Positions 1 through 64,000 of a DNA stretch of 64,000 bases are shown piece by piece. Position numbers and translations under genes: made by a program. The notes beneath the pieces are model-generated. The model did no database searches. It was given only the letters and a program-made list of their open reading frames with translations, and was not told where the DNA came from. This DNA comes from Phycisphaerae bacterium (GTDB lineage: Bacteria > Planctomycetota > Phycisphaerae > UBA1845 > Fen-1342). The DNA lies in assembly GCA_963675745.2 (NCBI GenBank), contig CAXXWX010000019.1:160001-224000 (forward strand), in the 5' to 3' direction. Each line of letters opens with the position of its first letter. Positions within the stretch are counted from its first letter, which is position 1.

Positions 1-2427
1 ATAGGCCACGTCGCTCAGGCTTTGCACCACCTTGGGATGGTTGCTTGGCAACGCTCGTTGGCGTATTTCCAGCGCCGCCTGGTACTTGGGCAGCGCCTCC
101 TCCGACCGGTCCAGGGACACCAGGCAGTTGGCGAAGCACGTTAGTAGTTGTGCCGTGCCGGGGTGGCTGTCCGGGTACAGACGTTGGAACATCTCTACTG
201 CGGCTTCGAACTTGGGCAGGGCCTCCGCCGACCGTCCAAGAGAATGCAGGCAACTTGCCAGGTTCACCAGACTCTCGGCCACGTCCCCGTTGTCGCCTTC
301 AAAGAGCCGCTGGTTCATCGCCAGAGCCGCTTCATTCATGGGTAGCGCCTCGGCTGAGCGGCCAAGCTGCTGGAGGCAAACGCCCACGTAGTTCAGGCTC
401 CTGGCTATTTCGGAGTGATCCCCCTCGTAGAGCCGGCGATTGATCTCCAAGGCTGCCTCAAGGTTGGGCAAGGCCTCGGCAGGCCGGCCCAAGTGTTGCA
501 GGGAGCCGGCCACCGACATCAGAGCGTGTGCCACGGATCGGTGGTCGCCGTTATAGTCGCGCTGAAATATCTCGAGCGCCTTTCTCTGTTTCGGTAGCGC
601 CTCCGCTGGTCGGCCCAAGTAGCTCAGACAATCAGCCGCAAGCAACATGCCCCACGCGACACCGGGACTATCTCCCTGGTCGAGCCGCTTGCGCATCTCC
701 AGCGCCGCTTCATACGTGGCCAACGACTTCGCGTAGCGGCCAAGACGAGTCAGACACCGCCCTACCTCCATCATGGCTCGCGCGACGGTGGGGTGATCGC
801 CATCGTGAAGCTGCTGACTGATTTTCAGTGCCCGCTCGGCGACCCGGAGTGCCTCCTCGTCGCGGGCATTGCCAGAGAGAATCAGCGAGATGGTCAACCG
901 CAAAGCGACCTCGGTCTCTGGCTGGTCCTTCAATTGGCCGGCGTCGAGCAATTCAACGGCCTGGTTCATCGCATCCGCAACTAAGAAACCTCCATGGCCA
1001 CCATAGTAGGGGTTGCACGTGACGAGGGCCTCCGTTACGAACTTGTTGATCGTTTCGGCCTTCTTGCGTTCGCTCTCCGCCGCCGACGTTGCCGCTTCGG
1101 CCAGTTCGCGTTGCTTCTGTTCCGAAAGCAGGGCTGCCTCGGCCCGCTCGCGCTCATGAACGGCCTGCCGCCAGTAAATGGTTGAGATCACGAGCGCCGC
1201 CAGAACCACCACCAGGAACGATGCCGCCACGGCGACCGCCACGCGGTAGCGCTGCAGGTTCTTGCGCAACACATACCATCCACTGTCCCGCTTCGCCTCG
1301 ATTGGCTCGCCGGCGAGGTAGTGCCGCACATCGCGTCCGAGCTCGCCCGCCGACTGGTAACGCCGCTCGGGTGCCTTACTCAGGCACTTGAGCACGATCG
1401 TCTCAACCTCGTCGTTGATCTGCCGACGGATCGTGCTCGGCCGTGCCGGTTCGGCCTGCAAAATGTTGTCGAGCACATCACGCATGTTGCCGGCCACCTC
1501 GTACGGGAAGCGCCCGGTCAACATCTGGTAGAGAATCACTCCCAGCGAGTAAACGTCCGTGCGGATGTCAATGTTCCCCGGCACGCCCTCGGCCTGCTCC
1601 GGGCTGGCCCACGGCAGGCTGCCCACGAACTGGCCGGTTAGCGTCATCAGCGACGCGCCCGTCTCACTGCCCGAGCGTGCCAGGCCGAAGTCCAGAACGT
1701 GCGGCTGACCGTTCGCGTCGACTCGGATGTTGCCGGGCTTGAGGTCGCGGTGGATCACGCCGCGCAGGTGGGCCGCGTTGACGGCTTCACAGATCTTACC
1801 GAACAGCTCAAGCGTCTCGTCGATGCTCGGCTTGTTGCGCTCGATGTGTTCATCCAGCGCCCGTCCCGAGACGTAGTCCATGACGAAGTAATGGCTGCCG
1901 GCGGCCTCGCCGCTGTCGTGCACCGTGACGATGTTTGGATGCTTGAGCTGGCCGAGGATGGTAACCTCGCGATCGAAGCGGGCCCGGTCGGCAGCGCCCC
2001 CAAAGGGCCCCTCCTTCATGACCTTGATGGCCACCTTGCGTCTGGTGGACTGCTGGATGGCTTGGTAGACCACGCCCTGCCCCCCGCGGTGCAGTTCGCG
2101 GATGATTGTGTAACCGGCGATCGAGCCGGGATGGGTGGGGAGTGTAGCGGACGTGTCGCCGTGACCCTCCGTGGTGTCCTCGGGTGACAGCGTCTGCGTC
2201 ACGTCGTCGTTGGCCGCGGCGCGCTGGCGAGCCTGCTCGACAAGCCGCAGTGCGGCGAGTTGCTGGCCGAGTTCCGGCATCAGTTCGGGATGTGCAGCGG
2301 CGATCTCCTCATCCAGCACTAGCTCGCCTTCAGACCGCCGTCGCGCAACGTCCGCGACGACCTCGGTAACGCGCGCGCTTCGGCTGTCAGCACCTCCGTC
2401 TCGGACCGCTGAGTCTTCAGCAGTCAT
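1..2427 (-). CDS. Ser/Thr protein kinase with transmembrane helix and C-terminal 42-aa TPR repeats (copy 1; runs off left edge)
   Basis: Absent from the ORF track, apparently because no stop occurs in the window. Manual translation from ATG 2427 gives MTAEDSAVRDGGADSRSARVTEVVADVARRRSEGE..., the kinase motifs HRGGQGVVY, VAIKVMKEG, HRDLKPGN and DFGLA, and the repeat QRALPSNHPKVVQSLSDVAY at the edge. Spot-checked in frame. GGGGAG RBS. Clear paralog of 4042..6768. Confidence 0.93.
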   Translation of the reverse strand, partial: MTAEDSAVRDGGADSRSARVTEVVADVARRRSEGELVLDEEIAAAHPELMPELGQQLAALRLVEQARQRAAANDDVTQTLSPEDTTEGHGDTSATLPTHPGSIAGYTIIRELHRGGQGVVYQAIQQSTRRKVAIKVMKEGPFGGAADRARFDREVTILGQLKHPNIVTVHDSGEAAGSHYFVMDYVSGRALDEHIERNKPSIDETLELFGKICEAVNAAHLRGVIHRDLKPGNIRVDANGQPHVLDFGLARSGSETGASLMTLTGQFVGSLPWASPEQAEGVPGNIDIRTDVYSLGVILYQMLTGRFPYEVAGNMRDVLDNILQAEPARPSTIRRQINDEVETIVLKCLSKAPERRYQSAGELGRDVRHYLAGEPIEAKRDSGWYVLRKNLQRYRVAVAVAASFLVVVLAALVISTIYWRQAVHERERAEAALLSEQKQRELAEAATSAAESERKKAETINKFVTEALVTCNPYYGGHGGFLVADAMNQAVELLDAGQLKDQPETEVALRLTISLILSGNARDEEALRVAERALKISQQLHDGDHPTVARAMMEVGRCLTRLGRYAKSLATYEAALEMRKRLDQGDSPGVAWGMLLAADCLSYLGRPAEALPKQRKALEIFQRDYNGDHRSVAHALMSVAGSLQHLGRPAEALPNLEAALEINRRLYEGDHSEIARSLNYVGVCLQQLGRSAEALPMNEAALAMNQRLFEGDNGDVAESLVNLASCLHSLGRSAEALPKFEAAVEMFQRLYPDSHPGTAQLLTCFANCLVSLDRSEEALPKYQAALEIRQRALPSNHPKVVQSLSDVAY

Positions 2428-2467
2428 CCATCTACTCCCCGTTGCCTGCGCCGAAACAGCCAAGTTC

Positions 2468-2473
2468 AGTATA
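2468..2473 (-). promoter_or_regulatory. -10-like TATACT upstream of kinase copy 1
   Basis: CCATATACT is conserved at the equivalent position before both kinases (see 3995..4000), preceded by a TTTCC.CGGCCC block. Confidence 0.5.
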
Positions 2474-2550
2474 TGGCGAACACCAGGGCCGTGGAAAGCC
2501 GGCAGCGGGGGAGCTTACGCCGTGGGTGGTACGTGGCAGGTAATGAGCAA

Positions 2551-2577
2551 GGCGGGCGATTCGGTGAATCGCCCGCC
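2551..2577 (-). terminator. GC-rich stem-loop downstream of peptide gene 1 (terminator or RNA-stabilising hairpin)
   Basis: Perfect 12-bp stem GGCGGGCGATTC/GAATCGCCCGCC with a 3-nt loop. Only a weak U-tail. Conserved in copy 2. Confidence 0.6.
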
Positions 2578-2599
2578 CGCGGAGGCCTGGGGTTTTCGG

Positions 2600-2656
2600 T
2601 TAGAACCAGGGAAAAATGAACAAGAAATTGAGCCAGTAAAACGGATCGGGCCACAT
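2600..2656 (-). CDS. 18-aa aromatic-rich peptide MWPDPFYWLNFLFIFPWF (copy 1)
   Basis: AAGGAG RBS 6 nt before ATG, TAA stop. The paralog at 3809..3865 has the same length, 11/18 identity and five synonymous codon differences. Confidence 0.82.
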   Translation of the reverse strand: MWPDPFYWLNFLFIFPWF

Positions 2657-3049
2657 ATCAGACTCCTTTGCATGATCAGGTTTCGCGTGGCTCTCGGCGT
2701 CCACAGTCCCTCTAATGCGATCTGGGCGCCGCGCGCTCTCGCCGATTCGAAAAACCTCCAACTACCCGGCTCACCATCGTCACAACGTCGGCCGTGATGG
2801 AGGCGCATTGTCGCGTTTGACCGTGTCACCAGCAGAGCGACCACGCGATCCATGATCTTGGGACTCCCCCGCCGTCAGGATCTTCACCACACCCCGCTAC
2901 TTTCGCACCAGGCGGGGCTAATCCGATTCGTCTTGTGACGCGCGACCCGATTCAATGGCATGGCGCGTACGCTTCTGCCCCCACGAGCATTGAGGCGGGG
3001 CGGCCACGCCATGTGGGGGCGAAGATCGTGAGTTGAGGAGATTGGGGGC

Positions 3050-3700
3050 ATGTGTAGGGCTGATATATTGGCTGTGCTCGTGGGCTTGGTTCAGGTGTGC
3101 GTAAGCACAACGCTGTCGGACGTGTTCAACATGCCCGACAGCCTGACCAGCCTGGGCACCGTCACGGTGGGCAACCCAGGCAACGCGCCAGACACGCGCT
3201 ATGATCCGAACGGGTATGGTAGCGTGGACTACGTGTACAACATCGGCGAGCACGGGGTGACGGCCGTGCAGTACGCGGAGTTCCTCAACGCCGTGGCCGC
3301 AATGGACACTTACGGCCTGTACAACACGAACATGTTGTCGAGCAGTAGCCGCTGTAAGATCGAACGCAGCGGCTCGTCACCCAATTACACGTATAGCGTG
3401 GCCGGCGACTGGGCCGACCGGCCGGTGAACTACGTATCGTGGGGTGACGCGGCGCGGTTCGCCAACTGGCTACACAACGACCAACCGACCGGGGTGCAGG
3501 GACTGAGTACGACCGAGGACGGGGCGTACTTCCTGGACGGCGCGACGAGCAACGAAGAACTGCTCGCCGTGACGCGCGAGGTCGACTGGAACTGGGCGAT
3601 CACCAGTGAGGACGAGTGGTACATGGCTGCGTATCACCAGAACGACGGCGTGACGGGCAACCACTTCGACTATCCAACGAGCAGCGACAGCGTGCCGAGC
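3050..3700 (+). pseudogene. 3'-truncated SUMF1/formylglycine-generating-enzyme-like secreted protein
   Basis: Signal-like N-terminus, VTVGNPGNAPD, RPVNYVSWGDAARFANWLHN, SEDEWY.AAY. Family-like sequence ends at PTSSDSVPS (~3700), where the duplicated peptide-kinase module begins. The ORF tail to 3799 is non-coding module DNA. Confidence 0.8.
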
Positions 3701-3808
3701 AGCTGGAGGTTCTTTCGAGTCAAAGAGAGCGCGCCGTGCCCGGACTGCATTGATTGGAATGTGGACGCTGAGAGCCACGTGAGACCCCCTGAAACATAGG
3801 AGCCTGTT

Positions 3809-3865
3809 ATGTGGCCTGACCCGTGGTGGTTGTTCAACTTCTTCTCCATCTTCCCCTGGTGGTAA
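3809..3865 (+). CDS. 18-aa aromatic-rich peptide MWPDPWWLFNFFSIFPWW (copy 2)
   Basis: AGGAG RBS 6 nt before ATG, TAA stop. Paralog of 2600..2656. Confidence 0.82.
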   Translation: MWPDPWWLFNFFSIFPWW

Positions 3866-3886
3866 TGCAGACCTGAAGAACCGGCG

Positions 3887-3913
3887 GGCGGGCGATTCTA
3901 CGAATCGCCTGCC
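3887..3913 (+). terminator. GC-rich stem-loop downstream of peptide gene 2
   Basis: GGCGGGCGATTC-TAC-GAATCGCCTGCC (one G-U pair). The stem matches copy 1 while the loop differs. Confidence 0.6.
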
Positions 3914-3994
3914 TCGCGTGTTTCAGGCCTAATGTGTCGCCTACGTAGCCCACCCTCCCCCGATTCCACCTTTCCCCGGCCCGCGTGCTCACCA

Positions 3995-4000
3995 TATACT
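3995..4000 (+). promoter_or_regulatory. -10-like TATACT upstream of kinase copy 2
   Basis: Conserved with copy 1, about 40 nt before the ATG at 4042. Confidence 0.5.
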
Positions 4001-4041
4001 ACATTGGGCCAATTCAAGCGCAAGCCATGGGGAGCGTGTCG

Positions 4042-6768
4042 ATGGTTAGCGAGGACTCGGCATCAAAGGACGGCGATGCGGCCAGCCGCGAGGAGCGCAT
4101 CGTCCAGGTCATCGCGGATGTCGCGCGACGCCGGTCGGAAGGCGAGAAACTACCTGATGCACACATCACGGCGGAGCACGCGGACCTGATGCCCGAATTG
4201 GGTGAGCAGCTCGCCGCGTTGCACCGCGTCGAGCAGGGTCATCAGCGCGCCAAGATCAACGCCGACGTGACGCAAACGCGGCAGCCCGAGGACAGCGCAA
4301 ACATCGACACCCAGCCGGCCCTATCGCCGTTGAGTCAACCGGATTCAATCGCCGGCTACACGATTGTCCATGAGCTGCACCGCGGCGGACAGGGTGTTGT
4401 GTACCAGGCCATTCAGCAGTCCACCAAACGCAAAGTGGCCATCAAGGTCATGAAGGAGGGGCCGTTCGGCGATGCGGCCGAGCAAGCCCGTTTCCAGCGC
4501 GAGATCCAGATCCTCGGTCAGTTCCAGCACCCCAATATCGTGGCCATCCACGACAGCGGTATTGCCGCCGGCAGCCACTACTTTGTCATGGACTACATCC
4601 GCGGCGAGCCGCTCGATGCATACATGGCCTCGAGTAAGCGGTCGATCGACGACACGCTTCAGCTATTCGCAAAGATCTGCGACGCGGTCAACGCGGCGCA
4701 TCTGCGCGGCATCATTCACCGCGACCTGAAACCGGGCAATATCCGCATTGACACCGAGGGCGAGCCACACATTCTCGACTTCGGACTGGCGAAGGTCACC
4801 TCGGGTACGGACGCAACGCAGATGACCATGACCGGGATGTTCCTGGGGTCATTGCCGTGGGCCAGCCCGGAGCAGGCCGAGGGGGCGCCGGATCAGATCG
4901 ATGTGCGGACGGACGTGTATTCGCTGGGCGTGCTGCTGTATCAGATGCTGACGGGCAGATTCCCATACGAAGTCGTCGGGAACATGCGTGATGTGTTGGA
5001 CAACATCCTGAAGGCCACGCCAGCCAGGCCGAGCACCGTTCGCCGTCAAATCAATGATGAGGTCGAGACGATCGCCCTCAAGTGCCTGAGCAAGGAGAAG
5101 GAACGGCGTTATCAGTCTGCGGGCGAGTTGGCCCGCGACGTCCAGCGTTACCTGAAAGGCGAGCCGATCGAAGCCAAACGCGACAGTGGCTGGTACGTGC
5201 TCAAGAAGAGCCTGCGGCGGCATCGTGCCGCTGTTGCGGTAGCGGCGGCGTTTTTGCTCATACTTGGGGCCGGGTTGGCGACGTCACTCAGCCTGTGGCG
5301 GCAAGCAGTGCGCGAGCGGGATAGGGCGGTGGCGGCGGAGCAAAGCGAGGGCCGGCAGCGAAGGCGGGCCGAGGATGAGGCCCACAACGCGCGACTGGCC
5401 GAAGCCGAGCAACGCCGCCTGGCTCAGGCCGAACAGCGCGAGCGGAAGAAGGCGGAGGCAATCAACCGATTCGTGGGGAAGACGCTCGTGTCGTCAGATC
5501 CCCACCAAGGTGGCGAGTACGGGTTCCTGGTGGCAGATGCGATGGAACAGGCCATCGACCTGCTCGATGCCGGCGAGTTGCGCGACCAGCCGGAAATTGA
5601 AACCGCCCTGAGGCTGAAGATCGCCCAGATCCTCGCCGGCAATGCACGCTCGGAGTTGGCGCTGAGACTTGCCGAGCGCGCCCTGGAAACAGATCAGGCG
5701 CTCCATCCAGGTGATCATCCTGACGTGGCTGCGAGCCTGAGCGCGGTGGGTAACTGCTTGCGCTTGCGGGGTCAGTTGCAGGAGGCGCTGGTCAGGCTCC
5801 AGGCAGCGCTCGAGATGCGCCAACGGCTCTTCTCCGGCGACCATCGCGATGTCGCGGCGAGTCTGAACGACGTCGGTGGTTGCCTCGAAGCCCTGGGCTC
5901 ACCCGTATACGCGATTACCAAGTTCGAAGCCGCCCTGGGGATGTACCAACGACTTTACCCCGGCGACCACAGCAAGGTGGCGGCAGCACTGAGCAACACG
6001 GCCTCCTGCATGAAGTCCCTGGGACGACTCGATGAGGCGCTTACGATGTTTGAATCGGCGCTGGCTATGCGACAGCGACTGTTCGAAGGCGATCATCCTG
6101 ACATTGCGGCAAGCCTGAACAACTTGGGTGGATGCCTGGAGGCCCTAGGCCGGCCCTCTGATGCCCTGCCCATGTATGAGGCGGCGCTGGGAATGCGCCA
6201 GCGCTTGTTCCCAGGGGACCACCCCGGCGTGGCAACGAGTCTGAACAACGTGGCCGAGTGTCTGCAATACCTGGGTAGATACGAAGAGGCGCTACCCAAG
6301 CATGAAACGGCGCTGGAGATGTGGCAGCGGCTCTTTCCGGGCGATCACCCTGATGTGGCGGTGGGCCTGAACAATCTGGCCTCCGCCCTGCGTTCTATTG
6401 GTCGGCTGGAGGAGGCGCTGCCAAAGTACGAAGCGGCGCTGGAGATGAGGCGGCGTCTCTTCAAGGGTGATCATCCCGCCGTGGCGCGAAGCCTGAACAA
6501 CGTGGCCCGGTGTCTGGACAGCATGGGCCGCTCGGACGAGGCTTTGCCCAAGTTCGAGGCAGCGCTCGAGATGTACCAACGGCTCATCGCGGACGACCAT
6601 TCCGTCGTGGCGACGTGCCTGAACAACGTGGCTGCATGCTTGGACAACCTCCGGCGCCACGCCGAGGCAGTGCCGAAATACGAGGCGGCGCTGGAGATGT
6701 TCAAACGAGTTCTGCCGCCCGGCCAGCGCGTGCTGACGGTTGTTGCCGGTGCGATGATCCTCCAATGA
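4042..6768 (+). CDS. Ser/Thr protein kinase with TM helix and eight 42-aa TPR repeats (copy 2; natural C-terminus replaced by IS DNA)
   Basis: HRGGQGVVY, VAIK, HRDLKPGN, DFG, WASPEQ, DVYSLG. Hydrophobic segment AAVAVAAAFLLILGAGLATSLSLW. Eight (G/D)DH..V..SLNN-type repeats. Start set at 4042 from the GGGGAG RBS and alignment with the paralog. Confidence 0.95.
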   Translation: MVSEDSASKDGDAASREERIVQVIADVARRRSEGEKLPDAHITAEHADLMPELGEQLAALHRVEQGHQRAKINADVTQTRQPEDSANIDTQPALSPLSQPDSIAGYTIVHELHRGGQGVVYQAIQQSTKRKVAIKVMKEGPFGDAAEQARFQREIQILGQFQHPNIVAIHDSGIAAGSHYFVMDYIRGEPLDAYMASSKRSIDDTLQLFAKICDAVNAAHLRGIIHRDLKPGNIRIDTEGEPHILDFGLAKVTSGTDATQMTMTGMFLGSLPWASPEQAEGAPDQIDVRTDVYSLGVLLYQMLTGRFPYEVVGNMRDVLDNILKATPARPSTVRRQINDEVETIALKCLSKEKERRYQSAGELARDVQRYLKGEPIEAKRDSGWYVLKKSLRRHRAAVAVAAAFLLILGAGLATSLSLWRQAVRERDRAVAAEQSEGRQRRRAEDEAHNARLAEAEQRRLAQAEQRERKKAEAINRFVGKTLVSSDPHQGGEYGFLVADAMEQAIDLLDAGELRDQPEIETALRLKIAQILAGNARSELALRLAERALETDQALHPGDHPDVAASLSAVGNCLRLRGQLQEALVRLQAALEMRQRLFSGDHRDVAASLNDVGGCLEALGSPVYAITKFEAALGMYQRLYPGDHSKVAAALSNTASCMKSLGRLDEALTMFESALAMRQRLFEGDHPDIAASLNNLGGCLEALGRPSDALPMYEAALGMRQRLFPGDHPGVATSLNNVAECLQYLGRYEEALPKHETALEMWQRLFPGDHPDVAVGLNNLASALRSIGRLEEALPKYEAALEMRRRLFKGDHPAVARSLNNVARCLDSMGRSDEALPKFEAALEMYQRLIADDHSVVATCLNNVAACLDNLRRHAEAVPKYEAALEMFKRVLPPGQRVLTVVAGAMILQ

Positions 6769-7024
6769 GTCCCCTGCCGCCGTAGTCAATCCCAAAGCGT
6801 CATCGAGTTCGCGATCGGCCAGCAATCCAGCATCGGATGTGATCCGCGAACCGTGAAACGCGAGCTTCAGGCCGCCGTCAAACCCGACTCGCAACGCCGC
6901 CTTGCGCCTTTCACCCATTGGGTTCTCCGCCGGTTTTGTGCTGCGATGCCGAAAAGCCCGTGATTTATAGCTCCAAATCTATGTCAAGTATAACACACTG
7001 TAGACATTATCTGGGAAATCCGGG
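6718..7024 (-). mobile_element. IS1380-family remnant (left end plus first ~67 codons of transposase, ATG 6918)
   Basis: MGERRKAALRVGFDGGLKLAFHGSRITSDAGLLADRELDDALGLT...RTGNNRQH matches the IS1380 (DDE_Tnp_1_4) N-terminus. AT-rich leader. Candidate terminal sequence CCCGGATTTCCCAGAT at 7024..7009. Confidence 0.85.
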
Positions 7025-7287
7025 TTCAGCCCCCCTCCGAGGAAGCAGTCCGGCCAGCGCGGGAAGTGTTGGAATGGCACTGCTCCAACCGTTTGGTCTC
7101 CGCGTGACGGTGTGTGCTAGCCGCGGCGGCATGCGTAGCCGCGACCCAAACGCTGGTCATGACCAGGCGTCCGAGTAATAGGAGATCGCCGTTACGACCA
7201 ACACCGCACATCACGAGGAAGCGATGCCTGGCTTGGCCACCCGCGTTCCGTTGTCAGCTCCCCGCGATTATGCTCTTATTCGGCCCC

Positions 7288-8109
7288 ATGAGACTGCTCT
7301 ACGTCACCGATCTTCACGGGCACCACGCCAAGTACCGGAAAGTCCTTCGCCTCGCGCGCGACCAGAGCGTCGACATCGTCGTCAACGGCGGGGACATGTT
7401 GCCCAAGTCCGGCGACCTGCACGCGGTGCAGGCCGAGTTCCTCGACCGGTTTCTGGACGCGCACCTGGGCGAGTACGACGCGGCCGGGATTCACTACGTG
7501 GCGCTGCTGGGCAACGACGATCTCCGCGTCTACGACGAGCGGTATAGCGAGATTTGCTCTCGCCATCCGATGGCGACAGACCTGGCGCAGTCGCGTCTGG
7601 AAGTCGGCGATTTCGACCTGATCGGCATGAACTGGGTGGTGGATTACCCGTTCCGCTTGAAGGACCGCTGCCGCATGGACACGGAGGCCTATAGCTTTGG
7701 CCCGCAGCTCGGGGCTGCCTTGCTCTCCCTGCCCGACGGCTTCGAGGATGTCCCCGATTGGCCGACACAGGCTCGAGCATGGCCGACCATCGAGGAAGAA
7801 CTCGACCGCCTGCCATCGGCGCGGAACCCGGAAACCGCGATCTACGTAGTCCATATGCCCCCGGCGAACCTCGGCCTGGACGTGTGCGGGAACGGGGACA
7901 CGGTCGGGTCAGGGGCGGTGTATCGGTTCATTGAGCGCCGCCGCCCGATGCTGGCCCTGCACGGGCACATCCACGAGTCCCCCGACGTAAGCGGCGTCTG
8001 GCGCGCCAGGCTCGGGCGGACATGGTGCGTCCAACCCGGACAGATGAAGCCGCTCGCGTGCGTGCTGATCGAGCTGCCGGAGATGACGATGGAACGGCGC
8101 GTCAGGTAG
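7288..8109 (+). CDS. Calcineurin-like metallophosphoesterase (Icc-related)
   Basis: DLHG, GGD, LGNDD, VHMPP and HGHIHE motifs. Start placed at MRLLYVTDLHG. Confidence 0.9.
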   Translation: MRLLYVTDLHGHHAKYRKVLRLARDQSVDIVVNGGDMLPKSGDLHAVQAEFLDRFLDAHLGEYDAAGIHYVALLGNDDLRVYDERYSEICSRHPMATDLAQSRLEVGDFDLIGMNWVVDYPFRLKDRCRMDTEAYSFGPQLGAALLSLPDGFEDVPDWPTQARAWPTIEEELDRLPSARNPETAIYVVHMPPANLGLDVCGNGDTVGSGAVYRFIERRRPMLALHGHIHESPDVSGVWRARLGRTWCVQPGQMKPLACVLIELPEMTMERRVR

Positions 8110-8199
8110 GCCCAGTCGCCCGTACCGCGTGCAGAAGCTCGGGACACCGTCACACCGGACGGCGGCACCGTCACTCATCACAAGTCCCAGCGGGCAGGC

Positions 8200-9352
8200 C
8201 ACTTGCATGTTCGCTGTGACGGCTGTGACGGCTGTGACGCCTAGGGGACCCGGCAGATCAGTAACCACCTCGCTTCCTGGCCTGATCGAGACGTTTATAG
8301 CGCCCGGCGATACCGGTGAGCCAGAGCCGTCACTCCTGTCACATCCGTCACAGATTGGGCTGTGCCAGCGGAGCCAGGCCCGGTGGTGCCGTAGGCCGTC
8401 ATTCCCGTCACCAGCAAAATCACGCCGCAACGACGCCGAAATCATGCCACTCGCCAGACGCTCGATTCAGACACCTGAGCTGTCGTCTGTGACGCGAAGT
8501 TTCCACCATCGTCCCTTGCCAGTTCGTCCCCTGTCGACATCCACGCCCAAACGGCGGAGGTTAGGAGCGAACTCCATCACGCACGTCCCCATTTCCGCGG
8601 GACTCTTGGGCCAGCCTTTCGCGCGGCGAACGGTGGCGTTCGACCAACGGTCGTCGTTCAAGTCCGCCAACAGGCGGCTCGCGCTGCCCTTCCAGTATCG
8701 GATCTTCTCGATCATTCGTCGCAAAGCCACTGCCACTGCCGAACTTTCGAAGACCTGGTTCGCCATCACGTCCCGGTTTCCCTTGTAGGCCTCCTGGAAG
8801 CGGCCCGACTTCCAACCCAGAGCCGGTTCCGCAGCGGTTACCCACCGGGCGACGTCAGCCATTCGTGGCAGCGTGGACAGCTTGACATTGGCTACGTTGG
8901 CGATCGCCGCCGACACAGCGTTGAACAGCGCCCCGAGGATTCCCGGCCGCGCGATCTCGAATGATGCCCACAGCTCCTTTTCGGCCCGCCGTTTCTCATC
9001 CTCCAGAGGCGGCACGGTGATGGAGAGGCAGCGGTCCAGCAGGTCACTGCGTGTCGCCGGATCCGAGATCCCGTTCAACGAGATCGGCCGGGTCGCCTGA
9101 AAGAGCTGCTCGTCCTCGTCGGTGAAAAGCGCTCTCGTGGCGAAGCCGCCGCCGGTTGCGACGCGACACAGCCCGTCTGAGAGCCAAACCGGGATCGAAC
9201 TCAGATTGTCATACGAGAGAACCCACGCGTTATTCGCGGCGATGCAGAGATCACGGAGGCTGCCAGGTGCGGCGCGGACCGGCGAGAATGACGGGTCTAC
9301 CAGAGCACGCAGCATCCGGGCCGCGGTGCTCTTCGTTGAGCCCGGTTCCCCG
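8200..9352 (-). pseudogene. Fragment of phage/integrative-element replication ATPase (primase-helicase-type C-terminal half)
   Basis: Walker-A-like GEPGSTKST just upstream of the ORF-track start, then LVDP, YDNLS, LSDGLCRVATGGGFATRALFTDEDE and LLDR. The N-terminus is missing (stop ~9390). TGA at 8467 is probably premature because the same frame continues into a GDGNDG/CDGCDRSDG tail. Confidence 0.72.
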
Positions 9353-9606
9353 AGCCGTACCGGCCAAGACGACGGCGAAGAAGACGATCAAGCGGCGCAA
9401 GTTCAAAACAACGGCCAACGAACTGATTCTGGCCACTATCAAGAAAGCCGGAGCGAAAGGCGTGACCGGGGGCCCAGCTCAGCAGAGTTTGGAAAGCAAA
9501 CAAGCGATCTGGAGAGGTGTACAAACAACTCGGCCCCCTGGTTCAGGCGAAGAAGATCAAGCGACAGAATATCAGAGGCGGACGAGGAAGCGTTTATACG
9601 CTGTGA
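9352..9606 (+). pseudogene. Headless remnant of a small Lys/Arg-rich DNA-binding-like protein
   Basis: Removing one G in GGGGG (9468-9472) gives AKTTAKKTIKRRKFKTTANELILATIKKAGAKGVTGAQLSRVWKANKRSGEVYKQLGPLVQAKKIKRQNIRGGRGSVYTL*. No start codon found. Confidence 0.55.
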
Positions 9607-10243
9607 AGATCGGTTAGGTTTGTGTCGCCAGCGGTGGGCGGCGAGCAAGTCGCCGCATCTCGATCCGAGGTTGTGGGTCGGGGCGCGCAATAGTGGGCAT
9701 GCCCGAATGGCTGGCTCGATGTAATTCCACCGGAAGCCGACGTGCTGACCTCAACGCGGCTCGACATGCGGCCAGTCGGCGACGGCGCTGCAGTTTTTCA
9801 CCGGCGGCCATGGCGACCCAAACCTATGACCCAAACTCGAACGCGAAGCCCCCGTACGGCGTCAAAAACGCGGATTTTAGCCCCCCTGGGCAATTTCGAA
9901 ACCGGCCCCCTTCAGCCACTCGGGCACCTCTCCAGGTCGATTAGACATATCTACCAGCGGTGAGCCGCCGCAGGTCGGCGCACTCGGCCGGGTTACCCAA
10001 TCAGGGCGCGAATACACCGGGATCGAGATCGATACGATTCATCGCACGCCCGCGTCGATCGCCGGGATTCGATGGCGGTGTCAGCCTGGCGAGCCATCAC
10101 CCGCGCCGTTCACCATCCACGCCGCAAGACACCGAGTTTATTTCAGATCCAGGCGCGAAGCAAGTCACACGTGTGTCGGCCCGTGACGACGGCGCGGTGA
10201 CAGCACCGGCGGAAATTCCGCGTCCGTGTTCTCCAAGTTATTC

Positions 10244-10360
10244 GCCCTGCAGGGGACGACCGAAAGCTCAGCCGTCCCAGTGGGACTCGGTTTTCACGTG
10301 GCTACGATTGCCCCAGCACTTCGTGCTTGGCTATGTTCATTGCGTCCCTAATGCGGGACG
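10244..10360. repeat. REP-like composite palindrome
   Basis: GTCCC-AGT-GGGAC, CCCAGCAC-TTC-GTGCTTGG and CGTCCC-TAATGC-GGGACG hairpins in series in intergenic DNA. Confidence 0.6.
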
Positions 10361-10578
10361 GCATGGCTACGATCCGCAGATTGTGTCACGGATGCCGTGG
10401 CGGTGACGATACTCGCTCAGCGCGTGTGTGTACGCCCGCCTGGACGCGGTTTGCCGGCTCCTGGTTCGCCGCGCGAACCTGTGGCTGTGGCGAGGCTGTC
10501 GCGGCACAGAACACATCCCACGGCTCGCCAGCGGCCGCGGCGCCGGGGGCGGATTGGCGGCCAGCGATTTGCCACGGA

Positions 10579-10587
10579 TGCTATAAT
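10579..10587 (+). promoter_or_regulatory. Extended -10 promoter TG-C-TATAAT
   Basis: Exact TGnTATAAT about 30 nt upstream of ATG 10618, which has a GGGGAG RBS. Confidence 0.6.
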
Positions 10588-10617
10588 ATCCGGGTTGAGT
10601 CATCAGGCTGGGGAGTG

Positions 10618-11050
10618 ATGCGGCAGGCGATAGACATCGGCCTTGAGCGGTTGAGGGGGGCCTGGCAGCGCGTCAGGGGACGCCTGCCGGTTGTGCGCGC
10701 CGATTGGGAGGCGCGGGGCCGAGGTGCTCGCCGTCGCCCGGGGCGCACCGGCGAACGGTCATCGTCGGCGGGGGCGCGCTGTTGGCGGCGATCATTCTCG
10801 TCGTCATAGCGGCGACATGGACCGCGCGGGCGTTTCGGTCCGCCCGCCCCCTCGCCCGTGGTGACGCGCGAAGGGGGAGTGGCGCTATCTGGTGGTTTGT
10901 GATAAGTGCAAGCGGCGAACGTACTTCGCCCAGCACCCGGCAACCGTGCTTCCCGCGCGTGGACCGCTGCTCAAATGCGAGCAGTGCGGGCAGTTCAGCG
11001 CTGCATGGTATCGGCGTGGCAGCATGGCGGTGCCGCCCGGCGGGTGGTGA
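10618..11050 (+). CDS. Single-TM protein with C-terminal zinc ribbon (~142 aa; split by about 4 apparent frameshifts)
   Basis: Reconstructed across frames: [12 protein letters not shown]...[21 protein letters not shown]...[19 protein letters not shown]...[27 protein letters not shown]. Ends 17 nt before the prepilin gene. Confidence 0.65.
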
Positions 11051-11067
11051 ATCGTCCGGAGGAACTA

Positions 11068-12107
11068 ATGTCAGTGCGAATGGTTCGCCGTGGGTTCACG
11101 CTGATCGAGTTGCTGACGGTGGTTGCGATTATCGCACTGCTGGTCTCGATCCTGCTGCCGAGCATGTCGCGGGCGCGCGAGCAGGCCAAGCGCGTTTATT
11201 GTTCGTCGAATCTGCGGAGCATCGGCCAGGCCGCGCTGGCATATGCGAACGAGGACGAACACGAGCTGTTAATCCCCATTCATCAGTCGATGGTCACGTA
11301 CAAACCCAGCTCCGATTACTGGCTCTGGCGCACGGCGATGTGGGTTTTCGTTCGGCGGTCGCTCAGCACCAGAATCGTTCCTGACCAACCAGGGGCCGCG
11401 TGAGTTGGGACAGGACGAGCATTGGACAGCCCAGACGCGCCCGCTTAACCAGTTCATCTTCAAAACCGTTTACGAGGCGGACGCGCGCGAGCTGAAGCTC
11501 TATCGTTGCCCGTCCGATCGAGGCTACCCCGATCACCCTGACATCGATGATTCGCCGATCGAGAATGCGGGGCGGAGGTGTTACGACACGCTGGGGAGCA
11601 GCTACCGCGCGAGTCTTTACGGCATATTCCCCGGGCCGGCGACCGGGTATGACGGAGCCTTTGCGATCGGCCCCTGGGGGCACAGCCTGTCCTCCATCCC
11701 GCAGCCATCGATGGTAGCGGCGTTTGGCGAGCCGTCTTTTTTCAACATGATCGGTCAGGGACAACGGCACGGTGAATCCGGACCCGGTGATCGCGATCGG
11801 CTGGCACAAGCAGTGGATGGTGGACAACCTGGTATTCTGTGACGGGTCGTCCAAGCCGACGCGCGCGACGGGCCACGAGTCAATCATGGACGAAGTGGTC
11901 AACGCGCGCATGGAAGTCGGACGGAATTGGGATTTGATTTCGCGCGGTCCGGGTTGGCGTTTTGACCTGTGGCCGACGCCGGGAGCCCGGATCTGGGCGC
12001 ACGACCCCGAGAGTCAATTCTGGAACGCGCCGTATACGGATCAGCCGGATGAGCGTTGGCGCCATTGGCCGTTTGTCGGTGCTCAAGACAATCGGAGCGG
12101 CGTCTGA
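11068..12107 (+). CDS. Prepilin-type N-terminal cleavage/methylation (DUF1559-like) protein with two apparent frameshifts
   Basis: [51 protein letters not shown]...NLVFCDG. Deleting one G at 11342-44 and one at 11758-60 joins three ORF-track pieces. GGAGG RBS. Confidence 0.85.
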
Positions 12108-12647
12108 GAGCGAGGGGGGGACGCCGCACGGCGTCGTGAATCTCCTGAGAAATGAGTGGTGTGCGAGGTCGTCAGTCGGCTGACCACGACCCCATCTGGC
12201 TGTTGGCACCACGATTTGGCTTGACCGGGCCGGATCAGATCATCGCGGGGGACGATGACCAAACGACCAGCGTCACAAGCAAGGCCGTCACTACTCCCCA
12301 AAGCAAGGCGGTCAGGCGGCCGCCCCACTCAAGTTCGCTTCGAGTAAACGGCGTCGCGAAGATTCGCGGGAGCATTATCATGCCTCCGCGCCCAGGATCA
12401 CGAATTCGTAATACTGGGTGATGACACAAACCAGCTCATATACGAGCCCTGTGATGGTGGCGAACATATCACACCTTCCGCTTCCATCCGAAGCTCCGCC
12501 ATCTGGATTTGTCCAGTTAGGCTATCGGTGACATAGGGTGAGCACCTTAATAGCGCTGCGGCAAAAACATGCCGGCGCAGCGTGTTTAACGCACCCTTAA
12601 TGGCGATTGCGGATGGAACAGGTGGGCAATGGTGGTGGCGGGAGGGG

Positions 12648-13827
12648 CTATTTGATCTCGGTCATCCGGACCGCGCAGCGATTCTTCGCGGAGATCAGGG
12701 GCGGCCTCGAGGACACGCTGGGTCTCGTACGCGTCAGCGAAGTCCGGCAGAGGAATGGTCGGCTCTTCGCCGCCCAGGACCGCCATCATGTCGGCGACCA
12801 TGTTTACGAAGGTGTGTTCGTAACCGATTACGTGCGCATCGGGCCACCACGCGCCGGCGTAGGGGTGGTTGCCGGCCGAGGTACACATGATACGACGCCA
12901 GCCGGCTTCCTGCTCATCGTCCTCGGCGTTATAGAACCAGAGGATGTTCATGTCCTCGAATGAGAACTTGAGCGCGCCTTTTTCGCCGTTGATCTCAATC
13001 GTATTGGCGTTCTGGTTGCCGGTGGCCAGGCGCGAGGCTTCGAACGAGGCCACGCCGCCACCTTGCAGCTTGGCCAGAAACAGCACGGTGTCGTCAACAT
13101 CCACCTTGGCCCTGGTCGGCCGACGACGGCGACCGCCCGGCTTGCCGGTCGGCGTCGGCAGAAAACGCTCGGTAACAAACGTCTCCGAGATCGCGCCGCT
13201 GACCTCGGTGACTTCCAATCCGCTGATGAAGCGCGCCATGTCGACGATGTGAGCGTTCAGGTCGCCATGCGCACCGGAGCCGGCGTATTTCTTCTGAAAC
13301 CGCCACACGTGCGGCACGTCGGGTGTGCCCCAGCTTTGCAGATAGCACGCGCGGATGTGATATATGCGCCCCAGACGGCCATCTTTCACGAACTGGTGGG
13401 CCAGCGCAACGGCGGGACAACGACGGTGGTTGTACCAGACAAACGTGTTGCATTTGCGCGAGCGGGAGGCGGCGTTCTTCATCTGCCGCGCTTCCTTGAG
13501 AGTGCCGGCCAGCGGCTTTTCGCACGCCACGTGCTTGCCGGCTGACAATGACGCCAGCGCCAGCTCGGCATGGTTGTAGTTGGGGGTCGAGATGTCGACC
13601 AGGTCGATATCAGAGTCCTTCAGGGCTTCCTTCCAAGAGGTGTTGTAGCTTTTCCAGCCCCAACGGTCGGCAAACGGGGCCAGGGCAATCAGATCGCGGC
13701 CGACTATGGTGTGCATCACCGGTTTGAGCGGCAGGTTGAAGAACCGTGGAGCTTTCAGATAGGCATTACTGTGAGCGCGCCCCATGAACTTCTGACCGAT
13801 CAAAGCGATGTTGCAGACGCTGGACAT
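12648..13827 (-). CDS. Gfo/Idh/MocA-family oxidoreductase (one apparent frameshift near the 3' end)
   Basis: IGQKFMGRAHSNAY, STPN..H, CEKPLA, GAHGDLNAHIVD, WWPDAHVIGYEH. Deleting one base of the run at 12698-12701 restores EAALISAKNRCAVRMTEIK*. Confidence 0.9.
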
Positions 13828-14053
13828 GCGCTCTCCTTCGCTGCGAAGGCCCCTTTTGCTCCGGCGAAATGGTATACAGAACCCGGCGACGCTTCGCAAG
13901 TCCTTGTCAGTAAAGCAAATCGGATTTTGGAGGCAGGCTGGCGCGCCTGATGAAAGTCGAGCCGCGCGACGCGCGCTGAGCCGCCGATCGCGCTGTTGCG
14001 CGATCCGGCGCTGGAGCATCGCGCGCGCCCGCGCGCGACGCCGAGTTCCAATG

Positions 14054-14554
14054 CTAGCCCTCGAGATTCAGCGCGGACACTCGCTCCCCCTCACCGCCGG
14101 ATGAGCGCGAGTCCCCGTTCCGGGAGCCGCTCGAAGATGACGACGGCCTTCCGTCCTCGGAGACCGTGGCCTCTTTGGCGATCTTCTTCACGATCAACGT
14201 CCACGTCTCGCGCTGGTGCTTCAGGATTCGGATGGCGTCGTCGAGCGCGTTGAGTTCTCGACGGATGTTGGCATCGACCAGCCGCATGTAGCAGTAGTTG
14301 TACAGCGCGGTCATCTGATCGGCGACCTCGGGGTTCACGTCGCGGTTCAGGCCGGCGGACAGTTGAAGGCATATCCGCTGGGCGCGATCGAGGCTGTTGA
14401 AACTCGCCTCATAGTCACCGTCCGCGAGGGCCTGGCGGCCCTTCAGCGCAAAACGGACCGCCCCGTCAAGCAGCATGACCTGCAACTGCGCGGGGCTCGC
14501 CGTCAGGACGGCGTTCCTGAGATACTCCTGCGATGCGTTGGCCGTTTGCTTCAT
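14054..14554 (-). CDS. fliS: Flagellar export chaperone FliS
   Basis: YLRNAVLTASPAQLQVMLLDGAVRF, LYNYCYMRLVDAN, RETW. Lies downstream of fliD. Confidence 0.92.
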   Translation of the reverse strand: MKQTANASQEYLRNAVLTASPAQLQVMLLDGAVRFALKGRQALADGDYEASFNSLDRAQRICLQLSAGLNRDVNPEVADQMTALYNYCYMRLVDANIRRELNALDDAIRILKHQRETWTLIVKKIAKEATVSEDGRPSSSSSGSRNGDSRSSGGEGERVSALNLEG

Positions 14555-14653
14555 GCGGTCATATCGGTCCAAGTGAGGTCGGCGTTCAATACCGCGCACG
14601 CGGGCCGACGGTCACCGTGTTTGCCGTCGGGGGTCGCGCGTGTTCGGTCACAG

Positions 14654-17600
14654 TTAGCTACTCGTGCTCGACGTGCGTGTCGTGAATGACGCCGCGATGC
14701 TGGCCAACTGGCTCAGTGCGGTTTGCTGTGACTGCATCGCGGCCAGGGCTTGCTCCATCGCAATGAACTGGTTCGTCAGCCGTTCACGTTTGCGATCCAG
14801 TAGTTCTGTGAGCGCGTCGGCTCGGTTCGTGAGCGACTCGGCCTGATCATCGAGGGCCTCGTCACGCCGATCGATCAGCCCGTCCGTGTCAGTGATGGCC
14901 TTGATGGCCTCTTCGAGGTCGGCGGCGCGTCCGATCTCGGAGTCGCTGAAGAAGCGTTCGACTCCGAGCGGGTCGGCCTCGTATGCCTCACGGAAGGCGG
15001 TTTCGTCGAACTCGAGCGTGCCGCCGTTGCCGAGCGTGATGCCGAGATCCGACAAGCGGGAGATGGAACCCGCGCTGCCGGTCGCGGTGCTTTGGATCAT
15101 GTCGTACAGTCGGTTGTCGATCGAGCGGGCGGTGCCGTCGCCGTGCAGTATTGCGGCCTGCTCCGTCTCGGTGTCGAACTCCATCAGCTCGCCGACGCGT
15201 TTGGTGGCGGCGTTGAAATCACTGACGAAACCACCCACCGCCGTCACGACGCGCTCGATGTCGGTGCCGACGGTAACGGTCACCGGCTCATCGCTGACGT
15301 TGCTGACGTTCAGGGTCATGCCGTCGACGACGTTTGAGAAGGTGTTGGTGCTGCTGGTCAGCAGCAATCCGCCATCGGCGCCGTCGCCGAGCAGAATGCT
15401 CGCGTCGCGCGCCTGGGTCAAGGCGGAGAATCCCAGGCCGGTCTGCCCGGCGTCAACGATCAGTTCCCCGGCCGCCCCGGTAACTGTCGATTTGATGCTA
15501 AGGCGATACGGCGCGATGCTGGTCCCATCATTGAACACACTGGCAGTTGCCGACGAGGCGTTATCGTTGATCTCGGCGGCGATTTCCTCGAGAGTTTCAT
15601 GGCCGCTGAGCTCCAGGTTGAATTCGAGCGAGCCGTCGATCTGTCCGTCATCGCTTTCACCGGCGATGTTGAGATTGCGCGCCACCAGGCCGTCTTCATC
15701 CTCAATGATCAGTGGCAGTTCTCCGCCGCTGGAATCGATGATGACAATCCCGTCGCCGGTGTCGTTGATGCGGGCCTGGATGGAGTCCGGCGTGGCCTTG
15801 TTTATTTCGGTGAGAACGTCCTGGATGGTCGTGATGGAGGAGCTGTAGAGACTCACCGTGGACGCGAAGCCGGTTCCCGAAGTGATCTTTATCTTACCCT
15901 GCCCGACGCCTTGCCCGGCGTTCAATTCGGACAGCAAGGTGCCCTCGGAAATGTACCGTCGCTGCAAGTTGACGCTCTGGATCGTGTCACCGGTCTGGGC
16001 GATGCCCATGGCGGTCGCAAAGCTGTCGTCGCCGACATCGCTGATAGTGATCGGCGAATCGTCGAGCATGTTCGAAAACTCGACACGCAGGCCGGTGGAG
16101 TCGTATCCGACGTCGATACCCAGCGTGTCCGCCTGGGCGTTGATCAGCTCAATGACATCGCGCAGCGTCTGGGCCTGCGTGGCATCGATGGTTGCGATCT
16201 GACCGTTGGCTTCAATCTGAAAGATGCCACCGACGAAACCCTGCCCGCCGTTGAGCGAGGAAAGCAGAACCGTGTTGATGCCGCCGGCCACGCGGCGTCC
16301 GGTGACGGTCTCCCCATGCGTATACGTGCCTTCCTGCAAACCAAGATCGGCCAGCGCGTGCGAGTATTCGCCGGCGATGAGGTCGAAGGTCGCGTGCGTG
16401 CCATCCGTGCCATCGATGAGTTCGATGTGCCGGCCGTCATCTGAAAGCTGTGCCTGGAAATACGGCACGTCGCTGTCCGCTGCGAAGTTGGATTCGGCGA
16501 AATTGATCGCCGCCAGCGCGTCGCCGAGCGTGTCCATGTGCAGAATGCCGTCACCGGTCAGCTTGTCGCTATCGGCGGTGCCGGCGATGCCGAGGTCACG
16601 CGCGGCGTGCGTGTCGCCGACGTCTTCAATGGAGAACTCGTAGCGCGAGGGATCATCTTCGTCGAGGGGTTCGGAGGCGTCGATGATGTTGATGTGGTTG
16701 TCGGACATGACGAAGGTGATGCGGTTGTCGCCCGTTTCGGACTCCCTGGTGGCGTCCTCGATGAGCGTTTTCACATCGCCGATTGTGCGGGCCCCGGACA
16801 GGTCGATCTCGGTTGAGAACCCGTCGCGCGTTGAGATGCGGATGGTGCCGAGGTCCACGCCGGTGCCGTGATTGAGGCGTTCAAGGCGTGTGCTGGACTT
16901 TACGAAGACGCTCATATCCACCGCGACCTCGATGGTATCGGCGCCGCCCTCGCCGCCGGCGCGGATGGTGAAGTCGCTTCCACCGCGTGAGCGCCCCAGT
17001 CCCAGCCCCCCGCTCAAGGCCTTCAGCGGCGAGTTTTCGGTAAGGTACGTCAGCTCGGTGCCGGCCAGTTGTCCGGTACCGAAGGTGGTCTCACCGAAGC
17101 CGAGGTCGGCGGCGGTCTGGCCGCCATCAACCTCGCGGATACGGATCTGGCCGCCGGTGTCCTCGGTCAACAGCAGGTGGTCGCCCTCGATGGCCGCCGT
17201 GATGTCGACGTCGGCGGCGTTGATGCTGTCGATGATGTCGTCAAGCGAGCGAGCGCCGCTCGTGCTGATCGTGGCCTGATTGCCGGCGGCATCGGTCAGG
17301 GTAAACGAGCCCGCCCGCACGCCCGCATAGCCGTTGAGCTCATCCAGGCTGGTTGTGAAGTTGGCCCGGGCGCTGGCTGACTCGATGGTCAACTGGCCGG
17401 CGGGGATGGGCGTGTGCAGACTGTTGAAGCCGCGGCTGACAAGCTGGTGGCTTGAGGCCAGTGAATTGACGCGAAATGTGTACGATCCGGGGGCCACGCC
17501 GTCGTTCGTGGAAACGGACAAGACGTCGGGCGCTGAGGAGGTGCTCGTCGTGCCCTGGAAAAAAGTGGAGTTCTTCAGCGACGAAATGCGCGAGAGCATG

Positions 17601-17770
17601 GCGCTGATACGCGCAGAAATCTCCGCAAAGGCCGTCTTTTGCGCGTTGATCAGGCCGACCCGCTCCAGCAGGCGGTCGCGGGGTTGCGCTTCAATCGACA
17701 TCAACTGGTCGACGAGCGTTCCGTAGTCAATGCCGGACATAAGCCCGACACCTGAGGTGATGCTGCCCAC
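14654..17770 (-). CDS. fliD: Flagellar filament cap protein FliD (long form, 1038 aa)
   Basis: GLMSGIDYGTLVDQLMSIE N-terminus, SSTNTFSNVVDGMTL, LSDLGIT..GTLEFDE and QFIAMEQALAAMQSQ C-terminus. Confidence 0.93.
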   Translation of the reverse strand: MGSITSGVGLMSGIDYGTLVDQLMSIEAQPRDRLLERVGLINAQKTAFAEISARISAMLSRISSLKNSTFFQGTTSTSSAPDVLSVSTNDGVAPGSYTFRVNSLASSHQLVSRGFNSLHTPIPAGQLTIESASARANFTTSLDELNGYAGVRAGSFTLTDAAGNQATISTSGARSLDDIIDSINAADVDITAAIEGDHLLLTEDTGGQIRIREVDGGQTAADLGFGETTFGTGQLAGTELTYLTENSPLKALSGGLGLGRSRGGSDFTIRAGGEGGADTIEVAVDMSVFVKSSTRLERLNHGTGVDLGTIRISTRDGFSTEIDLSGARTIGDVKTLIEDATRESETGDNRITFVMSDNHINIIDASEPLDEDDPSRYEFSIEDVGDTHAARDLGIAGTADSDKLTGDGILHMDTLGDALAAINFAESNFAADSDVPYFQAQLSDDGRHIELIDGTDGTHATFDLIAGEYSHALADLGLQEGTYTHGETVTGRRVAGGINTVLLSSLNGGQGFVGGIFQIEANGQIATIDATQAQTLRDVIELINAQADTLGIDVGYDSTGLRVEFSNMLDDSPITISDVGDDSFATAMGIAQTGDTIQSVNLQRRYISEGTLLSELNAGQGVGQGKIKITSGTGFASTVSLYSSSITTIQDVLTEINKATPDSIQARINDTGDGIVIIDSSGGELPLIIEDEDGLVARNLNIAGESDDGQIDGSLEFNLELSGHETLEEIAAEINDNASSATASVFNDGTSIAPYRLSIKSTVTGAAGELIVDAGQTGLGFSALTQARDASILLGDGADGGLLLTSSTNTFSNVVDGMTLNVSNVSDEPVTVTVGTDIERVVTAVGGFVSDFNAATKRVGELMEFDTETEQAAILHGDGTARSIDNRLYDMIQSTATGSAGSISRLSDLGITLGNGGTLEFDETAFREAYEADPLGVERFFSDSEIGRAADLEEAIKAITDTDGLIDRRDEALDDQAESLTNRADALTELLDRKRERLTNQFIAMEQALAAMQSQQTALSQLASIAASFTTRTSSTSS

Positions 17771-17914
17771 TTCATGCCTCCCAGGGACGCAGTGGTTGCC
17801 GATGGTCGCGCGGTGCGCCGGCTTTCAGCATGCAAGGTGGGTGCCAGGCCACGCCGCCGGCGTGTGTCTCATAACCTGTCGCGCCTGGCTGCACCCACGG
17901 CGCAGTCAGGCGGT

Positions 17915-17942
17915 GCATCGGCGCTCTCGCCGTGCCGCTTGA
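17915..17942 (-). promoter_or_regulatory. sigma28 (FliA)-like promoter for fliD-fliS
   Basis: TCAAG-N15-GCCGATGC about 145 nt upstream of fliD. The spacer is 1 nt longer than the enteric consensus. Confidence 0.5.
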
Positions 17943-18210
17943 GTAAGCCGCACCCGGACGATCGAGCAACGCCAGTTGTGACTCGGGCCATCAATGTAAC
18001 GGCCTGCGCCCCGCAGGCCGCGGGGCCGCGGAAACACCGTCGCGCGCCGATGGCCTGCGACGTACGTGCCTCTACCGGGCTTCTGCACGACGCCGTTAGA
18101 AAGGACGCCGGTTTTCCGAGTTGCGACTGCTTGCGTGGCGCGGGACACTGCTGACATGGTCGGCTTCGGGTAAACGATCGAACGCCATCAGTCACAGGAA
18201 GGGGGCTGGT

Positions 18211-19281
18211 ATGTCCGCCGTGCAGTGTCCGGGGTGCGGCACTCGGTACAGGGTTAAGCCGGAATCCGCCGGGAAACGCTCGAAATGCCGGAAGTGTGGA
18301 ACGGCGTTCCGGATTCCAGCGGCGCGCCCGACTGATGAGCGTTTGCAGGTGGAAATCCCGGACAGTGATGCGCTGGCCGACGGCACGACAATCGCCATTC
18401 AGCTGGCGATGGACGTTCCGGCGTCGATCCCCGCCGCCGGGCTCGGCCCGTCTGACATGCCGGTCGGTTATGCCGAGGATCAGGCGGCATCGGCGGGTGG
18501 GGGATACGGCGGTTTCTTCCGCTCGATGGCGCTGTCGGCGGCGTTTCCGGCGCGCCTGGGAGATCTGGTCACGTTCATATTCGTTGGCGTGCTTTTGGCG
18601 CTGGCGGCGACGATCCTACCTTTTGGCATGTGTATCGGTACGCTCGCGTGTCTGATCATCGTCGGGTGGTATCTGTCGTTTCTGCTGAACATCGTGGTCG
18701 GCGCCACCGCCGGTGATAGAGACCTCCCCTCGCTGACGCTGACCGAGGGCACCTGGGATGGAATCGTGTTTCCGTTCATCAAGATGTTCGCGGCGAGCGC
18801 CGTGGCCTTGCTCCCGTTTGTCGTATTCATGTGCTGTTCGGTCGCATTCGGCGGACTCGTGCTCAGCAGCGGCAGTGGACCCAGCGGCATCGGACAGCAG
18901 ATTGCCGCCGGCGGCGTACTCGTGTCCACCGTGCTGTTGCTGATGCTTGCCGGCTTTGTCTGGCCGATCGTGGTGTTGGTGGTGGCCGTTGGCGGTATTG
19001 CGGCGCTGGCCCGCATCGATCTGATCTTCCGCACGATCATCCTGTCATTCCCGGCCTATCTGCTGATCGTGCTCACTGTCTGGCTGGCGATCGGGCTGAA
19101 GTTCGCCTCCGCTGCCGCTGTGGCCGCCGCCGCCGGTTCGGGCCCGATGGTGAGCTTTGGCGCGCTGGCAATCGCGGCGCTGATGGCGTTCGTCAAGCTA
19201 TACTTCGATATCATCGCGATGCGCGCGATCGGGTTTTACTACCATCACTTCAAGCACAGGTTTGCCTGGTCGTGGGGCTAG
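18211..19281 (+). CDS. N-terminal zinc-ribbon multi-pass membrane protein
   Basis: CPGCGTRYRV...GKRSKCRKCGTAF followed by several hydrophobic segments. Confidence 0.85.
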   Translation: MSAVQCPGCGTRYRVKPESAGKRSKCRKCGTAFRIPAARPTDERLQVEIPDSDALADGTTIAIQLAMDVPASIPAAGLGPSDMPVGYAEDQAASAGGGYGGFFRSMALSAAFPARLGDLVTFIFVGVLLALAATILPFGMCIGTLACLIIVGWYLSFLLNIVVGATAGDRDLPSLTLTEGTWDGIVFPFIKMFAASAVALLPFVVFMCCSVAFGGLVLSSGSGPSGIGQQIAAGGVLVSTVLLLMLAGFVWPIVVLVVAVGGIAALARIDLIFRTIILSFPAYLLIVLTVWLAIGLKFASAAAVAAAAGSGPMVSFGALAIAALMAFVKLYFDIIAMRAIGFYYHHFKHRFAWSWG

Positions 19282-19373
19282 GGCAAGGTGAATGAACCTG
19301 CAAGCTTCGAGGGGCGCCGTCTTCGGTACCGCGCGCCGGGCAAAGAGCAGCTAACCTCCCAGGAGTGCATACG

Positions 19374-19769
19374 ATGATGTTTCAACGCGCCTATTCCGGC
19401 GCCAAATGGGAAACAGCGGTGGGATACTGCCGCGCGGTACGCGCCGGTAGCCACATCTACGTAACCGGCACGGCGCCGGTCGCCGACGATGGCAGCGTCG
19501 TCGCCCCCGGTGACGCTTACGCGCAGACGCGGCGGTGTTTCGAGCTTATCCGCCAGGCGCTGGCATACCTGGGCAGCGATCTGTCGCAGATCGTCCGCAC
19601 GCGCATGTATGTTACCGACATCAGCCGCTGGGAAGATTACGGCCGCGCTCACCATGAGGCGGTCGGCAAATACCCGCCGGCAACCACGATGGTCGAAGTG
19701 CGCGCACTGATAGACCCGCTGATGATGATCGAGATCGAGGCGGATGCGGTCTCCCCGGACTCGCCGTAG
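19374..19769 (+). CDS. RidA/YjgF-family protein
   Basis: SGAKWETAVGYCRAVRAG, VRTRMYVTD, PATTMVEV, IEIEADA. AGGAG RBS. Confidence 0.92.
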   Translation: MMFQRAYSGAKWETAVGYCRAVRAGSHIYVTGTAPVADDGSVVAPGDAYAQTRRCFELIRQALAYLGSDLSQIVRTRMYVTDISRWEDYGRAHHEAVGKYPPATTMVEVRALIDPLMMIEIEADAVSPDSP

Positions 19770-19772
19770 CGC

Positions 19773-19827
19773 GCGGTTTCAGCAGAGGTCTGTCACCTGG
19801 TAGTGTGCCACGGTTCTGTGAGCCGTG
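19773..19827 (+). repeat. Dispersed ~55-bp REP-like repeat, copy A
   Basis: GCGGTTTCA...GTGTGCCACGGTTCTGTGAGCCGTG between convergent genes. Matches 58877..58931. Confidence 0.75.
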
Positions 19828-19890
19828 AGGTTTGCGTCGAAGCCACGCTGCTCAAGAGCAGTGGCACGCCGGATGTTTTCCCAAAGCGCT

Positions 19891-20499
19891 TTAGTGGCCG
19901 TCATCCTCGCGCGGCGCCCACGTGGGCATGTTCACACCGGTGAGGCGCGTAAGGCAGACGACCTGGAGCGTGATGACAACGACGGCGATGGCCATCGCCG
20001 CCACGCCGCGTATGTCGGCGACCGCCCCGAGCGCCACAATCAGCGCCGATGCGCAGGCGGGCGCGTGCGGGCATCTTATGCGCACCAGCAACAGGCAGGT
20101 GCCCGCCAGTGCCAGTGATGCTCCGATTAGCGGCGCCCACTCGCCGGCCGTCGATGCGGCGCCCGAGGCCCCCAGGAACAGGCTGACCTCGCGCCCCGCA
20201 AGCCCACAGCCTATTCCCGTGAAATGGCCCAGGATTACGGAGCGCGGCGCGGCGGCTTGTGCAAACGGTTTGACGGACAGAGTAAACGCCGTCGGGCCCA
20301 GCGCCGGGAAGATCAGGGGCAGATCGGTCAGCCAGGCGATGAATCCGACAATCAGGATCGTCACCCCCCCGTTCAGCGCGGCGAGGAACGCGACAATGCG
20401 CTGCTCATCGTAAGCGGCCAGCATCGACGGTATGGACCAGCGGGCGCGTAACGCCAGCCATCTCAGCCGCAGCGTGGACATTCGTCGGGTCTGCTGCAT
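19891..20499 (-). CDS. HPP-family membrane protein
   Basis: PLIFPALGPTAF, AAPRSVILGH, CPHAPACASALI. Start uncertain. Confidence 0.82.
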   Translation of the reverse strand: MQQTRRMSTLRLRWLALRARWSIPSMLAAYDEQRIVAFLAALNGGVTILIVGFIAWLTDLPLIFPALGPTAFTLSVKPFAQAAAPRSVILGHFTGIGCGLAGREVSLFLGASGAASTAGEWAPLIGASLALAGTCLLLVRIRCPHAPACASALIVALGAVADIRGVAAMAIAVVVITLQVVCLTRLTGVNMPTWAPREDDGH

Positions 20500-20761
20500 G
20501 CGCCGTGCTCCCATATTCCCGTGCGGCCAGCGATATCGCACGGCGGCTCGCTTATTCCGGCCAATTGCCGGAAAGCGTATGCGCACCGCGCACGGAATTA
20601 CATGTGGAGCCAACCGCGGCGCTTGGCGCAGCCGCACCGCTCCCCTCGTGCCATCGGCTGTCATGGACAGTGGCTTGATGAGGCTCCGCGCGGCGCTCCC
20701 GCCGACAATCTTGCGGTGTGCGGCGGTCGTGCCGGCGGGCGCATGTATTACCGGAAGGTTG

Positions 20762-23110
20762 TCATTCCCCGACTTTCCATTCCAGTATGCCGCCGGAGAA
20801 GTCCGGCTGGAGCTGCACCTCGATCATCAGCCCATCGGTCGTTACGGGGTCGAATGTCACGCGGTTGTACCGATCACCGGCCGTGCCGCACGGTGACGCG
20901 TTGCCGACGGGCTGCCACTGGTCGCCGACCCGGTATTGCAACTGCCACGAAGACGGCACGCGGCACCCGCCATCTTTCTGCCGGTCATCAAACCAGTAGA
21001 CCTCGGTCCAGGATACGTTGCGCGGTTTATCGAATTCATAACGCACCCACTCCCGCGAGCCGCGCCGATCCCACCAGGTGAACCGGGGAATGCTGTGATC
21101 GCCTGAGCCGGCGGGCTCTATCCGATCGTGTAGTGCCCTGGTCGTATCGCGCGCAAAACAGTGTGAGGCGCTGGGCGTGATACCGCCGACCGGTGGCGCC
21201 TCAACCAGTGTGGGTGATTCGGGCAGCCACACGACCATCTCCCCCGGTGCCCGATTTGCCCACGCGTAATAGGGGATCGCCAGGAACTCGACCGGCTCTA
21301 CGGCCATGGCCGGCCGGTAAAGCGCGCCGCTCCAGTCGTCCCACTCCTCGTGGGCCACGCCCATCGCCGTACCGCGCAGCACTGTTACTCCGCCGAGCGT
21401 ATCCGGCCGGTGTTCGGCTACCAGCGCCGCGGTGCGCGGGAGTGCCAGGTTGCGCACGGTGCCGTTGTTGTCCGCGCCTTCGAGGCAATAGACGATCGGG
21501 CCGCGCTGCAAGGCGACGCGCCCGCGGTCGGCGGCGACCTGCGGATGCGCTTCAATGCGCTGGATCGACATCGGTAGAACGAGTTCGACAACGTCGCCAC
21601 GCTGCCACTGCCGCCGCACTGTGACGTAACCGTCGCGCACGGGGGAGTCTGTGACCGGCTGGCCGTTCAGCACCACCTGTGCCCCGTGGCACCAGCCCGG
21701 AATGCGAACATGCAACGCAAACTCGACCGGCGCTTCCGGTTCGAGTGTCAGCCGAACGGCGCCTTGCCAGGGGTAGCGCGTTTGCTGTTTGAGCACGATT
21801 GGCGTGTCGAGCAGGGTGATGTCCGCGCGGCCGGCGATGAACAGGTTGACATAGAGCGCGTCGTCCGCCTGCGCGTAGATGTAACCGCCCAGCGACAGCA
21901 GCAGCCGGGCCAGGTTGGGTGGGCAACATGCGCACCCGAACCATTCAACGCGGCGATTATCGCCTCGGCTCGCCAGCGGATTCGTGTAGAAAAAGTGCTT
22001 ACCGTCCAGCGCGATGCCCGAGAGCACGCCGTTATAGAGCGCGCGTTCGAGCACATCCACGTAGCGCGCGTCGCGATATAGCAGGTTCAGCCGGTGATTC
22101 CACAGCACCATCCCGATCGCCGCACAGGTTTCCGCGTAGGCCTGGTCATTGGGCAGATCGTAGGCGACGGTGAAGCCCTCGTTGTGGCCCGACGGGCCGA
22201 TGCCGCCGGTGATGTACATTTTCCGGCCGATCAGGTCGTCCCAGATCCGCGCCATGGCGTCCAAATAGCCCTGGTCACCGGTGATCGCCGCGACATCGGC
22301 CATACCGCAGTAGAGGTACATCGCGCGGACGGCGTGGCCGACGATTGTGTCATGGTTGCGAGCCGGCGCGTGATCCTGGCAATAGTCGCCGTAGAGTTCC
22401 CGGCCTTCGGCCCGGCCGCGCTGGTCGAGGAAGAACTCGGCCAGGTTGAGGTAGCGCTCGTCGCCGGTGTGCTGGGCCAGGGCCACGAGCGCCAGCTCGA
22501 TCTCCTCGTGGCCGGGCACCTCGACCCGCTTGCCGGGGCCGAAGCGCGCGTCGATCAGATCCGCGAAACGGATGGCCACATCCAGCAGCTTCCGCTCGCC
22601 GGTGGCCTGGTGGTAGGCGATTCCGGCTTCGAAAAGGTGCCCGGCGCAATAGAGCTCATGGCGGTTGCGCACGTCGGACCACTTCTCTTCACCGGTCAGC
22701 GAGTAGAAAGTGTTGAGATAACCATCCTGCTCCTGGGCCTTGGCGATGCGGGCGATGAGCTGGTCCATTTCGCCGCGCAGGTCGGCGTCGGGCCGCGTCG
22801 CGAGTGCATAGCCGGCCGCCTCAATGGCCTTGTAGACGTCCGAGTCGTTGAAGAAGGCGCCTTCGTGGTCGCCCGCCAGCGCGCCGGCGGCCTTATCGAA
22901 GTTGCTGAGTCGCCCGGTTTCGTCGCACATCCTGAAGATGTGCGGCAGCGTCTGCTTGCGCGTGGTCTCGACGCGCGCAGCCCAGAACTCATCCTCGATC
23001 GTCACGTCTGTCAGCGGAACCGCGCGGAGCGCGTCAGGCGCGGCGCTCGCGGATCGGATGTCGTGCAACGTCAATCCTCCCAGCAGTATTAATCCCAGGG
23101 CAAAACGCAT
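20762..23110 (-). CDS. Secreted GH127 (beta-L-arabinofuranosidase-like, DUF1680) with C-terminal discoidin-like domain
   Basis: FNDSDVYK, HELYCAGH, GHEEIELAL, GHAVRA, YAETCA, WFGCACCPPN. GGAGG RBS and signal peptide at 23110. The ORF-track extension to 23761 overlaps the next gene. Confidence 0.93.
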   Translation of the reverse strand: MRFALGLILLGGLTLHDIRSASAAPDALRAVPLTDVTIEDEFWAARVETTRKQTLPHIFRMCDETGRLSNFDKAAGALAGDHEGAFFNDSDVYKAIEAAGYALATRPDADLRGEMDQLIARIAKAQEQDGYLNTFYSLTGEEKWSDVRNRHELYCAGHLFEAGIAYHQATGERKLLDVAIRFADLIDARFGPGKRVEVPGHEEIELALVALAQHTGDERYLNLAEFFLDQRGRAEGRELYGDYCQDHAPARNHDTIVGHAVRAMYLYCGMADVAAITGDQGYLDAMARIWDDLIGRKMYITGGIGPSGHNEGFTVAYDLPNDQAYAETCAAIGMVLWNHRLNLLYRDARYVDVLERALYNGVLSGIALDGKHFFYTNPLASRGDNRRVEWFGCACCPPNLARLLLSLGGYIYAQADDALYVNLFIAGRADITLLDTPIVLKQQTRYPWQGAVRLTLEPEAPVEFALHVRIPGWCHGAQVVLNGQPVTDSPVRDGYVTVRRQWQRGDVVELVLPMSIQRIEAHPQVAADRGRVALQRGPIVYCLEGADNNGTVRNLALPRTAALVAEHRPDTLGGVTVLRGTAMGVAHEEWDDWSGALYRPAMAVEPVEFLAIPYYAWANRAPGEMVVWLPESPTLVEAPPVGGITPSASHCFARDTTRALHDRIEPAGSGDHSIPRFTWWDRRGSREWVRYEFDKPRNVSWTEVYWFDDRQKDGGCRVPSSWQLQYRVGDQWQPVGNASPCGTAGDRYNRVTFDPVTTDGLMIEVQLQPDFSGGILEWKVGE

Positions 23111-23339
23111 CGGTCCGCACCTCCGGACAATGAAACCATTCAGCAGCAAACGCCGAGGCGGCATCTTAGGCGTGCGCACGAGATGCTCGCAAGCGTGCAA
23201 TGGAAGGCCGATCAGCCGCTCGACGTGCCGGCAGCGGACGCCTGGCGAGCGAATAATCGCGGATCGCCACTGACGGCCGTTCCGCCGAGCCTTATACTTG
23301 GTGGGTATAGCGGCCGATTCCCGATCAGGGGGTCTAGCG

Positions 23340-26300
23340 GTGGACCAAGACGATCTGAGGTTGCAGCTTGAGCGGCTCGCGAAGCGTCTGGATCGCGTCG
23401 AGGAGATGCTGAACATCCGCGGCGATGTGGATGCCCCCGGCGAATCGGACGAGCCATCTCCAACGGCGGCGGAACAGGCTGCCCAGGCGCCGCCGGGTCC
23501 GGCCTGGGCTGACAAGCTCTCCGAGATAGCCGCAAAGCGTCGGGCCGACGAAATCACGGATGAGCCGGGCGAGCCGACCGAGACAGTCAAGCCGAGCGCG
23601 GTGTCAGCCGAGCGCCGCCGTGAGGGCCCATCACTGGAGTTCACCATCGGCGGTCGCTGGATGGCGTGGGCCGGGGCGATCATCGTAGTCATCGCCGTGG
23701 CGTTTTTCGTCAAGCTCGCGGTGGACGAGGGCTGGTTCGGCCGCCTGCCGCCGCTGGCCAAATGCCTGCTGGCCGCGGGTTTTGGCGGGCTGTTGATCGC
23801 CGCCGGTGAGTGGGCGCTGCGTTATGTCGGCCGTCCCGCGGCGGTTGGGTTATTCGGCGCCGGAATCGGCACTCTCTATCTCACATCCTATGCTACGTTC
23901 CGATTCTTCAACCTGCTGGACGAATCGGGCGCTTTCATTCTGCTGGCGTTGACCGCGTTGTTCGGCATCATGCTGACCGTCAGGGCCCGTATGCTCACGA
24001 TCGGCGTGCTTTCCCTGACCGGCGGTTATCTCGCCCCCATTCTGCTGAGTGGCGCCTCCACATTCGTGACCGCATTGCCGACCTACCTTACCGCGCTGCT
24101 GGCCATCGCACTGGCGCTCTCGACCTGGCGCGATCGCCCCTTTCGCTCGTTGCGCTACGTGGCGTTATGTGCGCATGCCGCCGTGGCCGCATTGTGGGCG
24201 CTCAGCGAAGGCCGGGAACACGTCACCGTAGCGCTGAGCTTCATGTCACTGTGGTGGCTGATGATTGCCGGTGAGGCCATGCTGACGGCGTGGCGTGGCG
24301 AAACCGCGACCGGCAATACGGTCATGAGCCTGCTATCAACGCTGTGGTTCGTGACGGTCGGCTGCTGGGTGCTGGCGGATATTGACCCGGGCGGGCGTGA
24401 CTGGACGGGGTTATTCACGCTGCTGGTTGCGCTGGCCGCCGCCACGATGGCCTATGCGAACGGGCCGCGCCTGGAGGCGCTGCGCGCGCCGCCGCAAACG
24501 GCCATTGCCAAGCTGGCGATGGCGCTGTGGGCTCAGGTTGGTGTGTTGCTCGCGGTGGCGATTGCGCTGCAGTTCGAAGACTACGGCCAGTCGATCGGCT
24601 GGCTGGCGCTGGCGTTGGCAGCGGTGGAGATCGGCCGGCGGTTGCCCTCCGGCAACGTGGCCGCGTTTGGACTCCTGGTTGGAGCCCTCGCTTTGATCAG
24701 AGTTGCGGCACTCGACCCGTTTCTGCCGGCGTTGCGCACGGAGCTGTGTTCCCTGGGCGATGTCAGCATCACTCACTGGTCATTGCTGGCGCTGGCGGCC
24801 ATCTGTGCAACCCACGCGGCGGCGCATCGAATACGCCTCGAGCGCAAGCACCTCACCAACTCGCTCCGCGCTTTTCTATCGTGCCTGAGCGTCGCCGGGT
24901 GGTTGGGGCTCTGTGTTGTTCAATGCGAGGATCTGGCGGTTCCGGGCGGCTGGCTGATCGCGGCGGTGTTGCTGCTTGGCTTTGAGCGACTCGGCCGCGC
25001 GCAGCGATATCTCGAGGCGGCGCTGCTGGTGCTGGCGCTGACGGCGGCACACTGGTTGATCAATGATGCCATCCTGGGCCGCCTGAGCCCCGGCTGGAGT
25101 CCAACCAGCACTTGGCCGCTGCTGAACGCACAGATGGCGGTCGCGGCGGCCATCACCGCCGCCGGCTGGTGGGCCGCCAGAATCCTGAGCCTGCGGGAAA
25201 TCAGCACTGATGAACCGCAACGCCACAGTCACGACGTGGCGTGGCAGGCCGTGCTGGTCTGCGGGGCGGTTCTGATGCTGATCAGCCTGAGCATGGAGGT
25301 CGATCGGGCCGTCGAGCGCGTCGTCGCCGGCGTGGATGTTGAGTGGTCGGTGCGGCACGTGCGCCAATTGCTGCTCACCATACTGTGGGCCGTTGGCGGT
25401 CTGGGACTCGGCATGGTGGGCCGCGCGCTTGCCGGCCGACAGCGCGACGGCCAGATGTTCGGTGTGAATCTCGTTATCCGCTTTGCCTGGGGCATGCTGC
25501 TGGCGTGCGCCGGGAAGTGGATCATCATCGATTGCGTGGTGGTCGGCCGGCTGATGGACCTCGAACGTGCCGCGACGGTCGCGTGGCCGCTGCTGAACAC
25601 CCAGATGCTGGCCGGTGGTGTGGTCATCGGCGCATTGCTCGTCTTCTACATCACTTCCGGCGTCGCGGCGGCCGTCGGCACGGCAGCGCGGGACGAAGGC
25701 CGATCGGGCTGGCTCACCGCCGCGGCCTGGTTGCCGGTTGCCGGGTGCCTGATGTTGCTCTGGGGTCTGACGTTCGAGCTTGATCGAGCGATCGGCCGCT
25801 GGGAGGCCTCGCGGCCGGAAGACTGGTCACCGCTCTGGCCCGCGTTTCAACTGCGCCTGCTCTGGTGGACCGCGCTGTGTGCGGTCGGCGGGCTGACCAT
25901 GTTCGTTTATGGTCGATTCCGTGCGCGCGGGCCGATGGTCTCGGGCGGTGTGCGCCTGCTGTTTGCCATGGTGTGTGTCTGGCTCGTGCTTGACACGCTC
26001 GTCGAGCGCATCAATCAGGGAGTGGCTCTTGTGCCGGTTGTATTCAACCTCCAGTTTGCCGTCGGCGCGTTGTTGATAGTGCTATTGGTGATTGCAATCC
26101 GCCTGGCCCGCGCGGAAGTCGTAGGCGCGATCGTGCCGCACAGCGTGCCGCTCGCGTGGATGCTGGTTGGAATGCTCGGTCTCTGGCTGGGGACGCTCGA
26201 GCTGGATCGCCTTTTCGCCCCCGAGGCCGGACGCATACAGCGGGCCGCGATGGCCCGTCACACGGCGCTCAGCGTTTACTGGAGCGTCTATGCCATCGTG

Positions 26301-26534
26301 CTCGTGGCCCTTGGATTCACCTACCGTTCGACCTGGTGCCGCTACGCCGGCCTGGCGCTGCTTGCCTTCGGTTTGGCCAAGGTGCTGATCATCGACATGT
26401 CGGAGGTGCGTTACATCTATCGTGTGTTCTCGCTGCTGGGTGTTGGCCTGCTGCTCGTGGCCACATCGGTCGCCTACGGAAAACTGGCGCCGCGCCTGCT
26501 GGCGCGTCCCGACCCGCCGCCGCCGGGACCGTGA
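23340..26534 (+). CDS. DUF2339-family large membrane protein
   Basis: SLEFTIGGRWMAWAG, GGYLAPILL, C-terminal KVLIIDMSEV..IYRVFSLLGVGLLLV. Many TM segments. Confidence 0.88.
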   Translation: MDQDDLRLQLERLAKRLDRVEEMLNIRGDVDAPGESDEPSPTAAEQAAQAPPGPAWADKLSEIAAKRRADEITDEPGEPTETVKPSAVSAERRREGPSLEFTIGGRWMAWAGAIIVVIAVAFFVKLAVDEGWFGRLPPLAKCLLAAGFGGLLIAAGEWALRYVGRPAAVGLFGAGIGTLYLTSYATFRFFNLLDESGAFILLALTALFGIMLTVRARMLTIGVLSLTGGYLAPILLSGASTFVTALPTYLTALLAIALALSTWRDRPFRSLRYVALCAHAAVAALWALSEGREHVTVALSFMSLWWLMIAGEAMLTAWRGETATGNTVMSLLSTLWFVTVGCWVLADIDPGGRDWTGLFTLLVALAAATMAYANGPRLEALRAPPQTAIAKLAMALWAQVGVLLAVAIALQFEDYGQSIGWLALALAAVEIGRRLPSGNVAAFGLLVGALALIRVAALDPFLPALRTELCSLGDVSITHWSLLALAAICATHAAAHRIRLERKHLTNSLRAFLSCLSVAGWLGLCVVQCEDLAVPGGWLIAAVLLLGFERLGRAQRYLEAALLVLALTAAHWLINDAILGRLSPGWSPTSTWPLLNAQMAVAAAITAAGWWAARILSLREISTDEPQRHSHDVAWQAVLVCGAVLMLISLSMEVDRAVERVVAGVDVEWSVRHVRQLLLTILWAVGGLGLGMVGRALAGRQRDGQMFGVNLVIRFAWGMLLACAGKWIIIDCVVVGRLMDLERAATVAWPLLNTQMLAGGVVIGALLVFYITSGVAAAVGTAARDEGRSGWLTAAAWLPVAGCLMLLWGLTFELDRAIGRWEASRPEDWSPLWPAFQLRLLWWTALCAVGGLTMFVYGRFRARGPMVSGGVRLLFAMVCVWLVLDTLVERINQGVALVPVVFNLQFAVGALLIVLLVIAIRLARAEVVGAIVPHSVPLAWMLVGMLGLWLGTLELDRLFAPEAGRIQRAAMARHTALSVYWSVYAIVLVALGFTYRSTWCRYAGLALLAFGLAKVLIIDMSEVRYIYRVFSLLGVGLLLVATSVAYGKLAPRLLARPDPPPPGP

Positions 26535-26827
26535 CGCGTCAAGTCTGCAAGCAACGCAAGCGACGGGAAAGGTAGCGTAGGTCGAGCACAGAGAGGCCTG
26601 CCGGCGGATCAGGTCACCTATTCCCGTTGGCCAGCTGCATGCTGGCCACGGGTTTCGGCGACCGTGACCGGCGCGCTCCCACGCGGTATACTCACCGTTA
26701 TGTCGCACGGTGATATTGGTTGCCACGCACCGGACGCCGTGCCGGAGCCTGTGGTGAGAAACGCCGCGATACATCGCGATTCGCCAGCGCCCCGTGGGCG
26801 GAGGCGCCCTATTGGGGGGGCAGCAGC

Positions 26828-29269
26828 ATGAGCAGGTACGGGTTCTCGATTCGTTGTCCACATTGCTTCGAATGGAGTGACTGGCCAGACGCCGACCCTA
26901 AGGCGTACGTGCTTGAGTCGGAGGAGGACCGCCAGGAAATCGTCCAGCGGCTCTATAACGATCCACAGGGGTTCGCGGACAAGCGGATGCTTCGCTGCCA
27001 GTCACCGGGAGGTGATTGTCCTGCGCCATTTGAGGCCTTTATCTGCCCCGACCGCGACAGCGCACACGCGTTCGTAGAACAGATCCCGACCTGGGCGTTA
27101 CGGCGCGCGTTTCGCCTGCATAAGTTGAACCACCAATCACGCTGGCCAGAGTATGTCGCGGTCATCTGTTGCACTAAGCCCGTCGCTCGGCAGCGCTATA
27201 TCGAGCTTGAGAGGCTAATTGACAGGACGCTGCTTAGTCGGTCGATCGTTGGCATGGCAGAGGAAGTGGGCGCTCCGATCACGGTCTACGCTGCGAAGTT
27301 CTTCGAAGTTTACGGAAAAGTGCATAAGTTCTGGATCCCCGTCGAGGCATACCATCCGGATCGACCGCACATTCCTCCGCGGTATAACCTCTTCTGCGAA
27401 GAGTGCCGCGAGGCCACGATCGGGCCGCTTCTGGATAAGTTCGACGGCAGCGTGTCCACGGAGTCGTGCCCAATTGGATTTGGGCGCGATGGGCTCTGCG
27501 CCGGAGGCGAGGCCGCGTGTGAGGAAGGCGACTGGAATCGTTGTCCTGCGTTCCTTCAAGCGCGTCGGGATCACGGTCTTTGCTATTTGTCATACCAGCA
27601 GATCATCGACGAGCTTGAGCGTAAATGGGGCCAAAACGAGCTTAAGGAACCGAAGAACGAGAGGTGGCACTGCTGGGCGGGCTTTCGCGAGATCGCCGTG
27701 CCGATAGTCGTCCATGACCATCTGGTCGCCGTTGCCATGAGCGGCCAGATTGTCGAACGCCGGAGCAAGTTGCCGGACGTGCCCACGCTTGTCAAAGAGC
27801 ATAAGCTTCTGGCCCCGGGCGAAGCGCGTCTGGAATCCCTCGTGCAGTTGCTAGGAGGCCAACGACCGCCGCGTGACGATCGTGAACGGCACACGTTGGG
27901 ATTCTGCCTCACGCAGAAGGAGATCGCCGAGCGTGCAGGCCTGTTGCAGAAGAACATCGCCCGGATCGTCCTTGCCGCCACCGCGCACTACGGACATAAG
28001 CGCGCCCGCAGCGAAGCAGTGTTTCGCCACGAATTGCTCAGCCATGTCAACTCTCCTTCCAGCAGCCCGGTTTGGTACGAAGATCTGCTCTTGACGGTCT
28101 TGGAGCGCATGCGCGAGTTCTGGGCATTCAAGGCCACGTATCTGCTGCGCTGGGAACACGGGGCTGGCCGATTGTCGGCCACGGCGCGTAGCACTCAATC
28201 CGCCCCAGGGTTGGTGTTCTCCGATGGCGAGAAGGTGCTTGGAACAATCAAGGGTGGCCCAGCACAGACCCATCCGCTTCCCTACCTGTTTGATATCGCG
28301 CGCCAGGTTAGCCCTCCGAACACGTGGGTCAGGCGTTTTGGCGACATCTTGATGAATGCGCGCGTCGACCCTGACCTCCAGATCCCCCCGGGGCACGTCT
28401 ACTTTCTCGTATCGATTCCCTTTGCGGATGAGAGCTACGCGTTTGTCTTCGCAGTGCGGGATAACGAGGTGGTGAGCCCCCTGCGCCGTCTGCTCACAGC
28501 CGGGATAAGCGAGATCTGTCAGGAGGCCATCCTGGAAACCACGACGGCGGTGGCCCACGCGCTACGCGAATTGTATCAGCGGTTTGCCCGCGAGGAGCAT
28601 ATCAAGTATGACGCGTGGCGCCGGCTATCGGAACGCGTTGCCCACAAGATTGGCAACCGGGTATTCGCGGCATTGGGTGCGCATCGACGCCTGAAGCCGG
28701 CCATCACGGACAAGGCCGGCGATGCGCTGGACAAGATCCAGAGATGTCTCGTGCAGATCAATCGCGCGTGCAACGACTTCAAGCGCTTCAGCCGTTTGCC
28801 GCCGACTCGATTCGAGCAGACGAACATCGCCGCGTTGGTTAGGGAAGAGTTGCGCGAACACCAGGGCGATCTTGGGGACCGCTTCGTGGACGCTGATATC
28901 GCATCGGATTTGCCAACGTGTACGTGGGATGGCGACCAGATTCGGTATGCGCTTGCCGAGTTGCTCGACAACGCCGTTCACCACACCGCGGACCGTGACG
29001 CGTTGCGCATCAAGGTTCATCGCGCCGATGAGGATGATCCACCGAGCATCCGGATTCTCATCGAAAACCCCGGCGTGGGAATCGACACGAGCCTCAAAGA
29101 CAAAGTGTACGAACCATTCTTCACAACGCGACCAGACGGATCAGGGTTGGGACTTGCCATTGTCCACCAGATCGTCACACAGCACGGCGGAAAGATTCGG
29201 GAAGACGGCGAGCCTGGTCGGTACGCTCGCTTCGTGATCGAGTTACCGGTTCACCCTGAAATGGAGTAA
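26828..29269 (+). CDS. Cytoplasmic sensor histidine kinase with Cys-rich PocR-like input region
   Basis: HCWAGFREIAVPIVVHDHLVAVAMSGQI (PocR-like). H-box VAHKIGN, N-box ELLDNA, YEPFFTT, GSGLGL. Confidence 0.88.
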   Translation: MSRYGFSIRCPHCFEWSDWPDADPKAYVLESEEDRQEIVQRLYNDPQGFADKRMLRCQSPGGDCPAPFEAFICPDRDSAHAFVEQIPTWALRRAFRLHKLNHQSRWPEYVAVICCTKPVARQRYIELERLIDRTLLSRSIVGMAEEVGAPITVYAAKFFEVYGKVHKFWIPVEAYHPDRPHIPPRYNLFCEECREATIGPLLDKFDGSVSTESCPIGFGRDGLCAGGEAACEEGDWNRCPAFLQARRDHGLCYLSYQQIIDELERKWGQNELKEPKNERWHCWAGFREIAVPIVVHDHLVAVAMSGQIVERRSKLPDVPTLVKEHKLLAPGEARLESLVQLLGGQRPPRDDRERHTLGFCLTQKEIAERAGLLQKNIARIVLAATAHYGHKRARSEAVFRHELLSHVNSPSSSPVWYEDLLLTVLERMREFWAFKATYLLRWEHGAGRLSATARSTQSAPGLVFSDGEKVLGTIKGGPAQTHPLPYLFDIARQVSPPNTWVRRFGDILMNARVDPDLQIPPGHVYFLVSIPFADESYAFVFAVRDNEVVSPLRRLLTAGISEICQEAILETTTAVAHALRELYQRFAREEHIKYDAWRRLSERVAHKIGNRVFAALGAHRRLKPAITDKAGDALDKIQRCLVQINRACNDFKRFSRLPPTRFEQTNIAALVREELREHQGDLGDRFVDADIASDLPTCTWDGDQIRYALAELLDNAVHHTADRDALRIKVHRADEDDPPSIRILIENPGVGIDTSLKDKVYEPFFTTRPDGSGLGLAIVHQIVTQHGGKIREDGEPGRYARFVIELPVHPEME

Positions 29270-29275
29270 CGCGCC

Positions 29276-29896
29276 ATGCGAGTTCTCGTGGTCGATGACC
29301 TGCCAGACGTGCTGGAAGAAATAACACGTGAGATTGTATCACGGTCCCCCCTGGGCGATGAAGTGCTCGAGGTGGTGCCAATATCCGACTACAGAGAGGT
29401 GCTGGCGCCTGAGTGGACGCAGTCGTTCGAGTTCCTGATTACTGACATGCGCATGGGCGCGCAGGGATTCGAGGGCCTTGCCGTGATTGAGCATGCTGGG
29501 CGACGCGCCGACGTCGTAATCGTCCTTACGGCCTACGCCAGTATTCCAAACTGCGTGCAGGCAATGCGCGCCGGGGCATGGGACTACATCGAGAAGTCGC
29601 CCGACGACGGGGATCCGTACGAACGCCTGCTTGACTCAATGGCTGCCGGATACGAGCATCGCAGCGAGCACCCGCAGCGCGGGCAGCCCAACCCGGACGA
29701 CGCATGGGTGCAACAGAATCTTGGCCAACTTATGCTCGATTACCCTGGGGAGGTCGTCGCAGTCCTCTACGAGAGCGTCATCGATCACGATCCCAGCTTC
29801 GCGAGGGTCTCGGCTCGCGTCAAGAAACAACACCCGCTTTCCCAGGCGACGTTCGTTGCTATCCCCGACGCACAAGCGGAGGAGGAGGCAATATGA
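29276..29896 (+). CDS. Response regulator receiver fused to DUF5678-like domain
   Basis: VVDD, ITDMRM, LTAY and IEK receiver motifs. C-terminal WVQQNLGQLMLDYPGEVVAV...VIDHD resembles DUF5678. Confidence 0.85.
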   Translation: MRVLVVDDLPDVLEEITREIVSRSPLGDEVLEVVPISDYREVLAPEWTQSFEFLITDMRMGAQGFEGLAVIEHAGRRADVVIVLTAYASIPNCVQAMRAGAWDYIEKSPDDGDPYERLLDSMAAGYEHRSEHPQRGQPNPDDAWVQQNLGQLMLDYPGEVVAVLYESVIDHDPSFARVSARVKKQHPLSQATFVAIPDAQAEEEAI

Positions 29897-30363
29897 ACGC
29901 GATGCAAGGCCCGCCGCCCGGCTGGAACGGTATGACTTTCCAGAACGGCCGGCCTTATGGTGTGGATATCAGGCTCACACCACCATCCAGCCGCCGTCCC
30001 CCATGGATCGCCATTAGAATCGCCCGGGCTGGGACCACCGCTTTCAAGTGGATTCCTGGGAAGCTAGACACCGGCGCAAGCCGGACGGTGCTCACGCTCA
30101 GCGATGCCGAAACGCTCGGCATACGTAGGCCATGCCGGTCCGCGCTGAGCAAGGAGGAACTCCACGCAGCCAACAAGACGAAATTGACGTGTTATTTTCA
30201 TCGCGTAACCCTGCGCGTGGGCGCGAACCAGGGCACTCAGATTCAATTCCCGCTTGTGGTCGGCGTGGCCAAGAAGCTCTCCCACACTCTGTTCGGTTTC
30301 GACTGGACCTGGCATTGCTGCCTCGCAATCGATGCCACTTCCGTGCACTTGTTGCGGAACTGA
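29893..30363 (+). CDS. Retropepsin-like (clan AA) aspartyl protease
   Basis: LDTGASRTVL catalytic motif, AETLGI, TLFGFD. ATGA overlap with the upstream stop and a GGAGG RBS. Confidence 0.82.
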   Translation: MNAMQGPPPGWNGMTFQNGRPYGVDIRLTPPSSRRPPWIAIRIARAGTTAFKWIPGKLDTGASRTVLTLSDAETLGIRRPCRSALSKEELHAANKTKLTCYFHRVTLRVGANQGTQIQFPLVVGVAKKLSHTLFGFDWTWHCCLAIDATSVHLLRN

Positions 30364-30618
30364 AAAGAGGTTGCCAGGAGTGGTCAGAACGGCACGTCTT
30401 GCTGCGCCCGACATGCCCTTCCAGATTGCTTCGCCCACCGGGTTCGCACTCCGCCGCCGCGGGATGCAACGGCTGGATCCCCCCCAAAGCGGCCGCTTTT
30501 TCACCCGGCGTAATTGCGATAAGATGCTCGCTTGCCGGCGATAGCGCGGGCGCGGTGGGAAGGGATTGGAGCCTTCACCGACCCGGCGCCGTTGTCGATC
30601 CACTTGCCAGGTACGCAT

Positions 30619-33600
30619 ATGGCACCAGATTTGCTCGACACTCAGGTGGAAGCTCTCACGCAACAACTTGGACGCGACATGTTTGCCCGCATGCGCGCGC
30701 TCGCTGCCGGCCCCCTTCAGTACGAATGGTGGGAAGAGCAGATGATGCAGCAGTTCATGCAGTACGAGTGGCTCAAGGTCCAGGCCTTTCGCTTCATCGA
30801 CGCGCTGCCGACTCTGCACGACGATGTCGAGGTCGCCCGGCACATGCGCGAGTATTTCGTGCATCCCAGCCACCGTGCGCGCGGCGGCGACCATAACGGC
30901 CACAACGGCGAGGCCGCCGCCGCCCTGGCGGAATTGCAGCCCCGGCGGTTTGAGGCGGCACTCTACGGGCTCGTCTCGCGGCTGATGGACTTTCACGAGC
31001 TTGACGGCTTGCGCGCCCGCTTCTTCGTGAACTTCTCGCGCTGGTCGACGCGCATGATGGCCGGGGGTTTCATCGCCGGCTCGAATATCACACAAGCCGT
31101 GCGGGCCATCCGCACGATGCGCGCGGGCCAATTGGCGTTCACGATTGATGTGCTCGGCGAGGCCGCCGTCTCGGGCATCGAGGCCGAGCAATACCAGCAG
31201 ACGTATCTGAACCTGATCGCCGAACTGCCCAAGCGCGCCGCCGAGTGGCCCGAGGTGCCGCTGGTGGATTGTGCCGACGGAGAGCCGATCCCGCGCGTCA
31301 ACGTGTCGGTCAAGGTCACTTCGCTCTACCCCGGTTTTGATGCGCTCGCGGGCCAGGCCGGCATCGACCGTGGTAAGGAGCTGCTGCGGCCGCTGCTGCG
31401 CAAAGCCATGGAAGGCGGTGTGCATCTGCACATCGACATGGAACACTACGCCATAAAGAACCTCACGCTCGACCTTTGTGAGCAGCTCTTCATGGAGGAC
31501 GAGTTCCGCGGCTATCCCCACTTCGGCATCGTGCTACAGGCGTATCTCAAGGACGGTGACGAAGACGCCCGGCGGACCGTCGAATACGCCAAGCGGCGCG
31601 GCACGCCCCTCTGGGTGCGGCTGGTCAAGGGGGCCTATTGGGACTCCGAGACCGTCTGGGCCCGGCAACGCGGGTGGCCGTGCCCGGTCTGGGAACAGAA
31701 ATGGCAGTCGGATGCCTGCTTCGAGCGCATGACGCGCGTGTTGCTGGAGAATCACGAGCACGTCTACAGCGCGTTCGCCAGTCACAACATCCGCAGCCTG
31801 TGCCACGCCCGCGCGCTGAAACAGTTGCTCGGGGTTCCACAGCGGGCGTTTGAGTGGCAGATGCTGTACGGCATGGGCGACGCGATGAAGCGCGCCGCCG
31901 TCCAGCTTGGCGAACGCTGCCGGGTGTACACGCCGTTCGGTGAGCTGATGCCGGGCATGGCGTATTTCATCCGCCGCCTGCTGGAAAACACCGCCAACGA
32001 GTCGTTCTTGCGGCACAGCGCGGATGAAGCGGAAGAGCCGCTGTTGCTGGAGAATCCCGAGGCCACCGGTCGGTACACGACCCCGCCCGAGCCCCCCCGC
32101 TTTGCCCGCTTCGAGTTCGAGGAACCGATTATGGAGCCGTTTGAGAACGTACCTAACACCGATTTCGCGCTCGATGAAAACCGCCGAGCCATGCTGGCCG
32201 CCCTCGGCCGGGTGCGGGCCGAGATGGGTGGCGCGTATCCACTGGTCATCGGGGGAACGCCGCTCACAACCGGTGCGAAACATGATTCTGTGAACCCGTC
32301 GCGTCCCAGCGAGATCATCGGCAGCGTTGCCCAGGCCGGCGGTGCGGAGGTTGATCGGGCGGTCAGCGCCGCCGCGGAGGCCTTCGACTTCTGGCGGCGC
32401 ACGAACGCGGGCGAGCGTGCGGATCTGCTGCGCCGGGCCGGTACCCTGATCGCCGAACGTCGCTTCGAGCTGGCCGCGCTGGCCGCGCTGGAGTGTGGCA
32501 AGCCCTGGCGCGATGCCGACGCCGACATCTCCGAAGCCATCGACTACTGCCACTACCATGCGGCCGAAATTGTCCGCATGACCGACAACATTCGGCGACG
32601 CGACATTGCCGGCGAGCTCAACGAGTATTACCACACGCCCCGTGGGGTGGTGGCGGTGATGAGCCACTGGAACTTCCCGCTGGCGATTGCGACGTGCCAG
32701 ATCAGCGCGGCTCTCGTGACGGGCAACACGGTCGTGTTCAAGCCGGCCAATCCCGCCGCCGTGATGGGGGCGCGGCTCGTGGCGATCTTTGAAGAGGCCG
32801 GTCTTCCCGCGGGCGTGTTGAACTTCGTGCCGGGCAGCGATGAGGAGGCCGGCGAAGCACTCGCGTTTCATCCGGGTGTGGCAACAGTCGCCTGCACCGG
32901 GCCGCTGGTCAGTGGTACGCGTCTGCACGAGATCGCCGCCGGCGCCAGGACGACTCCGCCGGGCTTCAAGAAGTTCATCATGGAGTTGGGCGGCAAGAAC
33001 GCGATTATCATCGATTCCGACGCCGATCTCGACGAGGCCATCAAGGGGCTGCTCGAGAGCGCGTTTGCCTACGCGGGGCAGAAGTGCTCGGCGTGTTCGC
33101 GCGCGATTGTGGTCGGTTCGACCTACGACCGCCTGATGGAGCGCTTTGTCGAAGCCGCGCGTTCGAAGGGGGTGGGCCCCGCGGATGAGCCGACCACCGC
33201 CATCCCGCCGGTGATTGACAAGGCCGCGTTCGAGCGCATTCGCGAGTACATAAAGGTGGGTAAGGCCGACGGCACGTGCGTGCTCGAGACCGACACGGCG
33301 GCGCGGATCGACGCGAGTGGTGGCGGGTATTACATCGCGCCGACCATCTTCACGAACATCGCGCCGAGCTCACGCCTGGCGCGCGAGGAGATCTTCGGCC
33401 CCGTGCTGGTCGTCTTCCGGGCGCTGGATTTCGACGAGGCGATCAGGCTGTTCAACAACTGCGACTACGCACTCACCGGCGGCATTTACTCGCGCAGTCC
33501 GGCCAACATCGACAAGGCGCGCGATGAATGCCAGTGCGGCAATTTCTACATCAACCGCGTCATCACCGGCGCCAAGGTTGATCTCCAGCCCTTTGGTGGC

Positions 33601-33738
33601 TTCAAATCATCCGGGATCGACAGCAAGGTTGGCGGCCCCGACTATCTGATTCAGTTCTGCCAGCCGCGAACCGTCACGGAGAACACGCTGCGCCGCGGTT
33701 TCGCTCCGAGCGAGGAAGTCCAGGAAGCCATCGGCTAG
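30619..33738 (+). CDS. putA: Bifunctional proline dehydrogenase / P5C dehydrogenase
   Basis: DVLGE, IDME, VRLVKGAYWD, ASHN, RRLLENTANESF, then WNFP, ELGGKNA, GQKCSA, EEIFGPV, QPFGG. Confidence 0.95.
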   Translation: MAPDLLDTQVEALTQQLGRDMFARMRALAAGPLQYEWWEEQMMQQFMQYEWLKVQAFRFIDALPTLHDDVEVARHMREYFVHPSHRARGGDHNGHNGEAAAALAELQPRRFEAALYGLVSRLMDFHELDGLRARFFVNFSRWSTRMMAGGFIAGSNITQAVRAIRTMRAGQLAFTIDVLGEAAVSGIEAEQYQQTYLNLIAELPKRAAEWPEVPLVDCADGEPIPRVNVSVKVTSLYPGFDALAGQAGIDRGKELLRPLLRKAMEGGVHLHIDMEHYAIKNLTLDLCEQLFMEDEFRGYPHFGIVLQAYLKDGDEDARRTVEYAKRRGTPLWVRLVKGAYWDSETVWARQRGWPCPVWEQKWQSDACFERMTRVLLENHEHVYSAFASHNIRSLCHARALKQLLGVPQRAFEWQMLYGMGDAMKRAAVQLGERCRVYTPFGELMPGMAYFIRRLLENTANESFLRHSADEAEEPLLLENPEATGRYTTPPEPPRFARFEFEEPIMEPFENVPNTDFALDENRRAMLAALGRVRAEMGGAYPLVIGGTPLTTGAKHDSVNPSRPSEIIGSVAQAGGAEVDRAVSAAAEAFDFWRRTNAGERADLLRRAGTLIAERRFELAALAALECGKPWRDADADISEAIDYCHYHAAEIVRMTDNIRRRDIAGELNEYYHTPRGVVAVMSHWNFPLAIATCQISAALVTGNTVVFKPANPAAVMGARLVAIFEEAGLPAGVLNFVPGSDEEAGEALAFHPGVATVACTGPLVSGTRLHEIAAGARTTPPGFKKFIMELGGKNAIIIDSDADLDEAIKGLLESAFAYAGQKCSACSRAIVVGSTYDRLMERFVEAARSKGVGPADEPTTAIPPVIDKAAFERIREYIKVGKADGTCVLETDTAARIDASGGGYYIAPTIFTNIAPSSRLAREEIFGPVLVVFRALDFDEAIRLFNNCDYALTGGIYSRSPANIDKARDECQCGNFYINRVITGAKVDLQPFGGFKSSGIDSKVGGPDYLIQFCQPRTVTENTLRRGFAPSEEVQEAIG

Positions 33739-33928
33739 CGCGCCTTCAGAAACGGTCCGGCGTGCCACTGCGCTTGGGTGGTGCGGCATCCGAGCTGCTC
33801 GCGGCGCGAACCGGTGATTTGCCTTGTCCGGGTTCCTGCCAAGCAGTACGCTATCAGTTGTGCGCGTCGGCCCCGAACTCCGGCAGGTTGCAGCACGATA
33901 CACGCTCATCGGGACAGGAGAACAAGCC

Positions 33929-35947
33929 ATGTCACCCATCACCAGGCTCTGTCGTTTTTCGGTATGTGCCGCCGCGCTTATGTTCAGCGCCACATCGGGG
34001 AATGCTGTCGCCGATTGGCACGAACTCGACATCGTTTATACGCAGACCATCACGGCCATCGTAACTCCGGATGAATTTCAAAGCTGGGCCGATGGCGTGC
34101 GCGTGCAGACCGTTGGCGAGTTCACGGCCAGCGCCGACGGATCGCGGATTGCGTTCATCGTCGCCTTCTACACGGGCGGAGCCGGAGGCGATCCGCATCT
34201 GTACGTGGCCAATGGTGACGGATCGGGGCTAACCGATTTGACCGGCAGCATTCATGCCGACGCCGATTCCACGCCGCGCCACCTGAGGCTGAACGACGAT
34301 GGCTCGCGCCTGTTCTTCCTTGCGAATGACGACGACCATGACGGAACCACGTGCTTTTACTTTGATTTGGCCACCGGCGTGTGCCATGTGGCGTGCCACG
34401 GTATGGACGGGCTCGGCTACAAGAAGGACTATGTACTGAACGCCGCCGGCACGCGTGTGTACTTTCGATACGACGGCGGCAGTGACATCAATGAGCGCGG
34501 GCTTTACTACTCGAATGTGCCGGGAGATCCGGCCCCATACATGCCGCTTTCCGCGGTCACGGACGTGAACGACGTCTACCGCATCGATCTTGTCGGCGGC
34601 GCGCCCGATGCGGGCAAGCTGCTGTTCGTCTTCGGAGGCTGGGGCACGGGCGGTGGGTCGCTCAGCGATCCGCGCACCATGTGGGTTGCGAATTCAGACG
34701 GTACGGCCACACAGACGCCGGCTGAGGAGCACAGCTACATCTGGGACAAGGATCCGTTTGAATACAGGCTGATGAGCCAGGACGGCCAGTATGCGCTTTA
34801 CTACACAAAGGACTGGATCGATGGCGGGGACACACTCCACGGCCTGCACGTGATCGACACCGAGTCCGGCGCGAAGCACACGATCGACGAAGGCGCTACC
34901 TACGATCCAGCCATGCTGTCTCCCGATGGTGAGTTGCTCCTTGTACGCGGTGGGCAATACAGCATGGCGCTCGTCGATTGGCAGGCCGGCACAGCGCGCG
35001 ATACTTACTTTCCCGGCATTGGCATCAGTTATTCCAACGTCAGTAACCTGACATACGACGCCAAACACTACTTCATCGCCGGCCGCACCGATCCAGAGCA
35101 GGTGCCCAAAGACGCCTTCATCTACCGCGTCGATCTGGTCGACCCCGACTACTCCATGGCCCCGAAGATCGAGAAGATCGAGCTGAGCGATCGCGGGCTG
35201 CTGCTCGCCGATCCGGTGCCCGAATACACGGTTCGCGCCACGGTCAGCGACGCACAGGGTGATGCGACAGTTGTCTGGGTCGGCCAGGACGACCTGATGG
35301 ACGGGCTCTCGCAGTTCAACGGTATCTCCAAGGGCCCGATCCGCTACTTGTCGGAGTTGAAAGACGATGCCACGGACGGCGATGCGCTGGCCGGGGACAG
35401 CGTGTACACGTATGACACGGTCCGCGTGCGCGACTCGAGTGATTTCTTTGACCAGTTCACGCTGCCATACAACATCAGCTATCGTATCATCGCCAAGGAT
35501 GCCGACGGCAACTTCGGCCTTGCCGATGCAAGGCTCTTGATTACCGACGATCCCGCCGACCTGGATGCGGCACCGGCCGATCCCAATGATGTTGATCCGA
35601 ACGATGCCGACCCGAACGATGCCGACCCGAACGATGCGGACCCGAACGATGCGGACCCGAACGACGTGGATCCGAATGATGCTGATCCCAATGACGCGGA
35701 TCCGAACGACGCCGATCCCAACGATGCGGACCCGAACAGTGCTGATCCCAATGATGCCGATCCGAATAGTGCGCAACCCGACGGGTCAGCCGATCCCAAC
35801 GGCGGGATGGCTGGTGATTTTCCGAACGCTGTTCCCTCGGGCTGCCCGGGCGGCGCGTGCGGCGGTGGCCTGTATGCGTTTATACCGCTGACGATCGCCT
35901 GCCTGTTTGCCGCCAGACTCGAGGCCCGGCGCCGTCGGAAGCACTGA
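33929..35947 (+). CDS. Secreted TolB-like beta-propeller protein with DPN-repeat stalk and Cys/Gly-TM-basic C-terminal anchor
   Basis: Signal peptide, SADGSRIAF/SPDGE blades, LKDDATDGDALAGDSVYT motif, 13 DPNxx repeats, and GCPGGACGGGLYAFIPLTIACLFAARLEARRRRKH. Confidence 0.85.
   Translation: MSPITRLCRFSVCAAALMFSATSGNAVADWHELDIVYTQTITAIVTPDEFQSWADGVRVQTVGEFTASADGSRIAFIVAFYTGGAGGDPHLYVANGDGSGLTDLTGSIHADADSTPRHLRLNDDGSRLFFLANDDDHDGTTCFYFDLATGVCHVACHGMDGLGYKKDYVLNAAGTRVYFRYDGGSDINERGLYYSNVPGDPAPYMPLSAVTDVNDVYRIDLVGGAPDAGKLLFVFGGWGTGGGSLSDPRTMWVANSDGTATQTPAEEHSYIWDKDPFEYRLMSQDGQYALYYTKDWIDGGDTLHGLHVIDTESGAKHTIDEGATYDPAMLSPDGELLLVRGGQYSMALVDWQAGTARDTYFPGIGISYSNVSNLTYDAKHYFIAGRTDPEQVPKDAFIYRVDLVDPDYSMAPKIEKIELSDRGLLLADPVPEYTVRATVSDAQGDATVVWVGQDDLMDGLSQFNGISKGPIRYLSELKDDATDGDALAGDSVYTYDTVRVRDSSDFFDQFTLPYNISYRIIAKDADGNFGLADARLLITDDPADLDAAPADPNDVDPNDADPNDADPNDADPNDADPNDVDPNDADPNDADPNDADPNDADPNSADPNDADPNSAQPDGSADPNGGMAGDFPNAVPSGCPGGACGGGLYAFIPLTIACLFAARLEARRRRKH
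35579..35773 (+). repeat. 13 x 15-bp coding tandem repeat (DPN[D/S][A/V])
   Basis: GAYCCSAAY-GAY/AGT-GYN units with synonymous variation. Confidence 0.95.
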
Positions 35948-36003
35948 TACCCACGGTGCGCCGTAGCGTCCGCCCCCATGGCGGACGCGGGCTGCCGAGA
36001 GCG

Positions 36004-36119
36004 GCTGGTGCGAGATTCCCATCTCGCACCCGAAGCCTGCGGGAATCCTCTCCTGCATCCGCCGCCCGCGGGAACGGATTCCCGCAGAGGAAGGTGCGAG
36101 ATAGGAATCTCGCACCAGC
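36004..36119. repeat. Nested palindromic REP-doublet-like element between convergent genes
   Basis: Two inverted copies of the self-complementary GGTGCGAGATTCC(C/T)ATCTCGCACC flank an inner pair CTGCGGGAATCC/GGATTCCCGCAG. Confidence 0.8.
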
Positions 36120-36171
36120 ACGCCCCTCGGCTGCCACAGGGGGCAGCCGCTATGAGATGCGGGGGTGGTTG

Positions 36172-37383
36172 TTACGGAACGATATAGCCATTGGGGTAAT
36201 CCAGCATCCCGTTGGAAGCGTTCTCCAGGACCGAACCACTGGGATACCACAGCTCGATCTCGCGCGACTGGCGATCCGTCAGCAGTTCAACATGCCCGTC
36301 GAACATCAGCGTTCTGATGCCGCCGCTGTTGTCCTGTGCCGTGCTCGGCGGTTCATCGGAGCCGGGCGTAGCGCCGTGCACTGCCGTCAAGGGCGGCTTG
36401 GGGCCGGGGATCGTCTTGAGGATGTGGCGATACGAGTACTGCAAGTTCCATCCGTCCGACGGGCTTCCATACGTGATTAGCGTGCCGTCCCAGTTGCACG
36501 ATCCTTCCGCCACGCCGTATGCGGTCGTGCCTGCCCACCATGCCCCCATGGCTGTGAACGCGCCGAAAACAGCTGAAAAGGGATCGCAGTCGTGATCGAT
36601 GAAACCGCCGGGGTCGACGACAAAACGCGTGCCATCGGCAATGAAGACCTTTCGCCCCGCCGGCCCGACCTGGTCCAGCCGAGATCGGTAGTCGCTGGGG
36701 CTGCTGACATTCCAGTTGTCAAGCGCACGCTTGGGGGTCACCGACTGAGGGATCCACTCCATCGTGGCGAGTTCCTCTCCCGCATAATCGTCTCCCCACA
36801 ATCCGAAATACGCGGGCATGAGATAGCTGCACGCCGGCCACGGATTCTGATGTATGAGCGCGTTACGGTCCGGCAAGCTGCCCGTAATGTACGGCACGGA
36901 CATCCACGGATTCTGCGGGCAGCGGTAGTTCGTCCACAACGCGTACCAACGTTCCGCGCGGATCTCCGGCAGGGGCGTCACTTCGGCGTCGTACATGGCC
37001 AGCGGAGTCATCCAATCGTAGGTCTGCACCGGGAGATTGCTCTCGTTGAGTTCGTTGGGATCCGCGTGCCACGAGAACAGTTTCACCGACACCGCCACGC
37101 CGCTCGTGTTGACGCCCGGGATGTAATCGTCGTTGTCCAGTGCGTACATCTGCAAGCCGATACCGAAGCGCTGGAGGATGGTGGCACAGGTGGCCGCCAT
37201 CACGCGCGCGCGTGTCGCCCGCATGGCCGCCGGTAGCAGTGTCACCATAAGCAGCAGCATGCCCAGCGTCAGCCCCAGTTCCGCGCGCGTCAACGCGCGC
37301 CGTCGCCGGCCACGGCATGATAGGTTCGCGGCGTTCCCCTGGTTTTCCGCTGCGTGATAATCGCTCAGATGTGTCATTGACAT
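36172..37383 (-). CDS. Divergent prepilin/DUF1559-like protein
   Basis: RRALTRAELGLTLGMLLLMVTLLPAAMRATR...CATILQRFGIGLQMYALDNDDYIP, YRCP, YRH...LMFDGHVE. Confidence 0.78.
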   Translation of the reverse strand: MSMTHLSDYHAAENQGNAANLSCRGRRRRALTRAELGLTLGMLLLMVTLLPAAMRATRARVMAATCATILQRFGIGLQMYALDNDDYIPGVNTSGVAVSVKLFSWHADPNELNESNLPVQTYDWMTPLAMYDAEVTPLPEIRAERWYALWTNYRCPQNPWMSVPYITGSLPDRNALIHQNPWPACSYLMPAYFGLWGDDYAGEELATMEWIPQSVTPKRALDNWNVSSPSDYRSRLDQVGPAGRKVFIADGTRFVVDPGGFIDHDCDPFSAVFGAFTAMGAWWAGTTAYGVAEGSCNWDGTLITYGSPSDGWNLQYSYRHILKTIPGPKPPLTAVHGATPGSDEPPSTAQDNSGGIRTLMFDGHVELLTDRQSREIELWYPSGSVLENASNGMLDYPNGYIVP

Positions 37384-37539
37384 GGTCTATCCCCTTTTTG
37401 CCCACGCCATGATGTCCGGCACGCCGCACAGCGGTGCCCGGTTCAACATCAGTATAACGCGCGGCCAGTGGCTCCCCAAGATCTGGGTGCACTAACGAAG
37501 GTCGCGCGGCATATTTTCGTCGGGCTTGGAGGTCCGACG

Positions 37540-40410
37540 TTACTGCGCGAGGGCGTCGGCGATGTACTCGATTACGTGGCGCGGCTTGGCACCCGTATGG
37601 TGCTCGATGTGATGCCGGCAACTGAAACCGCTGATGGCGATGTCGGCGTCGCCGCGATTGCGGACCGCCGGGAACAGCCGCTGCTCGCCGACGGCCTTGG
37701 CCACGTCGTAGTGCTCAACCTCATGGCCGAACGCGCCCGCCATGCCACAACAGCCGCTGTCGATCTCCGCCGCGCCGCCGCAGGTGCAGGCGCGTAGCGC
37801 GTTCATCGCATCCCCCGTGCCGGTGATGGCCTTCTGATGACAATGCCCGTGGTAGAGCAGCGGTCGCCGACCGTCCTTGAAGTTCAATGCGTCGGGGCGC
37901 TCGGCGAGCGTGTGGCCGACCAGCGTTTCGATCGTCCGGGCCAGTTCCGCGATACGCCGTGCCTGCGGCGTGCGTACGAACTGCGGCAGTTCATCGGTTA
38001 ATGCCGACACGCAGCTCGGCTCGGTGCCGACGATCGGCAGTCCTTCTTCGGCGAAGGGCGTGAGAATCTCGACGTTGTCCTGCGCCAGCAGTTTCGCCTC
38101 ATTCAGCAGGCCCTTGCTGATCAATGGCCGTCCACAGCAAACCGTCGGCGGCACGAGCACTTGATATCCGAGCGCCTCGAGTACTTTCACCGTCGCCTTG
38201 CCGACCTGTGGCGTGTAACAGTTCACCCAGGTGTCAACAAAATAGACGATGCGGGGCTTGCCCACGTTTTGCGGCGCGCGTTTCGCGAACCAGCGCCGGA
38301 ACGTCGGGCTGGCGAATCTGGGCGGCGGGACACGGCGGTCGAGCCCGTAAAAGTGCTCCATGAACACGCGCGCGATCGGGTTCTGCATCATCCAGTTGGA
38401 CAGCGGCGCGAAGAGGCTGCCCCAGGTTGCCAGCTCGATCGAGCGCGCGATGAGCCGGCTGCGCCGCGGGACGCCGGCGCGCTCATTGCGCGCGTGGAGC
38501 CACTCGGCTTTCAGCTTGGCCATGTCCGTGCCGGTCGGGCACTCTGTCTTGCAGGCCTTACAGCTCAGGCAGAGGTCGAAGACGTCTTCGAGTTGCGGGT
38601 CGGCGAGGCCGTCGAGCAGTGGTTTGTTTGAAAGAGCGTGGCGCAGAGCGTTGGCTCGCGCTCGCGTGGTGTGCGTCTCGTCGCCGGTCGCCATGTACGA
38701 CGGGCACATGGTGCCGACCAGGCGTTGGCGGCACTGTCCGATGCCGCTGCACATGTCGGCGAGCCCGGCCATGCCGCCGTGCGCGCCAAAATCGAGCACC
38801 GTCGACGGCTGCTGTGACTCGAACCCCTCGCCGTAACGCAGATTCGCGTCCATCGGCAAGGGCTCGACGATCTTGCCGGGATTGAGAATGCCCTGTGGAT
38901 CGAAGGCCGTTTTTACCTTGCGAAACGCCTCCACCAGCTTCGGGCCGTAGAGTTTCGCGATCCACTCCGAGCGCACGATCCCGTCGCCGTGCTCGCCGCT
39001 CATGGCCCCGCCAAACTCGTGTACCAACGAGCTGACGCGCTCGCCGATGCTGCGCAGGCGGGCGATGTCTTCGCGCTGTCTGAGGTTCAGCGCTGGGCGA
39101 ACGTGCAGCAGGCCGACGCTGGCGTGGGCGTAATAGCCGACTTCCTCAACACCTTCCTCGCGCAGAACCTGTTGCAGGCGTGCGATGTAGTCGTGCAGTT
39201 TCTCCGGGGGAACGGCGCAATCATCCACGAAGTCGTACGGCTGGAGCGGCCCGGGTCGTGACATCAGCAGTCCGGTTCCCGCCTTGCGCACATCCCACAC
39301 GTCGGCCTGACGCGCGGGATCGGTAATCACCGGCCAGGCATAGCCGATCTTCCTGGCGCGCAGATCGGCCGCCACCTCGCGCAGTCGCCGGTCCAGTGCG
39401 TCGGCATTGTCCGCATAAAACTCGACCGCCAGCACCGCCGCCGGATCGCCTTCCAGGAACCAGCGCCGGCGCTCCATCGCCGGATTGCCCCTGGTCTGGT
39501 CGAGGATGAACTTGTCGACCAGCTCGACGGCGGCCGGCTTGAGCTGCAGCAGGGCCGGCACCGAGGCCATGGCTTCGAGCAGGTCGGCGTAGTGGACGGC
39601 GATAAGACCCGGGTGCTTCGGCAGCGGCAGCAGGTTCAGCGTCGTCCCGGCCACGATGCACAGTGTGCCCTCACTGCCGACCACGAGTTGCTCGACATTC
39701 ACACGCGCGTTATCGACGTTCAGGCGATCCAGTGCGTAACCGCCGTTGTGGCGCATCACCTTCGGAAAGCGCGCGGCGACTTCACCGGCGTATTCGCGCT
39801 TGATCGATGTCAGGGCCTCCTCACACCGTCGTGCCGCGGCGTTATTGGCGGAATCGCCGTTCACGCCCCAGCGACAGGTTGAACCGTCGGCAAGCACAAC
39901 GTCGATGTCGATTACGTGGTCGCATGTTCGGCCCACGACAATCGAGCGCGCTCCGCACGAATTGTTGCCGATCATTCCGCCGACAGTTGCGCGGCTCGAG
40001 GTCGCGACGTCCGGCGCGAAGTGCAGGCCGTGTGGTTTCAGTTGCGCGTTCAGCTCGTCGAGCACGACGCCGGGCTCGACTCGCGCGCTGCGCGTTTCGG
40101 GGTTGATCTCCAGAATACGGCCCAGGTAGCGTGAGCAATCGAGTTGTACGCCGTGATTAACCACCGCGCCCGTGAGCCCGGTGCCGGCGCCGCGTGGCGT
40201 GATTGGGACGCCGTGCTGGGCGCATAGTCGCACCACGGCCGAGATGTCCGCCACGGTCTTCGGCAGCACGACGATATCAGGCACGATTTCGTAAATGCTG
40301 GCGTCGGTGGCGTAGAGCGCTCTGGTGAGGGCATCGCAGCGCACCTCTCCGGCGATGGCTGCCTGTAACTCGCTCGCAAGCGCCGCGGCGCCGGCTGAAT
40401 CATCAATCAT
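37540..40410 (-). CDS. FAD-binding and (Fe-S)-binding oxidoreductase (GlcD/GlcF fusion, YdiJ-like)
   Basis: YATDASIY, PRGAGT, GGMIGNNSCG, GSEGTL, SGEHGDG, CLSCKACKTECP, CCGRP, HGHCHQKA, GCCGMAG. Confidence 0.93.
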   Translation of the reverse strand: MIDDSAGAAALASELQAAIAGEVRCDALTRALYATDASIYEIVPDIVVLPKTVADISAVVRLCAQHGVPITPRGAGTGLTGAVVNHGVQLDCSRYLGRILEINPETRSARVEPGVVLDELNAQLKPHGLHFAPDVATSSRATVGGMIGNNSCGARSIVVGRTCDHVIDIDVVLADGSTCRWGVNGDSANNAAARRCEEALTSIKREYAGEVAARFPKVMRHNGGYALDRLNVDNARVNVEQLVVGSEGTLCIVAGTTLNLLPLPKHPGLIAVHYADLLEAMASVPALLQLKPAAVELVDKFILDQTRGNPAMERRRWFLEGDPAAVLAVEFYADNADALDRRLREVAADLRARKIGYAWPVITDPARQADVWDVRKAGTGLLMSRPGPLQPYDFVDDCAVPPEKLHDYIARLQQVLREEGVEEVGYYAHASVGLLHVRPALNLRQREDIARLRSIGERVSSLVHEFGGAMSGEHGDGIVRSEWIAKLYGPKLVEAFRKVKTAFDPQGILNPGKIVEPLPMDANLRYGEGFESQQPSTVLDFGAHGGMAGLADMCSGIGQCRQRLVGTMCPSYMATGDETHTTRARANALRHALSNKPLLDGLADPQLEDVFDLCLSCKACKTECPTGTDMAKLKAEWLHARNERAGVPRRSRLIARSIELATWGSLFAPLSNWMMQNPIARVFMEHFYGLDRRVPPPRFASPTFRRWFAKRAPQNVGKPRIVYFVDTWVNCYTPQVGKATVKVLEALGYQVLVPPTVCCGRPLISKGLLNEAKLLAQDNVEILTPFAEEGLPIVGTEPSCVSALTDELPQFVRTPQARRIAELARTIETLVGHTLAERPDALNFKDGRRPLLYHGHCHQKAITGTGDAMNALRACTCGGAAEIDSGCCGMAGAFGHEVEHYDVAKAVGEQRLFPAVRNRGDADIAISGFSCRHHIEHHTGAKPRHVIEYIADALAQ

Positions 40411-40577
40411 TGCACCACTCCAGTGTGGCCGCGCGGATCGCGGCCGATCATGGAGCCACATCATCGTGCCGACGCCGGTGACGGTCAATTGCGGCGGACT
40501 GTGGCGGTCAGTTCGCGGGGGGCCCCGCGCGCGGACGGCCTTCTCCCGACGCCGGTGTCGCCGTATCATCGTTTATC

Positions 40578-42164
40578 ATGACTACGATCGACGTGCTTTA
40601 TGACCTTACCTGTGCGGCGAGCGATGCGGCGCGTTTTGCGCGCGACATCGCCCTCGAACAGACCGTTGAGGTTCCCGAAGCGGTTGCCACCGCCGCCGAC
40701 CTGCCGGCGGGGATCGTCGGCGAGGTGGCGGATATCCAACCGCGCGCCGGTGCCGCCGGCTGTTTTCGCGCCACGATTCGGTACGGCGCCGACCTTGCCG
40801 CGCTGCAATTGCCCCAACTGCTCAACCTGCTCTACGGGAATATCTCGATCAAGAACAACGTCCGCATCGTGGATGTTAGCCTGCCGGCGGAGTTCATCGC
40901 CAACTTCAAGGGGCCCAACTACGGCGATAGCGGCCTGCGCAGACTGCTGGGCGTGTACGATCGCCCGTTGCTGGCCACCGCCATCAAGCCGCGCGGGGCG
41001 CGACTCGACCACCTGACGTCCATCGTGCGCGACTTCGCCCTCGGCGGCGGCGACATCATCAAGGACGATCACAACCTCGTCGATCTCTCATTCGACGCGT
41101 TCGAAACGCGGGTTACCGCCTGTCAGAGGGCTGTTGAGGAAGCCAATGCCGGCACGGGGCACCATGCGCTCTATTTCCCGATGTTGATGCCGCCCGCTGA
41201 TCAGCTCGAGCGCCACATCGACTTTCTGCTGAGCCGTGGCATCCGCGGCGTGCTGGTGTGCCCGTTCATTCAGGGCGTTGACACGATTCGGCATCTGGCC
41301 GAAACGCATCGCCTGGCAATCATGGCCCACCCCGCCTTCTGCGGGACGTTCCTGCACGACGAGACGCACGGCATCGCCGCACATGTGTTGCTCGGCACGC
41401 TGCTGCGCCTGGCGGCCGCCGACGCGTCGATCTTCCCCAACCACGGTGGTCGTTTTGCCTTTACGCGCGAGCGGTGTGCGTCGATCAGCCGCGCTCTGCG
41501 CGAGCCGCTGGGGAATCTGAAGCCCGCCATGCCCGTGCCGGCCGGCGGGATGCGCTTCGAGAGCATCCCCGACATGGCCGAGCTGTATCAGGCCGATGCT
41601 ATTTTCCTCATCGGTGGGGCCCTGCTGAGCCACTCGCGCAGCCTGCGTGATAGCACGGCGGCATTCGTCGAACGCGTCGGCGAACACTTCAGCCCGCGAT
41701 ACACCCCGCCCGAGCGCGACTTGTTCCCGCTGGGCAGCGCGTGCGAACACGGTGTCAGCGAGCTGGTCGAGGGAATCAGGACGCACCTGCGATTCAACGC
41801 CGACTTCACCTGGCAGGGCCGCAGCGCCGTGGCATACAAGTCTTCTGCGGAGCTCCCGTTTCGTGACGTTGAGCGTACTGAACTGGTCGGAAAAACCGGT
41901 GAGCCGGCGGCGTTTGACCTGCGCTATTTCCAGATCGCTCCGCAAGGCTTCACCAGCCTTGAGAGGCACCGTCACATTCACGCCGTCATTTGTGCCCGCG
42001 GTCGGGGTGTGCTGCTGGTCGACGAGCGGCGCATCGAATTGCGGCCGCTGGACGTGGCGTACATTGAGCCGAACGCCGTTCACCAGCTCCGCAACGAATC
42101 CACGGAGCCGCTGGGGTTCTTCTGCATCGTCGATCGCGAGCGCGATCAGCCGCGTCGGCCATAG
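40578..42164 (+). CDS. RuBisCO-like protein (form IV) fused to C-terminal cupin
   Basis: IALEQTVE, TAIKPRG, GGGDIIKDDH, MAHPA, PVPAGGM, LIGG, then cupin LRYFQI...SLERHRHIHAV...HQLRN..EPLGFFCIVDRERD. Confidence 0.92.
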   Translation: MTTIDVLYDLTCAASDAARFARDIALEQTVEVPEAVATAADLPAGIVGEVADIQPRAGAAGCFRATIRYGADLAALQLPQLLNLLYGNISIKNNVRIVDVSLPAEFIANFKGPNYGDSGLRRLLGVYDRPLLATAIKPRGARLDHLTSIVRDFALGGGDIIKDDHNLVDLSFDAFETRVTACQRAVEEANAGTGHHALYFPMLMPPADQLERHIDFLLSRGIRGVLVCPFIQGVDTIRHLAETHRLAIMAHPAFCGTFLHDETHGIAAHVLLGTLLRLAAADASIFPNHGGRFAFTRERCASISRALREPLGNLKPAMPVPAGGMRFESIPDMAELYQADAIFLIGGALLSHSRSLRDSTAAFVERVGEHFSPRYTPPERDLFPLGSACEHGVSELVEGIRTHLRFNADFTWQGRSAVAYKSSAELPFRDVERTELVGKTGEPAAFDLRYFQIAPQGFTSLERHRHIHAVICARGRGVLLVDERRIELRPLDVAYIEPNAVHQLRNESTEPLGFFCIVDRERDQPRRP

Positions 42165-42307
42165 GTGCCTCGCGACGGCCGGCCCGCCGGGCTTTGGCGA
42201 CGCGCTTGGCGCAGACGCGCGGCGGGACAAGCCAGGCTCATCCCGCCGCGGTTGCATCATGCGACCAGGTCACCCAGACGGGTGATGGTGGTACGAAGGC
42301 AGCGGGC

Positions 42308-43681
<1,374 letters not shown>

Positions 43682-44101
43682 TTACTCCATGCGGTGCGCG
43701 GACTCTCGTCCAACCCAATCGGGGAAAGAGAAAATTGGTAGGAACCAAAACGTTTGGCATGTATGCAGCACGCTCTTTCTGAGAAGCGGTGCTTCGCGGA
43801 TTCAACGACCACCGCCGTAACTCGCCGGTAACGATCGCGCGCCCGCGGAAACCGTCGTCGCCACCCTGTCAGGGGCAACGATGAAAAAACGTGCAAGCGA
43901 CTATTCTTGCACATCCGCGGGCTGCTTGGCAAGGCGTCGGCGCCTATTTCCCCGGAATTCCGGCCCATACTCGGCAGGTGGCCGTCGGCGACCACGGGGC
44001 GCCGGCCGGCGACCAGCGCCCCGCCCGCCTGTCCCCGGTTTCGCCGCTTGGTTACAATCAGCATCGGTAATCACCGGGCGACGCTATCGCGGGAGCCGGC
44101 C

Positions 44102-44626
44102 GTGGATCTGTGGAAGAAATTCGATCAGAACATCATCAGCCACAGTGCCGCCCACCACCTGATGGCCATCGATGATCTGTTCAGTAAATTCGGTTACGCC
44201 CGGGTCTCGGATGTGGCCCGGCTGTTGAACATCACGCGCGGCAGCGTCTCGATTTCTCTGCAACCGCTCAAGAAATCCGGCCTGGTCATCCAGGACGAGA
44301 ATCGGCACGTGCGGCTCTCAGCCGCCGGTCAGGGCCTGGTGGATGCCATCAAGACCAAGCGCGAGCTGATTCGACGGCTGTTGACCGATCTTCTCGGAGT
44401 GCCGGCGGCCGAAGCCGAGACCGATGCCTGCAAGATAGAGCATCTGATCAGCAACCAGACGGCGCAGCGGCTGGTGCTGTTTCTGCGTTTTATTGACGAG
44501 GGTAAAGAGCCGGCCGCCGGGTTCCTCGCCGCGCTGCGTGGATTTCACGAGGAGTGTTCTCGGGATCCGGCAATCTGCCCGACATGTGACACGCAGTGCC
44601 GCGCGGAGAATGTGAGGCCCGAGTAG
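44102..44626 (+). CDS. DtxR/MntR-family metal-dependent regulator with C-terminal Cys cluster
   Basis: GYARVSDVARLLNITRGSVS HTH, DACKIEHLIS, tail CSRDPAICPTCDTQC. GTG start with GGGAG RBS. Confidence 0.9.
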   Translation: MDLWKKFDQNIISHSAAHHLMAIDDLFSKFGYARVSDVARLLNITRGSVSISLQPLKKSGLVIQDENRHVRLSAAGQGLVDAIKTKRELIRRLLTDLLGVPAAEAETDACKIEHLISNQTAQRLVLFLRFIDEGKEPAAGFLAALRGFHEECSRDPAICPTCDTQCRAENVRPE

Positions 44627-44768
44627 GGCCCCGCCGGCGTGCTGGTGGCAAACGGCCGACTCGGGGTCGGCCGCTACCGGTTGGCCGCTACCGTTGGCCG
44701 CTACCAGTCGGCTGCTTTGATAGGCGCAACGTGCTTCAGAAGATTGTGGGCCCTGCAAGAGGGAGAAC

Positions 44769-45194
44769 GTGGTGGCCACGCTGACGAACTCTGATCTGGT
44801 CGACGAGCTCAACGTCGTATTCGCGGAGGAGACGGAGGCGGCCATTCGCTATCTGCACCTGCTCACCGCGGTGCGCGGGATGGATCGGCTCATCGTTGAG
44901 CCGGTGCTGAGACAGGCGTTTGAAGAGACAATCCAGCACGCCCAGATGATCGGTCAGAAGTTGCGCACGCTGGGCGCGGTTCCCAAGCTGCGGATTACGC
45001 TCGATTGCCCGCCCGAGCCGCTCACCGGCAAGCAGGCCATCGAAATCGCCCTGACGTTCGAAGAGGCGGCGCTGGAAGCCTATGGCGACATGCTCAAGCG
45101 GGTCGAAGGCGACGTTGTGCTGGAGGAGTTTGTCCGCGCGCAGGTGGCCGCCGAATCACAACACGTCGCCGAGTTGAAGGAACTGCTCGACTGA
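44769..45194 (+). CDS. Ferritin-like (bacterioferritin-like) four-helix protein
   Basis: EE.EA..RY, EETIQHA, EEAALEAY, ESQH diiron-type pattern. Confidence 0.85.
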   Translation: MVATLTNSDLVDELNVVFAEETEAAIRYLHLLTAVRGMDRLIVEPVLRQAFEETIQHAQMIGQKLRTLGAVPKLRITLDCPPEPLTGKQAIEIALTFEEAALEAYGDMLKRVEGDVVLEEFVRAQVAAESQHVAELKELLD

Positions 45195-45196
45195 TC

Positions 45197-47080
45197 TCAC
45201 GGGCTCGGCTGAGTCGTGTTCCCCGCGCCGGGAGCCCGCCACGCGTCATCGATGCCTGGAATCAAGCGCTCCGCCTGTTCGCGGTGGTCTCGCGCTTCGT
45301 CGGTCAGTCCGGCGGCCGATAGCAGCTCTGCCAGAAGAAAGTGCGCGGCGCCGTCCCTTGGATCGAGTTTTAAGGCGGTCCGCAGTGATGCGATCGCTTC
45401 CTCCGGCCTGTCCTGGGCCATCAGGGCCGCACCGAGCCCGGTGTGTGCCGGCGCGATTTGTGGCGCCAGCGCGATGACGGCCCGAAAGGACGCCTCGGCG
45501 TCGGTTACCCGATTGAGCTCCAGTTGCACGCGTGCCAGGTCAAGGTGGTCGGCAAACTGGTTGGGATCGGCGGCAACCGCTTCCTCCAGGTAGGCCGCGG
45601 CGCGACCCGGCTGCCCCGCACGGTAGTACGCCTCGCCGAGGATGCTCGCCTGGCGCGCGTAGTCCACATCTCTCACACCCCACAGAGCCGAGTTGGAAAG
45701 CACCACCAGCAGCACGAGCGCGGCTCCGGCCAGGCGCAATTGTTTGTACCGCCGAAATCGCACGGCCGCAATCAGCCAGAACACGGCCTGGGCGGCATAG
45801 ATCGCCAACAGCGGTACGAGCGGGATGCGAAATCGCCCGGTCACAAAAAACGCCACGATCGTCAGTGCGTACAGGGCGATGATCCAGCGCGGCAGGCCGG
45901 CCAGGGGAGTCGGCCTGGCGGGCAGGAACATGCCGATCAGCGCCAGCGGAAGCAATACGCCGCCTGGAAACGCGACGCCGGGGTTGTGCTGCCAAAACAG
46001 AGTCGCCGCCAACGGCGACCATAGTCGATCGAGATACATCGAGCGATTCGACTCAATCTCGAAGCCGTTCAGCAGGTAGTACACCTTGCGCACGGTCAAT
46101 CCGAGCGCGCCAGCCGGGTTCTCGCGCCAATACGCGAGTCCTCGGGCAAACCAGAATCGCGATACCGCGGAGTCAGTCATCGGGTGGCCGCTGAGCGCCT
46201 CGGCGTTGGCGCGCGAGGACCACCAGACGTTGTCAACGTATTTCTCGTGCCGCACCCAGGCCGGCGGGATAAAAGCGACCGCGGTTTTGCCATCCGCTTC
46301 CGCATGATTGCCGATGTAGAAGTTGGCCCCGCCTTGGGTGCTGATCAGCACCCACTCGCCGCCGATGACACGGTTGTGTAGAGTGACTGGCAGTATCGGC
46401 AGCATAAGACCCGCGCCGAATACCAGGACGTGCGCGAGCGTTCTGCGATTCTCGTCGGCGCGCCGCCTCTTCCACAGCCACCACAGCACTATGGCCGGCG
46501 CAATAACCAGGAACGTCGGTCGCGTGATCGCGCTACAGCCCAACAGCCCGCCACAGAACAGCCAGCGCGCGGCGGTCGGCCGGGCCGCGGCCGCATGCAG
46601 CGCCAGCAACATCGCCAGGAACAAAAAGACCGCCAATGACGGGATCAGTAGCTCGTTCTCGAAGTAGATCAACGGTCCGTACAGGGCGCAGATGAAGCCG
46701 GCGAGCGCGCCGGCCGCGGCATTCACCATACGTCTGCCGAGGAGCACCACGAGAACGCAACTGATTGCACCGAGCAGGTGCTGGACAACACGCGCCCCCA
46801 GGAAACTCTCACCGGTGAGTCGGTAAGCGCCGGCCAGGAACAACGGATACAGCGGCGCGCGAAAGAACGGGTGTTTTTCGGTCCACTCTCCGGCCGCCAG
46901 GGTTTGCGCCCATTCGGCGTGCCAGCGCGCGTCGGTCTGAAACACGTTGAACAGCGGGCCGGCTGACACCTGGTGCATGTAGAGCAGGCGCACGCCGACG
47001 GCCAGCACGAACACCGCAACTATGATCAACGGTCGCTCAGCGCTGATCAGGCCTCGGAGTGTTCCCGGCCGTTCACTCAT
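45197..47080 (-). CDS. GT-C (PMT/ArnT-like) membrane glycosyltransferase with C-terminal TPRs
   Basis: FFRAPLYPLFLA, LIYFENELL, GGANFYIGNH, RFRIPLVP, TPR tail. Start 47080 or 47125. Confidence 0.85.
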   Translation of the reverse strand: MSERPGTLRGLISAERPLIIVAVFVLAVGVRLLYMHQVSAGPLFNVFQTDARWHAEWAQTLAAGEWTEKHPFFRAPLYPLFLAGAYRLTGESFLGARVVQHLLGAISCVLVVLLGRRMVNAAAGALAGFICALYGPLIYFENELLIPSLAVFLFLAMLLALHAAAARPTAARWLFCGGLLGCSAITRPTFLVIAPAIVLWWLWKRRRADENRRTLAHVLVFGAGLMLPILPVTLHNRVIGGEWVLISTQGGANFYIGNHAEADGKTAVAFIPPAWVRHEKYVDNVWWSSRANAEALSGHPMTDSAVSRFWFARGLAYWRENPAGALGLTVRKVYYLLNGFEIESNRSMYLDRLWSPLAATLFWQHNPGVAFPGGVLLPLALIGMFLPARPTPLAGLPRWIIALYALTIVAFFVTGRFRIPLVPLLAIYAAQAVFWLIAAVRFRRYKQLRLAGAALVLLVVLSNSALWGVRDVDYARQASILGEAYYRAGQPGRAAAYLEEAVAADPNQFADHLDLARVQLELNRVTDAEASFRAVIALAPQIAPAHTGLGAALMAQDRPEEAIASLRTALKLDPRDGAAHFLLAELLSAAGLTDEARDHREQAERLIPGIDDAWRAPGAGNTTQPSP

Positions 47081-47270
47081 GGCGCAATCTCTCGGTGCAT
47101 CCGGCCGCGCGGGCGTTTCCAGCATGCGAGCGGCTGCGCGGATGCTGATTTGGCCAAGTTGGCCGGCGACCCGGTCAACGTTCTGGCTTTGCGCGGCATT
47201 CTGCTAGAATACGGAGCCATATGTCAGGCGACAAGGAAGCCCGGCACCAGACCCCTTTCATGAGGGCGCG

Positions 47271-50200
47271 ATGAAGAGCGCGGATCCCGTGACGGACGCA
47301 CAAGACGAACAGCTCATGCAGGCGACCGCCGGACACCCCTGGCGCCTGGGCCGCTTCCCCACGCTGATGCCGCAGCGCATCGAGGAGATTCTACTCGTCT
47401 CCAGTCCTTATGATTCCTTCATCCTCGAGGAAGACGGCCTGTTGACCGAGCTGATCTCGTCGGAATACTCGGATCTCGGTCTGACGCACTCGCCCAACGT
47501 CACGCGGGTTTCGACGGCGGGTAATGCGCTGTCCGCCATCGAACACCAGAAATTCGATCTAGTAATCGCGATGCAGCGGCTTGGTGACATGGATGTCAGC
47601 CGTTTTGCGAGCACCGTGCGTGAAGTGGACAAGGATCTGCCAATCGCAATGCTGGTTTCCAGTGACCTGGAGCTGAAGCGCTTCGCCGAGGTCGCCGGCA
47701 GGTTCGAGGGTGGTACGGCCTACGTATGGCACGGCGACGCCAAGCTCTTTCTCGCGATTATCAAGGTGCTCGAGGATCGGCTCAACGTCGAACATGACAC
47801 GCGTGCCGCCGGCGTCGGCACTATTATTTTCCTCGAGGACTCGATCCAGTACCGTTCGCTGCTGCTGCCCATTCTCTACAGTGAGTTGGTCAACCAGACC
47901 CGCTCGGTGCTCGCCGACGGCATTAACCGCATGCACAAGACACTCCGCATGCGTGCCCGCCCCAAGATCCTCGTGGCCGATACCTACGAGCAGGGCGTGG
48001 AGTATTACTCGCGCTACCGCAAGTACCTGTTCGGCGTTATCGCCGACGTGCGTTTCCCGCGCGAGGGGATTCACGATCCGCGCGCCGGGCTCGACTTCAT
48101 CCGCATGGTCAAGGCTGATTACCGCGACATGCCTGCGTTGCTGCAATCTTCGGAGGAGCGCAACCGCGAGTTGGCCGAGGCGGTCGGCGCGCAGTTTCTC
48201 CACAAACGCTCCCCGACGCTGTTGCAGGACGTGCGCGACTTCATGTTGGGCAATTTCGGCTTCGGCGACTTCGTATTTCGCCTGCCCGACCATCACGAAA
48301 TCACACGCGCCGCCGACCTGCGCGCCATGCGCATGGCCCTCGAGGATGTGCCGGCCGAGTCGATTGAATACCACGCGCGACGGAATCACTTCTCCAACTG
48401 GCTGCGCGCGCGAACCGAGTTCGAGCTCGCCGCGCGCCTGCGGCCCCGCCGCGTATCCGAATTCGGCAATTTCGAAGACCTCAGACGCTACCTGATCGAC
48501 TCGTGCGAAGAGGCCCTGCGACGCAACCGGCGCGGCGTCGTCGAGGATTTCTCACGCCTTCGTTTTGACGAGGGTGTCCATTTCGCACGCATCGGCGGTG
48601 GTTCGCTCGGCGGCAAGGCCCGCGGACTGGCGTTTGTCGACGCGTTGATTGCTCGACACAAGTTGCACCAGGCTTACAAGGGTGTGCAAATCTCGGTGCC
48701 GCGATCCGTCGTGATCGGGACCGATGTCTTCGACGGTTTTCTGGCCACAAACAACCTCTGGCCGGTTATCCACGGCGAGGCCACGGACCGCGAGTTGCGC
48801 GCCGCGTTTCTCCGCGCGGAGTTTCCCAAACGCGTGCTCAAAGACCTGCGGGCGTTTCTGCACGTGGTGCGCGATCCGATCGCCGTGCGCTCATCCAGTC
48901 TGCTCGAAGACTCCCAGTACCACCCGTTTGCGGGGATCTATGAAACGTTCATGATCCCGAACAACGAGTACAACGGCCGCCAGCGCCTGGCGCGCCTGGC
49001 CGATGCCATCAAGCTGGTGTACGCATCGGCCCACTTCGCCGGCGTACGGCGCTACCTTCAGAACACCCCGTACCGAATTGAAGAGCAAAAGATGGCGGTC
49101 GTTATGCAGCCCGTCGTGGGCCAACGGCGCGGCCGGAACTACTATCCGAGCTTTGCCGGAACCGCACGCTCCTTCAACTTCTACCCCGTCGGACATATGC
49201 GTCCCGAAGATGGCATCGCGTCCGTCGTGTTGGGGTTGGGGGGCATGGTCGTCGATGGTGGGGCCGCGCTGCGCTTCTGCCCGGCGCATCCGCGGATACT
49301 CCCGCAGTTCGGCGAAATGGAGGAGTTTCTGAATCAATCGCAGCGGTCGTTTCTCGCCATTGATCTTGAAAGCGACGCGCGTGGATTGGGTAGCGAGAAC
49401 TTCAGAAGCTTGGTGAACCTCGATCTGGAAGTTGCCGAGCGCGACGGCACCCTAGCCCCGGTCGGCTCGGTCTGGTCACCAGAGAATGACGCCCTCTACG
49501 ATGGGATCCATCGTGCCGGCGTGCGCGTGGTCACCTTTGCCCATGTGTTGAAATCCGAAATCTTCCCGCTTGCCAAAATACTCCGCCAACTGCTGGCCAT
49601 CGGCAAGGCCGGCCTCAACGCGCCTGTCGACGTGGAATTCGCCGCCAATCTCGACACCGACCCGATGCAGTTTGTCGTGCTTCAGATTCGCCCCTGTGTC
49701 GGCAACGGCGACCAGCGCGACATCGACGTGGACGGCCTGCCGCGTGACGAACTACTGTGCGACAGCCCGCAGGCGCTTGGCAACGGTGTGATCACCGGTG
49801 TCAGTGATATCCTCTACGTGCGTCCGGAGCACTTCGATCCGGCCAGGACCGAGACAATCGCGCACGAGATCGGCGTGTTAAACGCTGATTTGGCAGCCGA
49901 ACGGCGCAACTGTATGCTCATTGGCCCGGGGCGTTGGGGGACCACCACCAACTGGCTCGGCATTCCAGTGAACTGGTCGCAAATCTCGACGGCGCGGGTG
50001 ATCGTCGAGGCCGCCCTGGACAACTTCACGATTGACCCATCCCAGGGCAGCCATTTCTTCCACAACCTCACCTCGTTCGGCATCGCCTATCTGTCGGTGA
50101 ACGCCCACGCGGGCGTGGGTTTCATCGATTGGGACTGGCTGCACGCGCAGCCCGCCGAGTGCGAAACGGACCTCGTGCGCCATGTCCGTCTGCCCGAGTC

Positions 50201-50273
50201 ACTTGAAGCCCGCGTGGATGGACGCTCTTCCCACGCGGCGGTTCTGAAACGTGCGCGGCGCGTGGACTGTTGA
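47271..50273 (+). CDS. PEP/pyruvate-binding (PEP synthase-like) protein with N-terminal receiver-like domains
   Basis: ILLVSSPYDSFILEEDG, IGGGSLGGKARGLAF, AVRSSSLLEDS, FAGIYET, LQIRP, GPGRWG, SQGSHFFHNLTS. Confidence 0.88.
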   Translation: MKSADPVTDAQDEQLMQATAGHPWRLGRFPTLMPQRIEEILLVSSPYDSFILEEDGLLTELISSEYSDLGLTHSPNVTRVSTAGNALSAIEHQKFDLVIAMQRLGDMDVSRFASTVREVDKDLPIAMLVSSDLELKRFAEVAGRFEGGTAYVWHGDAKLFLAIIKVLEDRLNVEHDTRAAGVGTIIFLEDSIQYRSLLLPILYSELVNQTRSVLADGINRMHKTLRMRARPKILVADTYEQGVEYYSRYRKYLFGVIADVRFPREGIHDPRAGLDFIRMVKADYRDMPALLQSSEERNRELAEAVGAQFLHKRSPTLLQDVRDFMLGNFGFGDFVFRLPDHHEITRAADLRAMRMALEDVPAESIEYHARRNHFSNWLRARTEFELAARLRPRRVSEFGNFEDLRRYLIDSCEEALRRNRRGVVEDFSRLRFDEGVHFARIGGGSLGGKARGLAFVDALIARHKLHQAYKGVQISVPRSVVIGTDVFDGFLATNNLWPVIHGEATDRELRAAFLRAEFPKRVLKDLRAFLHVVRDPIAVRSSSLLEDSQYHPFAGIYETFMIPNNEYNGRQRLARLADAIKLVYASAHFAGVRRYLQNTPYRIEEQKMAVVMQPVVGQRRGRNYYPSFAGTARSFNFYPVGHMRPEDGIASVVLGLGGMVVDGGAALRFCPAHPRILPQFGEMEEFLNQSQRSFLAIDLESDARGLGSENFRSLVNLDLEVAERDGTLAPVGSVWSPENDALYDGIHRAGVRVVTFAHVLKSEIFPLAKILRQLLAIGKAGLNAPVDVEFAANLDTDPMQFVVLQIRPCVGNGDQRDIDVDGLPRDELLCDSPQALGNGVITGVSDILYVRPEHFDPARTETIAHEIGVLNADLAAERRNCMLIGPGRWGTTTNWLGIPVNWSQISTARVIVEAALDNFTIDPSQGSHFFHNLTSFGIAYLSVNAHAGVGFIDWDWLHAQPAECETDLVRHVRLPESLEARVDGRSSHAAVLKRARRVDC

Positions 50274-50417
50274 GGGCTGCCCAGGGCAAGAGCGCCGGGT
50301 GCGCGTAGCGGCGTTTTCAGGAAACAGTCGGTGGCCGTTGTCGCCGGCCAGCGGCGCAGGTGGTTGAGTTCGCGGCTGGCGAGCAGCCTGTGTCGTCAGA
50401 TTGTCAATGAGACCGGG

Positions 50418-51419
50418 TCAACTCGCGTCGCCGTCCAGAATCCTGCCGATTCCGCCGAGAATGCTGCCTTCTCCGGTGCGCTTGCCGGCGACGCCGCCGG
50501 TGGCGTGTATGCGGTCGGCCAGCCGCGCAAAGGGCAGCGACTGGAGCCACACATTCCCCGGTCCGGTCAGTGAGGCGAAGAACAGTCCCTCGCCGCCGAA
50601 GAGCGAGTTCTTAATTCCCCCGACGAACTTGATTTCGTAGTTGACGGATGGCTCAAAGGCCACGATGCACCCGGTGTCGACCTTGAGCGTGTCGCCGGGC
50701 GCCAACTGGCGGTGGTGCAGTGTTCCGCCAGCGTGTACGAATGCGATGCCGTCGCCGGTGAGCCTTTGCAGGATGAAGCCCTCGCCGCCGAACAACCCGG
50801 CACCGATGCGCTTGGTAAAGGCGATGCCGATGGACACGCCGCGCGCCGCCGCCAGGAACGAGTCCTTCTGGCACAGCATTTCACCGCCGAGCTGGGCCAG
50901 GTCCATAGGCACGATGCTGCCGGGATAAGGAGCGGCGAATGCGACCTGGTGTTTGCCCTGCCCCTCATTCGTGAACGTGGTCATGAAGAGCGACTCGCCG
51001 GTGAGCACGCGTTTACCGGCGGTCATGAGCTTGTTGAGTATGCCCTGGTCCTGCGCGCTAGGATCGCCGAATTTGGTCTGCATCGTGATTGCGCTGGTCA
51101 TGTACATCATCGCGCCGGCCTCGGCGATGACCATCTCGCCCGGGTCGAGTTCGACCTCGACAAACTGCATGTCGTCGCCGGTGATGACATAGTCGATTTC
51201 GTCGCTGCCGCGGCGGTTGGGCGGCGGTGTCGGGGCGGTGGTGTCGCGTTCGATGTTCAGACCCGGGGCCTGTCGCGCGGCGACCCACGTTGACATTCCC
51301 GGGCCGAATACCAGCGTCTCATCCCCGTCCAGCGCGGGCAGCTTGGCGATCAGTTCCGCCTTGGTTATGGGACCAACAGATTTCCCATCCTGTACGTAGT
51401 GCCACTGGCCATCTGCCAT
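50418..51419 (-). CDS. TIGR00266/AIM24-family protein with N-terminal GYF_2-like domain
   Basis: [51 protein letters not shown]. Confidence 0.92.
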
Positions 51420-51681
51420 GATCTTCTCCGTTCGCTGAAATCACGTGTGAATTCGCGACTCACCGATCGTTATTCACCGTGCATCGCGAACCACATTAAC
51501 TGGCACGGGGATAAGCCGGAAGTAGAAATCCCGGCCGCGTTTCGAATCGGGCAAGCCGAATGCCAGCAGCGGCCCCCAAACCTGCAACCTATCCACGCCC
51601 GATTCCCCCCGCCGGATCGACCGAGACCGCGCGAGACCAAGCCCCGCTCAGACGCTATGTCGGAGAGGCTCCATCGCCTTG

Positions 51682-52284
51682 TTACTTGAGCGACGGGTCG
51701 GGCTCGTCCGATGGCGGCTCTTCGCGGGTCTCTTCAACGGGCGAGTCCTGATACTCCACCGCATCCGATTCGATCGGCACCGTTGATATCCCCGGCGGCG
51801 TGATCACCACCCCGGGCGACTCGGCCGGTTGCTCGTACACCGGCGTCTCGGCGGGCGCCACGTACGTGGTCGTCGGGGCCGGCTGTACCGGCAGGGAGGG
51901 GCCGACGATTATCATCGTCTCGCGCGGAGGTACCTGCGTCATGCTCCGCTCGCGTTCGACAAGCCGATTGCGGTTGCCGAAGTGGTTGAACTGCACGACC
52001 AGGCCGTGGGGTATGCTGACTACGTTGTCATTGCCAAAGACCTCGATGCGCGGGATGCGCACACCTTCCTCGATGAACACCTCGTTCTGATTGCCGATGA
52101 TCGATAGCTTGCACAGTCGCGACCACTTCTCGATCGTCACCACGTTGCTGTTGCCCGTTATGCCCGTGTCGCCGAAGAACTCGCCGGTGCGCGTCGTTCC
52201 ATGAGCGATGATACCGGTGGGCGCGCAGCCCGCGGCGCAGAGGATCAGGGCCGACAGAAATACTATGGTTATGGTGTTTCTCAT
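51682..52284 (-). CDS. Putative lipoprotein with GN.N-repeat beta-helix (DUF3060-like) and Pro-rich tail
   Basis: AAGC lipobox-like signal; ITGNSNVV, IIGNQNEV, VFGNDNVV, HFGNRNRL repeats. Confidence 0.7.
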   Translation of the reverse strand: MRNTITIVFLSALILCAAGCAPTGIIAHGTTRTGEFFGDTGITGNSNVVTIEKWSRLCKLSIIGNQNEVFIEEGVRIPRIEVFGNDNVVSIPHGLVVQFNHFGNRNRLVERERSMTQVPPRETMIIVGPSLPVQPAPTTTYVAPAETPVYEQPAESPGVVITPPGISTVPIESDAVEYQDSPVEETREEPPSDEPDPSLK

Positions 52285-52445
52285 CGCGACACCCTCGCTG
52301 CTGTGTGATGACCACGTCTGATTCATATACGCAACCACTGCCTTTTACCTATCGCGACAGCAAGTGTACAAGCGCCGCCAAAGCGTGACCAGCGTCTCGC
52401 AGGGCGATGGTTCCCAATTTACTACCGGCCGCGGTGGGTGTTGCC

Positions 52446-53327
52446 TCAGTCAAACGCCTCGCCTCTGACCGGGCCAGGGGCGCAGTCGGGGAAGCGTTCG
52501 ACGAAGCGTGCCCCGCATAACGACAGGTCCGCCGGGCGTGGTTCACTCGCCGCCACGTCCAGCCTGGACACCGCCTCGAACGCCGGGTTCTCGATGCCGA
52601 GCAAATCCGCGCAGCGCGCCAGCAGATCATATCGCGACAGACGCTCCGGGCCTGCGACGTGCAGAATCCCCGTTTCCCCACTTCGCCCCAGAGCGACCAG
52701 TGCCCGAGCGGCGTCCTCGAACCAGAGGGGTGTTCGATGCTCGTCGACAAACAGTCGCAGGGGCTGGTGTGCGCGCAGGGCCGCCAACTGCGTCGCGAAC
52801 GTCGTCGGCCGGTCTGTCAGCGGCAATCCATACATCAGCGGCAGGCGTGCGACCAGCGCGCGCTCGGCGCCGGTTACCAGTTGCTCTGCGGCAAGCTTGC
52901 TGCGGCCATAGTCGCTCAGCGGTCGCGGCGGGTCAGTCTCCCGATATGGCGCCGCCGTCCCATCAAACACCATGTCGGTCGAGCCATAAACCAGCCGCGC
53001 GCCACAGGCCTCGGCAGCTTGCAGCAGGAACCGAGTCCCATCAACATTGACGCGCCGTGCGAGGTCGGGATTGGCATGCGCCTCGCCGACGGCGGTCACC
53101 GCGCCCAGATGCACAATCACCGTCGGACGAAAGGCCGCCACACTGCCCTGCACGGCACGCTTGTCGGCCAGGTCGATCCGCTCGGCGGTCATCTGCGGCG
53201 TGGCGATTGAGTGCCGGTGAGTCCAGGCCAGCAGCTTCGGTTGCGGGGTAACTCCGGACAGCAGCCGCAGAACGTATCCGCCAAGCTGCCCTGACGCCCC
53301 GGTAATCAACCAACGCTCGTCATCCAT
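52446..53327 (-). CDS. RmlD-like (dTDP-4-dehydrorhamnose reductase family) SDR
   Basis: ITGASGQLG, STDMVFDG, YGRSK, DEHRTP, RPADLSL. Confidence 0.9.
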   Translation of the reverse strand: MDDERWLITGASGQLGGYVLRLLSGVTPQPKLLAWTHRHSIATPQMTAERIDLADKRAVQGSVAAFRPTVIVHLGAVTAVGEAHANPDLARRVNVDGTRFLLQAAEACGARLVYGSTDMVFDGTAAPYRETDPPRPLSDYGRSKLAAEQLVTGAERALVARLPLMYGLPLTDRPTTFATQLAALRAHQPLRLFVDEHRTPLWFEDAARALVALGRSGETGILHVAGPERLSRYDLLARCADLLGIENPAFEAVSRLDVAASEPRPADLSLCGARFVERFPDCAPGPVRGEAFD

Positions 53328-53497
53328 GCGGCACCCCACGTGGGTCGGGTCGTCTGCATCCAACCGCGCTCCTGACGTGTATAGACTATAGCGGCCGTGC
53401 GCAATTCTGCGAACGTGGTCGGCGGATGGCCCATGGGCCGCCACGCTTCTTCGTTGGGTCGTGCGGTGGCGTAGTGCGGTATCACGCGTAGAATGCC

Positions 53498-55633
53498 ATG
53501 CCGCGGGGGCCGGTCGACTTACTCGTGCGGAGATTACCCGTGAGCAGACTCATGGTATTGGGGATCGTGACGCTGATCTGGGTTGTCAGCGGCGACGCAT
53601 TGGCGCGCGAGCCGCGCCCGGTGCGCGAAGTCCGCTCGGAAAACGAACGCTACGTCTTGCGCGTCGAGATGGGGCGTCCAACCTCGTCGAAAGCGCGCGC
53701 GGCGCGCGGGACGCTGCTTTCGCGCGGCGAGACCGGATCGACCGAGAGGCTGTGGGACAGACCGCTGGTCAACGATGTTGCGCCGCTGCACGCACTGGTG
53801 CGCGACGACGGCCGGTTTGTCATAACGCTCGACGAATACCGACGCGGCGGCGCCCGCCACGCACTTGTCATCTACGGTCCGCAAGGCGCGCTATTGCGTC
53901 ACTTCACCCTGCCCGACCTGCTCCAGCGTTCGGACTGGCCGCACGTTAGAGTGGATGGCTCCACCGTAAGCTGGCTCGATGAGGCCGAATTCACCTTTGA
54001 TGACAAGAGCCAGCAGTTTGTCATTCGCCTGAACTGGGACCGGACCATCCGCGTGGACCTGCTGACGATGCAGCTCGTCCCAGAGGGCCAGGATTCGGCG
54101 AATGCGGCCGGGGCGGGCATCCCGGCGAACGCGCTCGTGGCGATTTACGACAGTGACCCAGCGGCACTGGCCAAGCGATCCGGCGTGACGCCGTCGCCGC
54201 CGACCGCCGAAACGCCGGCCGCCGTGGGCGAGGAAGCCGACGATGGCGCAGCCGAAGTTGAGCCGCCCGTCGTGGACCCGGCTGACAGCGATGCCCACCA
54301 GCCGGACGAAGCTGCCTCAGACGCCGAGCCCGATCAACCCGCCAAGTCTCCAGAACCACCCGAGTTTGAATCGGCGGGTTTCCAGAACATCCCGGCCCCC
54401 AACCCGGACCAGCCGACCGATTATGTGTCGTGGATGAATGATCAGGTACGCGGCGAAAGCGCGCCCGGCGCCTCGACCTACAACGAAGCTGTCGGACTTT
54501 ATCAGGGCTGGGAAGGATCGGCTGACCTCATCAGGGCCGCGACGAAGGGTGATCCCGCCGTCCTGACCAACCCCGACCTCAAAACCTGGCTTGACCGGAA
54601 TCAGATCGCGATTGCCCGCTTCCGCGAGGCCGCACGCGCCCCGCACGCCGGCTTTGAATACCACGCCGACAAGAGCGGGGCGGCAATCTCGGTGGTGTTG
54701 CCCCACCTGTCGCCCATTCGCAATCTGGCGCGGGCGACCATCGTCGCCGGAAAGCTGCACGAATCAAAGGGGGAGGTCAACCAGGCGGTCGACGCCTATC
54801 TCGATGTGACCGCCGCCGGCGCTCACGCCAGCCGGGGCATTACTTTGATCGAGAACCTCGTGGGAATCGCGATGCAATCGCTGGGCCATAAGGCCTTGCT
54901 GGATGCGTACGCGGCGCCCAACGCCGACGAGATCGACTATGTCAGCATCGCCCGGCGTATGAGCTCGCCACAAATGGCCCTGCGCCCGATGAAAGAGGCT
55001 GTGGCGGCCGAACACGCCTTTGCGCTCGACATGCTCCAACGGGTGTTCAAGCGTGACGAAACCAGCGGCCGTTACGTCGCAAGCGGCGGCATGGTTGGGG
55101 AGGTGTTGGCATACATGGCGGCAGAAACTGACACGGAGGAGGATGAGGTGTTTCGACAGGCGATCGGCAACGTTGACTACGATGTGACGCTCGCTGAACT
55201 AAACACCTATTATGACGGCCTTTCCGTTGCCGCCGAACTGCCCTACGATCAGGCGCGCGAACTGCTGGCGGACATTGAAAGTCAGGTTAGCGGTCCCGAC
55301 AGCAACCCCGTGCTCAGAATGTTCGTACCGGAGTTCACCCGCGCCTACTTCGTCCGCGCGCGGGCTGACACTCAGGAGCGCGGCGCGCATCTGCTCACCG
55401 AGCTGCGCGCCTATCGCCAGGAGCACGGGGCCTACCCGAAGTCTCTCGACGTCTTCGGCGACCGCGACTTTGTGTTCGATCCACTCACCGGCGCCTCGTT
55501 CGTATACCGGCGCGACGGTGACGATATCACGCTGTATTCGCTCGGCGTCGATGGAATCGACAGCGGCGGCGTACATGACAAGAGCGGCGAACGCAGCGAC
55601 TACGTAATCTGGCCACGCCCGGATGATGAGTAG
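53498..55633 (+). CDS. Secreted hypothetical protein with acidic linker and GspG-like C-terminal motif
   Basis: Signal peptide, a Pro/Glu linker, and the tail LRAYRQEHGAYPKSL...DPLTGASFVYR...LYSLGVDGIDSGG. Start uncertain (53498/53540/53552). Confidence 0.8.
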   Translation: MPRGPVDLLVRRLPVSRLMVLGIVTLIWVVSGDALAREPRPVREVRSENERYVLRVEMGRPTSSKARAARGTLLSRGETGSTERLWDRPLVNDVAPLHALVRDDGRFVITLDEYRRGGARHALVIYGPQGALLRHFTLPDLLQRSDWPHVRVDGSTVSWLDEAEFTFDDKSQQFVIRLNWDRTIRVDLLTMQLVPEGQDSANAAGAGIPANALVAIYDSDPAALAKRSGVTPSPPTAETPAAVGEEADDGAAEVEPPVVDPADSDAHQPDEAASDAEPDQPAKSPEPPEFESAGFQNIPAPNPDQPTDYVSWMNDQVRGESAPGASTYNEAVGLYQGWEGSADLIRAATKGDPAVLTNPDLKTWLDRNQIAIARFREAARAPHAGFEYHADKSGAAISVVLPHLSPIRNLARATIVAGKLHESKGEVNQAVDAYLDVTAAGAHASRGITLIENLVGIAMQSLGHKALLDAYAAPNADEIDYVSIARRMSSPQMALRPMKEAVAAEHAFALDMLQRVFKRDETSGRYVASGGMVGEVLAYMAAETDTEEDEVFRQAIGNVDYDVTLAELNTYYDGLSVAAELPYDQARELLADIESQVSGPDSNPVLRMFVPEFTRAYFVRARADTQERGAHLLTELRAYRQEHGAYPKSLDVFGDRDFVFDPLTGASFVYRRDGDDITLYSLGVDGIDSGGVHDKSGERSDYVIWPRPDDE

Positions 55634-55639
55634 CCGGCA

Positions 55640-55744
55640 GGTCAGCGGTCAGCGGTTAGAGGTCAGAGGTTAGCGGTCAGGGGTTAGCGGTCAGTGGTCG
55701 GCGGTCAGCGGTTGGTGGTTGGCGGTTGGTGGTTGGCGGTCGGT
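55640..55744. repeat. Heptamer tandem array (GGTYRGN) x15
   Basis: ggtcagc/ggttagc/ggttggc units immediately after the stop at 55633. Confidence 0.92.
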
Positions 55745-55797
55745 TTGGGGGATTGGTCTCCGGTGGATCAGTTTGCGCGGGTGTTGTTTCTTTGTGC

Positions 55798-55930
55798 TGA
55801 GATTCGAGATCTGAGATTTGAGATCCGAGATCTGAGATTTGAGATCTGAGATCTGAGATCTGAACACTTAACACTTAACACTTAACTCTGAACTCTGAAC
55901 ACTGAACTCTGAAAACTGACCACGGAAAAC
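55798..55930. repeat. Heptamer tandem arrays (YGAGATY) x9 then (TGAACWC-like) x10
   Basis: Two in-phase 7-mer blocks ending at the trmB stop codon. Confidence 0.92.
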
Positions 55931-56535
55931 TACACCAGCCTGCAAACGGCGATCTGGTAAATCTCGCGTCCTTCGCGCAGGTACTTGACTTCGAAATTCG
56001 TCTGCAAACCCGCTTGTCCGACGCCGAATTCCGGATCGTCGAATGGCACCTGTTCTAGCCGCTCGTGAGCGGACAACAGCGACTCGATCTGCTGGAAGTA
56101 TTCCGCGTGATCCGTCTGTACCGCCCAGCGCCCGCCGGGGATCAGGCAATCAACCGCCGCGTCAACGAACGGCTGCTGAATCAGCCGCCGCTTGTGGTGA
56201 CGCTTTTTCGGCCACGGGTCGGGGTGGTACACGTGCAGGGCGGTCAGTGAATCGCGCGGGCAGACCACGCGAATGAAATACGCCGCGTCGGTGCGCAGCA
56301 TCCTGACGTTGCCGACACCCCAACGGCGCATGCGATCGACGGCAAACTTGTAGAACTCGTTAGCCCACTCGATCCCCAGAAAGTCGCGTTCGGGGTGTGC
56401 TCGCGCGCGGTCGAGCAGAAAGCCGGCCTTGCCCGTGCCGATCTCGAGCTCCAGCGGCGCCGCGCGCGGGAAAACACGTTCCCAGGCGAAGTCCTCCAGC
56501 TCGCTCGGTTCAATGGCGATCGGAATCACGCTCAC
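55930..56535 (-). CDS. trmB: tRNA (guanine-N7)-methyltransferase
   Basis: LEIGTGKAGFL, FLGIE, HPDPWPKKRHHKRRL, TDHAEY, TNFEVKY. Start approximate. Confidence 0.93.
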   Translation of the reverse strand: MSVIPIAIEPSELEDFAWERVFPRAAPLELEIGTGKAGFLLDRARAHPERDFLGIEWANEFYKFAVDRMRRWGVGNVRMLRTDAAYFIRVVCPRDSLTALHVYHPDPWPKKRHHKRRLIQQPFVDAAVDCLIPGGRWAVQTDHAEYFQQIESLLSAHERLEQVPFDDPEFGVGQAGLQTNFEVKYLREGREIYQIAVCRLV

Positions 56536-56665
56536 AACGCCACACACTATCAGACATTGGTCTCGAAAACAGCCGTGACTGAAGGACGCCCGGCCCGATA
56601 CCGATGACAGGCACAGCCGCACGGCTCGGCGTCGGCATGAGACTATATGTAGGGCAAGATCTGGC

Positions 56666-57145
56666 ATGCCGCAACCATCCACAAATACCCGCGAACGTCG
56701 CGACGGCCCGCGACGCACAACCGCGTTTGCGTTCTGGGTGCACAACGGGGAGCACGGCGATCCGCGCGGGGCCTGGATGCTGAACATCGGCCCGCACGGG
56801 GGTGCGTTTCTGCTGGCCAGTGACCAGCGGCCCGCCGTCGGCCAGCGGCTCGAACTCTCGGAAATGCACACTTCGTCGCGCGTCGTGCGCGAAGGAGCCT
56901 GCTCGCTACCCTGCCACGCCGAGGTGGTGCGCGTGGAGTCCGGGGAGTCGCTGACCTGCCAGATTGCCGTCCGATTCGCGGATCAATCACCGATCGCCGG
57001 CGGAACAGCCCCCCGAGACCGTGACAACGTGGCCGTTACCCCTCGATCGTTGCCGGCCGCCGCCCTGAGCGTCCCACCATTCGGTTTGCCGGCCGACACC
57101 CCACGCGCGCAGACCGCAAACGCAACCACAACGCTCCGCCCCTGA
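56666..57145 (+). CDS. PilZ-like domain protein
   Basis: ERRDGPR (RxxxR), NIGPHGGAF (D/NxSxxG-like), AEVVRVE, IAVRF. Confidence 0.7.
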   Translation: MPQPSTNTRERRDGPRRTTAFAFWVHNGEHGDPRGAWMLNIGPHGGAFLLASDQRPAVGQRLELSEMHTSSRVVREGACSLPCHAEVVRVESGESLTCQIAVRFADQSPIAGGTAPRDRDNVAVTPRSLPAAALSVPPFGLPADTPRAQTANATTTLRP

Positions 57146-57170
57146 GCGCCTTGCCCCTTCTCGCAGCCCC

Positions 57171-57212
57171 CGCTCCCTGTTCCCCGTTCCCTGTTCCCTG
57201 TTCCCTGCCCTC
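57171..57212. repeat. Heptamer array (TGTTCCC-like) x6
   Basis: cgctccc tgttccc cgttccc tgttccc tgttccc tgccctc upstream of cysK. Confidence 0.8.
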
Positions 57213-57282
57213 TACACCCCCGTCCCATCCCGCGCATAACATACAGGGTGAGTAAACCGCAGGGACCGACTGGGAGATTGTC

Positions 57283-58230
<948 letters not shown>

Positions 58231-58242
58231 GACAGGGGCAAC

Positions 58243-58860
58243 ATGACGCATCAGAAAGCCACAAACATCACCTGGCACGAGGGCCACGTCGAACGAAAGG
58301 ACCGCAACAAACTGCTCAAACAGACCGGCGCCACCATCTGGTTCACCGGTCTGAGCGCCTCAGGCAAGAGCACCATCGCGTTTACGCTCGAACACGCGCT
58401 CATCGAGCGCGGACACCTGGCCTACGCACTGGATGGCGACAACATCCGCCACGGGCTCAACAAGAACCTAGGCTTCTCGCCCGAAGATCGCAACGAGAAC
58501 ATCCGCCGTATCGGCGAGGTCGCCAAGCTCTTCGCTGATACGGGCGTGCTCGCGTTGACGAGCTTCATCAGCCCGTATCGCGCGGACCGCGATCAGGCGC
58601 GCACGCTTCATGAAGAGGCCGGGTTGAAGTTCGTCGAAGTCTTTGTGAAGGCTTCCGTCGAGCTTTGCGAGCAGCGCGATCCCAAAGGGCTCTACAAGAA
58701 GGCCCGCGCCGGCGAGATCCCCGAGTTCACCGGCGTCTCGGCGCCGTACGAAGAGCCGCTCAAACCCGAGGTTGTGCTCGACGTCAGCGCGCTCTCGCCC
58801 CAGGAAGCCGCCGCGCAGTTGATCGACTATCTTGAAGAGCAGGGCCTGTTAAAGGCCTGA
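58243..58860 (+). CDS. cysC: Adenylyl-sulfate kinase
   Basis: [38 protein letters not shown]. Confidence 0.97.
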
Positions 58861-58876
58861 TGGCTGTTCATCCACA

Positions 58877-58931
58877 GCGGTTTCAAGAGAATCCTGCCAC
58901 CACGCGGTGTGCCACGGCTCTGTGAGCCGTG
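58877..58931 (+). repeat. Dispersed ~55-bp REP-like repeat, copy B
   Basis: GCGGTTTCA...GTGTGCCACGGCTCTGTGAGCCGTG between convergent cysC and HIT genes. The core is a perfect CACGGCTC/GAGCCGTG hairpin. Confidence 0.75.
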
Positions 58932-58964
58932 TCATGCTTGGCGGCCGCGCCGCTGCGCGGTGCT

Positions 58965-59483
58965 TTAATCGCGCGGCAGGCCCAGCTTCGCGGCACTGGC
59001 CCGGAGTCTCTCCGCCGTTCGTGTGAGCGCTTCGGGCACGACCTTCACGTCGGCCAGCACGGCCATGTAGTTAACGTCGCCCGCCCAGCGCGGCACGACA
59101 TGGCAGTGCAGATGATCGGGCAGGCCCGCCCCCGCGCAGTGGCCGAGATTAAAGCCGACGTTAAAGCCCTGGGCGTTTACGGCGTGTGCGAGCACCAGCT
59201 TGGCGTCGCGCACGCGGTGCAACAGCTCGAGCAACTCGTCATCCGCCAGGTCTTCGAGTGACGCGCCATGCCGCAGCGGCGCCACCATCAGGTGTCCGTT
59301 GCTGTAGGGGAAGCGGTTCAACGCCACGATCGTGCGCGGACCACGCCACAATACATGGTTTTTTGCGTCGGCCTCGGCATGGTCGCGGTAGTGGCAAAGA
59401 AAACACGCGGGCGCATCATCCGCCAGCGTCCGGATATATTCCATGCGCCACGGCGCCCAAAGATTCTCCTGGAATTCGCTCAT
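58965..59483 (-). CDS. HIT-family protein (Ap4A phosphorylase/hydrolase-like)
   Basis: LWAPWRMEYI, LNRFPYSNGHLMV, GFNVGFNLG..AGAG, HLHCHVVPRW.GD. Confidence 0.92.
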   Translation of the reverse strand: MSEFQENLWAPWRMEYIRTLADDAPACFLCHYRDHAEADAKNHVLWRGPRTIVALNRFPYSNGHLMVAPLRHGASLEDLADDELLELLHRVRDAKLVLAHAVNAQGFNVGFNLGHCAGAGLPDHLHCHVVPRWAGDVNYMAVLADVKVVPEALTRTAERLRASAAKLGLPRD

Positions 59484-59493
59484 ACGGCGTTCG

Positions 59494-60735
59494 CTATCTG
59501 GTATCGCCGACGTAACCCGTGTTCTGCACGTGCGGCAGTACACGAATGCGCTGCGTTGCGCGAAACTCCCGGTTATCCGAGGTTACCACCAGCAGGCCCA
59601 GGGCATGCTCGCCGGCGGTGGTAAGTGTTCGTTGGCCATTGACGCTCGTCGCGATCGGGTCACCATCCAGCGTCCAGAGGAAACTCGCCGTCTCGTACCA
59701 ATCGGAAGGGCACACAGCCCAGAAACCCAGGTGCAACGGCTCGATGCCGATCGCGGATGATACGCGGATAGATACGGATCGTGGCGGTGTGCTCACGCGA
59801 GACGGCGGCGTCGTACGTCGGCTGGGCGGCTGCACACGGCCACCCGCCGGTGCTGAAGCGTGCTGGGGCGTGGGTGAGGTCTGAGGCTGCCGCACCGTCG
59901 GCATACGCCCGGAAAGAAAGGCCAGCCCTTCAGCGTTTCCATCAATGGCCTGGCGGCGCACGAGTGTTTGAGAGGGGGTGCTGGGCGAGACCTTGGCGAC
60001 GCGCCCGAAGAAGTCCGCGGCCAGCTCGGGCGTCCGTTCATGCCCCAGCCCCTTGATGAACACCCAGGCGAAATTCTGAAACCCGTGCGACTGGTACCAG
60101 CGGATCGCCTGCTGCGACTCGCGCTTGCAGATGGCGAAGTCGTTCTCGGTGATCAGCACGAGGACCGGGTGGTAGCGCGAGCGCGGGGCCAGCGCGTCAT
60201 CCATCAGCGGCGCCGAGTAATTGGCCTGCCGCGCCGCAAGCGCTGTGAATACGTCGGGATGTTGGTTCACCATGTAATGCGCCATGTAGCCGCCCGAAGA
60301 AAAGCCGGTGGCCAGCACATTATTCCTGTCGGCGGCGGTGTTGGTGAAGACCTGGTCGAGAATGTCGAGCACGGTGTGCTCGTCGAGCTTGAACCAAGGG
60401 TGTTTGGTGCGGATGGGGAACTCGGCGAGCACATCCATCGACGCCAACTCGGGCGAGACCACGATAAACCCATAGCGGTCCGCCTCGCGTTCCCATTCGT
60501 GCGCCTGCGACGTGGCGTTGTCGAAGGGACGCATGCCATGAAAAGTGACGACCAGGGGCCATCTGCGGGCGGCGCGTTCGGCGTCGTCGGCCGCCACGTA
60601 GTCCTTGGGCAGGTATAGCCAGTATTTGCGCTGCGACTTGGGTTCGATGAGGCGCCGCTGCTGGCCGTCCCCGCGCGGCTGCGGAACCGCGCAGCCCATC
60701 GGCAGGGTGAGTGCCAGGGCGGCGAGCGCATACAT
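59494..60735 (-). CDS. Putative lipoprotein esterase (alpha/beta hydrolase, PHB-depolymerase-like) with C-terminal PKD-like domain
   Basis: PMGC lipobox-like, YWLYLP, PLVVTFHG, GFSSGG nucleophile, GLGH. Start uncertain (up to 60900). Confidence 0.8.
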   Translation of the reverse strand: MYALAALALTLPMGCAVPQPRGDGQQRRLIEPKSQRKYWLYLPKDYVAADDAERAARRWPLVVTFHGMRPFDNATSQAHEWEREADRYGFIVVSPELASMDVLAEFPIRTKHPWFKLDEHTVLDILDQVFTNTAADRNNVLATGFSSGGYMAHYMVNQHPDVFTALAARQANYSAPLMDDALAPRSRYHPVLVLITENDFAICKRESQQAIRWYQSHGFQNFAWVFIKGLGHERTPELAADFFGRVAKVSPSTPSQTLVRRQAIDGNAEGLAFLSGRMPTVRQPQTSPTPQHASAPAGGRVQPPSRRTTPPSRVSTPPRSVSIRVSSAIGIEPLHLGFWAVCPSDWYETASFLWTLDGDPIATSVNGQRTLTTAGEHALGLLVVTSDNREFRATQRIRVLPHVQNTGYVGDTR

Positions 60736-61144
60736 TGTCCAAGTCGCCGCCCCGCGGCAACCTCCATGTTGCCCAGCCGCGCGTGGTTTGATCAATGTGC
60801 TCAAGCTCCTCTGCGTTTGAACCGCCCCGCCGATGGTCGCTGGCGCATCCAGGTACGGGGAACCTCCACAACATTGTAGCGTCGGCGATCCGCGCGCCAA
60901 AACCCGCCAGACGGGCTAAAAACGCGCACAGACCGCGTCACACCGCCCATCAAGCCGAAACGCGGACTGACATCAGGGGGCATTCGTCGCGCCCGAGAGC
61001 CACATCAGCGCGTCCAAGCGGCGGCAACGAGGCCACGCCGTGCGCAATACCGCGTTTGTGGATTCTCGATTCCCGGAGGCGATGCCCCTATAATCACGCC
61101 CCACTGGCCAACATGTTCATACACAGGGTAGCCACCAAACAGCC

Positions 61145-61828
61145 ATGATTATCACGATCGATGGACCGGCGGGAGCTGGAAAAACAACCACGGCGCGGCG
61201 CCTTGCCGAGCGACTGGGCATCCCCTACCTCGACACCGGCGCGATGTACCGCGTCGTAACACTCGCAGCGCTCAGCGACGGTATCGATCTGGCCGACGAG
61301 GAAGCCCTCACGCGCACCGCGGCGCGCGATGATTACGATTTACAGCTCAAGTCCGACGGCATTCGCGTGCAACTCCGCGGCCGCGACGTAACTGACGCAA
61401 TCCGTACCATGCGCGTAAACGACCACACGCGCTACATTGCCGGATCGCCCGGCGTGCGCCGGTTGCTTATCGAGAAGCAGCGCAGCATTGCGGAGCGCGT
61501 CGGTTCGCTGGTAACAGAGGGTCGTGATCAGGGCACCGCCGCCTTTCCCGAGGCCGACGTGAAGTTCTTCATCCTGGCGGACCTTGATACGCGTGGCCGG
61601 CGCCGCCTGGATGAATTAAGCGACGCCCGGAACGTAACTCTTGAGGAGGTAAAGGGGAACCTGGCCCAGCGTGACCGCACTGACGCCGGCCGGCCGGTCG
61701 CCCCACTGGTCAAGCCCGACGACGCCATCGAGATCGACACCTCGCATCTGCCGGTCGAAGCCGTCGTCGAGACGATGCTCTCGCACCTGCGGCGTGCGGG
61801 ACTCTGGCAGGTGGAGAAACAGCCGTGA
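61145..61828 (+). CDS. cmk: Cytidylate kinase
   Basis: TIDGPAGAGKTT, YLDTGAMYR, EGRDQGT, RDRTD..R.VAPL. Confidence 0.96.
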   Translation: MIITIDGPAGAGKTTTARRLAERLGIPYLDTGAMYRVVTLAALSDGIDLADEEALTRTAARDDYDLQLKSDGIRVQLRGRDVTDAIRTMRVNDHTRYIAGSPGVRRLLIEKQRSIAERVGSLVTEGRDQGTAAFPEADVKFFILADLDTRGRRRLDELSDARNVTLEEVKGNLAQRDRTDAGRPVAPLVKPDDAIEIDTSHLPVEAVVETMLSHLRRAGLWQVEKQP

Positions 61829-62469
61829 GCCGCATGCGGCCGCATTATCGCATTGGCCGCCGCATCTGCCACTGCGTGTTCACGACACTGCTGCGGGGGC
61901 GCACGTTTGGTGTCCGCAACGTGCCGGTTGAGGGCGGGGTGCTGCTGGTCTGCAACCACCAGAGCTTCCTGGACCCGATGCTGGCGACGCTGGCGCTGCC
62001 GCGGGAATGCTGTTACATGGCGCGCGATTCGCTGTTCAGGAACGAGACGTTCGCCAGGCTCATCCGAGCGTTCAACGCGTTTCCCATCAAACGTGGCACC
62101 GCAGATCTGAAAGGTATCAGGGAGGCGCTACAGCGCCTGAAGGCGGGCATGCTGGTCACCGCGTTTCCCGAAGGCACGCGCACGCTGGACGGGAGTGTTG
62201 GCCCGATGCATGCCGGTACGATTCTCATGTCGCGCCGGGCCAAAGTGCCGGTCGTGCCGGCGACCATCCTGGGGGCGTACAAGGCCTGGCCGCGACACGC
62301 CAGGTTTCCCCGGCCGGTGCCGATCATCGTCTCATATGGCGAGCCACTATGGCCCGCGCAGGCCGCCGAGCTCAGCGATGAGCAGGCCATCACAGTGGTT
62401 CGCGACCGTATCGTGGACATGTATGAGCGCTATCGGCGCCACCCGTTGCTCGCGCACGGAGGCCGGTGA
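61825..62469 (+). CDS. plsC: 1-acyl-sn-glycerol-3-phosphate acyltransferase
   Basis: NHQSFLDP, FPEGTR. GTGA overlap with cmk. Confidence 0.9.
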   Translation: MSRMRPHYRIGRRICHCVFTTLLRGRTFGVRNVPVEGGVLLVCNHQSFLDPMLATLALPRECCYMARDSLFRNETFARLIRAFNAFPIKRGTADLKGIREALQRLKAGMLVTAFPEGTRTLDGSVGPMHAGTILMSRRAKVPVVPATILGAYKAWPRHARFPRPVPIIVSYGEPLWPAQAAELSDEQAITVVRDRIVDMYERYRRHPLLAHGGR

Positions 62470-62512
62470 GCCCCGCGGCGCCTCAATTCGCTGGTTAGTG
62501 CGCGCTGACGAG

Positions 62513-64000
62513 TCAGTCTCCCGCCAAAACCGCCGCGCGATTGAAGACATCTTCGGCGTGCGGCACGTTGAGCAGCTCGAGGTAGATTCGCGTGTCCACG
62601 GTCACCGCGACCTGCCCGTGGCCCAGGTCGGCGACGTTGAGCGGGTTGCCGCGGTAGTTGGTTGCCCGCAAGTCGGTGACGTTGACGCCGTCCAGGATCA
62701 CCTGGGGCGTGTCGCCCGACGCCCTGGGCCAGAGCGTGGCGAAGCGGTTGCCTTGGGCGCGGTCTTCCGACAAGTAGACAGTGACACGGCCGGCTGCATC
62801 CGCGACATGCACACGCGCCACGGGGAGGAGATGGTCAGTGCCGGCGCCATCGGTGAAGAGCATGAAGTCCTTGCCCGGGTGGGCGACCGTCTTGCGCACG
62901 TGTTCGTCAAAATGCCCTGCGAGACGCAGGGCCTCGTATCGTGAGATCAGGTGCAGATTCTCGTCGCGCAGCGGCCAGGTGCGGAAGGTGCTCAGCCACG
63001 TCTCGAAGATCGGCGGCATCTCGTGGGCGATGCACTTCACCAGCGCGTATTCAAGCTCGTCAGGCGTCGTCTGTGGCGTCAGCGGTCGCGAGATCTGCAC
63101 CCAGCCGATCTGGGGCTGGATGAAAGCGAGCTGTTTCTCGCGCCGCTCAATCGACGTGACATTGCGGTCAACCTCGTTCTTGAGCGGAGCCCCGTCCTGC
63201 GGCAAGTAGTCGATCTGCCCGTCCGACCCGATCATCGTCCACTGCAATCCAGCCGCCGAATTACTCGATACCTCAAACCAGTCGGGCTTGCGCGTCAGCT
63301 TCTGCCAGAGGATGTGGGGCTGCACGGCGGTCGCGAACCACGACGGTTCCTGCGGGTGCTCCAGGCCATCGGTGTACACGTAGTCGAAATTGAGCGTGTC
63401 CAGCAGGGCCGCCTGGTTGGTGCAGACTTCGGCAAGGCCGCCGCGCTCGATGTCGACCCAATAGCGATTCGGGCCGGTTTTGACGAGGTGCCCGATGTCG
63501 GTACCGGCGCTGTGTGCTTGCGGCCCGAGGCCGTCGGAGCTCGGCTGGTATTTGGCGCGTACAAACGGCCCCGTGAAGCCGTAAGGCGCGCTGGTGCGCA
63601 CGCCTGAATACTCGATGAGCTCGCGCCCGATCAGTATCTCGCGCTGATCCGGCGCGGTGGGCCAATCGGCGGTGGTGGTGGTCGTTTCGATCAGGCCATC
63701 GATCTGATCGGCGGGAAGATCGGCGGCGAGCGTCGTGGTCCGGTCGTGATACAGTGCAATATCGCAGCCGTCCTCGACGTATTCGCACTCAGGACCGATG
63801 TAGAGGCGCGTCGGAAACAGGTGCGCGCCGACGACGATTCCCTCGGCGTGGCACTGATCGATCCACGACACAAGCGCACTTCGTGAGCCCCAGCCATCCG
63901 CCACCTCCGAGCGCTTCAGGTGACTCTGCCAACTGGGCGTGTAGAGCATTATTCGGCCGGCGCCCGCCTCGCGCGTATAGTCGAGCGCCTCCTGGCAATT
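62513..64000 (-). CDS. Hypothetical protein, possibly TIM-barrel glycoside-hydrolase-like (5' part outside window)
   Basis: Frame is open to the right edge (NCQEALDYTREAGAGRIM...). IDQCHAEGIVVGAH and FDYVYTDGLE resemble GH barrel motifs. Confidence 0.75.
   Translation of the reverse strand, partial: NCQEALDYTREAGAGRIMLYTPSWQSHLKRSEVADGWGSRSALVSWIDQCHAEGIVVGAHLFPTRLYIGPECEYVEDGCDIALYHDRTTTLAADLPADQIDGLIETTTTTADWPTAPDQREILIGRELIEYSGVRTSAPYGFTGPFVRAKYQPSSDGLGPQAHSAGTDIGHLVKTGPNRYWVDIERGGLAEVCTNQAALLDTLNFDYVYTDGLEHPQEPSWFATAVQPHILWQKLTRKPDWFEVSSNSAAGLQWTMIGSDGQIDYLPQDGAPLKNEVDRNVTSIERREKQLAFIQPQIGWVQISRPLTPQTTPDELEYALVKCIAHEMPPIFETWLSTFRTWPLRDENLHLISRYEALRLAGHFDEHVRKTVAHPGKDFMLFTDGAGTDHLLPVARVHVADAAGRVTVYLSEDRAQGNRFATLWPRASGDTPQVILDGVNVTDLRATNYRGNPLNVADLGHGQVAVTVDTRIYLELLNVPHAEDVFNRAAVLAGD

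Follow-up and report, generated by a model that had tools for sequence, protein, structure and literature searches.

The window, a stretch of 64,000 nucleotides, carries near its beginning two genes for Ser/Thr kinases with TPR repeats, on opposite strands. Each is preceded by an open reading frame (ORF) of 18 codons. The two copies, A and B, comprise the following features:

1..2427, − strand, running off the window to −806: kinase A, 1077 aa, with a Pkinase domain, one predicted transmembrane (TM) segment and a TPR array
2468..2497, − strand: promoter-like TTTCCA-18-TATACT between hairpin and kinase A, 9 of 12 consensus matches, the sole site in a scan of 2300-4200
2551-2577, − strand: 12-bp GC-rich hairpin after ORF A, fold z-score −4.6 against shuffles, 89% identical to that of copy B
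2600..2656, − strand: small ORF A, 18 codons and TAA, putative product MWPDPFYWLNFLFIFPWF, called from its translation and its coding-type divergence from copy B
2663..2668, − strand: Shine-Dalgarno (SD) motif AAGGAG of ORF A, 6 nt 5' of the ATG (AGGAG at 2667-2663)
2657..2760, − strand: conserved block 5' of small ORF A, for which it is a candidate 5' UTR or regulatory region, 74% identity between copies versus 46% outside
3050..3799, + strand: FGE-sulfatase-like gene, truncated at the duplication junction (~3705), matching profile positions 11-138 of 255
3705..3808, + strand: conserved upstream block of copy B, into which the truncated FGE-like ORF extends
3797..3802, + strand: SD motif TAGGAG of ORF B, 6 nt 5' of the ATG (AGGAG at 3798-3802)
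3809..3865, + strand: small ORF B, 18 codons and TAA, putative product MWPDPWWLFNFFSIFPWW, called from its translation
3887-3913, + strand: 12-bp GC-rich hairpin after ORF B, fold z-score −5.2 against shuffles
3971..4000, + strand: promoter-like TTTCCC-18-TATACT between hairpin and kinase B, read from the sequence and below the scan threshold
4042..6768, + strand: kinase B, 908 aa, with a Pkinase domain, one predicted TM segment and a TPR array, its C-terminus shorter than in A

The SD motif, the ATG and the TAA stop codon occupy identical positions in both small ORFs. The original prediction had described two 18-residue ORFs, each with AGGAG at a spacing of 6 nt, a TAA stop, a following hairpin and a kinase start about 175 nt downstream. 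Coordinates, frames and translations agree with our own, every one of these signals is present, and the kinase start codons (2427 on the − strand, 4042 on the + strand) lie 172 and 176 nt beyond the stops of A and B, respectively. In copy B an in-frame TAG (3797-3799) stands three codons 5' of the ATG, so the 18-codon form is the only product possible there. The host genome possesses the anti-SD sequence CCUCC. Of 1805 long ORFs, 40.5% have an SD-like motif in front of them, compared with 7.1% in the control window. Judged from the anti-SD, the SD frequency and the TAG of copy B, the proposed start site is credible.

Both kinases match Pkinase (PF00069, E 4.4e-47 and 4.9e-46) and TPR_12 (PF13424, E 2.9e-59 and 1.5e-90) in Pfam. 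A kinase domain followed by TPR repeats in each gene identifies them as Hanks-type Ser/Thr kinases, and over their first 400 aa they are 72% identical. Each shows one hydropathy peak, at residues ~395-417, between the kinase domain and the repeats, which suggests single-pass membrane proteins. For such kinases the TPR array is predicted to be periplasmic in PMC11032199; the predicted topology is in line with this, and the one hydrophobic segment after the kinase domain would place the array outside the cytoplasm. In a quick tree, from which we take the grouping, the kinase of G024 (locus L004), which is the nearest one from another genome, forms an unresolved trio with A and B. At that locus the gene of an ECF sigma factor (Sigma70_r2/r4_2) ends ~45 nt before the kinase, and there is no small ORF. 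By eye, the same arrangement of ECF sigma factor and kinase recurs at many kinase paralogs of the present genome.

The two ORF-kinase pairs arose by a single old inverted segmental duplication. The inverted repeats, 72-76% identical, extend through both kinases, with ORFs A and B in opposite arms of a duplicated cassette of ~3 kb made up of leader and TPR kinase; identity between the leader arms (2600-2752 and 3713-3865) is 73%. The kinases provide a neutral yardstick: their dS is 1.2-1.4, with synonymous sites near saturation, and identity is 47% at four-fold sites, against 35% expected at saturation, and 48-52% at third codon positions. Measured this way, islands of the leader are conserved above the neutral level. 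From 5' to 3', identity between the copies is 74% in the upstream block, 74% in the ORF, 50% in the spacer, 89% in the hairpin, 59% in the next stretch, 77% in the promoter-like block and 62% in the kinase 5' UTR; just outside the repeat it is 46%. The earlier statement that each peptide gene stands in front of a kinase is accurate as a description of both arrangements. They are nevertheless two arms of one evolutionary event: since both pairs descend from one segmental duplication, the linkage is inherited rather than recurrent.

Contigs of sequencing runs X1 and X2, from one sample, indicate a third variant of the leader. It resembles copy A (89% over 2680-2884) and includes a 32-nt piece with a match of at least 80% to the 3' end of ORF B. 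This hint, from sequencing runs of samples S1 and S3 of one study, is the sole sign of a homologue.

The conserved upstream block is not coding in the frame of the small ORF, because the differences across its 31 codons are spread 11/8/7 over codon positions 1, 2 and 3. It can form a possible stem-loop, in which both sides have changed with pairing kept at alignment columns 6:55 and 18:42; longer-range pairings have no clear covariation support from the two sequences. In another frame 15 of 22 residues of the block are common to both copies by our own count. A relic of the 3' end of an ECF sigma factor was considered here on the basis of a weak by-eye likeness to sigma C-termini; this is unproven, and Pfam gave no match at E values up to 10.

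In copy B the small ORF is in frame with the truncated FGE-like ORF, with only the TAG between them. We therefore considered whether it might be the C-terminal tail of an FGE-like protein and rejected this. Ten FGE-like paralogs (340-394 aa) align only up to residue ~218, exactly at the repeat junction; beyond it they carry the remainder of the domain and then PEP-CTERM-like or dockerin-like tails. The missing coding pattern in the 31 upstream codons speaks against such a tail as well, as does a search among longer proteins, which returned nothing.

Downstream of each small ORF the hairpin starts 22-23 nt past the stop codon. Between the copies its stem differs at one pair, G-C versus G-U, while the loops differ, and the structure is unique to these two loci. 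It has no U-tract, and the terminator scan gave 0 terminator-like sites. A canonical U-tract terminator is present in a genome of the same family.

The two putative peptides share 11 of 18 residues and differ at seven. Five of the identical residues (P3, D4, N10, I14 and F15) use different codons in A and B, so the codon listing bears out what the original prediction had counted. Nine of the 18 codons in each copy specify Trp, Phe or Tyr; the aromatic positions shift, their number does not. D4 is the only charge. After Pro5 follows a hydrophobic stretch of 13 residues, which includes Pro16 and has Trp or Phe at its flanks; going by its length, it would be too short for a classical TM helix. 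Neither translation contains an export signal, an N-terminal signal or a pro-region.

The differences between the two ORFs follow a coding-type pattern: the 15 substitutions fall 1/5/9 on codon positions 1, 2 and 3. This pattern is confined to the ORF and to its own frame, and the antisense frame shows the reverse. From two sequences of one genome we obtain pS 0.65, pN 0.23 and pN/pS 0.35 (Fisher one-sided p 0.039), statistics that rest on 15 substitutions and a post hoc choice of ORF; they resemble those of the adjacent kinases (pS 0.60-0.64, pN 0.20-0.25). GC content at the three codon positions is.28/.33/.72 in ORF A and.22/.50/.94 in ORF B, GC3 being well above GC1 and GC2. The original prediction held the peptide itself to be under selection and proposed a dN/dS-type comparison; run on the A-B pair, that comparison supports the claim.

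The same evidence bears on the possibility that the leader is not translated at all, being conserved instead as non-coding RNA or as a regulatory region of the DNA, with a frame left open by chance where the sequence is rich in T and G. The non-coding upstream block equals the ORF in conservation, and no homologue offers an independent test of the frame. Among the 4 runs listed, no RNA run contains the locus. In simulations that changed the 57 nt by 15 random substitutions, at 200,000 trials for each setting, the ORF stayed intact in 10-12% of trials. Survival combined with 5 or more synonymous codon changes was seen, however, in only 0.02-0.11% of trials, survival with 9 or more aromatic residues in 0.03-0.13%, and both together at a frequency of at most 3e-5. 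The period-3 differences specific to the ORF frame, the saturation of synonymous sites with non-synonymous ones held at the kinase level, the high GC3 and the preserved positions of SD, ATG and TAA all argue in the same direction, as does a joint simulation probability of at most 0.1%. An untranslated leader is thus unlikely, and the micro-gene is probably translated.

Relatives of the micro-gene were sought widely. Within the same genome, no small ORF of this kind precedes any of ~50 paralogous kinases, and no homologue occurs in the rest of the genome. A set of 49 kinase loci from relatives contains no homologue either; among 199 SD-preceded small ORFs at these loci the aromatic fraction is at most 0.20, compared with 0.50 here. 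A strict peptide motif matched 0 of 60 relatives and gave 0 matches in species-representative genomes (genome_contigs); its 1 match in metagenome_contigs is a chance one with in-frame stops, and the 19 matches of a looser motif in the species-representative genomes are all due to chance. A 53-aa frame compared with 278 other genomes of the order reached a best E of 0.003 per genome, none above chance over the 278, and the top-scoring rows fell mostly on its Arg-rich N-terminal part. DNA BLAST against 30 relatives returned no homologue, and a covariance model run on 71 other genomes of the family found as its sole match an ordinary terminator in G007. A 5.8-billion-protein database, searched at near and longer lengths, held no homologue; NCBIfam gave no match, and Rfam only a sub-threshold match to P10 (E 0.14). 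The ORF thus does not belong to a conserved small-protein family in the genomes searched and, as no homologue was found, cross-species conservation cannot be demonstrated.

We now propose that the two ORFs are one lineage-specific micro-gene, copied together with the neighbouring kinase and acting as a small membrane peptide. We favour this reading tentatively. In the old inverted event the micro-gene was duplicated along with the TPR Ser/Thr kinase. Each copy consists, in order, of the ~100-nt block (probably a structured 5' UTR), the SD motif, the 18 codons, the very stable hairpin, the promoter-like element and the kinase. This order suggests two transcription units, a micro-gene with its own 3' hairpin and a kinase with its own promoter; because the hairpin has no U-tract, we can only infer this division. 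The scan of 2300-4200 recognised no promoter of the micro-gene's own. Translation of the ORF is most likely, and the peptide would then most likely settle in the cytoplasmic membrane or at its interface, where it may act in trans. Its 13 hydrophobic residues, with a proline among them, are a counterpoint, being short for insertion. A dedicated partner, if there is one, would most plausibly be the TM or juxtamembrane region of the kinase duplicated with it, rather than the TPR groove. That the kinase is the target at all is doubtful; all that joins the peptide to it is adjacency inherited from one duplication.

According to the original prediction, the locus encodes a peptide-receptor kinase system, in which each peptide is a cognate TPR ligand or specific modulator of its kinase and combines a constant frame with variable specificity positions. 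It is true that in both copies the ORF and the kinase are still neighbours and still intact after a duplication old enough for dS to exceed 1, and that 7 of 18 peptide residues differ while the kinases diverged too. Still, the adjacency is one duplication event, and in G024 the kinase that forms the unresolved trio with A and B has an ECF sigma factor as its partner; A and B have the small-ORF leader in the sigma factor's place. The prediction itself had named the lack of such an ORF upstream of other homologous kinases as grounds for giving it up, and that lack is what we found in every set examined, at the ~50 paralogs as well as at the 49 loci of relatives, and likewise in the 278 genomes of the order, the 71 of the family and the motif scans. 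The aromatic residues move but stay at nine per copy, which looks like selection on composition and not on a binding register.

The comparison with RRNPP receptors leads to a similar view. These regulators reside in the cytoplasm, and their peptides are secreted as pro-peptides and later taken up again. As in those systems, a TPR-containing protein is encoded here beside a small peptide gene. Unlike in those systems, the array belongs to a membrane kinase and lies beyond its TM segment, in the predicted periplasm, and the 18-mer has neither a signal nor a pro-region; Pfam finds no RRNPP-type domain, and no secreted pro-peptide is present. Since one gene was copied once with its neighbour and is absent from the other genomes searched, a general peptide-kinase signalling system is unsupported: what there is amounts to one cassette, duplicated within one genome. 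Specific recognition of the peptide by its kinase, through the TPR array or otherwise, seems unlikely to us.

Translation of the ORF might alternatively matter in cis, as a Trp/Phe-rich leader peptide that controls the hairpin by attenuation or stalling and so sets kinase expression. The anatomy recalls trpL and pheL, the leader peptides of attenuators that respond to aromatic amino acids: under 20 codons, many of them for Trp or Phe (nine of 18 aromatic here, a number conserved while positions shift), a strong and stable hairpin next, and a location upstream of another gene. A hairpin devoid of a U-tract may regulate rather than only terminate. Unlike in trpL and pheL, there is no U-tract terminator, folding gave no conserved alternative (antiterminator) pairing, and a conserved promoter-like element separates hairpin from kinase in both copies. 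The downstream gene encodes a kinase and not an aromatic amino-acid function, and the conserved 100-nt upstream block would be superfluous in an attenuator. We regard a cis-acting leader peptide as rather improbable.

A tiny, hydrophobic and lineage-specific peptide present in two copies with structured flanks, among them a possible helix occluding the SD and start codon and the strong 3' hairpin, is also reminiscent of type I toxins such as Ibs/Sib of E. coli, which are 18-19 residues long. A masked mRNA would then encode a toxic product that has nothing to do with the kinase and was copied alongside it. The peptide is, however, aromatic rather than aliphatic and has prolines, its 13-residue stretch offers neither the helical TM segment nor the polar tail usual in such toxins, and toxicity is putative. 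The promoter scan identified no antisense RNA gene or promoter, and the long-range pairings that masking would use are those without clear covariation in the two sequences. This reading is very unlikely.

As for a RiPP-like precursor or secreted signal peptide, aromatic-rich short peptides do form the cores of some modified peptides. We nonetheless consider this extremely improbable, because 18 residues are too few to hold both a leader and a core, and Pfam detects no modifying enzyme, protease or exporter among 11 flanking ORFs (9 within ~11 kb downstream of kinase B and 2 within ~8 kb beyond kinase A; metallophosphoesterase, DUF1559-type, oxidoreductase, FliS, FliD, transposase fragment and TIG-domain matches, four unmatched).

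The tentatively preferred membrane peptide has its nearest parallel in MgrB, a membrane protein of 47 residues and an inhibitor of the histidine kinase PhoQ, as described in PMC8404706. The proposal shares with MgrB the idea of a short hydrophobic product that works within the membrane on a sensor kinase spanning it. Unlike MgrB, the peptide has 18 residues and no full TM helix, is an orphan of one genome and is known from its sequence alone; unlike PhoQ, the kinase is a Hanks-type Ser/Thr kinase. It is quite improbable, though conceivable, that an 18-residue, half-aromatic micro-protein is devoted to a Hanks-type receptor kinase as its partner at the membrane and that the pairs diverged into cognate pairs after duplication. 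In the portions of the literature available, a search for a small-protein regulator of a Hanks-type kinase returned none. To our knowledge, no such regulator of a bacterial Ser/Thr receptor kinase is known.

Being a single duplicated cassette in one genome, the locus has its value as a candidate for small-protein discovery and not as a new signalling paradigm. The micro-gene is shorter than any gene caller's cut-off, no relatives of it were found, and its case illustrates that an old within-genome duplicate can serve as the comparison partner where other genomes offer none. If translated, it would be among the shortest bacterial genes in which purifying selection has left a measurable trace and, if the membrane-partner reading is true, its peptide would be among the shortest functional bacterial proteins.

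The two 18-codon, Trp/Phe-rich ORFs stand as the original prediction had them, in coordinates, translations, the AGGAG placed 6 nt before each ATG, the TAA stop, the hairpin and the TPR Ser/Thr kinase downstream:

2656..2600, (-) strand: small ORF A, translated as MWPDPFYWLNFLFIFPWF, stop codon TAA
3809..3865, (+) strand: small ORF B, translated as MWPDPWWLFNFFSIFPWW, stop codon TAA

The genome carries a canonical anti-SD; among 1805 long ORFs, 40.5% have an SD-like motif ahead of them, compared with 7.1% in a control window. A perfect 12-bp hairpin lies 3' of each ORF (z = -4.6 and -5.2 versus shuffles), and the stop codon is separated from the kinase ATG by 172 and 176 nt. Both peptides have a single charge, prolines at positions 3, 5 and 16, and a hydrophobic stretch of 13 residues with aromatics on both flanks; each counts nine aromatic residues, whose positions shift between the copies.

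Both downstream proteins, kinases A and B, combine Pkinase and TPR_12 domains (Pfam) with one hydrophobic segment at residues ~395-417, and the genome holds ~50 kinase paralogs. They are ordinary members of the Planctomycetota TPR Ser/Thr kinases, outlined as having a cytoplasmic kinase, periplasmic repeats and lineage-specific duplication (PMC11032199). In a quick tree of kinase domains the two form an unresolved trio with a kinase from a relative's genome, G024 (SH-aLRT 93; 23 for the A+B pairing alone). At that locus no small ORF lies ahead of the kinase; a sigma factor gene ends ~45 nt before it:

722-1339 of locus L004, genome G024, (+) strand: ECF-type sigma factor gene (Sigma70_r2 and r4_2), directly upstream of the kinase

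Judged by eye, a sigma-like ORF likewise precedes many of the kinase paralogs in the window's genome. In the upstream block of the two leaders, a frame shifted by one base from that of the small ORF (3714-3782, (+) / 2683-2751, (-)) keeps 15/22 residues identical between copies by manual count (FES.RAR.A..AL.G.WT.RAT). It faintly resembles sigma factor C-termini; Pfam gave no match at E up to 10.

A large inverted duplication, delineated with a repeat finder, spans both cassettes. Because leaders and kinases form its arms, the two ORF-kinase instances are a single event. DNA identity between the copies is 72-76% in the kinase bodies, 73% in the leader arms (2600-2752 and 3713-3865), 88% in the hairpin arms and 76% in the promoter-like stretch; homology begins ~104 nt 5' of each ATG. 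The neighbourhood is rearranged and rich in repeats:

3050-3799, (+) strand: FGE-sulfatase-like gene, truncated at residue ~218 by the duplication junction (Pfam and paralog alignment)
6727-6918, (-) strand: DDE transposase fragment (PF13701, profile positions 6-57 of 435, score under the curated cut-off)

Pfam covers only profile positions 11-138 of 255 in the FGE-sulfatase-like ORF. Ten full-length paralogs in the genome (340-394 aa) stop aligning to it at residue ~218, past which they continue with the remaining domain and then PEP-CTERM-like or dockerin-like tails. We considered whether this ORF and small ORF B, in frame with one TAG between them, make up a longer protein, and rejected it: since the junction cuts the gene exactly where the paralogs stop aligning, the continuity is a by-product. 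Kinase B has a shorter C-terminus than kinase A, with ~150 residues missing, and the transposase fragment adjoins its 3' end. Another contig has a third kinase copy at its edge (C15:1-1600, locus L077), with 96% identity to window 5127-6725; its assembled part begins at the contig edge and excludes the 5' end and any leader. Its frame is apparently split (ORFs 2..907 and 690..1808), possibly as a pseudogene or through an assembly break. Other kinase paralogs are paired across contigs (C24:4821-5960 / C26:43897-45036; C15:61588-62661 / C27:7375-8448), the members of each pair matching kinase B identically or almost so in tblastn, consistent with kinase cassettes still being duplicated in this genome. 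Further along the window lie features unrelated to the small ORFs: a protein that combines an N-terminal methylation motif with a weak DUF1559 match under the Pfam cut-off (10906-11403, (+)), as is common in Planctomycetota, and downstream the flagellar genes FliS and FliD (14054-17770, (-)).

The small ORF is an orphan: one duplicated cassette in one genome. Its own genome holds no copy beyond the two by regex, aromatic-window scan, or nhmmer and blastn of the leader. The strict motif occurs in 0/60 genomes of relatives, and a DNA search of 30 relatives gave no match. The original prediction expected such ORFs ahead of other homologous kinases; none appears at 49 loci of relatives (the best kinase match from each of 29, plus 20 further kinase starts), where none of 199 SD-preceded ORFs of 10-45 aa resembles the peptide (top aromatic fraction 0.20 versus 0.50). 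Searching 278 other genomes of the order with the 53-aa open frame of copy A gave no match better than chance, and in 71 other family genomes a covariance model running from SD to hairpin picked up nothing but an ordinary U-tract terminator. A species-representative genome collection yielded 0 strict and 19 looser motif matches, all chance, a metagenome collection one chance match, and a 5.8-billion-protein database none at near or longer lengths. Because these searches rely on the MWP[DE]P...FPW frame or on recognisable similarity in sequence, very divergent relatives could escape them.

As a yardstick for constraint we took the kinases themselves, an old within-genome duplicate: dS is 1.2-1.4, third codon positions are 48-52% identical, and four-fold sites 47%, against 35% expected at saturation. 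Several leader elements are constrained, because islands of high identity (upstream block 74%, ORF 74%, hairpin 89%, promoter-like block 77%) stand out against this yardstick and against the valleys: spacer 50%, stretch after the hairpin 59%, kinase 5' UTR 62%, and the sequence bordering the repeat 46%. The coding-type pattern lies only in the ORF: its 15 differences fall 1/5/9 at codon positions 1/2/3, against 11/8/7 in the 31 codons upstream in the same frame, and other frames and the antisense frame show no such pattern. By Nei-Gojobori, pS is 0.65 and pN 0.23 (one-sided Fisher p 0.039), almost equal to the kinases (0.60-0.64 and 0.20-0.25); these statistics describe one sequence pair and an ORF picked post hoc. 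GC at codon positions 1/2/3 (.28/.33/.72 in ORF A,.22/.50/.94 in ORF B) is what a coding frame in a genome of 63% GC should show. The claim that the peptide is under selection thus holds up in this one pair, and in the small ORF we probably have a genuine gene of very short length.

Among the contigs assembled from runs X1 and X2, which share one sample, a record matches 2680-2884 at 89% (comparison over window 2577-2884). Upstream it is copy-A-like (89%); 32 nt that match the 3' end of ORF B follow, and after them the hairpin region of copy A. This suggests that the sample contains a third leader variant, perhaps from another paralog or a related strain; we treat it as a lead rather than evidence. 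No RNA run was found to carry the locus.

We propose that the locus comprises two units, the first made of the small ORF, its structured 5' region and a 3' hairpin, the second of the kinase promoter, 5' UTR and kinase. The conservation profile fits this layout, as do a promoter-like element between hairpin and kinase (TTTCCA/TTTCCC-18-TATACT), its -10 box 40 nt from the ATG, and a predicted kinase 5' UTR of ~33 nt with its own SD. Because the hairpin has no U-tract, we only infer termination there. The consensus fold of both leaders contains a small helix over the SD and a 5' stem-loop in which pairs 6:55 and 18:42 changed on both sides with pairing kept, weak support from two sequences.

A rival reading takes the leader as non-coding and its open frame as an accident. 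Simulations that scatter 15 substitutions uniformly at random keep the ORF open in 10-12% of trials. Asking in addition for five or more synonymous codon changes lowers this to 0.02-0.11%, asking for nine or more aromatics to 0.03-0.13%, and asking for both to <=3e-5. We hold the non-coding explanation unlikely. That aromatic number is conserved while positions shift suggests selection on composition, which a membrane-interface or leader peptide would fit better than a binding register. A cis-acting aromatic leader peptide is nevertheless improbable, the layout departing from a classical attenuator by the missing U-tract terminator and, should it be active, the intervening promoter-like element. 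A type I toxin-like module we judge very improbable, and a RiPP precursor scarcely credible, with no modifying or export genes among 11 flanking ORFs scanned. The proposal that the peptide is a ligand of the kinase TPR domain, likened to RRNPP systems, is not sustained: nothing in this single duplicated cassette of one genome connects the two, and the pairs differ from RRNPP systems in receptor type and peptide architecture.

At the level of abstracts, the literature searched described neither a similar small ORF-hairpin-kinase layout nor a Hanks-type kinase with a small protein or peptide as its partner; small membrane proteins controlling sensor kinases are known for histidine kinases, as in MgrB-PhoQ (PMC8404706). 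The product of the small ORF would, in our preferred reading, be a trans-acting small membrane peptide: it is likely translated, it may act at the membrane, at slightly less than even chances, and its partner could be the membrane segment of the kinase, a doubtful step.
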